Shown piece by piece: positions 1 through 41,983 of a stretch of 41,983 nt of DNA. The notes below the pieces were generated by a model, which worked only from the letters and a program-made list of their open reading frames with translations, was not told where the DNA came from and ran no database searches. Positions within the stretch are counted from its first letter, which is position 1. Every line of letters starts with the position of its first letter. The position numbers and the translations under genes were made by a program. The stretch lies in the IMG/VR virus record IMGVR_UViG_3300044449_000103, positions 1 through 41,983 of that record, one strand, 5' to 3'. Origin of the DNA: a virus. Its lineage: Duplodnaviria; Caudoviricetes.

Positions 1-114
1 GTTTACTACAATCAAAAACGGCGGCATAGTGCTAACGGCCTCATCAGCCCGCAAGCTTATGAGACTATGAAGAAAGTTGCTTAAATGAGTGTCCGATATT
101 ACTGGGCAAGATCA
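1..114 (+). mobile_element. IS3-family insertion sequence, right end (transposase C-terminus 1-84 plus terminal IR ending in CA)
   Basis: Frame 1 reads VYYNQKRRHSANGLISPQAYETMKKVA*, the YNxxRxHSxxGxxSP tail of IS3-family OrfB. It is followed by ...GGGCAAGATCA, and an exact reverse-complement copy lies at 41869-41982. Confidence 0.88.
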
Positions 115-250
115 CAACAAAGTTCTCGCCCGCTGGTACCTCGTCACCGCTTTCGGTCACGTGAATCTCTTGAACAATGAATTCTGTGCTATTGAGCTTT
201 CCGACAATGCGGACCTTCTGGCCTTTGCTCGTGTATTTGATCTCGCTCAT
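115..250 (-). pseudogene. Phage early-left hypothetical gene truncated by the IS3 insertion
   Basis: ORF 65..250 runs into the IS after ...PAGENFV. The tail ILPSNIGHSFKQLSS is IS-derived. A GGGAGAG RBS lies upstream of the ATG. Confidence 0.75.
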
Positions 251-260
251 GAGCTCTCCC

Positions 261-527
261 CTAAGCTTCGATAAATTTCGTTTGGTCTAACAACAACGGT
301 TCAGCTGCAGCTTCCTCAATCGCTTCTCCAGTCTCCGCAGCGTTCTGATTTGCTACACGCTGGCAATCAGACTTGATCAGCTCAAAAATTCTGCTCACCG
401 TTGGACTAGATAGTTTCACCTCTTGCTTACCGTTCTCACCGGCCAACTGAACCAAGCCAACCAACTGATTTGGATACTCACTGTCATATGCTTCTTTCCG
501 CTCAATCTTCAGGTTCACAAACCTCAT
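261..527 (-). CDS. Hypothetical protein
   Basis: 88-aa ORF with GAGGTG RBS in the ATGA-coupled leftward operon. Confidence 0.75.
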   Translation of the reverse strand: MRFVNLKIERKEAYDSEYPNQLVGLVQLAGENGKQEVKLSSPTVSRIFELIKSDCQRVANQNAAETGEAIEEAAAEPLLLDQTKFIEA

Positions 528-670
528 AACGATTCACCTCGTCTCTCTAACTCTTGCTTTAAGTAATGAATGGCAGGCCCGTGATACTCCGAGTTCTCTG
601 CATCATTCGGATTTCGTTTAATGTCTAACTCGTGAGCTGCGATCTCTGAACGGATCTGCTCGACTGTCAT
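524..670 (-). CDS. Small hypothetical protein, 48 aa (not in ORF track)
   Basis: MTVEQIRSEIAAHELDIKRNPNDAENSEYHGPAIHYLKQELERRGESL*, with ATGA overlaps to both neighbours. Confidence 0.7.
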   Translation of the reverse strand: MTVEQIRSEIAAHELDIKRNPNDAENSEYHGPAIHYLKQELERRGESL

Positions 671-918
671 GTGCTTGTACATGTCGCCCCTTTCAATCTG
701 CTGGTTATGCGTCTCGCATCCATCTCAATCTGATGAGGGTTGCCTTGGTAATCCAAGATGTAAGCGTCTCGAAGTCCTCTGAAATAGGCGTAACGGACTT
801 CTCGGTCCTTATTTGTTAGAGGCTTCTCAATGCCGGCTGCTGTCCTTTTGTAGCTTGCGGAGTAGCCCTCGTACGCGCTAAGAATCATTTGCCAGTGGCG
901 TTCCTGTTTCGCGTTCAT
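667..918 (-). CDS. Hypothetical protein
   Basis: 83-aa ORF with AGGGG RBS, translationally coupled. Confidence 0.7.
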   Translation of the reverse strand: MNAKQERHWQMILSAYEGYSASYKRTAAGIEKPLTNKDREVRYAYFRGLRDAYILDYQGNPHQIEMDARRITSRLKGATCTST

Positions 919-973
919 TGCTTGCCCCTATTGGCTAAACAAGATTTGTGATTAGTAACGGGATGGGCGAGGC

Positions 974-1243
974 TCATTTGTTTCGGCCTCGTTGGTTATC
1001 GCCATAAGGGTCTTCGATCCCCGCAGCTTTTAGAACTGCTTCTAATACGAAGTCCTTAATGTGTTTCCTGCACAACGGAATGCCGTCAAAAGTAAACTTG
1101 GCATGGCAGTTACAACGACTAGGCGGGTGGCTTTTAGGATCCCACTTTGCCCTCTGAATAACGGTGTCGCGATTTAGCTTTGCAGCACACTTGGGTGGTA
1201 TTTCGTCGGTCACCGCTTGAATGTTGATTTTGAAAAGGTTCAC
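974..1243 (-). CDS. Hypothetical protein, possible Zn-binding
   Basis: Cys/His pattern (C...RC...LCRKH); AGGAG RBS before the GTG start. Confidence 0.65.
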   Translation of the reverse strand: MNLFKINIQAVTDEIPPKCAAKLNRDTVIQRAKWDPKSHPPSRCNCHAKFTFDGIPLCRKHIKDFVLEAVLKAAGIEDPYGDNQRGRNK

Positions 1244-1494
1244 GCGACTTGGCTCCTAACTTGGATAACCCCCCGGTAAAACGCTTGAGCAATGATCTCG
1301 TCTTTGGTGTAACCGGCGTCGAGACGTAGACCTGCGTTCATGAGATGCTTTCGAACTGTCTCGGGTCGCATGCCTAATATCTTGGCAACAACGTTGAACT
1401 TTTTGCCTTCGGCTATCCAAAGCAAAACTTCCAATTGCCGCTCTGTAAGCAGCTCGCTTGAAACTCGGAAACGTGGGGATTCGTATACATTCAT
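1240..1494 (-). CDS. LuxR/GerE-type HTH protein
   Basis: LTERQLEVLLWIAEGKKFNVVAKILGMRPETVRKHLMNAGLRL is a LuxR C-terminal HTH. Start moved to ATG 1494 because 1497-1530 is promoter/operator. Confidence 0.85.
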   Translation of the reverse strand: MNVYESPRFRVSSELLTERQLEVLLWIAEGKKFNVVAKILGMRPETVRKHLMNAGLRLDAGYTKDEIIAQAFYRGVIQVRSQVA

Positions 1495-1496
1495 GA

Positions 1497-1541
1497 CTAC
1501 AAATGTATACTTTTGTAGAAATCTCGTCAACTACAAATGTA
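1497..1541 (-). promoter_or_regulatory. PL-like promoter with operator palindrome
   Basis: Minus strand TTGACG(1530-1525)-17 bp-TACATT. A 22-bp near-palindrome CTACAAATGTATACTTTTGTAG lies at 1497-1518 and a repeated half-site CTACAAATGTA at 1531-1541. Confidence 0.8.
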
Positions 1542-1593
1542 TGTATATTTCACAAGTTGTGAAGAAATATTACTTAAGTGTGGTTTTTTGAGC

Positions 1594-2220
1594 TTACTCG
1601 GGGATAAAACAACCTGTGCAAACACCAATGAGCTTTGGCTTCACTTCTGTCTGGATGACAGGGTAATGATTGTTAAGAGGTTTCAGAAAGTAGTATCCAG
1701 AATCCGCAAGAAATTCGCGAAAAGTTGGAACTCCATTGTGGATCGCCAAGACTCGTTTGCCTGCTTTAGGTGTGGTTAAGTCTGGGTCAATGAAAACGTA
1801 AGATCCATCTGGATAATTCGGCCCGACAGGAGAAGAGTTCACCATCATGTCTCCCATAATACGAATGGCAAAAGTCCGTTTGCCCCAATTCTTAAAGGCC
1901 GGAAGCCATTCTCTAGAAGCTAGTTCGGAGTCGAAACTGCTTAAGTCCACAGTTTCTTCTATGGCCAAGACAGGTACTGGAGATGATGCCGCAGGGGACA
2001 TTTTAGGTGGCTTCAATAATGCCCCCTCACCGTCAAGCAGTGTGCTCAAATCCACGCCTAACGCTTTTGCTATCGCTGGCAGTTTTTTCGAAGATTGATT
2101 TCTACCGTTTTCGATGTGGCCAATAGTTCCCGCAGTCGTATCTGCCAGATCCGCTAGCTCTTTCATCGAATACCCGCGTAACGTCCGGTAGTATTCGAGC
2201 CTCTCTCCTAAGGTTTTCAT
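1594..2220 (-). CDS. cI: CI-like repressor (XRE HTH plus S24-like C-terminal domain)
   Basis: MKTLGERLEYYRTLRGYSMKELA...IENGRN HTH, an S24-fold C-terminus, divergent from cro. Start set at ATG 2220, 6 nt after a TATACT -10 box. Confidence 0.9.
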   Translation of the reverse strand: MKTLGERLEYYRTLRGYSMKELADLADTTAGTIGHIENGRNQSSKKLPAIAKALGVDLSTLLDGEGALLKPPKMSPAASSPVPVLAIEETVDLSSFDSELASREWLPAFKNWGKRTFAIRIMGDMMVNSSPVGPNYPDGSYVFIDPDLTTPKAGKRVLAIHNGVPTFREFLADSGYYFLKPLNNHYPVIQTEVKPKLIGVCTGCFIPE

Positions 2221-2297
2221 GCGAGAAGTATAACTGACCACCTCTCCGGGTGTGGTATACGTTTGTTGTTGCATTTGTATACTTTTGTATATATTCT
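2221..2297. promoter_or_regulatory. Divergent PRM/PR region with operators
   Basis: PR: TTGCAT(2269-2274)-17 bp-TATTCT(2292-2297). PRM -10 TATACT on the minus strand (2232-2227). TGTATACTTTTGTA at 2276-2289 is identical to the left operator core, with a variant GTATACGTTTGT at 2255-2266. Confidence 0.8.
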
Positions 2298-2330
2298 CGC
2301 TTCTCGAACCCACAAGGTAGATTCAAAAAA

Positions 2331-2564
2331 TTGGACCCAAAAGAAGCTATTGAGAAAGTAGCGTCTATCGTGGGCAACCCTTCTAAACTCGCCTCAGCAT
2401 TGGAGGTGAGACCTCAGCACACATGGAATTGGATTAACAGAGACGGAAGAGTCGCCCCTGATTACGCAATTCGGTGCCACAAGCTTGTTGATGGCGAAGT
2501 GACAATCCATCAACTGCGACCAGACCTCTACCCAGAGGGGGTGGTGAAGATGGTTGATTCATAA
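2331..2564 (+). CDS. cro: Cro/YdaS-like HTH regulator
   Basis: Short HTH ending LRPDLY, divergent from cI. TTG start at 2331 inferred from the upstream AAGGT. Confidence 0.85.
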   Translation: MDPKEAIEKVASIVGNPSKLASALEVRPQHTWNWINRDGRVAPDYAIRCHKLVDGEVTIHQLRPDLYPEGVVKMVDS

Positions 2565-2637
2565 CGTGTTCCCCGTCGTTGCTTTGTGTGATTCACGTTA
2601 CCTGCTCTCGGCTCTTCGAGACATACCAAGTATCAGC

Positions 2638-2653
2638 CTGTTTATTTATACAG
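2638..2653. promoter_or_regulatory. LexA (SOS) box
   Basis: CTGTTTATTTATACAG = CTGT-N8-ACAG with an AT-only spacer; intergenic, 16 bp upstream of the initiator ATG. Confidence 0.8.
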
Positions 2654-2669
2654 GTGTTTAGGGGGCCGA

Positions 2670-3527
2670 ATGTACGGCAAAGTTTTCCAAGGTATTCATA
2701 AGTCCACTCTGATGGCAGTTGGTGGTTGGCTACCGACCTACATCTTCGAACAGATGATTGTCATCGCCGATAAAGATGGGATCGTGGAACATGCGCCTTT
2801 GGCCCTGTATCGAGAAATTGGGCTGGCTTACGAAACGGAATTCTGTCCCGTTGTTCCTTTGTCGAGGTTCGAAAAGGCGATTCAGTATCTGGAGTCACCA
2901 GACCCAGATTCGAAGTCACCAACTCTTGATGGTCGCCGAATCGTTCCGCTGAAAGACATCCCAGACTTTGAAGAAAATCGCGGTTGGTTGATTGTTAATT
3001 ACGAGCACTATCGCGTGAAAGGTTCCAAGGTTGAGCAACGTGGAGCATCCACGAAACGTGTCCAAGAGTTCAGGAAGCGTCAAAAAGAGAGTGAACAAAG
3101 AGGTGAACACCCGGGTGAACATGTACATGAACAACAAAAAAACGGACTTCAAGAAAATCAACAACTTAACCTTGGATGTAACGGGAATGTAACGGATGAA
3201 ACGGTACATATAGATACAGATACAGATATAGATAATAAAACACTAGGTCAAAATCCTTTTGACCGGTTCTGGAAGGTCTACCCCAATAAGAAACAAAAAC
3301 AGCGAGCCATCAAGGCATTCGACAAGATCGATCCATCCCTTTACGAACGAATTATTGCAGATGTCGATGAGCGAGCTCAGTTTGACGAGCAGTGGCTTAA
3401 GGAAAGCGGTCGATTTATTCCCCATCCAGCTTCTTACCTCAACGGCGGTTGTTGGGAAGACGAGTGGACGAGGTTTGTGCCACAGCAATCCAGTGAACCC
3501 CAGAGTCCATCCCGGAGGGCATTCTGA
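2670..3527 (+). CDS. Phage replication initiator (O-like)
   Basis: Lies between cro and dnaB; C-terminal FDRFWKVYP.K..K and FIPHPASYLNG..WEDE motifs; internal DTDTD tract. Confidence 0.85.
   Translation: MYGKVFQGIHKSTLMAVGGWLPTYIFEQMIVIADKDGIVEHAPLALYREIGLAYETEFCPVVPLSRFEKAIQYLESPDPDSKSPTLDGRRIVPLKDIPDFEENRGWLIVNYEHYRVKGSKVEQRGASTKRVQEFRKRQKESEQRGEHPGEHVHEQQKNGLQENQQLNLGCNGNVTDETVHIDTDTDIDNKTLGQNPFDRFWKVYPNKKQKQRAIKAFDKIDPSLYERIIADVDERAQFDEQWLKESGRFIPHPASYLNGGCWEDEWTRFVPQQSSEPQSPSRRAF
3091..3240 (+). repeat. Putative replication origin iterons within the initiator gene
   Basis: RTGAACA at 3091, 3103, 3115 and 3127 (period 12); TGWAACGG at 3177, 3188 and 3197; then an AT-rich AGATAC repeat. 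Confidence 0.55.
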
Positions 3528-4870
3528 TGTACGACGACGATATCGAGTCTCATCCCAGTATCAAGATCCCGCCTCATTCGATTGAGGCTGAGCGTTCGGT
3601 GCTGGGTGGATTGATGATTGCCAACGACGCTTGGTACGAGATTGCGAATGTCGTCAAGGGCGATGATTTTTATCGAAATGATCACCGGACAATTTTCCGG
3701 TGCATGTCGAGTCTCGTAGATCACGAGCAGCCGATCGATATCGTTACCGTGGCGGAGCATCTCCACAAAAGCGGTGAGTTGGATGGTATCGGTGGCATGC
3801 ACTACCTGAGAGATCTCACGTCCTCGACACCGTCGACCGCAAACATCGCTGCTTACGGAAAAATCGTCGCTGAACGGTCAAGACGCCGTAACGTCATTGG
3901 CGCTAGTCACGATTTATCGTCAGCCCTTCTGGGCGACGGAGATACCGAGTCGTCCTTGAACAAATTCCTTACCGCCGTTGATGAGGATGAAAAGTCTGCT
4001 GAGCAGGTCTCTCTGAGAGAAGCCCTCACACGAGCTGTTGAATACACCGATCAGGCTTACCAAAAAGCGAAGGAAGGTGTGATCAGGGGCATACCGACTG
4101 GTATCGAGAGATTTGACGACAAGCATGGCGGCCTTCAAGACGGCCATCTGTACATCATCGGCGCTCGCCCAAGCATGGGTAAGACAGCCGTTGCTTGCAA
4201 CATCATGTGGGGGGCACTTCAAGCAGGCAAGCGAGTCGGTTTTATGTCGCTGGAGATGCCATCGCAAGATATCGCGCATCGGATGATCTCATTGGCGGGC
4301 TCCGTGCCAGCCGAAAGGATGCGAAACGGCAAGCTAGACGATCACGACTGGCCCAGACTCACTTCAGGCGTATCCCTGCTGAATGACAAGGCGATGGAGA
4401 TCTATGACGGTGATGAAGATCACATCAATGACCTAATTCATGTTGCTATGCGAATGAAACACCGCAACAAGATTGACTTGTTGGTTATTGACTACGTGCA
4501 ACTGATCGAAGGTGACGGCAACAGCAGGACTGAAGAGCTCAATCAGATTACGCGAAAGCTCAAAAAGAAAATCGCCAAGCGCCTTCGAATACCGGTAATC
4601 GCATTGGCTCAGATCAATCGAGAGGTAGAGAAGCGAGCCAACAAACGACCCACGAAGGCTGACCTCAAAGACTCTGGCAGCATCGAGCAGGATGCAGACA
4701 TGGTAATTCTCTTGCATCGCGAGGGTTACTACGACGACACCAAGGCTGACAACACTCTCGAATACATCATCGACAAAAATCGTCACGGACCGACAGGAAC
4801 GATCTGGTGTGGCTGGGAAGGTGAGCTCATGCAGATCACTCAGCGGAGGCACAATGAACACGACGATTGA
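3527..4870 (+). CDS. dnaB: Replicative DNA helicase
   Basis: PPHSIEAERSVLG N-terminus, Walker A GARPSMGKT, SLEM, VIDYVQL, DLKDSGSIEQDAD, KNRHGPTG. Confidence 0.97.
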   Translation: MYDDDIESHPSIKIPPHSIEAERSVLGGLMIANDAWYEIANVVKGDDFYRNDHRTIFRCMSSLVDHEQPIDIVTVAEHLHKSGELDGIGGMHYLRDLTSSTPSTANIAAYGKIVAERSRRRNVIGASHDLSSALLGDGDTESSLNKFLTAVDEDEKSAEQVSLREALTRAVEYTDQAYQKAKEGVIRGIPTGIERFDDKHGGLQDGHLYIIGARPSMGKTAVACNIMWGALQAGKRVGFMSLEMPSQDIAHRMISLAGSVPAERMRNGKLDDHDWPRLTSGVSLLNDKAMEIYDGDEDHINDLIHVAMRMKHRNKIDLLVIDYVQLIEGDGNSRTEELNQITRKLKKKIAKRLRIPVIALAQINREVEKRANKRPTKADLKDSGSIEQDADMVILLHREGYYDDTKADNTLEYIIDKNRHGPTGTIWCGWEGELMQITQRRHNEHDD

Positions 4871-5027
4871 TCAACTGAATTTGTTGCCGGCAGAAGCTCG
4901 CAGAGCCTACCAGAAGGCTCAGCAACCTCAATGTGCGCATCAGCATTACTGCAAGGTTAAACACGCTTACGTAACGATAACGAGCGACTCACCATGCCGT
5001 CACTGTAACAAGCGTGAGGGTTGCTAG
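4854..5027 (+). CDS. Small Cys/His-rich hypothetical protein
   Basis: GGAGG RBS before ATG 4854 (MNTTIDQ...); CxxxxxC...CxxC. Confidence 0.55.
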   Translation: MNTTIDQLNLLPAEARRAYQKAQQPQCAHQHYCKVKHAYVTITSDSPCRHCNKREGC

Positions 5028-5483
5028 ATGAATTACGTCAACTATCGAATCCAAAGCGTCGACGATGTCGAGGCTCTGAACGATCGCCTGATGCGCTACT
5101 TCTCGAGAGAAGACGCCAAGGTCTTGGATGCTCAACTGAAGCCATACAAGCCGCCAAAGACACGGAAGCAAGAGAAAGCGTTATTCGGCCATGCCTACGT
5201 GATTTTGGAAAACGAATTGGGTGCCTCTAAAGAGGATTTCCATGACCACTTTTGCAAGAAGTTTTTCGGTCAGACGGAAATATTGGCAGGCAAGAAAGTA
5301 ATTGGCTATCGACCTATTCGTACCACGACTCGCGATGAGGATGGACTGATCAATCCAGTCAGCTCGAAGGTCATGGCCCAGTTTTTCGAGAGAGTACAGA
5401 TTGAATCCGCTTCGGAGTTTGGAGTGATCATTCCTGACCCCGATCCAGATTGGAAAAAACGTATGGCGGAGGCCGACGACTAA
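5028..5483 (+). CDS. ninB: NinB/YbcN-like recombination protein
   Basis: KTRKQEKALFG...KEDFHDHFCKKF...MAQFFERVQ...GVIIPDP pattern; nin-region position. Confidence 0.65.
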   Translation: MNYVNYRIQSVDDVEALNDRLMRYFSREDAKVLDAQLKPYKPPKTRKQEKALFGHAYVILENELGASKEDFHDHFCKKFFGQTEILAGKKVIGYRPIRTTTRDEDGLINPVSSKVMAQFFERVQIESASEFGVIIPDPDPDWKKRMAEADD

Positions 5484-5565
5484 AAACCCATGGAGAGAGC
5501 AACTGTGAGAACGGACGCATTGGAGAACAGCTGCTTAAGCAACCTAACAACCATTTGGAGATTGT

Positions 5566-6099
5566 ATGTTTAAAATTGATGCAACACTTGTGCTATCCAG
5601 TATCAACGTTCGTTCCGAAAAACATGGCGATGAAAAAGAGCCCGCCATCGACTTGAAGTTCTCCGGCACCCTGCCAGTGGAAGCCGTAATCCAGCTTTAC
5701 GGCAACGTCGATCTCGAAGACTACAAAGATCTGTATTGGAACGACAGCGGCAACTTGAAGATCGCAAAGGGTCCAGCTGTAGCCTTCACCAAAAAGCTGG
5801 AGAAGATAAGTTTCGCTATGCACGAGTCCTTTATCGAGCAACCCAAAGAAGTCGTTATCAGCGACGAAGCTGTGAGTCTCAAGGGATTCAAAGCTGCATT
5901 TCACGAAGGTCACCGTTTTGAATCCAGCTTCACCGTTCAGATCCAGAAGGTCACCGGTGAACAGCTTAAGAACTTAGTCGAGTATCTCGAAAAGAGCGTG
6001 TTTGTCTGTCTGGAGGAAAAGCAGATATCCATGGACCTCGAAGAACCACCTGAGTTGGAAGAGGTTGAGGACGAAGAAGACGAAGTTGTTGAAGCATGA
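5566..6099 (+). CDS. Hypothetical protein with acidic tail
   Basis: 177-aa ORF with GGAG RBS. Confidence 0.75.
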   Translation: MFKIDATLVLSSINVRSEKHGDEKEPAIDLKFSGTLPVEAVIQLYGNVDLEDYKDLYWNDSGNLKIAKGPAVAFTKKLEKISFAMHESFIEQPKEVVISDEAVSLKGFKAAFHEGHRFESSFTVQIQKVTGEQLKNLVEYLEKSVFVCLEEKQISMDLEEPPELEEVEDEEDEVVEA

Positions 6100-6335
6100 T
6101 GAGCGATTCTATGAGGAGACAGGAAGTCTCCACCGCTCCCTGTTTGCAATCAAAGCTAAAGGAATCAGCTGAGATCGAAGATGCTGTTCAGGCTTACCTC
6201 AAGGCAGGCAACAAGATCGATGAGTTCGGGATGGGTGTGTCCGGGCTGCACAAGTCCGGAGTGACAAAAGCTCAGGCCGTGCAACTGAAACTTGCTAGCC
6301 GCCGCGGCAAGAAGAAACTGAAGCGTGGCTCGTAA
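6096..6335 (+). CDS. Hypothetical protein (possibly SutA-like)
   Basis: IEDAVQAYLKAGNKIDEF resembles the FLxxGGKI motif; coupled to neighbours. Confidence 0.6.
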   Translation: MMSDSMRRQEVSTAPCLQSKLKESAEIEDAVQAYLKAGNKIDEFGMGVSGLHKSGVTKAQAVQLKLASRRGKKKLKRGS

Positions 6336-6909
6336 GTGTAAGAACAAAAAGTGCGGCAAGACGTTCGAGCCGCAGTTCAACACGATACAGCCGTGTTGCT
6401 CGATCAAGTGTGCGATTGAGTACAGTCAGGAAAAGAAAAAAGCTGAAAAGAGCAAAGAAGCTCGAAAGCAAAAGACAGCGCTCAGGCAATCGAAAATCAG
6501 CTACTGGCACGACAAACTGCAGCCGATTTTTAACAAGTACATTCGCCTTCGCGATGCTCATCTGCCCTGTATCTCATGCGGCACGTTTACGCCGAAGTAC
6601 TACCCAAGGAAGGGCCAATGGGATGCAGGCCACTTTAGAACCAGAGGTGCAGCGCCCGAGCTTAGGTACGAGGAAAAGAACGTTCACAAAGAGTGCGTTC
6701 ACTGCAACTTGCACAACACCGAGCACTTGTTGGGATACAGACGCAATCTGATTCTGAAGATCGGTATCAAGGACGTGCACTGGCTTGAAGGGCCACACGA
6801 TCCGAAGAACTACACCATCCCAGATCTGAAGGAACTGATCGAGTACTACAAGGCAAAAATAAAGCTGCTGGAAGCCGAACAAAAACCAGAGGCATTGGAT
6901 CAGGCATGA
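6325..6909 (+). CDS. ninG: NinG/Rap Holliday junction endonuclease
   Basis: FNKYIRLRDAHLPCISCG, WDAGHFRTRGAAPELRY, NVHKECVHCN. Confidence 0.95.
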   Translation: MARKCKNKKCGKTFEPQFNTIQPCCSIKCAIEYSQEKKKAEKSKEARKQKTALRQSKISYWHDKLQPIFNKYIRLRDAHLPCISCGTFTPKYYPRKGQWDAGHFRTRGAAPELRYEEKNVHKECVHCNLHNTEHLLGYRRNLILKIGIKDVHWLEGPHDPKNYTIPDLKELIEYYKAKIKLLEAEQKPEALDQA

Positions 6910-7091
6910 GCAAATACACTCCTCAGAGAGAGGCACAGAGCGGCGGAACGTGTCACGTGTGCGGATACATGGCCGCATCCTACTGCGACCACCAGTACCC
7001 GGACGGCAGCTACTGCAATAAACCGCTTTGCTTTGAGCATGCCAAGAACCCTGAGCCGGGTGTTCACCTCTGCGAGGAGCATTCAAAGTGA
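6906..7091 (+). CDS. Small Zn-finger protein
   Basis: CxxC...CD...CNKPLCFEH...LCEEH. Confidence 0.7.
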   Translation: MSKYTPQREAQSGGTCHVCGYMAASYCDHQYPDGSYCNKPLCFEHAKNPEPGVHLCEEHSK

Positions 7092-7621
7092 GTCAGGCTG
7101 AGCACATGACCGATGTGTTTTATCGCCACTACTTCCAGCGGTTCCATTACATGTTCCCAAACTGCTACGGCGGTGACGGTAAGGAAATGGACATCATGGG
7201 TGTGCGCCCCAGTCGATACGTCGATGAAATTGAGATCAAAGTCAGCAAGTCAGACTATAAAGCCGATTTCAAAAAAGAAGTGACTCACTACATCTCCGAG
7301 CAGAATCGGCTGGAGAAAAAGCTCAAGCACGATCAACTCGCAAAAGGTGAACTCACCCCAAATCGATTTTGGTTCTTTGTACCTGAGGACTTAGCGCCAG
7401 AGATCGCGGTACCGACCCATGCCGGATTGGTTGTGATGACAAAGACGGGCATTCGCGAGGTCAAGGAAGCGCCTCTGCTACACAAACGAAAACTCGAGGT
7501 GGGCGATATCCACCGGCTGACCAAGAACATGATGTACCGATACTGGCAGTTTCGAACGGCAATTAACGACGAGAAGCGGAGTCAGGAACGCTACCGTGCG
7601 ACACAGAGAGATGCTCAATGA
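7088..7621 (+). CDS. MmcB-like PD-(D/E)xK nuclease
   Basis: EMDIMG...EIEIKVSKSDYKADFKK...PNRFWFFVP...AGL. Confidence 0.75.
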   Translation: MSQAEHMTDVFYRHYFQRFHYMFPNCYGGDGKEMDIMGVRPSRYVDEIEIKVSKSDYKADFKKEVTHYISEQNRLEKKLKHDQLAKGELTPNRFWFFVPEDLAPEIAVPTHAGLVVMTKTGIREVKEAPLLHKRKLEVGDIHRLTKNMMYRYWQFRTAINDEKRSQERYRATQRDAQ

Positions 7622-7866
7622 GCAAGCAACAGTTGACCCCGAAACAAGCCGACGTGTTGAAGTTTATTCGACAGCACTGGATCGAACATCAAGCATCACC
7701 CTCAATCAGTGAAGTTCGAGATGAGTTTGAGTTCAATAGTTCGAACGCTGCTCAAAACCATATCGATGCGCTCTTCCGTAAGGGTCATCTGAAGCCTCGT
7801 TCGCATCGGGCAAGAGATCTGATGCCAGTTGATCTAATGGAGTTGATCAAAAAACACTACAAATAG
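7618..7866 (+). CDS. LexA-type DNA-binding domain only (winged HTH)
   Basis: LTPKQADVLKFI...PSISEV...SSNAAQNHIDALFRKG...RARDL aligns with the LexA N-domain; no peptidase domain. Confidence 0.85.
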   Translation: MSKQQLTPKQADVLKFIRQHWIEHQASPSISEVRDEFEFNSSNAAQNHIDALFRKGHLKPRSHRARDLMPVDLMELIKKHYK

Positions 7867-7958
7867 TGATTCTAACGACATGTGTATGTTTGTCACTTAA
7901 TAAGTGTTTCACGTGTAACTAGAATCAGTCTCACATTTCGAATCCTGACCCTACGGCT

Positions 7959-8522
7959 ATGACGACTAAGACAGAGATTCTGAAACGGATTCTTCAGGTA
8001 GAAGGCGGCTACGTCAACGACCCCAACGACTCAGGTGGGGAAACTAACCACGGTATTACTATAGGCAAGGCACGTGAATGGGGATACGAAGGCCCCATGA
8101 TAGACCTGCCGGTTGATACTGCCATGGAGATCTACGCCGAAGACTTCTGGCATCCCCTGAGTGGTGACGAGCTGCTCGAGATATCCCCAATCATCTGCGA
8201 AGAGATCATTGATACCGGCGTCAACATGGGGATCGGTCGCGCAGCTGAGTTTCTCCAAAAGCTACTCAATGTCCTGAATCTGCAAGGCCAGCTCTATAGT
8301 GACATCGCAGAGGACCGGGACCTTGGTCCGCAGACACTAAAAGCACTGCGCACTTACCTCACTGCACGCAGGCGGGTTGATGGAGAACGCGTGCTATATC
8401 GAATGTTGAATAGTATCCAAGGCGCGTTTTACGTTGACTTGGCTATTCGACGCGAGAAGGACGAAGACTTTATCTACGGCTGGTTTAAGCATCGGGTGCA
8501 GTCATGGCCTACCGAGACTTAA
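7959..8522 (+). CDS. Endolysin, glycoside hydrolase family 108 with PG-binding domain
   Basis: EGGYVNDPNDSGGETNHGIT; C-terminal FIYGWFKHRV. Confidence 0.95.
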   Translation: MTTKTEILKRILQVEGGYVNDPNDSGGETNHGITIGKAREWGYEGPMIDLPVDTAMEIYAEDFWHPLSGDELLEISPIICEEIIDTGVNMGIGRAAEFLQKLLNVLNLQGQLYSDIAEDRDLGPQTLKALRTYLTARRRVDGERVLYRMLNSIQGAFYVDLAIRREKDEDFIYGWFKHRVQSWPTET

Positions 8523-9172
8523 TCGACCTCCACGAGCAAATCGTAGAGCCCAACGTTGGCCATGAAGCCATGGTCGCTCTCGCAGAAAAGCGTGACAACG
8601 CAAAGAGTGATGCTGCACGTCGGATGATCATCAACCGAATGGTCGAGCACAACATGCGATTGGCCAGCCACTTCGTTCATAAACGCTACTCAAACTTTAA
8701 CGATCCTTATCTCGATCTCGACGATATCATTCAGCACGCCAACATGGCGTTAATGCGAGCTGCTGAGAAATGGAATCCAGAGAAGTCGATGTTCAGCACC
8801 TACGCTACCCAGTGGATTAGGTCGTTCATTCAGGATGCACTCTGCAAGCGCCACACGATTCACTTACCCCGGCAGGTACAGCGGGAGAATCCTGAGCTCA
8901 TCGAAGAGTTTCAGACGGTCAGTACCGAGTCAGTCAGTGACCTTGAGTACATCGAAGACGAGTCACCAGCGATCTATCAAGAGATCCCTGAATCAGCCGT
9001 AACGAAACGACGTAAGGCAGCACAGAGAGTCATTGAGCCAGAGCAAATCGCATTGGCGTTACCCATCCAGCTTCTACTCCCAACACCTAAGCCGAAGAAA
9101 AGAAAACGGGCTGAGACTAAGCTACTTGCTGACCAACCAAAACTCAGGCAGCTGGACTTATGCTTTTCATGA
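8504..9172 (+). CDS. Sigma-70-like protein (region 2, no recognisable region 4)
   Basis: NMRLA...DLDDIIQHANMALMRAAEKW...FSTYATQWIR...TIHLP matches RpoD/RpoS region 2 into region 3.0. Confidence 0.85.
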   Translation: MAYRDLIDLHEQIVEPNVGHEAMVALAEKRDNAKSDAARRMIINRMVEHNMRLASHFVHKRYSNFNDPYLDLDDIIQHANMALMRAAEKWNPEKSMFSTYATQWIRSFIQDALCKRHTIHLPRQVQRENPELIEEFQTVSTESVSDLEYIEDESPAIYQEIPESAVTKRRKAAQRVIEPEQIALALPIQLLLPTPKPKKRKRAETKLLADQPKLRQLDLCFS

Positions 9173-9188
9173 CTGGAACAGGCACGGT

Positions 9189-9647
9189 ATGACGAAATGG
9201 CTACTGATCGGCTACGCGATAACAGTTTCACTCGGTCTGGCATACACCAAGATCCTGACGCTCGAGCGAGATGCTTTGAAGTATCAGATAAAAGTCATCG
9301 AGGCGTCTTATCAAGAGCAAGCCGACACTATCAAGGGCCTGACAACACTCAACACGAGTCTGGCTGCAGCAAATGAAGCTGCCATTGCCTCTGAGAGAGA
9401 GATTAATGAGAAGACGCAACGTATTGCCATTGAACTCAACAGACTTCGTTACACAGAAGCACAGAGAGCTCTTGAGGCACCTTTTGAGCGTGGCAATGCT
9501 GCTAGTAAGCGCCGTGCTGCTGCAATCATGCGCTTCACAGGCGCCGATCGAAGTGCTCAAGGTGCCAGTGATACCCAAGCCAGTTATCCCAGACGAACCA
9601 GCAGCCCCGGTAATCGAGATCCCACAACTGATCCTGATAACCGCTGA
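9189..9647 (+). CDS. Putative i-spanin (Rz-like)
   Basis: N-terminal TM segment (KWLLIGYAITVSLGLAY) plus coiled coil; overlapped by a lipoprotein gene. Confidence 0.7.
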   Translation: MTKWLLIGYAITVSLGLAYTKILTLERDALKYQIKVIEASYQEQADTIKGLTTLNTSLAAANEAAIASEREINEKTQRIAIELNRLRYTEAQRALEAPFERGNAASKRRAAAIMRFTGADRSAQGASDTQASYPRRTSSPGNRDPTTDPDNR

Positions 9648-9882
9648 AGAGGCTCAGTATTACCGGGATATTTGTGACGACTACGAAGCTGGTGTAGCGA
9701 ACTCACAACTGAGCCGTTCAGCGGCATGTGATTGGGCTGTATACGGATTCACAGTTCAGGGAGAGATCACCATGGAAGACAACCTGAACCAGATGGCTGA
9801 TTACGCAGAGAAGATGAGGAACCACGCCAACCACCTGCGACAGATCATCGAGAACCTATACGAGGCAAGCCAAGTTGAATAA
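9406..9882 (+). CDS. Putative o-spanin lipoprotein (Rz1-like); start uncertain
   Basis: Lipobox-like LLQS-C followed by a Pro-rich segment, in the +1 frame overlapping the i-spanin. Confidence 0.7.
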   Translation: MRRRNVLPLNSTDFVTQKHRELLRHLLSVAMLLVSAVLLQSCASQAPIEVLKVPVIPKPVIPDEPAAPVIEIPQLILITAEEAQYYRDICDDYEAGVANSQLSRSAACDWAVYGFTVQGEITMEDNLNQMADYAEKMRNHANHLRQIIENLYEASQVE

Positions 9883-10109
9883 CCCCATCATGAAGTACTT
9901 TGAGCACCCACCTCTCAGACAAAGGGAAAGTTGTTCAATACACCGAGGGTTGGCAAGTACCAGCCGGTTACACACTGATTCAAGTAAGACGCCACTATTA
10001 CAAGCCTAGCCGTTGGGGCGAAAGACTAAAGTCTTAGCCGTGAACCACAAAAGAAAGCGACCCAAGAACCGCAGAGCAGGATGCCTACTGTGTAAACCGC
10101 ACAAGATGA

Positions 10110-10565
10110 ATGGCTATAAACTACTTGGACGCCAAAGCCATTCGACGAACAAGAGAGCAGGCATTGGACAAGGTTACCGATCAAGATGTTTATGACGTTG
10201 CTCAGCAGCAATCCACAAAGCTGGACCCAGCAAAGCTAAACGAAATCGCCAACCGTTGGTGTCGAGCTCGAGGGATCACCGCCAGCTTTGAAGACATCAT
10301 GACGGCCATTCAGGAACGCTCTCTGAGGCAGTTGAGCTCCGGTAAGACCTACCCTTTTGTCGAGCTTAAGATCTCTTACGCAGACCCAACGAGACCAGAC
10401 GAGTTCATCAAGGCGAAGGGATATGACTTTCCCGGGCCCGATGCATTCAGAATCGTCACCTGCGACCGACAGACATTCATCAGATTTGGATTGCAGGGTG
10501 CAGATCAAATTGGCGGTGGAGTTTTCCACTACGACGAGAACTGCGAGCCGGTGTTCAGCGAATGA
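10110..10565 (+). CDS. Hypothetical protein
   Basis: 151-aa ORF, ATGA-coupled to the next gene. Confidence 0.6.
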   Translation: MAINYLDAKAIRRTREQALDKVTDQDVYDVAQQQSTKLDPAKLNEIANRWCRARGITASFEDIMTAIQERSLRQLSSGKTYPFVELKISYADPTRPDEFIKAKGYDFPGPDAFRIVTCDRQTFIRFGLQGADQIGGGVFHYDENCEPVFSE

Positions 10566-10936
10566 TTAAGTGGATGGATCGCGCGGTCTTTGTATCACCC
10601 ATCTTCTATGCGCTGTGTACGACTGAGAAAGCCTTTTACAGCCAACTTCGGAAGATGAAGATACCGAAGGAAAACTGGCCCCCGTTTCTGCCTCAGGGAG
10701 CAGATGCGTGCACCCACATGATGGAAACAGAAAAGCATGCTGCAGCCATTGTCTGCATGCAGAAGGAACGAGGTCAAACCAAACGCGGTTACTACTCACT
10801 CTTAGTCCACGAATCAGTTCACGTGTGGCAAAGAATCCGGGAAGACATCAACGAAGACCGACCCAGTTCCGAGTTCGAAGCCTACTCTATCCAACAAATC
10901 TCCTTGAACCTCATGGAGGCATGGGACAAGCAATGA
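10562..10936 (+). CDS. Hypothetical protein with HExxH zincin-like motif
   Basis: LVHESVHVWQ...EFEAY. Confidence 0.75.
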   Translation: MIKWMDRAVFVSPIFYALCTTEKAFYSQLRKMKIPKENWPPFLPQGADACTHMMETEKHAAAIVCMQKERGQTKRGYYSLLVHESVHVWQRIREDINEDRPSSEFEAYSIQQISLNLMEAWDKQ

Positions 10937-11214
10937 GTAAACCCATCCCCACAGGCTGCTGTGCCATCACCGGATACGGCGAAGTATACGAGCACTACAC
11001 CGATGGTCTCTGGTACCCAGATGGCGAAGGTGAAGCGGTTGGAGATCCTGAAGGCGTTATCGCTTGGGTGAACCGCGAGATGGTCGACGAAATCGCAAAG
11101 CTCGACTCAGCCATGGACACCAAAGCAGCTGATGCCATGGAGATCAATAAATTCCACGACATTACAAACGCAACCGTCGTTAAGCACGGCGAGTTCAGGG
11201 AAATCGACCAATGA
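10933..11214 (+). CDS. Hypothetical protein
   Basis: ATG 10933 overlaps the previous stop codon (MSKPIPTG...). Confidence 0.6.
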   Translation: MSKPIPTGCCAITGYGEVYEHYTDGLWYPDGEGEAVGDPEGVIAWVNREMVDEIAKLDSAMDTKAADAMEINKFHDITNATVVKHGEFREIDQ

Positions 11215-11567
11215 CAAAAGAGCAACTCTTTATCGCCAGCGGCATGTTCGCTGGTGTAGGTACAGCCATCCTCTTCTTCCAAAGTGTCTGGGTTGCTCTG
11301 GGAGTCGTTTCGATCATCGCCGCACTACATTTCCAAACGCTTTACCAAAAACTCCTAGAGAGCGAATACGAGCGTTCACTCACCCCTGATTTCAAATCTC
11401 TTGGCAAACCAATACCCGGGTGTGGACCTATCGTTGGAATGGCAAGACTAAACGGCCAGATCATTGTCGCAAGACGTAATGGCGGTCTGTATACCTACCA
11501 CGAAGAAACCGAAACATGGGAGATTCTGAAAGTAAGAACTGACTATTCGGTTGAGGCGAACACATGA
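11211..11567 (+). CDS. Membrane protein (two N-terminal TM segments)
   Basis: Hydrophobic residues about 6-42; ATGA-coupled. Confidence 0.65.
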   Translation: MTKEQLFIASGMFAGVGTAILFFQSVWVALGVVSIIAALHFQTLYQKLLESEYERSLTPDFKSLGKPIPGCGPIVGMARLNGQIIVARRNGGLYTYHEETETWEILKVRTDYSVEANT

Positions 11568-12421
11568 AGTCTAAAGAACCCCAGTTAATCCAAGCCTACA
11601 TAGAACACAACGGCGACATCATCAAAGCCTACCGTTCTGCTGTCCCCATGAGTAAGAACTGGAAGGACGAGACGGTCGAGAAAAAAGCACAGAAATTCTT
11701 CGACCAACCGGGCATAAGGCAACAGATAGCTGACCTCCAAGGCCAGCAAGCGCTTAAAGATCTGATCGAGAACACTTCCGATTCTGACACCTCAACTGAG
11801 GGAGAGAAAACGGAAGTCGAGACAATTACATCCACAGACGGATACAGCGTAAAAGAGCTTCCCTCACAAGAATCTGACGACACTCAACCCGAACCAGTTA
11901 CCTCAAATTCAACTGAGAGCCAATCTCAGCAGCAAGAATCAAAGGAAACCCATGAATCCACGGAAGAGAACCAAGAAAGCAACATGGGCCGACCTACAAA
12001 ATGGAAAGGCCAAGAGACGATCGACAAGACGCTCGAGTACATCACCGAAGGTTACAAAGCGCTCGACGAGAAATTCCCGACACGTGCTGGCTTAGCTGTA
12101 ACCCTTGAGATTCACCGCGAAACGATTAACGAATGGGCAAAGATCTACCATGACTTTTCCGACGCGTTGGCCAAATTGATGGCAATTCAAGAACTTAACC
12201 TCGTGTCCAAAGGCGTTGGTGGCGAGTATAACCCGACGATTACCAAGCTGCTGCTGCAGAGTAACCACAAGCACGTAGAGCGCAGTCAAGCTGGCATTGC
12301 AGGTATCGACGGTGCACCTCCCATCCAGACCGAGAACACAACAGACGCCCGGGTGATCACCGCAGAGATGAGCGACGAGGAAGCGACTCGGGCTTACAAA
12401 GACATGATGCGGGGTAAGTGA
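11564..12421 (+). CDS. terS: Terminase small subunit (extended)
   Basis: N-terminal AYIEHNGDIIKAYRSA HTH, an acidic linker, then an MGRPTKW...PTRAGLAVTL...ETINEW...FSDA gp3-like packaging domain; upstream of terL. Confidence 0.8.
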   Translation: MKSKEPQLIQAYIEHNGDIIKAYRSAVPMSKNWKDETVEKKAQKFFDQPGIRQQIADLQGQQALKDLIENTSDSDTSTEGEKTEVETITSTDGYSVKELPSQESDDTQPEPVTSNSTESQSQQQESKETHESTEENQESNMGRPTKWKGQETIDKTLEYITEGYKALDEKFPTRAGLAVTLEIHRETINEWAKIYHDFSDALAKLMAIQELNLVSKGVGGEYNPTITKLLLQSNHKHVERSQAGIAGIDGAPPIQTENTTDARVITAEMSDEEATRAYKDMMRGK

Positions 12422-13011
12422 TGATTTGCCAAAAGTGCGGCAGAAAAAGGTCTGATGAGTACGGCGCTATTTGCTCAACTTGCACAATGATTGCCAATCG
12501 CAGAGCACAACCGAAACGAAAGCTAAAGATCGCGAAGAAGAAGGTTGTTGAAATCTGCGAACCAACACTATGTGACCGCCCCAGAGAAGGAGTCTTGTTG
12601 ACCTGTGATACCTGCTCTCAGTTGTATCGCGGCGTTTGGAATTCCAAGTACTGCAAAGATGCCTGTCGAAAAAAGACATGGCGGGAGCGACACAAAGCAG
12701 AAGATTACCGCAAGAATGTAATCGCACGCGCCAAATCACGCGCCGCTAAGAAAGGTTGCCCTTTTCGGTTAGAGATCGCTGACCTGCCGGCCGTTAAGCC
12801 CACCCACTGCCCGGTGTTGGGTATTGAGTTGGATGTCGTCTCGCTAGACCGGATCGTACCTGAGCTTGGATATGTGCCCGGCAACGTCTGCCTAATTTCC
12901 TCCAGAGCAAACACGTTAAAGAACAACGGCACGCTCGACGAGTTCAGGGCTATCGTGGAGTACATCGAGTCCTATACCCCTTCAAGAACACATCCTTCAG
13001 ATCTCATATAA
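12418..13011 (+). CDS. HNH-like endonuclease with N-terminal Zn fingers
   Basis: CPVLG...SLDRIVPELGYVPGNVCLISSRANTLKN. Confidence 0.75.
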   Translation: MMICQKCGRKRSDEYGAICSTCTMIANRRAQPKRKLKIAKKKVVEICEPTLCDRPREGVLLTCDTCSQLYRGVWNSKYCKDACRKKTWRERHKAEDYRKNVIARAKSRAAKKGCPFRLEIADLPAVKPTHCPVLGIELDVVSLDRIVPELGYVPGNVCLISSRANTLKNNGTLDEFRAIVEYIESYTPSRTHPSDLI

Positions 13012-13028
13012 CCAAAACAGAGGTTCCC

Positions 13029-13730
13029 ATGTTCCACTACTTTTTCTCAGATGGATGCTTCCGACTCTTCGGCAAGCGAGGCAGCTTGTTAGAGGTTGCC
13101 AACCATTGGGGGCTCGGCCTTTACATTGAGTTCCCATCGGATTGGCACGAGGATGGTATGGGCAAGATCATGATCAATCTCGGTTGGCCGATCATCTTCA
13201 TCTCGTTTCCTTGGTTCAAGGTTTACGAAGACGATGGCCAGTGCTCAGGGCCCCAGTTTGGGTTTAGCTATTTCCCAGACCACCATGACCTGATGATCTA
13301 CTACGGCAACTCCAATAGCCGCGATCAAAAGATCAAGTTCTTACCCATGCCTTGGAGCTGGTCTCATGCGAAGTGCGTGCACGAGGTACGAAATGCTGAG
13401 GGTAAGTGGACGCCATTTATCGGTAGCTGGGAGAAGGACAAGGGTAAGGATGAGCGAGTAGAGAGCACTCACAGTTACGTTTACACCTTGAAGAGCGGTG
13501 TGGTTCAGGATCGTACCGCGACGATATTCAGAGAGCGACGAATCTGGACACGCAACACGTGGTTCCCTCGTCAGATGATCCGAGAGTGCATTGACATCGA
13601 GTTCAGCGACGAGGTTGGCGAACGCACAGGTTCATGGAAAGGCGGCACCGTTGGTTGCTCCTATGAGGTGTTGCCCGGGGAAACCGACCTCGAGTGCCTG
13701 CGCCGCATGGAGAAAGAACGCAAGTTCTGA
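13029..13730 (+). CDS. Hypothetical protein (Trp-rich)
   Basis: 233-aa ORF with GAGG RBS; stop codon overlaps the terL ATG. Confidence 0.75.
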   Translation: MFHYFFSDGCFRLFGKRGSLLEVANHWGLGLYIEFPSDWHEDGMGKIMINLGWPIIFISFPWFKVYEDDGQCSGPQFGFSYFPDHHDLMIYYGNSNSRDQKIKFLPMPWSWSHAKCVHEVRNAEGKWTPFIGSWEKDKGKDERVESTHSYVYTLKSGVVQDRTATIFRERRIWTRNTWFPRQMIRECIDIEFSDEVGERTGSWKGGTVGCSYEVLPGETDLECLRRMEKERKF

Positions 13731-15364
13731 TGGACTACCTCAACCCCAACTACGCAGAAGTACTCGCCAAGCGCGCACGCGTTCTGAGCCAGATGCGGGA
13801 AGATCCGGAGATGCTCAAGGCGATGAAGATCCATTACGCCACGCACCCATGGGACTTTATCAACGACTGGGGAATGCTGTACGAGCCTCGCAACGTCTCT
13901 AAGGGTCTGCCTCCGGTGTTTCCGTTCATCATGTGGCCACGGCAAATAGATCTCGTTAAGTGGATGTATGAGCGCTGGATGGCCGGTGAGCGTGGATTGG
14001 TTGAGAAGAGCCGTGACTTTGGTGTGACGTGGTTGGCCGTTGGCTTCAGTTGTTCGAATTGGTTGTTTGTCCCGGGCTTCACTGCCGGCTTTGGTTCTCG
14101 CAAAGAAGAGCTGGTTGATCGCAAGGGCGACATGAAAGCGATCTTTCCAAAGATCCGGTTCTTCCTCGACAACATTCCGCCTGAGTTCCTGCCGCAGGAC
14201 TTCGACGAACGTCACCACAGCTCACGTATGAACCTGATCAACCCAACGGCTAATGCTGCGATCATTGGTGAAGCTGGCGACAACATCGGCCGCGGTGGTC
14301 GTGCATCGGTTTACTTTATGGATGAGGCGGCGTTCGTTCAGGACCAAGAGTCAGTGGACAACGCTTTATCTCAGAACACCGATTGTCAGATCGATATCTC
14401 AACACCGAATGGCAACGGCAACGCGTTCTATCGAAAGGCTCAGCGCTTCCACGGCACACCCCGGAAGTTCGTTTGTGACTGGCGAGACGATCCCCGTAAG
14501 ACTGACGAGTGGTATCAGAAGCAGCTGGATGAGCATGACGAGGTAACCGTAGCCCAAGAGATCGATCGGGACTACAACGCTTCAGCTGAGGATGTGTTCA
14601 TCCCAGCCAAGCACATCGCTGCGTGTATCGACGCACACATCAAGCTGGGCTTTCAGGCTCAAGGCATTAGGGTTACTGCGTTCGACCCATCAGACGACGG
14701 TCGAGACCCCAAAGGCGTACTGCATCGCCATGGCTCAGTGGTGACCCAGTGCAAGTACATGCGCAAGGGTGACATCACTCAGGCGATCCCATGGGCCATT
14801 GACGAAGGTGACGGCGCCCGCTCTCAAGCATTTACGTACGACGGTGACGGCATGGGCACACCTGCTATGAAGCTGGCGTTAACCCAAATGAATGCCGGCC
14901 GCATGAAGATGATCAATTACCGCGGCTCCGATGGGGTGGAAGACCCTGACGAGAAGTACGGCAAAGACTCCCGCCTCAGCGCTGAAGAGCTTGAGGACCT
15001 GAGAACCAACGCGGAAGAGTTTCTGAACTATCGTGCGCAAACTGCCACTTGGGTCAGGGATCGAGCCAAGAACACTTACGAAGCCATACAGAGAGCCAAC
15101 AAGGGCATGCTGGTGAACTTCGACCCAGAGCAGATGCTTTCCATTAGTTCCGAGTGCGAAGAGCTCATAGAGTTTCAGGCAGAGATCTCACGGCCGAAGC
15201 GCATCATGACGCCCAATGGCAAGAAGGCGGTTGAGTCCAAGAAGCAAATGAAGTCCCGCGGTGTTGATTCACCTACTGGCTTTGATCTTCTGGTCATGGC
15301 CTTCAGCGTGAAGGTTGTGCGCGAGAAGCCAAAGAAGAAACGCAACGTGAGGCACCACCGATGA
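13730..15364 (+). CDS. terL: Terminase large subunit
   Basis: Walker A KSRDFGVTW, GRGGR, Walker B YFMDEAA, motif III ISTPNG, nuclease FDPS, ESKKQMKSRG..SP. Confidence 0.95.
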   Translation: MDYLNPNYAEVLAKRARVLSQMREDPEMLKAMKIHYATHPWDFINDWGMLYEPRNVSKGLPPVFPFIMWPRQIDLVKWMYERWMAGERGLVEKSRDFGVTWLAVGFSCSNWLFVPGFTAGFGSRKEELVDRKGDMKAIFPKIRFFLDNIPPEFLPQDFDERHHSSRMNLINPTANAAIIGEAGDNIGRGGRASVYFMDEAAFVQDQESVDNALSQNTDCQIDISTPNGNGNAFYRKAQRFHGTPRKFVCDWRDDPRKTDEWYQKQLDEHDEVTVAQEIDRDYNASAEDVFIPAKHIAACIDAHIKLGFQAQGIRVTAFDPSDDGRDPKGVLHRHGSVVTQCKYMRKGDITQAIPWAIDEGDGARSQAFTYDGDGMGTPAMKLALTQMNAGRMKMINYRGSDGVEDPDEKYGKDSRLSAEELEDLRTNAEEFLNYRAQTATWVRDRAKNTYEAIQRANKGMLVNFDPEQMLSISSECEELIEFQAEISRPKRIMTPNGKKAVESKKQMKSRGVDSPTGFDLLVMAFSVKVVREKPKKKRNVRHHR

Positions 15365-15546
15365 GACACCCACAGCTGCTATGGATCACCTTTAATGATG
15401 ACGGCTCTATCGAATGGACTGACGACCCTGAAGAGCTCAAGAAGGGCGACGTGCCTTACCTGAAACAATCCGAGTATCTGGGCGAGATGACTAAGCTCAA
15501 GCGTGAGAACAAGAAACTTCGCAAGCGACTCAGAGACGAAAAGTAG
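15361..15546 (+). CDS. Small hypothetical protein
   Basis: 61 aa with C-terminal coiled coil; ATGA-coupled. Confidence 0.55.
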   Translation: MRHPQLLWITFNDDGSIEWTDDPEELKKGDVPYLKQSEYLGEMTKLKRENKKLRKRLRDEK

Positions 15547-15603
15547 CGCGGGTATATATACCCAATTCAAAACACCCCAAAAACGTAGGTTCTAGCAAGG
15601 TAT

Positions 15604-15849
15604 ATGGGCATTCTGACTGAAGCAAAACCAATCAAGATCTTGGACATCCCTGCTAGGTCTATCTGGGACCGTTCTACTCTGCGGCTGAGTCGATTCATCT
15701 ACCACAAGACCGGCAGGCTGGTAGCAACGCCTTACAACCGATGGCTGATGACAAAGCCTCTCTGTAGAAACTCACACGCAACCGTTGTGTTCAGTCGATG
15801 GCTTCCGTACGGACATTCAAAAAATGAGCAATACTGTGAAGCAGACTGA
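15604..15849 (+). CDS. Hypothetical protein
   Basis: 81-aa ORF with AAGG upstream; weak support. Confidence 0.4.
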   Translation: MGILTEAKPIKILDIPARSIWDRSTLRLSRFIYHKTGRLVATPYNRWLMTKPLCRNSHATVVFSRWLPYGHSKNEQYCEAD

Positions 15850-15883
15850 AATCAATGCTCCAGACATGCCGCCGTTGAAGTGA

Positions 15884-16156
15884 CCGACTAATATCCTTTG
15901 TCCAAGCAGTTGGTTGGTTCTCTAGCTACGAACGTCCTCCACTACCTTCTGCACCCCGGCAATCCCATGGCAATGGGTTGCCGGGGACCATATACACCCA
16001 AGAGAGGGGTAGGAACTGAAAGCGCCGATGCTCGTGGAAGGTTTCGAGATTGAAAAGATCAATCCCCGTAAGCAGAGAGAGTCGGGCTGACTCGGCAGTG
16101 GCTCTCGACCTAACGACTAAAGTCTTTCCCATTGAACAGCTAACAATCTTGGGAAA
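15884..16156 (+). ncRNA. Candidate structured non-coding RNA
   Basis: Several hairpins in a gene-free gap: CCCCGGCAA.CCCAT/ATGGGTTGCCGGGG (15954-15986), GATTGA/TCAATC, GAGTC/GACTC, CTTTCCCA/TGGGAAAG. Confidence 0.35.
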
Positions 16157-16162
16157 GGCAGG

Positions 16163-16657
16163 ATGCATACCGCAAAAGTTAAATTTGATATTCAGGTGAG
16201 CAAAGCGAGCATCACCCGGCCGGGCAACGTAACGGCTTACTCCGATGGGGATGTTGTAAGCGGCGCAGGCAATGAGCGGTTCGTATTCGAGGCAGTCTCA
16301 TCAGGCCGGGACGCGAAGTCTGGCATATTACTGAGCGCGATCATCAGATCATCTCAAGCAGCGGCCACACCGCTCGAAGGCGAGCTCTATCTGTTCAACC
16401 AAGACCCCGGTGGTGCCGTAGCTGACAACACTGCTGCTACCTTCACGGACTCACAGCTCGACGCACTACTTGGAATCGTTACGTTCCCTTCAGCCAGTTG
16501 GAGTAAAACCAACGGCAAAGCCGTGTGTTCTATTGACAAGCTCAACCTTCCCTACAGGGGTGACGGTACTCTCTATGGTGTGCTGATCGCACGCAACACC
16601 TATGCCCCAACAAACGGTGAAGCACTCTCGATCAACCTGACTGTCGCTCGGGATTAA
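16163..16657 (+). CDS. Hypothetical (possibly virion) protein
   Basis: TRPGNVTAYSDGDVV motif; beta-rich composition. Confidence 0.7.
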   Translation: MHTAKVKFDIQVSKASITRPGNVTAYSDGDVVSGAGNERFVFEAVSSGRDAKSGILLSAIIRSSQAAATPLEGELYLFNQDPGGAVADNTAATFTDSQLDALLGIVTFPSASWSKTNGKAVCSIDKLNLPYRGDGTLYGVLIARNTYAPTNGEALSINLTVARD

Positions 16658-16663
16658 GCGGCG

Positions 16664-16996
16664 GTGACCGTAGAAGCCATCTACCCTGTTGCCGTTGCAT
16701 CCGCACCTGCAGTTGCGACTGGCGTCTTTGTTGTCACAGCCGGACAAGTCACGGCCATTGTGGGATTCGTTAGCGCCATCGTGCTTGCTTTGTACGGTGA
16801 CATTCTGAAGAACCGGAAAGCTGATCGGCAAAAACTGGATGCCTGCGAGCAAGCCCACCAGACCAGTAACGACCGGTACATTGACCTTGCTCGAGAGGTC
16901 TCTGAGCTCACCGGAAGGGAGCAGATGGCCAAGATAGTAACGGACGAACTTAAAGGCGTCAGAGAGGAAATTAGAGCGTTAGGAGACAGGAAGTGA
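16664..16996 (+). CDS. Membrane protein, holin/antiholin candidate
   Basis: Hydrophobic N-terminal half plus charged coiled-coil C-terminus. Confidence 0.55.
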   Translation: MTVEAIYPVAVASAPAVATGVFVVTAGQVTAIVGFVSAIVLALYGDILKNRKADRQKLDACEQAHQTSNDRYIDLAREVSELTGREQMAKIVTDELKGVREEIRALGDRK

Positions 16997-17502
16997 CTGA
17001 TGCAGCACAAAACATTTGGAACACGATATCCAATTGGAAGCCAAATCAGTGGCTTATCACGTTTGGAATACTCGGCATCTTTTTCTTTGGCTCTGGAGGT
17101 GTATCGATGGCCGTCGCTGGCCAGAAGTTTGGTTTCGTTCCTGCAGAGACCCACGCGCTTCTGGGTATGTTGATGTCATTTGCCATGGTTGGTCTTGGGT
17201 CATGGTACGCGAAGGAGGCTGCTCGGTATGCCTCAATCGAACGCAGCAAGGCAGCTCGGCCTAACGTACCTGTATCAGAGTTATCCCTTGAGTTTGCTCG
17301 ACAGATCAAGGGATCGATACGGATGGATGAGGCTGACACATTGCGATTGCTGAAGGTTGACGCAGACAAGACCAAGTCGGAGCTGATTGAAACTCTAAAG
17401 CGCATGCGGCTACGAGAGGCAGCAGGTGATCGATCTGTCATCTATTACGACCAAGGTATGTATCACTCCCGATCAAACGATGCGACGGTGCTTGCTAAAT
17501 GA
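16993..17502 (+). CDS. Membrane protein (2 TM)
   Basis: Two hydrophobic segments; GTGA and ATGA coupling. Confidence 0.6.
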   Translation: MTDAAQNIWNTISNWKPNQWLITFGILGIFFFGSGGVSMAVAGQKFGFVPAETHALLGMLMSFAMVGLGSWYAKEAARYASIERSKAARPNVPVSELSLEFARQIKGSIRMDEADTLRLLKVDADKTKSELIETLKRMRLREAAGDRSVIYYDQGMYHSRSNDATVLAK

Positions 17503-19733
17503 GTGAAGTGTCCTACCAAGAAATTGAAGATCTGGACGAGGAACTCACCTCAGACGAGGAACTCGAGAAAGAACGTCAGCAGCGCCTAAATGCCCTTGGT
17601 TTAAAGCTCTCTGAGTCTCGCTCAGAGGCGATCGATCACCGGCAACAGTCTGGCATTGAAGACGAGTGGCTCGAGGACGAAGAGCACTACCAAGGCATAG
17701 ACGACGAGAACCGCAGCGAGAACACTGCATGGAACCGAAAGAAGCCTTTGGGTCAGGTTCAGCCTTCCAGCAGCGATAAGAAAACCGGTAGTACAATCTT
17801 CTTCAACATCACACGCCCTTACTGTGATGCCGCCAGTGCCAGAGTAGCTGACATGTTACTACCCACGGATGACCGTGGTTGGGCAATAAACTGCACGCCG
17901 ATTCCTGAGATGGAAGCGATCGCCAAAGGTAACTTCCCTCGCGGCTTAAGAGCGCAGATCAAAGATGCGGCCAAGAAGAGGTTCCCTAACGATCTCGAAG
18001 CTGCCAACGATGCCGCATACCACGACATGAAGACTATTCAGGCAGAGTTTGAAGCCAAGGTCGAGGAAGCCAAAGAGAAAGCCAAGCGGGCTGAACGTCG
18101 GATTGATGACTGGCATGTCGAGTGTCAGTTTCACGCTGAGATGCGTAAGGTTATCGAAGACACCAGCATTGTGGGTAACGGCGTCCTCAAAGGACCATTC
18201 ACTAAGCGGGTGAAGAAGGTAGCATTCATCGACGGCGAGGTCCGGGTTCAGGAAGATCTACAGCCCATTAGCAAGCGAATCAATTACTGGAATCTTTTTC
18301 CAGCTCCCGGTTGTGGCGAAAGCATCCACGACGGTGACTTCATATGGGAGCGCGATGACATTACCAAGCGTCGTTTGCGCAGACTCAAAGGCACTCCGGG
18401 TTACATCGACTCAGCCATTGATGAAGTCCTAGAGAAAAAACCGTGCGTCGCAAGCAGCAAGTTCGAGGCTAATGTGGATTCACCTATGCGTGGTCTCGAG
18501 GTTGAGCAGGCTCGAAAGTCCCAGTACGAGATCTGGTATTACCACGGCATCATTACCAAACAGGATTTGTTGGACTCAGGCTATCAGTTTGAAGACGGCG
18601 AGTTCGAGGAGATGGAAGACTCTATCGACGGCAAGGTGACGATGATCAACAACATCGTGATCCACATCGATCTGAATCTGTTGGACACGGGCGAGTTTCC
18701 ATATGACGTCATGGTTTGGCAAAGGCGCACTGGCATGCCTTGGGGTGTTGGCGTGGCTCGCCAAGTTCGAACCCCGCAGGTTGTAGTGAATGAAGCCGGG
18801 CGCCACATGATGGACAACGCTGGCTTTGCCGCAGGGCCACAGCAGCTTTTAATGGATGGCGTCATACCAGAAGACGGCATCTACGAGATGAAACCTTGGA
18901 AGCAATGGCACTTGGACGGGGACCTCGACCAAGCGGCGGTTCAGTACGCTTTTCAGTACATCTACGCCGATATGCAGCAAGGTCCTTTGCAGGCCATCAT
19001 CGAGCTTGGTTTGCGGATGGCTGAGGACGTCACCGGCTTGCCGATGATCATGCAGGGCCAGACCAACGCCAGAACGCCTAATACGCTCGGTGGGATGCAG
19101 ATCCAAAACAACAACGGTTCAACCGTGTTGAGACGAATCGCTCGCACATACGACGACAGAATGACTGAGCCGCATGTTCGCCGGTACTACGCATACCTGC
19201 TCCAGTACGGTGACGACGATTCCGAGAAAGGTGACTTCAGCATTGATGCCCGGGGTAGTTCTGCACTGGTAGAACGTGACCAAGAGGTTCAATCTATCAT
19301 GGAGTTCTATCAGGTTGTGATGAACCCAGTGCATGGCCTTGATCCGAAGAAGTGGGCGGAAGAAGCGCTTAAGTCTCGCCGCATCGATCCTAAGCGATTG
19401 AAGTACGATGATGACAAGTGGCAAGAAACTGTTGAGCGTATGACCCAGCCTCCAGCGGATCCGCGCATCGAAATCGCACAGATGAAGATGGAGTCTGAGG
19501 ACAAAGATCGTGAGATGACCATGGCGCTCAAAGAGATCGATGTCTTGGTCGACCAATTCAAAGAAGACAAAGTTGATAGCCGTCTACTACAAGAGCTCAA
19601 AACTAAGCTCTCTGATACGGTGATGAAGCTCAACACCCAGAAACAACTTTCAGGAGTGAAGTCTGTTCAGGCAATAACGCCGCCAACAGAACCCGCAGGA
19701 CGCGCACCTAATGGAGAAGCGTACTCCGCATGA
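17499..19733 (+). CDS. Portal protein (podovirus, P22/N4-like)
   Basis: 744 aa; GNGVLKGP, FPY...W...PWGVGVA, EDVTG, DFSIDARGSSALV; upstream of scaffold and MCP. Confidence 0.9.
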   Translation: MSEVSYQEIEDLDEELTSDEELEKERQQRLNALGLKLSESRSEAIDHRQQSGIEDEWLEDEEHYQGIDDENRSENTAWNRKKPLGQVQPSSSDKKTGSTIFFNITRPYCDAASARVADMLLPTDDRGWAINCTPIPEMEAIAKGNFPRGLRAQIKDAAKKRFPNDLEAANDAAYHDMKTIQAEFEAKVEEAKEKAKRAERRIDDWHVECQFHAEMRKVIEDTSIVGNGVLKGPFTKRVKKVAFIDGEVRVQEDLQPISKRINYWNLFPAPGCGESIHDGDFIWERDDITKRRLRRLKGTPGYIDSAIDEVLEKKPCVASSKFEANVDSPMRGLEVEQARKSQYEIWYYHGIITKQDLLDSGYQFEDGEFEEMEDSIDGKVTMINNIVIHIDLNLLDTGEFPYDVMVWQRRTGMPWGVGVARQVRTPQVVVNEAGRHMMDNAGFAAGPQQLLMDGVIPEDGIYEMKPWKQWHLDGDLDQAAVQYAFQYIYADMQQGPLQAIIELGLRMAEDVTGLPMIMQGQTNARTPNTLGGMQIQNNNGSTVLRRIARTYDDRMTEPHVRRYYAYLLQYGDDDSEKGDFSIDARGSSALVERDQEVQSIMEFYQVVMNPVHGLDPKKWAEEALKSRRIDPKRLKYDDDKWQETVERMTQPPADPRIEIAQMKMESEDKDREMTMALKEIDVLVDQFKEDKVDSRLLQELKTKLSDTVMKLNTQKQLSGVKSVQAITPPTEPAGRAPNGEAYSA

Positions 19734-20038
19734 AAATCTGTATCGGTTGTCTAGATGTCCTAGACGACAACGAGGTGTGTCCAAGGTGCTTTCCTGAAGG
19801 CACGTTGCCCAAAGAACACTTCGTCAAACTCGTTCTACTCACATGCCCAACATGTTCCCAAAATCCAAAAGACTGGGCGCCGGTCCACCCCGATGATTTC
19901 TCAGAAGCTCTGATGGAAGCCATGCAGCGCGACGATGTGGTCCGTGCCATGGCGACAGAGCAACAGGCTATGCAAATAGATGATGTCTGGTATCGAGCGG
20001 AACAGGTCTTTGATTTGGAGCCAGCTAACGATGCGTGA
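19730..20038 (+). CDS. Hypothetical Zn-finger protein
   Basis: Three CxxC motifs. Confidence 0.6.
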   Translation: MKICIGCLDVLDDNEVCPRCFPEGTLPKEHFVKLVLLTCPTCSQNPKDWAPVHPDDFSEALMEAMQRDDVVRAMATEQQAMQIDDVWYRAEQVFDLEPANDA

Positions 20039-20267
20039 GCCTAAACTCGATGCTACAGAGATCAGTTCTGGTGCAGGTAAAAAAGTCAGGGATTATGCCA
20101 ACGAAAGGATGGCAGAACTCCGCAGGAAGAACGACAACACTGCTTTGACACCAGATAAAACTGCTGTGATTCGTGGAGAGATCAGCGGACTCAAACGGAT
20201 CTTGAAAGAGTTGTACGGAGAGAAATTCGATGAACCTAGTAGTAGCCAAGGAAGCAAAGATGACTAA
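20031..20267 (+). CDS. Small post-portal head-module protein
   Basis: LRRKND...TAVIRGEI..LK helical pattern; GGAG upstream of ATG 20031. Confidence 0.65.
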   Translation: MREPKLDATEISSGAGKKVRDYANERMAELRRKNDNTALTPDKTAVIRGEISGLKRILKELYGEKFDEPSSSQGSKDD

Positions 20268-20445
20268 ATCGGAAAAGAAAAAGATGGAAGAGCGTGAACA
20301 GCAATGGGAAGCCGAAGAAGATCTTCGAACCCTGAAGCGTGCTTCTGAGATTAGAGACGATCCCAAGCGGCTACGACGAGCTCAAGCCGAAGCCAGAAGA
20401 CAAGTAAAGGCTGCTCAAAAAGCAGTTAAAGACAGCAAGGAGTAA
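20260..20445 (+). CDS. Small basic hypothetical protein
   Basis: WEAEEDLRTLKRASEIRDDPKRL; AGGA RBS before ATG 20260. Confidence 0.6.
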   Translation: MTKSEKKKMEEREQQWEAEEDLRTLKRASEIRDDPKRLRRAQAEARRQVKAAQKAVKDSKE

Positions 20446-20453
20446 TTACCAAA

Positions 20454-21533
20454 ATGCCTGATGAAGCACTTGAAAAGATCGCGTCCGAAGAGATGGAACT
20501 CACGGAGGAAGAGCAGGACAAGGAATTCGAGAACGCTTTTAACGGTGTGGACGATGACGAGTTCACCGATCCAGAAGAAGCCGTCATAGACGATGACGAC
20601 GGTGAGACCGAGCTTGAAACCAAAACCGAAGAAGATGAGCCCGGTGGTGATGGTGAAGACGGAGATGAAGAAGAGCAAGAGACTGATCCTGAGGCCCAGC
20701 AACAGCAAGAACAAGAAGAGCAGGAAGAAGAGGAAGACATCTGGAAAGATGTGGATCCGAAGGTCAGGGGTGCTTTCGAGAGTTTGGAGAAGCGCGTCCT
20801 CAAAGCTGAAAAAACAGCTGAGAATGCGACTAAGCGTGCTTCAGGTATTCAATCAGCATTCGACAAAGCCAAGCGTCAACTCGAGCAACAGGACAATGAG
20901 AAAAAGAAACCCACTAAGTCGACAGCGAAGGCCGAAGCAGTCAAAGGCGAATTTGGTGAGGATATCCCTGCTGCCATCACTGAGGGTGTCGAGAATAGTC
21001 GCATCGACATCATGGAAGAGGTCGAGCAAAAGTACGGTAACTCAGTCACGCCTGAACAGCTCGAAGGGCTTCGAACTTCGATGGCTTTGGATGCCAAGTT
21101 TGCTGACATGGATGACCAAGCACTGATCGACTATGACTCGATACCAGACGATGAAGCCAAGGCAATCAAGGACCGCGATCAGCCTTGGGAGCGAGTGATT
21201 GCAAGTCCAGAATTTGCGGAATGGTTTGGTCAGCAAGACGAGACATATCAAGCACTTGGGGCGAGCAACAAGTTTCAAGACGTGGCAAAAGTCCTCACCG
21301 ACTATAATACTTTCCGAAGTCCTCAAGACGACCCTTCGGATACGGACGGCGACGACAAGGACACTGAGGCTGAAGCCGCCGCTCAGGCAGCTGCAGCAGA
21401 GAAAAAACGAAAGCAACGTCTTGCTAGATCCGAGACACCAACTGATGGCACAGCCACAGGGTCACGGACCAAAAAAGGCAAAGAGGCTCAAGAGGAAGAG
21501 GACTTTCTTGAGGGCTTCAAAACAGGCAAGTAA
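20454..21533 (+). CDS. Capsid scaffolding protein
   Basis: Very acidic, helical, directly upstream of the MCP; AAGGAG RBS. Confidence 0.8.
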   Translation: MPDEALEKIASEEMELTEEEQDKEFENAFNGVDDDEFTDPEEAVIDDDDGETELETKTEEDEPGGDGEDGDEEEQETDPEAQQQQEQEEQEEEEDIWKDVDPKVRGAFESLEKRVLKAEKTAENATKRASGIQSAFDKAKRQLEQQDNEKKKPTKSTAKAEAVKGEFGEDIPAAITEGVENSRIDIMEEVEQKYGNSVTPEQLEGLRTSMALDAKFADMDDQALIDYDSIPDDEAKAIKDRDQPWERVIASPEFAEWFGQQDETYQALGASNKFQDVAKVLTDYNTFRSPQDDPSDTDGDDKDTEAEAAAQAAAAEKKRKQRLARSETPTDGTATGSRTKKGKEAQEEEDFLEGFKTGK

Positions 21534-21663
21534 CACCGGCATTCGCATCTAAGCGAGTCCCGAAAGAAGTACCAGCGGACGACTACCTAAGTCCTTCGTG
21601 GGATTGAACGAAAGGTCACACGGCCTTTTTGGATTTTTCACTTAAGTTTTAGGAGTCGGCCCG

Positions 21664-22713
21664 ATGGGACAGATCCAGCTTTATGATTCAGCAACGCCTC
21701 GGATCGGGGCGGTAAAAGGCGCCATGCTCAAGGCCGCCATGCCAAAGGAAGTTTTGGCAATTGCTGGCGATTCGCACGAAATGAAAAAGAACATGTCGGA
21801 TACGATCATCTTCCGACGTTGGCTACCTTACGGTGGCTCTGCGACAGACGCCGCATCAATCAACAAATGGGAAGTGGATGTAAACGCGCACCTCACGCAA
21901 GAAGGCGTGACCGTGGATGCAGACACAATCATCCCGCAAGACAAGACAGTTCAGCTCAAACAGTACTCTGTGCTCTACAAGTACACTGACAAGGCAGCTG
22001 AGCTTTACGAAGACGACATCCCGGGTCCGATGAAGAAGCAGACTGGCCAACGCATGGGCCTGCTTCGCGAGATGATTCGTTACGGCACACTGAAGGGTTG
22101 TACTAACAAGTTCTACGCTGGTGGTACCTCACGTTCAACTGTCGACGCACGAGTTTCTCTGACTGGTTTGCGACTGGTATGTCAGTCTCTGGAAGGTAAC
22201 CGCTGTAACGTAATTACAGAGGTTCTATCACCTTCACCAAACTACGGCACCTCTTCTGTTGAAGCAGGCTACTTGGTGTTCGTGCATACCAACATGGCGG
22301 CCGATATTCGTGAGTTGGAAGGTTTCACGAAGGTTGCAGACTACGGCAGCATGAAGCCAGTGCACCCTCTTGAGTTGGGTGCGGTTGATGAATTCCGATT
22401 CATCCGGTCACCTGAGCTGAACCCAATCATCGATTCCGGTGCAGCTGTTGGTGCAACAGGCTTGAAATCAACTGGTGGTTCAAACATCGACGTGTATCCA
22501 ATGATCGTGGTTGCAGAATCGGCTTGGGCCGACGTTGCACTCCGCGGTCGTGATTCATTCGGTGTGACTCACCTTCCTCACAACAAGCGCGATAAGTCTG
22601 ACCCTAACGGCCAGATCGGTTACGTCGGCGCCAACTTCTGGACTGCGGCATTCATCCAGAACGACGGTTGGATGGCGGTGTACGAAGTCGGCGCAACCCA
22701 GCTGGCGGCTTAA
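21664..22713 (+). CDS. Major capsid protein, N4-gp56-like family
   Basis: KNMSDTIIFRR, LTQEGVT, ELGAVDEFRFI, DVYPMIVV, DKSDPNGQIGYVG; AGGAG RBS. Confidence 0.92.
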   Translation: MGQIQLYDSATPRIGAVKGAMLKAAMPKEVLAIAGDSHEMKKNMSDTIIFRRWLPYGGSATDAASINKWEVDVNAHLTQEGVTVDADTIIPQDKTVQLKQYSVLYKYTDKAAELYEDDIPGPMKKQTGQRMGLLREMIRYGTLKGCTNKFYAGGTSRSTVDARVSLTGLRLVCQSLEGNRCNVITEVLSPSPNYGTSSVEAGYLVFVHTNMAADIRELEGFTKVADYGSMKPVHPLELGAVDEFRFIRSPELNPIIDSGAAVGATGLKSTGGSNIDVYPMIVVAESAWADVALRGRDSFGVTHLPHNKRDKSDPNGQIGYVGANFWTAAFIQNDGWMAVYEVGATQLAA

Positions 22714-22723
22714 GGAGGCCCTT

Positions 22724-23200
22724 ATGAAAATCACAGGAATGAGCGCTTGTTTCGCTGCTGGTTTGTTAACTGCAACTGGCGCTGAGACTGTCTACGACAC
22801 TACGGTGGCGATTCCGTTTTCAATCGACGGCAAGCTTTACAGCAAGGCCGCTGTTGCCAACGGTGCGACACCTACCTCAGATGGTGACGGCAATGCCTTC
22901 GCCACTCTGGCAGCAAGTCAGGGTTGTGTGATGCTCTGGTGTCTCAAAGCAGACGGTACGGTTGGTGTATTCCAGTCTGATATCGGATCGCTTGACGGTT
23001 CGGATGAGTTTGACTCTGCGGAGCTTCCAAACTTCCCGACCTACGACACTGAAGTTTGGGTGCCTTTTGCCTACATGGTGTTGAAGAACGGCGCTGCCGG
23101 TTCGACCTTCACCTTCGGCTCAAGCAACTGGAACGCCACAGGCATGACTGTCGCGATTCAGGACATCAGCACCCTGCCTTCACGACCTCAATCGTCTTAA
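22724..23200 (+). CDS. Putative capsid-associated (decoration/cement) protein
   Basis: Directly after the MCP; strong AAGGAGG RBS; A/G/T-rich beta composition. Confidence 0.6.
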   Translation: MKITGMSACFAAGLLTATGAETVYDTTVAIPFSIDGKLYSKAAVANGATPTSDGDGNAFATLAASQGCVMLWCLKADGTVGVFQSDIGSLDGSDEFDSAELPNFPTYDTEVWVPFAYMVLKNGAAGSTFTFGSSNWNATGMTVAIQDISTLPSRPQSS

Positions 23201-23209
23201 CCGCGTGAT

Positions 23210-23225
23210 TGCCCCTTCGGGGGCA
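23210..23225 (+). other. C(UUCG)G tetraloop hairpin without U-tract
   Basis: TGCCCC-TTCG-GGGGCA in the intergenic gap. Confidence 0.6.
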
Positions 23226-23249
23226 CTTCACTCTGAATAGGAGAATCAC

Positions 23250-23771
23250 ATGAGAAAGTTTGATGTACAGCACATCAATCTGCATGGCGCTCTACGGTTA
23301 AGAGCCGGTGCAAGAATTGTCGTCAAGGAAGCTGACGGCACTGAAAGCGAGGTCGACTCAAGTCTGCTGGGCAACCTGTTAGGTGCTACCCGTGTCGCTA
23401 CTCTGACAGAGGCAAACACTCTGACAGCTGCTGATAGCGGAAAGGCCTTCTACCTCGACGCAGCAGGTGGTTTTGATACCACGCTACCGGCACCAACTGC
23501 AGGCGTTCGTTATCGATTCATTGTCGCCACAGCTCCAACTGGTGCTGACTACGGCATTGCTTCTACTGCCCAGAGTTTTGTTGGAGGCATCAACGAACTC
23601 GAAGTGGACACTGCGAACGACGGTCCGTATTCAAACGGCGCCGACTCACTCGAATTTAAGGCGAACTTCGCTTCTCAAGGCGACTGGGTAGACATCGAAT
23701 CCGATGGAAACAAATGGTATGTCACTGGCCAGACTCGTCTGGATGGTGGCTTGGCATTCACAGCAATCTAA
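23250..23771 (+). CDS. Putative head fibre/decoration protein
   Basis: TLTAADSGKAFYL...TLPAPTAGVRYRF...GDWVDIESDGNKWYV. Confidence 0.65.
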   Translation: MRKFDVQHINLHGALRLRAGARIVVKEADGTESEVDSSLLGNLLGATRVATLTEANTLTAADSGKAFYLDAAGGFDTTLPAPTAGVRYRFIVATAPTGADYGIASTAQSFVGGINELEVDTANDGPYSNGADSLEFKANFASQGDWVDIESDGNKWYVTGQTRLDGGLAFTAI

Positions 23772-23781
23772 ACCCCTCTTT

Positions 23782-23810
23782 GCGGCTCTCTCAGGGCCGC
23801 TTTTTCTTTT
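23782..23810 (+). terminator. Rho-independent terminator
   Basis: GCGGCTCT-CTC-AGGGCCGC followed by TTTTTCTTTT. Confidence 0.8.
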
Positions 23811-23823
23811 AAGGCTCTAACTC

Positions 23824-24495
23824 ATGGCAGGAAAAAAACTTACTAACGCAGAGCTTCAAAAGCGCATGGAAGAGCAATCTTCGGTCACGGATGACCGTTT
23901 GGAGACCGTAGAAACTACCCTCACTGAACTTGGCGATGCAGTCGGATCTATCCAAGAAAGCGTCGAATCTCAGTTCGCAGAGGTACTGAAGTCCATTAAG
24001 GCGATCAACAACCCTGTGTCGATCAACACCTCACGTATCGAGGCTGACGAGCATCTTGGCGGCGGAGGTGTTCGAAAGTTCGAGCATGAAGGTCGACTTA
24101 ATGATGACGATATCGACGTTATTCAACCTGCTGAACGTTCAGACGTTGGGTCGCCAGAGTTTAAGAACAAGATGGAAGCGCTGCAGTTCAACGAGCAAGA
24201 ATTGCTGGTGTACATTCAAGACGGCCAAGAAGACCGAGTGTTTTCAATCACCGTTTCTGGCGAAGAATGCATCTTCGTAAAAGGCCGCAAGCATATTGCG
24301 AAACGTAAGTTTGTCGAAGGTCTGGCGCGAGCTAAGCCACTGCATTACAGCAACGAGTTGTTGAAAGATGCTCAAGGCAATGACTTCTATCAACATCGAG
24401 AGAGCGAGCAGCTTCGTTATCCTTTCTCTGTCGAAAAGGACCCTGCCGGTGATTTTGGTAGAGCTTGGCTCCAACGCATCCTGAAAGAGCCTTAA
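23824..24495 (+). CDS. Hypothetical virion-module protein
   Basis: 223 aa; C-terminal RKFVEGLARAK...RYPFSV..DP...WL. Confidence 0.75.
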   Translation: MAGKKLTNAELQKRMEEQSSVTDDRLETVETTLTELGDAVGSIQESVESQFAEVLKSIKAINNPVSINTSRIEADEHLGGGGVRKFEHEGRLNDDDIDVIQPAERSDVGSPEFKNKMEALQFNEQELLVYIQDGQEDRVFSITVSGEECIFVKGRKHIAKRKFVEGLARAKPLHYSNELLKDAQGNDFYQHRESEQLRYPFSVEKDPAGDFGRAWLQRILKEP

Positions 24496-24499
24496 TGAA

Positions 24500-25222
24500 G
24501 TGTCGACTCTGCTGGAGCTCTTTCAAGATACCGTACGCGAATGCGGAATCACTACTGAAAAACCGTCTACCGTTCTGAATCAGACTGGCGAGCTCTTGCA
24601 GGTCCTTCACTGGATCAGCGATGCATATGTCGAGTTACAGAGATTACGGAATGGCAACTGGCTCTGGCTAAAGCGGGAATTTACCTTAAACACCGTCGCT
24701 GAAGATGATACTTACGCTTACGGTGATTGCATTGACGTGCTTACCGGCGCAGCGATCGATCGTTTCAGAGATTGGTGCTTGGATGATCCGTACGACCCAC
24801 CTCGCATTTACCTTCAGTCTGCTGGTGAATCGACTAAGACTCGAATGACCAGCATTCGATTCCACGAGTATCGCTCGCTCTATGGTGGCAGCTCTCAATC
24901 CAGTGCCTTCCCTCAGTTCATTGCCGTCGACAACGATAAGAACCTAAAGCTTGGAAACAAGCCAAACGATGTTTACGTGGTTTCGAGCTGGTTTAAGCGC
25001 GGGCCTCAGGTGCTTGCGTTTAATGAAGAGAGCGATAACGAAGTAACACCTGAGATGCCGGATCATCACGAACTGATTGTTTACGGCGCGATGAAGAAGT
25101 ACGCCTTTTTTAACTCTGCGCAAGAATTCATGGACCGGGCAGTGATGGAAAGTAAACCTTCCATGAAAGCGCTTGAGCGTTCTCAGTTACCAAGCATGCG
25201 GGGTGCGAGGCCGTTAGCCTAA
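24500..25222 (+). CDS. Head-tail adaptor (tail tubular A-like)
   Basis: Size and position; TLLEL...W.WLK...PEMPDHHELIVYGAM. Confidence 0.7.
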   Translation: MSTLLELFQDTVRECGITTEKPSTVLNQTGELLQVLHWISDAYVELQRLRNGNWLWLKREFTLNTVAEDDTYAYGDCIDVLTGAAIDRFRDWCLDDPYDPPRIYLQSAGESTKTRMTSIRFHEYRSLYGGSSQSSAFPQFIAVDNDKNLKLGNKPNDVYVVSSWFKRGPQVLAFNEESDNEVTPEMPDHHELIVYGAMKKYAFFNSAQEFMDRAVMESKPSMKALERSQLPSMRGARPLA

Positions 25223-27291
25223 TGCGCCAGCGCAGACCATTGCCACAGCCTAGCCAAGAGTACATTCCCTTCAAGGGCGGCTTAGACTTACTCACTCCTT
25301 CTTGGCAGACCAAGCCCGGTGTGCTTCGTGAGTCCCAGAACTTCGAAGTCGGCATCTTTGATGGATACGATTCAATCATCGGCTACGAGCGATTTGACGG
25401 CCGCTCAAAGCCAAGCGATGCACCGTACGCGATCTTAAATGCAAACATCACTGGCACATTCGCAGTAGGTTCGGTGGTGACTGGTTCAAGCTCCGCAGCC
25501 ACAGCAACGGTTCTCGCAACCGGGTCTTACAACGACCAATCATATCTTGCACTCACGATGATCACCGGCACGTTTGTTGACGGAGAGAACTTGACCGTCT
25601 CTGCCATTATCCAAGGGACAGCATCTGGAACTCAGATTATCGACGGTGCCTCTACCGCTCAGCTGGCGGCGCTTTACAAGCATCTTGCAGCAGATGTCTA
25701 TCGTTCACTGATATCGGCTCCAACAGGCTCAGGGAGCTTGCTAGGGGCTTGGATGCTGGACGATGTGAAATATGTTTTTCGAAACAATGCTGGGAACACC
25801 GAGGCGCTTCTTTGGAAAAGTACCTCTGCTGGGTGGGTGCAGGTTTCATTAGGATTCGAACTTGAGTTCACTTCCGGCAGCGTTGCTGTCAATGAGGGGG
25901 ACACGATCACGGGGTCTGTAAGCGGTGCCACTGCGGTGGTCACTCGAGTGGTTATCGAATCTGGTTCGATCGGCTCTGGTGATGCCTCTGGAAGATTCAT
26001 CTTTTCATCTCAAACCGGCACCTTTGCATCAGAGAACATCGATGTCGGCGCCTCATCCAATGTGGCCACCATCTCAGGTAACAGCAGTGCGATCACGATG
26101 TTGCCAAACGGTCGCTTTGAGATGATCACCAGCCAGTTCAACGGCGTTGATGATCGTATTTACGGATGCGATGGTGAGAACCGAGGGTTTGAGTTTGACG
26201 GCACGGTGTTTGTTCCAATCAATACAGGGATGGCTGCCGACACTCCGACTCACGTGGTTGCATTTAGGAATCACCTGTTTTTTGCCTTCGGTGGATCAGC
26301 ACAGCATTCGGCGATCGGGAATCCTTACAGTTGGTCATCGGTCTTGGGTGCAGGCGAGCTTGCACTGGGAGAAGCGATCACAGGATTCGAAGAGCAGCCC
26401 GGTGATTCGACAGTGGGTACGCTTGCGATATTCGGCAGGAACAGCACTCACATGTTGTACGGAACATCGTCTGCCGACTGGAACTTAGTTAAGTATCGCG
26501 ATGAGATTGGCGCCTACGCCTATTCTATCCAACAAGTGACAGGAACCATCCTGTTGGATGATCGGGGCATCAGCGTGCTAAGGACAGCTCAAGAGTTCGG
26601 CAACTTCTTGCATTCCTCTATTTCCGAGAGGATACAGCCGTTCTTGGTCGAGCGTCGCCGACGTGTCGCTGACTCATGTATTGCCCGGGACAAAAACCAG
26701 TATCGATTATTCTTTACCGATGGCTACGGTTTGTATGTGACCATGGATGGACGAAAGGTTATGGGCATCATGCCCGTTTTATTCCCCAACCCAGTCACTT
26801 GCATGTTCTCGTTAGAGAATTCAACTGGCGAAGAGGAAATCTTCTTTGGCTCGACAGATGGGAACTTGTATCAGTTAGATAAAGGCACGTCATTCGATGG
26901 CGAAAACATGGAGTGTTTCTTCACCACTCACTTCATGCACTTCAACTCTCCACGGGTATTGAAGCGATATATCGATGCCATCTTCGAGATCCAAGGCGAA
27001 GGTTACTCAGAATTCAGCTTTACGTTTGAAGTTCAGTACGGCGCTTCAGATAGAGCCCAGCCCGGATCGCAGAGTGTGTCTATCGACCTCTCTAGTGCTC
27101 GCTGGGACGCTTTTACGTGGGATGCATTCTTCTGGGACGGAAAGACAATTAAGCCGTCAAGAGCTCGTCTCTCAGGGACAGGCGTGAATATCTCGATGAC
27201 TGTCAGAAGAAATTCTAATTATTTTGCGCAGGCGAAGTTCAGCGGCGCGTTTTTGCAACACCTTCCTCGAAGGATTGAGAGGTCCTCATGA
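25222..27291 (+). CDS. Tail nozzle/stabilisation protein (tubular B-like)
   Basis: FKGGLDL N-terminus, beta-propeller-like (FRNHLFFA), two internal G..(V/I)TGS.S.ATA.V inserts. Confidence 0.75.
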   Translation: MRQRRPLPQPSQEYIPFKGGLDLLTPSWQTKPGVLRESQNFEVGIFDGYDSIIGYERFDGRSKPSDAPYAILNANITGTFAVGSVVTGSSSAATATVLATGSYNDQSYLALTMITGTFVDGENLTVSAIIQGTASGTQIIDGASTAQLAALYKHLAADVYRSLISAPTGSGSLLGAWMLDDVKYVFRNNAGNTEALLWKSTSAGWVQVSLGFELEFTSGSVAVNEGDTITGSVSGATAVVTRVVIESGSIGSGDASGRFIFSSQTGTFASENIDVGASSNVATISGNSSAITMLPNGRFEMITSQFNGVDDRIYGCDGENRGFEFDGTVFVPINTGMAADTPTHVVAFRNHLFFAFGGSAQHSAIGNPYSWSSVLGAGELALGEAITGFEEQPGDSTVGTLAIFGRNSTHMLYGTSSADWNLVKYRDEIGAYAYSIQQVTGTILLDDRGISVLRTAQEFGNFLHSSISERIQPFLVERRRRVADSCIARDKNQYRLFFTDGYGLYVTMDGRKVMGIMPVLFPNPVTCMFSLENSTGEEEIFFGSTDGNLYQLDKGTSFDGENMECFFTTHFMHFNSPRVLKRYIDAIFEIQGEGYSEFSFTFEVQYGASDRAQPGSQSVSIDLSSARWDAFTWDAFFWDGKTIKPSRARLSGTGVNISMTVRRNSNYFAQAKFSGAFLQHLPRRIERSS

Positions 27292-28736
27292 GTAATCTGT
27301 TTTACACTCCATCCGGCGTTCCATCCACTAGCTCTCAAGGCGCAAGCGCCAGTATGCGAGCTGAGTTCATCTCGATTGAGCAAGGCTTTGACAAGCTACC
27401 AACTCTGACAGGTATGGCTGGCCGTGTCGTGCTGGTTAATGCAGGTGAGACAGCGCTTGAGGCGAGCGATAGCATAACTTTGTCTTCTTTGAATGTAAGC
27501 AACGCTGAGATCGATGGCGGCACCATTGACGGAACCACCATCGGAGGCACAACCCCAGCAGCGGCCAGCGTCACGACTTTGGATGCGAGTGATTTAGTCA
27601 GTGCAACTAAAACCTCAAGCGGCGCGGAAGTTAAGGTTCAAGAGTTGCGAAATAATGCAACTGCCACCAATACGGCTGTCATGCAGAAGTTTGTCAATTC
27701 TACAGCGGCAGGAAGCAATAGCGGCTCGGTTGAGTTGGTGGCGACACGAACAGGAACGAATACCGGCGAATACACTATTCGTGTGGCTGATGCTTCTGCG
27801 GTTATGCAGGATGCTTTGAGCTTAACATCAGGCAACGCCACGTTTAGCGGTAATAACACAATCCAAGCCTCCCACCTATTTTTTGACGGCGCTGGTTCCG
27901 CCGCAACCTTGTCTGCCAACGGCGACGCTATGGCATACGGAAGTGCCGCAAACGGCCTACTCCTTAGAGGTCAGGGTTCTGTATATGACGTAAGTCTATT
28001 CAATAGCTTGGGAGCTTCTTACCTTCAAGGTTATGCAGGAACGAGGAACCTCAAATTCGGGGGAACAAGTCAATGGGGTGTTTTCAGTTCCGCTGGCTCA
28101 GATAACGGTAAATCCATTAATACCGCCGGAATCACCGACAGTTCTCGACTAGGGACCGCCGCCACATCTCACTATCGGTTCTATAACCCCAACGGACAAG
28201 TAGGCGCAATCAACACAAGCGGCACTTCCACAAGTTTTGCTACAACTTCAGACCCCAGGGCAAAGTCGGAATTTGTTGCTATAGATGATTCCCTCGCTGC
28301 CTCTATGGTCATTGAGACTGTAGAGAACGGGTGGCTCGGTGTCTTTGAATTCCTAGACAAAGATGGAAACCCTAACGGCGAAGCCATTGCAGGCTACAAC
28401 GCTCACGCACTAATTGATAACCAGTATACTTATGGCGGCACAGAAGGAGAAGGACCAAGGGATGCCGAGTTAGGTTCTGTTTTCGAGCCTGCAGTCATCG
28501 GTCAGCGCCCTGTGATGGTTCCAGAGATGAAGCCTGTATTGGACGAAGACGGCGAACCGACAGGCGAAGAGAAGCCCACAAGTAACATGATCGACAGCGG
28601 TGAAGTTGAAGATTATGAAATTGAGCCTGCTAAGATAGTAACGCCCGCAGGTGTTGACCAATCTAAGCGTGTGCCTTTGCTTGAGGCAGCACTATACAAC
28701 GCTCTGAAGCGAATCGAGGCGCTTGAAAGTGCATAA
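27288..28736 (+). CDS. Tail fibre with C-terminal S74-like intramolecular chaperone
   Basis: IDGGTIDGTTIGGTTPAA; TTSDPRAK; GVDQSKRVPLL...RIEALE coiled coil. Confidence 0.8.
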   Translation: MSNLFYTPSGVPSTSSQGASASMRAEFISIEQGFDKLPTLTGMAGRVVLVNAGETALEASDSITLSSLNVSNAEIDGGTIDGTTIGGTTPAAASVTTLDASDLVSATKTSSGAEVKVQELRNNATATNTAVMQKFVNSTAAGSNSGSVELVATRTGTNTGEYTIRVADASAVMQDALSLTSGNATFSGNNTIQASHLFFDGAGSAATLSANGDAMAYGSAANGLLLRGQGSVYDVSLFNSLGASYLQGYAGTRNLKFGGTSQWGVFSSAGSDNGKSINTAGITDSSRLGTAATSHYRFYNPNGQVGAINTSGTSTSFATTSDPRAKSEFVAIDDSLAASMVIETVENGWLGVFEFLDKDGNPNGEAIAGYNAHALIDNQYTYGGTEGEGPRDAELGSVFEPAVIGQRPVMVPEMKPVLDEDGEPTGEEKPTSNMIDSGEVEDYEIEPAKIVTPAGVDQSKRVPLLEAALYNALKRIEALESA

Positions 28737-29111
28737 GGTCTACCACGTCCCCAGATGGCTCCTGTTAGGGAATAACGGGACCGCATGGTTCCCCAATATT
28801 TCATTGGTTGCCAATGACATGCCGGGCGCCAGAGGAGACAGGTACAGGATCACGAGCTAATCCACCAGATGCAGCAAGACGAGCTTGGCTATTTTGGCTG
28901 GGTGATCAAGTACCTCGACTTTTACTTCGAGTATGGGTACAGAGCGAACCCTTTTGAATTGGATGCTTGGACTTGGGAGCGGGACATAACGAATAGCCAG
29001 CGCGGTATTGAGCATCAAAACACCTTCGCAGCTTGGCTGACTAATATCTGTCGAAAGGACAGACAGTTAGAACATACGGATGGCGACAGCGAACCTGACC
29101 AAGCCACTTGA
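28729..29111 (+). pseudogene. Frameshifted HExxH metallopeptidase-like gene
   Basis: A GTG-start frame (...GTAWFPNI...GDR, stop 28860) and the -1 frame (VQDHELIHQMQ...GYRANPFELDAW) join into one zincin-like ORF with a single added base near 28840. Confidence 0.6.
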
Positions 29112-30669
29112 ACCCGCGAAGATTGAACTAGACCCACAGGATACTGTTGAGGGTAGAGTTGCGTCGATCATCGACAAAGACTCACCGCTTCAGCAACAGT
29201 CTGAAGCTCGGTCTCTTCAGCGATCAAACCAGCGTGGCATCATCAACAGCACTATGGCTATTACAGCCGGCCGTGCCGCTGACTATGACGCATCGTTACC
29301 GATCGCTTCCCAAGATGCGCAAACTTCCTTTGCGGCCAAGCAAACCAATGCGGCCAACGAGCAGCAAAGCTTCATGGTGGATAAGAACAGCGAGGCAGAA
29401 TCTCGCTTGTTGGCTGAGCAAGGGGTCATCAATCAGAGACTCGATACTAACCGAATCAATTTAACGGGTGAGCAAGAACGGAAAACCATCGGTGCTCAGA
29501 CGGATGCCCAATCCCGCTTGCAAGCCGAGAAAGGCACTATCGACGAGCGTCTGGACACGAATCGCATCAACCTGACTGGCGACCAAGAGCGAAGGACCAT
29601 TGGCGCCCAGACAAACGCACAGTCTCGATTGCAACGCGAGCAAGGCGTGATAAATCAGCGTCTGGATACCAATCGCATTAACCTGACTGGCGACCAAGAG
29701 CGAAGGACCATTGGCGCCCAGACAGACGCACAGTCTCGATTGCAACGCGAGCAAGGCGTGATAAATCAGCGTCTGGATACCAATCGCATTAACCTGACCG
29801 GTGAGCAGGATCGCAAAACCATCGGGGCACAGACAGAATCCCAGTCTCGTTTGCAGCGAGAACAAGGTGTCATCAACCAACGTCTCGATACGAACCGTAT
29901 CAACCTGACAGCTGAGCAACAGCGAGCGACAACCGCGGCTGAGATACAGGCACGGACTGAATCTGAATCTCGATTGATGTCTGAGAAGGCTGATATCGAC
30001 AAGCAGATCATTGCCGCCGAAGGTCAGCAACGCGAGCAGCTGATCGAGCGCCAAGGTCAGATCGACGGTGAACTGCAACGTTCGGCAGATGAACGCCGGG
30101 CACAGATTGAAAGTGACTTACTGGACCAGCGCAGTCAGCTCGAGCAGGAACTCGAAAACCTGCGTGCAGACAATCAGAGTCGCCTGACTGAAGAGCAGCA
30201 AAATCGAGCGGGAGAAATTGAACAACAACTCAACGCCCAGCGTGGTGCAATCGAAGAGACACTGACACGTTTACAAGGCCAGCAGCAGCTTGAACTTCAG
30301 GGTCTTCGAGGTGAACAGTCTTTGCAGCTCGCGACCTTAGAGGGTGAATTCCAGAGCCTGATGCAGGCGAACCAGTCTGCCAGTGTGTTCTTCTCCCAGA
30401 CCAGTGCCAGCATGGCAGAGATCTTGGCGAACGATCAGATTGGTGCCAGCGAGAAACAGTCGCTCATCAACAAGCAGATTGAGTTGCTGGAGAACGGTTT
30501 GGTTGTCATGGGCAGTGCAGCGAACGTCGACTTTGCAGGGTTGTTGGATTTTGGTACGCAAATCAACACCGGCACAGGATCTATCAACGTCGGTGCCAAC
30601 GGCAACATCAGCGTGCCTCAAGTTGGTCCTTCATCTCGCCGTGTTGGCTGGATGGGCATGGGTCGATAG
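29080..30669 (+). CDS. Internal virion/ejection protein with tandem repeats
   Basis: Q/E/R-rich coiled coil; RGIINSTMA motif; lies after the tail genes. Confidence 0.7.
   Translation: MATANLTKPLEPAKIELDPQDTVEGRVASIIDKDSPLQQQSEARSLQRSNQRGIINSTMAITAGRAADYDASLPIASQDAQTSFAAKQTNAANEQQSFMVDKNSEAESRLLAEQGVINQRLDTNRINLTGEQERKTIGAQTDAQSRLQAEKGTIDERLDTNRINLTGDQERRTIGAQTNAQSRLQREQGVINQRLDTNRINLTGDQERRTIGAQTDAQSRLQREQGVINQRLDTNRINLTGEQDRKTIGAQTESQSRLQREQGVINQRLDTNRINLTAEQQRATTAAEIQARTESESRLMSEKADIDKQIIAAEGQQREQLIERQGQIDGELQRSADERRAQIESDLLDQRSQLEQELENLRADNQSRLTEEQQNRAGEIEQQLNAQRGAIEETLTRLQGQQQLELQGLRGEQSLQLATLEGEFQSLMQANQSASVFFSQTSASMAEILANDQIGASEKQSLINKQIELLENGLVVMGSAANVDFAGLLDFGTQINTGTGSINVGANGNISVPQVGPSSRRVGWMGMGR
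29401..29920 (+). repeat. 111-bp (37-aa) tandem repeat, about 4.7 copies
   Basis: SRLQREQGVINQRLDTNRINLTGDQERRTIGAQT.AQ; CCTGACTGGC at 29571 and 29682. Confidence 0.9.
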
Positions 30670-30683
30670 GTTTGGGTGTCCGC

Positions 30684-31109
30684 ATGGCAACATTTGAAGA
30701 CTATCCCGCTGTGGCACGTCTCGGTATGGAAGCGCTACGAGCAGATCCGATCAAGGGTCAGCGTCCGAGCTGGGAGAAAGTCGACAAGTTGGCCCAAGAA
30801 GTTGTCGTGGATCCTAACAACTATTCCGCGGTGTACGAGCATGAGGGTGAGATTGTCGGTGCTGTTTCTGTGCTGGTGCACCCGGCGATGGTATTCGAAC
30901 GCCACCAAGCCAGTGTCGTGCAGTTCTATTGCAAGAAACAGGGCAAAGGTATTTGGCTGCTGAAGCACTTTCTCAAGTGGGCAAGAGCCCAACGAAAGAT
31001 CAAATCCATTGTGTTCACACTGGAAACCGGCGCTGACGAACGCATTGGAAAGTTACTGGAACGGCTAGGACTGAGCAGTGAGATGCCGGTCTTTGTGGAG
31101 TGGAGATGA
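30684..31109 (+). CDS. GNAT-fold acetyltransferase-like protein
   Basis: RMATFEDYPAV...GEIVG...FYC...GKGIWLLKHFLKWA...LERLG; start may be TTG 30672. Confidence 0.75.
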   Translation: MATFEDYPAVARLGMEALRADPIKGQRPSWEKVDKLAQEVVVDPNNYSAVYEHEGEIVGAVSVLVHPAMVFERHQASVVQFYCKKQGKGIWLLKHFLKWARAQRKIKSIVFTLETGADERIGKLLERLGLSSEMPVFVEWR

Positions 31110-31624
31110 ACGGCGACTATCGAAAAGACCTCACTTTGGAGCACCTACGTGAAGTGCTCCACTACGATCCTGAAACTGGAAAATTCACTTGGATCGCGAG
31201 CATAGGAACTAAGATTCGTCCGGGTCGTGAGGCAGGTTGCAAAAATCACGGTTACAAATTGATCCGGATCGACAAGGTTGCTTATCGGGCGCACCGATTG
31301 GCATGGCTTTATATGACAGGCAAGTATCCTGAAGAGGAGATTGATCACGTAAATCAGGTAAAGGACGACAACAGGTTTGAGAACCTAAGGCCGGTATCGA
31401 GAAAACAAAACATGAAGAATCTACCATCCTATCGCGCCAATAAGAGCGGGGTTACCGGTGTAATTTGGATTGAACGGCTTAAAAAGTGGCGCGCCTCAAT
31501 TAGGCACGACGGCAAAAACAAATATCTCGGCATATTTGAGAATTTGGAAGATGCACGACGAGTTCGTGAGCAAGCTGAACGCCATTATGGATACCACCCA
31601 AACCACGGGAGAAAAGCCGCATGA
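31100..31624 (+). CDS. HNH endonuclease with AP2 domain
   Basis: YDPETGKFTW, AHRLAWLY, IDHVNQVKDDNRFENLR, SGVTGV.W...KWRA.I...YLG.F. Confidence 0.93.
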   Translation: MEMNGDYRKDLTLEHLREVLHYDPETGKFTWIASIGTKIRPGREAGCKNHGYKLIRIDKVAYRAHRLAWLYMTGKYPEEEIDHVNQVKDDNRFENLRPVSRKQNMKNLPSYRANKSGVTGVIWIERLKKWRASIRHDGKNKYLGIFENLEDARRVREQAERHYGYHPNHGRKAA

Positions 31625-32376
31625 GCAAGTTAGTTAAGGGGGTAACAAAGGCAGTTAAGTCCGTTGTGCGTGGTGTAAAAAAGGTTTTTTCTAAAATTAC
31701 ATCATCCACCATCGGAAAGGTGCTGATTGGTACAGCGGCTGTATTCCTCGGAGGCGCAGCCTTGGGCTTGTGGCAAAGCCCGTTTGCTGGGATCAACGGT
31801 GCTCTTGCTGGTGGGGCAAAGAGTACCGCATCGAATGTCCTCACCGGAGCAGCGACAGAGACGGCAGCGACAACAGCTGCGACGACGGCCACGGGTGCCA
31901 GCTCAGGTATTGCCTCTAACGGCATCATTGCAGACTCGATCTCCAAAGCGGCTGCGGGTACCGTTGATTTCGGTGTAAAAGAAGCCACAAGCTCTGCCCT
32001 ATCGAGTGCTGCACAGAGCGCGGTTTCCTCTGGCGCAACTGCGACGGCTACCGAGACCGCGAAGAATGGAATCATTGCCAAGATTCTGGATGGCGGAAAG
32101 AAGGCCGCGACTTGGGCAAAAAACAATCCGAAAACGGCGTCGACGATCTTTTCAGGTATTGCGGCGGCTGCTGGCCCTGATGAGTTAGATATCTTGCGCG
32201 AGCGTAAGAAGCTTGAGGACGAAGAGCGCGAGAGACGCCGCCAGAACCTTGATGTCACTGACGTGAGTCTTAACATGGCCCCGCGATCTAATCGCCTGAG
32301 ACGGTCAAATGGACAGCCTGTGTACGACCAGCAAACGGGTGGTCTGATCTACAGCAGAATGCGAGGTGGCGTTTAA
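31621..32376 (+). CDS. Putative DNA ejection/pilot protein
   Basis: Basic amphipathic N-terminus, hydrophobic segment, A/G/T-rich body. Confidence 0.65.
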   Translation: MSKLVKGVTKAVKSVVRGVKKVFSKITSSTIGKVLIGTAAVFLGGAALGLWQSPFAGINGALAGGAKSTASNVLTGAATETAATTAATTATGASSGIASNGIIADSISKAAAGTVDFGVKEATSSALSSAAQSAVSSGATATATETAKNGIIAKILDGGKKAATWAKNNPKTASTIFSGIAAAAGPDELDILRERKKLEDEERERRRQNLDVTDVSLNMAPRSNRLRRSNGQPVYDQQTGGLIYSRMRGGV

Positions 32377-32901
32377 GTGGAAACGATTAACGAACGCATG
32401 AAGGCGGGACAGCCGTCCGAAGAACAAGCACCTCAGGAGCAGCAGCCCACCGATCCAACTGCGGTGACTCCAGAAGAGCAGCAGGCTTACGAGCAGGTTG
32501 TGCTGGCTGGCGTGAAGATGTTGACGGACGACGCCACTCACCAAGGGATCCTGCAAATGCTTCAACAAGGTGCGGATGTACCAGCTGAAGCGATAGCCAA
32601 GGTCACCACCATGATTGTGCTTCAGATTGACGAGCAGTCAGGTAACAACGTCCCTGAGGCAGTCATCCTGCCTGCTGCGGGTGAGATCCTCGAAAACGTG
32701 GCCGAGTTTGCGTCAAAGATGTTTGAGGTGAACCAGCAAATCATCGATCAGGCCACAGACATTATGGTGATGGATCTGGCCCAAGAGTATGGCGTGGAAG
32801 CTGGTGACGTTGAGGAAATGATGGCGATGTTCAGCGAGGAAGAGATCAACGAAGCGAAGACTGCCCGGGGTGTCCAACAACCTGCGGGAGGTGCTGCATG
32901 A
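32377..32901 (+). CDS. Hypothetical virion-module protein
   Basis: 174 aa, acidic and helical; GAGG RBS. Confidence 0.7.
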   Translation: METINERMKAGQPSEEQAPQEQQPTDPTAVTPEEQQAYEQVVLAGVKMLTDDATHQGILQMLQQGADVPAEAIAKVTTMIVLQIDEQSGNNVPEAVILPAAGEILENVAEFASKMFEVNQQIIDQATDIMVMDLAQEYGVEAGDVEEMMAMFSEEEINEAKTARGVQQPAGGAA

Positions 32902-33506
32902 GCGGCATCATTAAGAAGTTTCTTCGAGGTGCGGCCGGCAATGCGGCTGAGGTCTCTCGTGAAGAGCTCAAGGCACAGATTCTTGCCGATCGCGATAGTC
33001 GGTTGGCTGCACTTCAGTCTGCTCGTCAGGAAGATCAGCAAGAGTTTCAGGCTGAACAAAATGAACTAAGTCGAGAGGCACAGGCCAACAGTCCGCAAGC
33101 GCAACTCGCAGGCATGAAACTTGAAGACTCCAAAGCCAAAAAGGCGCTCGTAGAGAAGATCAATAGTACCGAGGACCTTGAGGAGAAGAAGAGACTCACA
33201 GAGGAACTTCAGCTCATGTCAGGCAACGTTGAGAAACCAACTGCGCGACAGAGCGATGTTGAAGCACTCGCCGCTGACAAGAACATCACAAAATCCGAGG
33301 CATGGGATTTCTTAAAAGGTAACGAACAGCAGGCTGTTTTCAGCGTATTTAACTCACTGCAGAAAGAGCAAGAGGCAAACAGTCGACTGCGGCCGGGTAA
33401 ACCCGGTTACCTGACAACCGAAGAGATGCTAGACAAAGCATTTTTGATGATTGAATCCCGCTCCAAGAAGAATAGAGACGAAGACCCCCTCGGCCTCCGC
33501 AAATAG
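32898..33506 (+). CDS. Putative internal virion protein
   Basis: Coiled coil ending DPLGLR; ATGA-coupled. Confidence 0.65.
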   Translation: MSGIIKKFLRGAAGNAAEVSREELKAQILADRDSRLAALQSARQEDQQEFQAEQNELSREAQANSPQAQLAGMKLEDSKAKKALVEKINSTEDLEEKKRLTEELQLMSGNVEKPTARQSDVEALAADKNITKSEAWDFLKGNEQQAVFSVFNSLQKEQEANSRLRPGKPGYLTTEEMLDKAFLMIESRSKKNRDEDPLGLRK

Positions 33507-33514
33507 GTTCATGA

Positions 33515-36500
33515 ATGAACATCTCAAAAATTCGAGAGGAGTACCCCCAGTACTCTGACTTGTCTGATCAGGAACTCGCTGACGGATTCCATAAAAAGTT
33601 TTACAGTGACATCGATAAAACAGAATTCTATAAGTCTATTGGGTTTGATCAGCCCAGTGCACCAGTACCCACAGCCGATAGCTCGGATGATGAACGAGGA
33701 TTCCTTAACAACGCTGTTCGTGGCGCTACGGAGCGAGCCTCTGATCTATTGTCCAATTTCTTCGGCGCAGCCGGTACCGCGGCAGACGCCCTTGAGGAGA
33801 AGCTGCAGCTGGGCGGTTTTGTCTATGATGACCAAGGTCCTCGATATCTGAAGAGCGATCAGTTCGCTCAGTTTCAACAAGAGAACAATTCTGACGGTGC
33901 GCTCAATAGCGCATCCGAATCGTTTGAGAGCTTTTCGGCAGATTACGTACCACGCGAGACGTGGCAGGCCGTCAAAGATTCCTATTTTGAGAACGGTGCC
34001 CTAAGCGCTTCCACTGCGGGGCAGGTTCTTAGCTACGGTCTCGAGCAAGGCATTAAGTCAGTACCTGACATGGTGAGCGTGATGCTCAGTCTTCCAGCTT
34101 ATGTAATTTCCCGTGCCGGCGAGATCGGTGAAGAACGCGCGATTAATAAGGGCAAATCTGATGCCGAATTGGTAGAAATTGTCGAGGCGTTACCAGCTGC
34201 TTTGGGTAGTGCATTGTTCGAGCGTATTGGTGCCAAAGGAATCGTCAATGCAGGCTCAGAAGCCGCGGAGGCAGTTGGCAAAGAAGCGCTGCAATCCGGT
34301 TTCGCCCGGGTCGCAAAAGAAGGTGGAAAGGCAGCAACCAAAGAGGCAGCGACTGAAGCATTTCAGGAAGGCGTGATCGAATATCTTGGGGAAAAACTCG
34401 GTACCGGTGCCGAGATGTCATTCGCAGAGGCAGGTGAACGAGGCTTAGCTGGCGCTCTCGCTGGCGGAGTGTTCGGTGGTGTTGCGGGCAGTGCAGTTGC
34501 ATCCGGACGTGAATTAACGAATGCGATGCGAGATAACGAGATTGCTGCCACCAAAGATGTGATGGAGGCAGAAACGCTTGATGATGCTATCGCGGCCGCA
34601 GAGGAAGTCGTCGACGGAGTACCAACACCCGAGGAAGCTATTGCCGAACTCGAGGCTGAGTTAAACAATGCCGGACCCTCTATTGAATCCGAGTTTGCTT
34701 CTGAGCCGACTATAGAGAGCGAACTACTTGACGCGGAGACACAGGCGGTCGTTGACGATGTGGCTGGCGCAAACGATCAAACCCCAACGGCAATGGAACT
34801 GGCGTTTCAACAAGCTCAGTCAGAGCAACGAACTGAGGAGCAAGCAGATGTACCAGACACTGAAACAGAAACGAGCGTTGATGCACAACCTGATCGAGCA
34901 AATGCAGCAGAGACTGGATCCGACTCCATCGACAGCAATCGATTTCAACGAGAAGAGATTGACCGTGCAGGAAATGACGCCGCCACATCCCCGAACAATG
35001 ATCTCAAAGAGCCTACCGAAGCCCAACGTGAGGCAGGTAACTTCAAGATGGGCCACACAAAGGTCGGAGGGTTTGATATCACGATTGAATTTCCGCGTGG
35101 ATCGACCCGTAAAGGAAAAAACAAGGAAGGTGTTGAGTGGGAGCGGACTCTTGAATCTGACTACGGTTACATAAAGCGAACCAAGGGTGCAGACGGTGAA
35201 AACGTCGACGTCTTCATAGGTGAGAACCCAGAGAGCGATAAGGTTTTTGTCGTTGACCAAGTGAGTCCAGACTCAAAAGAGTTTGACGAGCAGAAGGTCA
35301 TGATGGGCTTTGATACCAAACAGTCTGCACGTGATGGTTACCTCGCTAACTATGCAGAAGACTGGCAAGGCCTTGGCGCCATTACCGAAATGACACAGGA
35401 CCAGTTCAAAGACTGGGTGAACAACGGCGATCTGAGCAAGCCTGTCAGTGATATCGAAGGACAACAAGAGATTCTGCTTTCTCGCTCTGGTGTTCCATTT
35501 AAGTCTGAGCGCTCTGCAAAGCTCTCTCAGACGTTTAAGGCAAACCCTGAAGCGAATGTGGTTCCAGTAGATGGAGGCTTTGGAATAGCGCCACAGAGAG
35601 CCGGTGGCGATGTTGAAGCATCGGCAGTCGCGAGTCTGAGAACTGGTGGGTTGGTTCGGACCGCGGATGTTGCTGACGCTCAGGCTCTAGAAGTTGAGAC
35701 CAGCCCACAGAAAATCGTTGCTTCCATGCGTGAGCACTTCAATGTGCCTCTTCGCAAGGGGCGGCTTAGCATGAGAAAAGCTGCCGGCACCCATAACAAA
35801 AAGACCGGTGTGATTCGTCAGAAGAACATGGTTGATCTTGAGGTGTTCAGTCATGAGCTCGGCCATGCGCTTGAATCTCGGTTTGGAGAGAAGCTGACTG
35901 CTTTGATCGGCGCCAACGAAAAAGAAATCGCGCCATTGTCTTACGACCCCCTTCTGCCGAAGGAGCAACTCCTAAGGGAGGGGTTTGCTGAGTTTTTCCG
36001 AATCTATGTGACAAACCCTCAATGGGCTAAGCGTAATGCGCCCCAGTTTGAAAAGCAGTTTTCGGAGTACATGACTCAGGTATCGCCTCAGGATCTTGCG
36101 CAGATACAAGCTGCCCAAAAGGTTTACGAAGACTATTTGGGCGCGTCTTCTGAGACAGCCATCAAAGGCAGCATGTCGACAACCGACAAAGGCAACATCT
36201 TTCGACGGTTCCAGCTCGCAACAAAGCCAAAGGCACTAGGCGAGAACCTGCGCGCTTGGGGAAACGACGTGTACACGTCTTTCATCAACCGGCAGCATCC
36301 CATCTACATGGCTGTGAAGCAGCTGGAGAAGATTCACAACAGTAATGCAAAGTCGCGACTCAATCTGAAACGTGCTGATGATGCACACGTACTAGCGAGA
36401 CTAGCAGTTGATGCGTTCTCTGCAGGTCAGGTTCAGCTCGAAAAGGGAGTCATCGCCTACGACGGCATCTATCCAGAGGGCCCAAGTTTGCAGGGAGCGA

Positions 36501-39223
36501 TCCACAAAGCACTCGATGGGAACTTCTCTCAGGACAAGGTCAAAGACTTTGGCTCATATCTCATTAGTCGAAGGGCCATTCACGAGTGGAACAACTACGC
36601 AGAAGGTAAGATCAGAAACCGTCCTACGCTTCAAAGCAAGAAAGATCACGAAAACAACATCGCGACGATGGAAAGTGAGAACAAGTCGTTCAAGGAAGCT
36701 GCCGAGGATCTTTACACATTTTTGGAAGCTCATTGGAAGAAGAAGTTCGACGCAGGCCTGATTACTGCCGAGCAGTATCAAGAAGGACTGGACAATCACA
36801 AAGATTACGTCCCTTTCATGCGCGATCGTTCAGACCTGACGGAAACCGGTGGCGGTGGTAGCGGCGGTGAAGGAACCGGCCGCAACAGTATTATGAAACG
36901 ATTCGAGGGTTCAGATCGGGACATTATCAACCCAATAGAATCGATCATGAGCGACGTGTATCAAACAGAATCGATGATCAAAACTAACGATGCTCGAAAG
37001 GCGCTTGCTGACCTTGCCGACGTGGCTGGCTATGGCAGCGGTACCGTGATCGAGAGAATCCCTGATAAGGAAATGAAACAAAGCACCTATTCGGCTGATC
37101 AGATTAAGAGTGCTATCAAGAGTCAGGTTGCATCGGAAGGCATGAGTGACCGGGATGCCCAAAGCCTTGAGACTGTATTGCTGGGAATCGACGACCTAGA
37201 CCTCACATCCGTTCACATGTACAAACCGGGCGAGATTAACGAACGTGGCGAGCCAATCATCTACGTCTGGAGAAATGGCCAGAGAGAGGCTTACAGACTT
37301 GCTGACGGCGATTTCGGCTTAGCATTGTATGAAGCGATAACTGGGATCAATAAAGAACAGGTTGGTACACTAACGAACCTTTTAAGTGTTCCAGCGCAAA
37401 TGATGAGGCTCGGTATTACTACTGAACCGACGTTCCAATTAACGAATACCATTCGTGGCGAGCTGACTGCTTGGGCGTTAAACCCAGACTATCGGCCCGG
37501 TGTTGATTTCATGAAGGGTGCTAAGAGTGCCGCAATGTTCGATGAGCAGAAGCAGGCTTACATTGGTGCTGGTGGAATGATGGGAGGTATCAACACATCA
37601 TCACTCTCTGCAAAACGCGCACAGAAGGATATTGAACAGCTTTCCCGAGACGGAATTGATATCAAGAGAGTCTCCTTTAGAAACGTCCTGACCTTGTCTG
37701 AGTTCTCAGAAAGCGCGATGCGAATCGGATTGTTCAGAACTACTTTCAAGGAGGCCAAGAAGCGAGGACTCAGTGATAAACAGGCAGTAATTGAGGCTGC
37801 ATTCACCGCCAGAGATATCACCGACTACTCTATGGTCGGCTCAAAGATGATGGGGGCACAGAGACTCGTTACTTTCCTTGGCGCAGCTTTGAAAGGTATC
37901 GACAAGTTCGCTAGAACAATCGGTGGCTCTGGATCGTATCAAGCAGCTCTGGATGCATACTTCAAAGGGCAAGACCAAGAGACTTTGTCTGATGTCGATA
38001 AGAAAAATCTGAAAGCAGCTCGTGGTGTTATGGTTTGGATGATGTCAGCTGGATTGGCAGGCGCTGCTCTTACGGCTCTCTACACCGATGACCCGGAGTA
38101 CCAAGAAATCTCAGAGTATCTTCGTGCAACTCATTGGATGCTGAGGGTTGGTGATCGATGGTTGGCGATACCGAAACCTTTCCAAGAGGCAATTCTCTCC
38201 AACATCTTTGAACGGGCTTACGAGGCTCATTACCATCAAGATCCAGAAGCTTTGGGCAGAATGCAACGAAGTGTTATGACGACAATCGGTCCACCAATGG
38301 TGCCGGTGATTCTGAGACCCGGGATTGAGCACTTCGCCAACAAGTCCATGTACAACGGAATGCCTCTGATCTCTCAGAGGCTCAAGGGACTGGAAAAAGA
38401 CCAGCAGTACTATGCATGGACCAGTTCTTTCGCCAAACAGCTTGGGAAGGCTGCTGGAGTCTCTCCGATCCTGATTGATCACTACATCACGTCTTGGACT
38501 GGTACCGTTGGCCGAACAGTGTTGAGAGCAACAACTTCTGCTGATGAGAACGCACCTGCAGATGGCCTTGAAGACATGATGATCATTTCTCGGTTCGTCC
38601 GAGACTGGACTCGCGGCGCGGTATCGAATGAAGAGTTCTATAAAAAGATGGCTGATGATGGTGGTAAGCTCAGTGCCAAGTACGCGACCTTCAGAAACTT
38701 TGTACTCAACGATGAGAATGATGAGGCTCGCGAGTATCTGGCTTCGCTTTCGGATGATGAAAAGACGTTTATCGGTGCAAAGTTTTACGCCACATACCAT
38801 CCAAAATCCAAGTCTCAGGCCAACTACCACCCAATGGTCAGGGCTGAAAAAATCGTTGCCAAACTTTACGAGGTGAGAAGAAACGTTCGGGAATCTGAAT
38901 CCCTAGAATCAGAGCAGAAAAGGCAACTCGATGATGCAATATCTGAACGCATTGTTCATGAGTTCAGGAACTCGATGATAGCTTCCCAGCAACCCGGTTA
39001 CACCAAGAGAAAAATTACGGCTCTCGAAGAAAACCTCAGAAAAATATCCCATGTTTCAGAAAGGGTAGCGGAGGAAATACTGGATCATGAGTACAAATAC
39101 CCTGCTTTTGAACAAGTCAACGAAGACTACGCGATCTTGAAAGAAGACATGCTGGGTTTGGCCCAAGACATCATTGACGACGATACAGATATCGATCTAG
39201 ATGATGCTAATCCTCTGGACTAG
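33515..39223 (+). CDS. Large polyvalent internal virion protein (InPase-like, HExxH zincin, LPD38-like)
   Basis: YPQYSDLSDQELAD N-terminus; PTEAQREAGNFKMGH...YGYIKRTKGADGENVDVFIG...FDEQKVMMGF; SHELGHALE...EGFAEF; W.AIPKPF...SPILIDHYI. Confidence 0.85.
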   Translation: MNISKIREEYPQYSDLSDQELADGFHKKFYSDIDKTEFYKSIGFDQPSAPVPTADSSDDERGFLNNAVRGATERASDLLSNFFGAAGTAADALEEKLQLGGFVYDDQGPRYLKSDQFAQFQQENNSDGALNSASESFESFSADYVPRETWQAVKDSYFENGALSASTAGQVLSYGLEQGIKSVPDMVSVMLSLPAYVISRAGEIGEERAINKGKSDAELVEIVEALPAALGSALFERIGAKGIVNAGSEAAEAVGKEALQSGFARVAKEGGKAATKEAATEAFQEGVIEYLGEKLGTGAEMSFAEAGERGLAGALAGGVFGGVAGSAVASGRELTNAMRDNEIAATKDVMEAETLDDAIAAAEEVVDGVPTPEEAIAELEAELNNAGPSIESEFASEPTIESELLDAETQAVVDDVAGANDQTPTAMELAFQQAQSEQRTEEQADVPDTETETSVDAQPDRANAAETGSDSIDSNRFQREEIDRAGNDAATSPNNDLKEPTEAQREAGNFKMGHTKVGGFDITIEFPRGSTRKGKNKEGVEWERTLESDYGYIKRTKGADGENVDVFIGENPESDKVFVVDQVSPDSKEFDEQKVMMGFDTKQSARDGYLANYAEDWQGLGAITEMTQDQFKDWVNNGDLSKPVSDIEGQQEILLSRSGVPFKSERSAKLSQTFKANPEANVVPVDGGFGIAPQRAGGDVEASAVASLRTGGLVRTADVADAQALEVETSPQKIVASMREHFNVPLRKGRLSMRKAAGTHNKKTGVIRQKNMVDLEVFSHELGHALESRFGEKLTALIGANEKEIAPLSYDPLLPKEQLLREGFAEFFRIYVTNPQWAKRNAPQFEKQFSEYMTQVSPQDLAQIQAAQKVYEDYLGASSETAIKGSMSTTDKGNIFRRFQLATKPKALGENLRAWGNDVYTSFINRQHPIYMAVKQLEKIHNSNAKSRLNLKRADDAHVLARLAVDAFSAGQVQLEKGVIAYDGIYPEGPSLQGAIHKALDGNFSQDKVKDFGSYLISRRAIHEWNNYAEGKIRNRPTLQSKKDHENNIATMESENKSFKEAAEDLYTFLEAHWKKKFDAGLITAEQYQEGLDNHKDYVPFMRDRSDLTETGGGGSGGEGTGRNSIMKRFEGSDRDIINPIESIMSDVYQTESMIKTNDARKALADLADVAGYGSGTVIERIPDKEMKQSTYSADQIKSAIKSQVASEGMSDRDAQSLETVLLGIDDLDLTSVHMYKPGEINERGEPIIYVWRNGQREAYRLADGDFGLALYEAITGINKEQVGTLTNLLSVPAQMMRLGITTEPTFQLTNTIRGELTAWALNPDYRPGVDFMKGAKSAAMFDEQKQAYIGAGGMMGGINTSSLSAKRAQKDIEQLSRDGIDIKRVSFRNVLTLSEFSESAMRIGLFRTTFKEAKKRGLSDKQAVIEAAFTARDITDYSMVGSKMMGAQRLVTFLGAALKGIDKFARTIGGSGSYQAALDAYFKGQDQETLSDVDKKNLKAARGVMVWMMSAGLAGAALTALYTDDPEYQEISEYLRATHWMLRVGDRWLAIPKPFQEAILSNIFERAYEAHYHQDPEALGRMQRSVMTTIGPPMVPVILRPGIEHFANKSMYNGMPLISQRLKGLEKDQQYYAWTSSFAKQLGKAAGVSPILIDHYITSWTGTVGRTVLRATTSADENAPADGLEDMMIISRFVRDWTRGAVSNEEFYKKMADDGGKLSAKYATFRNFVLNDENDEAREYLASLSDDEKTFIGAKFYATYHPKSKSQANYHPMVRAEKIVAKLYEVRRNVRESESLESEQKRQLDDAISERIVHEFRNSMIASQQPGYTKRKITALEENLRKISHVSERVAEEILDHEYKYPAFEQVNEDYAILKEDMLGLAQDIIDDDTDIDLDDANPLD

Positions 39224-39424
39224 GTACTTCTTCCTCATTCGATACTTTAACTTTGCCGGACCCGTATATGATCCAAACATCTCCAGTCTTGCGGTCGAGC
39301 AATAGGTCTTTGCCATGAATGTTGTACCTATCGTTCCCTGAGCCCTCGTACATAAAGATCGCGGCAATACCGAAGCCAACGAGGAAGGCGAGGAATGCGA
39401 TTTCAAGCTTAGACAAATCTTTCA
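39207..39424 (-). CDS. Small membrane-anchored protein (moron)
   Basis: GGGAG RBS before ATG 39424; N-terminal TM; LLDRKTGDVW. Confidence 0.7.
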
Positions 39425-39613
39425 TAGATGACTCCCAATCAGAAAAACAGAGTTCGACCAATCTCCGTTTTGCCGAGTTGTCGAGATCTTAGAGCGAATT
39501 GAGCCTTTGCGTCAAAACAATATACGAATAAAGATCATGCAAATAGATCCGCACCACCGATGTTGACCCCCATAAAGCGATGTGGTTAAGTTCGCCCGAT
39601 TGAGGAGTGCTTT

Positions 39614-39865
39614 ATGGGCGTAGTAGTACTGGTGTGCAATTCTGAGCAGCCAGATCTTGTAGCGAATATTGAACGTTTATACCCTGAGCACTACAAGATG
39701 GGCGTTTGCCAGTGGGCGATTTCAACTCCCGATTTGACTGAGACTGTCGTGGAGAAACTAGGTGCAGGCGACGGAGATATGGGGTCGGTGGTTGTGTTTA
39801 GTATCAACGGTTACTATGGATATCACGATCTAGCTTTGTGGGAGTTTTTGTCGAGGAACTCATGA
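39614..39865 (+). CDS. Small alpha/beta hypothetical protein (moron)
   Basis: GAGGAG RBS; TTGACC at 39563 is a possible -35 box. Confidence 0.75.
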   Translation: MGVVVLVCNSEQPDLVANIERLYPEHYKMGVCQWAISTPDLTETVVEKLGAGDGDMGSVVVFSINGYYGYHDLALWEFLSRNS

Positions 39866-40164
39866 CTGACCAGCAATCCCCTCCAGAAAAGAGCGTAGGA
39901 CCACCACCGGTAGCTGTGACGAAGGAAGACTGGATCCTTCAGCAATTGAATCTTCACGGCCGAGAAATTGGTCAAAACACGGCTAAACTTGAAACTATGG
40001 ACTCTCAATTGACTGGGCTGTCGGATGACATCAAGCTGCTAAACAAAACTCTTCAGAGGGTACTCTGGACGATTGCGTTTGCCTCCGGCGCACTCGTTGT
40101 GCTCGGCTTTTTGATTAATCTCAAAGCCGAAGAAATTTTGAATGCCTTTTCAAAGCTCTCCTAG
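39862..40164 (+). CDS. Coiled-coil protein with C-terminal TM helix
   Basis: GAGGA RBS and ATGA overlap at 39862; VLWTIAFASGALVVLGFLI. Confidence 0.75.
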   Translation: MTDQQSPPEKSVGPPPVAVTKEDWILQQLNLHGREIGQNTAKLETMDSQLTGLSDDIKLLNKTLQRVLWTIAFASGALVVLGFLINLKAEEILNAFSKLS

Positions 40165-40167
40165 ATA

Positions 40168-40256
40168 GTGGCTTGGGGTGTTTTTTACGTGGTCACCCTC
40201 CACCCTTGCCTTGAGTTGCCCGCCAAGCCACGCCTAGCCCCGACACGCCTAGCCTC
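40168..40256 (-). ncRNA. Candidate guide-like RNA: phased GGC-NN pentamer tract plus 3' fold-back
   Basis: Minus strand from 40254: GGC-TA GGC-GT GTC-GG GGC-TA GGC-GT GGC-TT GGC-G GGC-AA CTC-AA GGC-AA GGG. Begins 11 nt after the stop codon of 40266..40736. Confidence 0.7.
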
Positions 40257-40265
40257 AGATCCTAA

Positions 40266-40736
40266 CTATAAACCCTGAAGGGCCATATCCATAGTAGAAA
40301 GCGCCTCTGATAGTTCAGTGATCCTTTCATACTTGGTTTTGTATGTTGACCAATCGTGCTTGGCCTGAGCGATCAGACTCTCCCTTAACCTCGGTGTCGT
40401 ATACACTTTTTCCGATGATCGATAACCAGACCCTTCGCTCCGCAGCTGCACAAAGGCAGGAGCCACTAAGGGCTCTTGCTTGACTGTGTTGACGACGACC
40501 TCAACCCTTCGGATTAGCCTTCGAGCTTGAGACTTTCGGTAGTTCTCTGCTGCAGATTGATCGTCCCAGTCGAAGAACTTATGCAGAGGTGCGCTTGGAT
40601 CCCGGGATGCGTCAATCACGTCTCCCGGGTTTAACTTACCTCCATGCGCTTGCCTGATTTCTTCAAGCGACTCACCGACCATCTGAGCTTCACCGGATGG
40701 TTTGTCGGCTTCGGCGAATTTGTAGATTTTACTCAT
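40266..40736 (-). CDS. Conserved phage hypothetical protein, partner of the RAMP-like gene
   Basis: LNPGDVIDASRDPSAPLHKFFDWDDQSAAENYRKSQARRLI; ATGA-coupled to the upstream gene. Confidence 0.8.
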   Translation of the reverse strand: MSKIYKFAEADKPSGEAQMVGESLEEIRQAHGGKLNPGDVIDASRDPSAPLHKFFDWDDQSAAENYRKSQARRLIRRVEVVVNTVKQEPLVAPAFVQLRSEGSGYRSSEKVYTTPRLRESLIAQAKHDWSTYKTKYERITELSEALSTMDMALQGL

Positions 40737-41332
40737 CTGCCAAACCTCGCTTTAAAGTCATCGATTTCATCCGCATTGGCGATCCTGAACCGACCATAGT
40801 TGCCATCACGTTCAGGGCGCCAGTCACCCACACCAGTCTTAAATCCCGAGCGAGAAACGAGACTGGCGATCTGTTCAAGACTAATGGTGTCGGCATCGAG
40901 CTGTATCTGAAACTCTGTCGCCCACTCTTTGAAGACTGAGCGGTATCGGATGTCAGCTACGCCGCGTCCGACCCTTACCATGGATTTGTGAAGCTCCGGT
41001 ACACCGTAGATTGGCACCAACGAGCCTTCTATGTGGAAGTCCCCTTTGGTGTCGATCATGGTCATGCCGTCGATCTGCTTGGCAGCGCGAACAAAGGCAT
41101 TTTTGAATCCAGCTGATGGAAAACCGAACTCAGTAATTCCGTCAGGTGGCATTGGATAGAGAGATTCCCTGAATTTCTTCTCTGCATCACGTTTGCCGCG
41201 CGGTGTAGATTTATTAGTGTCCTCAAGTGCCTCCATTGCTGCCTGTGGGTTATTGCAGATCAGGGGACTGACACCGATGATTCCAAGACTGAACTCTTGG
41301 ATATTCATTTGTCGAATTTCGACCGTAGCCAT
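40733..41332 (-). CDS. Stand-alone Cas7/RAMP-like protein
   Basis: Beta-1 LGIIGVSPLI, FPSAGFKNAF (compare iPgSslKGal), Gly-rich loop GVGDWRPERDGNYGRF; AAGGAGG RBS. Confidence 0.75.
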   Translation of the reverse strand: MATVEIRQMNIQEFSLGIIGVSPLICNNPQAAMEALEDTNKSTPRGKRDAEKKFRESLYPMPPDGITEFGFPSAGFKNAFVRAAKQIDGMTMIDTKGDFHIEGSLVPIYGVPELHKSMVRVGRGVADIRYRSVFKEWATEFQIQLDADTISLEQIASLVSRSGFKTGVGDWRPERDGNYGRFRIANADEIDDFKARFGR

Positions 41333-41378
41333 ACGCTACCTCCTTAAAGTTGTTAGCAAAAAGTTGATTAGCGCAGAG

Positions 41379-41561
41379 TTACTCTGGCAAAACGTCATAG
41401 ACGTTATTGCCGAATTCAGTAAGAGAAGACTCCACTTCAGCAGCTCGTCCGTTTGCTAAGCTTTCAGAAAGTTGTCGTAGGTAAAGAAATAATTCGAGGG
41501 AATCGAATGAGGCGTACCGAACGCCGGATTGGTTTGCTATGCTAGCAATAGTCATAATCAT
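41379..41561 (-). CDS. Small hypothetical protein, first gene of the RAMP-like operon
   Basis: 60-aa ORF with AGGA upstream; start is 41561 or 41555. Confidence 0.5.
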   Translation of the reverse strand: MIMTIASIANQSGVRYASFDSLELFLYLRQLSESLANGRAAEVESSLTEFGNNVYDVLPE

Positions 41562-41624
41562 CGTCCTAGTTGATGTTTGTGATTAGAGCCTGTTCGGAGC
41601 GCCAACTCCGTTCAGGTTCGTTAC

Positions 41625-41652
41625 AGATTACCCCACGGATGCGGCTTGTCAA
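41625..41652 (-). promoter_or_regulatory. Sigma-70 promoter for the RAMP-like operon
   Basis: TTGACA(41652-41647)-16 bp-TAATCT(41630-41625) with an AT-rich UP-like tract upstream. Confidence 0.65.
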
Positions 41653-41868
41653 GAAATTATTTTTGGAGTTTGCATGAACAGCGAAACAAACCTACGTCAA
41701 AGTGTGCTTTGTGTGTCTCTTACTAACGGGCTATCTCTGCCTGTTGGAGTCTTCCTTGAGGGGCGTGACGGAGAGCAAGAATCATTTGGATTGTGCGTCA
41801 AAAAAAGTCTTAGAAGCGAGCCTCAGAAGCTCTTACCAAGAGTTCTCAAAAACATCGACGGAGCTGGA

Positions 41869-41983
41869 TGATCTTGCCCAGTAATATCGGACACTCATTT
41901 AAGCAACTTTCTTCATAGTCTCATAAGCTTGCGGGCTGATGAGGCCGTTAGCACTATGCCGCCGTTTTTGATTGTAGTAAACC
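41869..41983 (-). mobile_element. IS3-family insertion sequence, right end (second copy, inverted)
   Basis: Reverse complement of 1-114; starts TGATCTTGCCCAG. Confidence 0.88.

Follow-up and report, generated by a model that had tools for sequence, protein, structure and literature searches.

A VIPR locus in a temperate-phage-like contig with proteins of the staggered-array clade and a predicted SUSP1-type guide tail

A 41,983-nucleotide stretch of DNA from a tailed virus (Caudoviricetes; IMG/VR record IMGVR_UViG_3300044449_000103), hereafter the window, carries a tract of pentamers in which GGC is constant and the remaining dinucleotide varies. What such a tract might specify is the question raised by this locus, and a sequence-only reading had proposed that the dinucleotides form a non-contiguous guide code. 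A mechanism matching this idea has been published for VIPR, which combines the protein Vipr with vrRNAs of alternating GGY triplets and NN pairs; double-stranded DNA is recognised by the NN pairs, each followed by one skipped base, and transcription of competing elements is silenced (10.64898/2026.04.26.720920). In the same paper, arrays with 1-nt overlaps are called staggered and the SUSP1 clade is said to have a pseudoknot tail; ribozyme arrays are described as well, and the search threshold is at least four YNNGG units, a typical guide having 9–16. The proposed code turned out to be this already published system, since the first gene of the adjoining operon matches the SUSP1 Vipr and a Cas7 RAMP fold, and because the code was already published the locus adds an example and no new mechanism. 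By descent, the locus is almost certainly a VIPR. It consists of vipr and one accessory gene (vap), without a CRISPR array, among phage genes; no CRISPR-like repeat family was found in the contig. The tract lies 11 nt downstream of this two-gene operon, in a 101-nt gap between the minus-strand gene pair and a converging plus-strand ORF that ends at 40164. Coordinates of the features are collected in Table 1.

Table 1. Features of the vipr locus and its repeat tract (positions in the window)
Feature	Position	Strand	Basis
Guide repeats 1–7: GGC TA, GGC GT, GTC GG, GGC TA, GGC GT, GGC TT, GGC G	40221..40254	minus	sequence
Repeats 8–9, past the slip: GGC AA, CTC AA	40211..40220	minus	sequence
Six-base final unit GGC AAG with a further G, ahead of the tail	40204..40210	minus	lead-in like SUSP1-clade and LESphi2 vrRNA ends
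H-type pseudoknot tail (predicted)	40176..40203	minus	predicted pairing; SUSP1 vrRNA1 likeness
Possible -10 hexamer TATAGT, ten bases ahead of the first GGC; weak, no good -35	40265..40270	minus	by eye
Accessory gene resembling vap, 156 aa (phrog_15946); putative function	40266..40736	minus	homologues at vipr loci
vipr gene, 199 aa, RAMP-fold protein (phrog_4652)	40733..41332	minus	PDB 36pp match, model, Foldseek
Weak candidate promoter of the operon, TTGACA-16 nt-TAATCT, ahead of vipr	41625..41652	minus	by eye

The tract occupies 40254-40222 of the minus strand as seven units in one 5-nt phase, with GGC at 40254, 40249, 40239, 40234, 40229 and 40224 and GTC at 40244. The NN pairs, read directly from the sequence, are TA, GT, GG, TA, GT and TT in that order, as the earlier reading had them. 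The seventh repeat is short by one base, which constitutes the 1-nt phase slip also noticed earlier, and is followed by GGC at 40220, CTC at 40215 and GGC at 40210. The slip is the only one and has a two-unit segment after it; ten units are counted when the tract is read through the slip, and six NN pairs if it is cut there. The published threshold of at least four YNNGG units is exceeded by the seven units in phase plus three past the slip. Two details had to be corrected: the GGG at 40205-40203, taken for a last unit, is no repeat and forms the start of the structured tail predicted below, and the leading GA is probably not a guide position because the triplet that precedes it is TCT, not GGY. 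Six GGY in seven slots were found at this one site only in both strands of the contig, the next-best unrelated site having four; the analytic expectation was 0.0004, and none of 60 order-3 Markov simulations reached six (best 5). The repeat tract is real, and chance origin is not the explanation. Between 39600 and 41800, contigs from all four runs compared, one of which may be the source, contained no other letters or gaps; all four may derive from one strain. In one run that is not marked as a source (X8), a single contig spans the tract. Rfam returned no family at gathering score over 39200-41983.

The evidence for descent comes from the first gene of the operon. The only significant sequence match of its product in the PDB was the SUSP1 Vipr (36pp), with an E of 4e-8 from the single sequence; a profile made with an 88-sequence alignment matched the same entry at E 3.6e-11 (profile positions 20-194), and the homology spans nearly the full protein length. 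A structural model of the protein reached a pLDDT of 88.7, and its best Foldseek matches, in a library that predates the VIPR preprints, were Csm and type VII Cas7 RAMPs (E 1.8e-5, TM about 0.4-0.5). On sequence and model, the 199-aa protein is a Vipr homologue with the predicted elements of a minimal RAMP, namely an RRM core, thumb and G-loop. The RAMP fold is shared with Cas7/Csm3 filaments of class 1 CRISPR systems, in which, as in VIPR, one subunit per RNA segment is described in the papers; unlike the continuous spacer of CRISPR, the window has five-base repeats and would pair with gaps. In the alignment to 36pp, SUSP1 residues R138, D177, W178 and R179, to which 10.64898/2026.04.26.720927 assigns roles in guide gripping and DNA clamping, correspond to R131, D170, W171 and R172, so that the thumb R and the G-loop D-W-R of SUSP1 are kept. 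The counterpart of K82 is likely K85, the counterparts of K33 and R39 vary with the alignment, and the position of H17, a histidine that contacts G1 in SUSP1, is N27. No viral loci were returned by a scan with the Vipr protein alone, and one of 400 genomes scored had a match, the already known G001. Pfam holds no family for Vipr or Vap.

The affiliation of the two proteins was then compared with that of the known systems. Vipr of the window is up to about 45% identical to Viprs of staggered-array loci and 27% identical to that of LESphi2; its closest relative in the searches did not exceed 48% identity. In each of three trees a fully supported branch has it on the side of the staggered loci: nested in the staggered clade in a 71-row tree, sister to that clade in a 31-row tree, and not settled relative to it in a 44-row tree. 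A joint clade with SUSP1, ESCO50 and LESphi2 was rejected (AU p 0.029, under a simpler model). Vap homologues were found at 172 of the 210 unique vipr loci listed, and the accessory genes of SUSP1-like and LESphi2 loci showed no similarity to it. By sequence, Vipr and Vap of the window are placed in the staggered-array clade, either inside it or at its base depending on the tree. Within this clade Vipr of the window is unusual, with a divergent N-terminus and departures from the clade consensus at 22 of 74 conserved columns, N27 among them (median 3, maximum 14 for the other 87 members). These deviations may reflect sparse sampling, since the G-loop D is found in 56 of 268 wider relatives fetched and the long branch depends on the tree. 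The single-sequence model of Vap was poor (pLDDT 59), and Atlas returned only unnamed viral clusters. In one tree the sister of the window's Vipr was that of locus L034, whose array (3659-4000) has joints mostly of the form GGC AG TTG A GGC, with a 9-nt spacing, and not GGC-A-GGC.

Arrays were analyzed at 228 homologous loci gathered in three scans (best 80 of 344, all 68, and best 80 of 453), of which 210 were unique. A GGY tract of at least five units was present on the vipr strand in 179 of the 210 unique listed loci and on the other strand in seven, and many relatives have their arrays directly behind vap, as in the window. Neighbouring tracts in the listed loci were phase-shifted by -1 in 445 of 503 pairs. 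Among the 321 GGY-N-GGY joints of the listed arrays N was A in 91%, and only two joints had the GGC-G-GGC form; from these counts, the slip in the window is the normal joint of the clade with a rare base, G. The window's guide is short, since 29 of 418 slip-bounded guides of relatives have six units or fewer, and it lacks the 5' GGY-N lead present in 149 of 259 clade arrays. GTC, found once in the tract, is the commonest degenerate triplet of the listed arrays (240 of 1151). The earlier reading had held that NN positions as conserved as GGC across homologues would speak against a code. Such conservation was not observed, the NN positions being near-random (1.91 and 1.99 bits) and GGY fixed (0.26-1.05 bits; 8144 units from the listed loci), although the fixity of GGY is partly due to how the tracts were picked.

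Some arrays of these relatives showed features of their own. A CTGA...GAAAC-type motif with the look of a hammerhead ribozyme stands ahead of many of them (e.g. at loci L072, L080, L093 and L136), and by a strict pattern was found at 15 of 259. In Gordonia and Mycobacterium phages (L906, L907 and L908), vrRNA tails end in a GGTTCGA-type hairpin resembling a tRNA T-arm, a third type of tail. Listonella phage phiHSIC (L905) has a type II-like Vipr homologue and no GGY tract within 1.5 kb.

Whether guides of this clade follow the one-base skip was assessed by comparing 537 homologous guides with 1.83 Mb of the same loci, in which arrays had been masked. At E<=0.001 per guide, four matches were obtained with a skip of one base (k=1) and none with k=0, 2 or 3, against 1, 0, 1, 0 and 1 in five shuffles. 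At E<=0.01, k=1 gave 12 matches, k=0, 2 and 3 gave 2, 0 and 7, and the shuffles 5, 1, 1, 3 and 7; the weaker matches are mixed with noise, since counts in the controls reach 7. The two best matches lie inside vipr genes of other loci, in codon register and with the skip on the wobble base: one guide (L045:2786) matches at 23 of 24 bases (L100:1526) and another (L080:4056) at 16 of 16 (L003:3340). These results show that guides of the staggered clade follow the one-base skip and match conserved motifs of other vipr genes; target searches in the text of 10.64898/2026.04.26.720920 concern types II, III and V. Vipr residues of the window differ at both motifs, which could be escape or drift. A further guide (L012:4079) matches 18 of 20 bases at L088:2097, in a gene reading M-T-K-D-G-F-V-F-L-A. 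This reading resembles the Rha regulators of phages.

Downstream of the repeats, an H-type pseudoknot is predicted, with a stem 1 of 40203-40200 paired with 40192-40189, a stem 2 of 40198-40194 paired with 40180-40176, and an A-rich loop at 40188-40181. Its nine Watson-Crick pairs were equalled by one of 300 shuffles. Likeness of this tail to that of a SUSP1-like locus was first spotted by eye and afterwards tested. Over 40210-40171 it is identical to the SUSP1 vrRNA1 tail at 30 of 40 positions, sharing an identical stem 1 and the A-rich loop, and its local score against SUSP1 vrRNA1 was 16, a value reached by none of 302 clade ends (maximum 13.5). The lead-in GGY-NNG-G is common to the end of the tract, SUSP1-clade vrRNAs and LESphi2 vrRNA ends. 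An anchored descriptor detected the tail at 13 of 13 SUSP1-clade vrRNAs, one of three from LESphi2, one of 14 in other distant loci, and two of 301 staggered-clade ends, both without the A-rich loop. Eight SUSP1-clade tails, excluding that of the window, show two-sided changes at seven of the nine pairs, and all nine are intact in the window despite a stem 2 that differs from SUSP1. For two models built from SUSP1-clade tails only, 40210-40171 was the top match of the contig (E 0.12 and 0.21), and it kept the top rank when 196 of the 228 loci and two further ones were scanned (E 1.8 and 1.3); of four other matches, three had no repeat tract directly ahead and one overlapped an array. These E-values alone are not significant, and the weight of the result lies in the position and strand of the site. 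The models are narrow, since they missed the LESphi2 tails. Combined, sequence and predicted pairing point, with moderate statistical strength, to a 3' pseudoknot tail in the style of type II. A 9-bp perfect inverted repeat pairs 40169-40177, just past the tail, with 40223-40231 in repeats 5-7; in a transcript extending about 10 nt beyond the pseudoknot, this hairpin would sequester the guide.

The locus thereby shows likenesses to two known systems. Like staggered-array VIPRs (10.64898/2026.04.26.720920), it has vipr, a vap of the family common to both, repeats of GGY and NN that keep to one strand, and a slip of 1 nt; unlike them, it has one short guide in place of several of 8-13 units and G in place of a mostly A joint base, and unlike most of them it has a predicted SUSP1-type tail and a Vipr with a divergent N-terminus. 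Like the type II SUSP1 system (36pp; 10.64898/2026.04.26.720920, 10.64898/2026.04.26.720927), it has about ten units, a six-base last unit and a predicted H-type pseudoknot. Its Vipr is distant from that of type II, its vap is unrelated, and it contains an internal slip, which is absent from the vrRNAs of five type II-like loci; Vipr phylogeny and the lack of a vap1 association both place it outside type II.

For the working of the locus, we lean towards the following account. The tract would supply the repeats of a VIPR-type guide locus placed directly behind vipr and vap, and its likely transcript would be an RNA of about 80 nt onto which the adjacent Vipr loads. By extension from the SUSP1 work, each Vipr subunit would grip one GGY and present the following NN, so that the protein polymerises on the RNA, and the NN pairs would read double-stranded DNA at two bases in three as TAnGTnGGnTAnGTnTT, perhaps with AA, AA added from beyond the slip. 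Binding would block transcription without cutting and silence the matching gene, probably one of a competing phage. A SUSP1-type pseudoknot would cap the 3' end of the filament even though Vipr and Vap are of the staggered-array clade, and the slip would mark a joint as in staggered arrays, or else the loss of one base from a single ten-unit guide. Speaking against this account are the lack of a target in excess of controls, the short guide with its rare joint base and missing 5' lead, the absence of internal slips from the type II-like vrRNAs, the deviating Vipr columns, the weak tail-model E-values for a likeness first spotted by eye, and the hairpin that would bury the guide in a longer transcript.

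As to how these parts came together, we tentatively propose that a Vipr and Vap of the staggered clade work with a SUSP1-type, pseudoknot-capped guide, either through a swapped tail module or as an early-branching lineage that links the two. The pairing is possibly new and rests on one locus: it is not described in the text of 10.64898/2026.04.26.720920, whose figs. 5A and S16-S18 and data S3-S4 may cover it, nor was it found in the accessible parts of 10.64898/2026.04.26.720927, 10.64898/2026.10.15.759431 and 10.64898/2026.10.21.760802. If a staggered-clade Vipr does use a SUSP1-type tail, guide scaffolds would be interchangeable between distant Vipr lineages, which would matter for the hijacking of VIPRs between phages and for combining parts in VIPR gene-silencing tools. 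Either phages would swap guide tails as modules between Vipr lineages, or an early-branching lineage would connect tail-capped with slip-processed guides, and the one-base slip in a tail-capped guide would be a natural test of staggered-array cutting.

Four other explanations were weighed against the favoured account of how the locus works. The one that survives best, while still unlikely, is a decaying VIPR: a single short guide, carrying an internal duplication and a deletion, would be what is left of the array, and the proteins would be drifting in a prophage broken by insertion sequences. The short guide, its rare joint and off-consensus CTC unit, the 22 deviating Vipr columns, an end branch of 1.9 against a median of 0.36 in the 71-row tree, the high-copy element at both ends of the contig and the lack of a found target all agree with decay. 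They are offset by two intact, full-length genes with a 4-nt overlap, the retention of R131, D170, W171 and R172, and nine tail pairs kept intact across a changed stem 2; furthermore, the Vipr branch is not long in the 31- and 44-row trees (0.81 and 0.89), and the G-loop D recurs among wider relatives.

Less probable is that the locus holds an ordinary staggered array, in which the slip is a processing joint that frees a six-unit guide and leaves the usual stub, the likeness to the SUSP1 tail being coincidental. A final slip followed by one to four GGY units does occur at 145 of 240 clade array ends, pseudoknots of at least nine pairs are present at 10 of 303 clade ends, and both tail-model E-values exceed 0.1. 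Coincidence is nevertheless at odds with a match that neither model surpasses elsewhere in the contig and that has precisely the position and strand of the array end; 30 of its 40 bases are identical to SUSP1 vrRNA1, and its score lies beyond those of the 302 clade ends.

Slightly more doubtful still is a captured 'solo' guide serving a foreign SUSP1-type Vipr of a competing phage, as a decoy or redirector that lies behind vipr and vap incidentally. Satellite silencing is described in 10.64898/2026.10.15.759431, together with solo vrRNAs that have SUSP1-like tails and redirect the Vipr of another element; those of F5 satellites and VIPR-null phages resemble the window's RNA in having such a tail outside a SUSP1-type operon, and here too the tail is SUSP1-like and the proteins are not. 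The RNA is not 'solo' as defined in that paper, because vipr and vap are adjacent. Against capture, the tract follows vap directly, as do the arrays of many relatives, and the contig, which may be incomplete, contains no second tract, so that the local Vipr would otherwise be guideless here.

A slippage microsatellite or chance G-rich repeat without guide function, in keeping with the 10-nt word GGCTAGGCGT that is indeed present twice, 15 nt apart, and with an overall fold stability no better than that of shuffles (z -0.19), is hardly credible given the simulations, the adjacent Vipr homologue, the strand-specific tracts at homologous loci and the k=1 matches of relatives' guides, and the earlier judgement that the tract is unlike such a repeat was sound.

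Targets of the NN pairs in excess of controls, as asked for in the earlier reading, were not found in the contig, the homologous loci, a viral collection or 401 genomes. With k=1 and up to two mismatches, the contig contained no self-target where 1.43 were expected by chance; self-targets are also absent for P. fulva and for type III/V guides (10.64898/2026.04.26.720920). Exact targets were absent from the 228 vipr loci, where the best match of extended 17-base forms was 15 of 17, seen once, with stop codons in both registers. The 17-base pattern was found in none of 401 genomes of one class, and its reversed control in two. No guide of a relative was similar to that of the window (best 10 of 14). 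In the viral collection, the 14-base k=1 pattern with the leading GA gave an estimated 360 or so matches, against estimates of 180, 210 and 230 for shuffled orders and 340 for k=2. With the slip read through, the 16-base pattern gave 74 matches, of which two also had the G and the third AA; these two were near-identical and off the codon register.

The largest family of matches in the viral collection comprised 28 of the 120 listed and lay, in codon register, antisense to an N-T-Y-P-T-Y-S motif. Families of the control patterns were equally large (29, 24, 5 and 29, with 117-120 matches listed per scan), and the N-T-Y-P-T-Y-S family was more diverse, with 13 subgroups at 70% identity against 3, 1, 1 and 1. 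Such a target would account for the internal duplication of the guide. Units past the slip do not lengthen the match, and the large protein of the window itself does not match the family. With four controls, this viral protein family is a lead only. Six NN pairs amount to 12 bases, too few to pinpoint a site without the host.

In the surroundings of the operon, the promoter scan reported nothing at the locus, the candidate upstream of vipr being under its threshold, and no terminator adjoining the tail was found by scan. The leader between that possible promoter and vipr (41333-41625, about 290 nt) contains small hairpins and no GGY tract. The runs containing the locus are labelled marine or synthetic metagenome. 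The contig ends in a perfect 114-bp inverted terminal repeat (1-114 and 41869-41982), whose sequence has a contig depth about 80 times that of the phage and occurs with other flanks; because of this very high depth and the other flanks, each repeat probably represents the terminus of an insertion sequence present in many copies in the host. We take this element, from its appearance, to be IS3-like; Pfam and blastn, including plasmids and E. coli, gave no match. From this we infer that the contig is a piece of prophage whose two cuts lie at copies of an insertion sequence of the host, and therefore some prophage sequence may be missing. By gene content, with a CI-like repressor, DnaB, a lysozyme, a packaging protein and a large polyvalent protein, it looks like a temperate phage. 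A gene at 13029-13730 matches the Pfam family of the CBASS inhibitor Acb3 (E 2e-45), although its product may instead be a homologue from the structural or packaging region. The polyvalent protein (33515-39223, 1902 aa) contains InPase and LPD38 domains.
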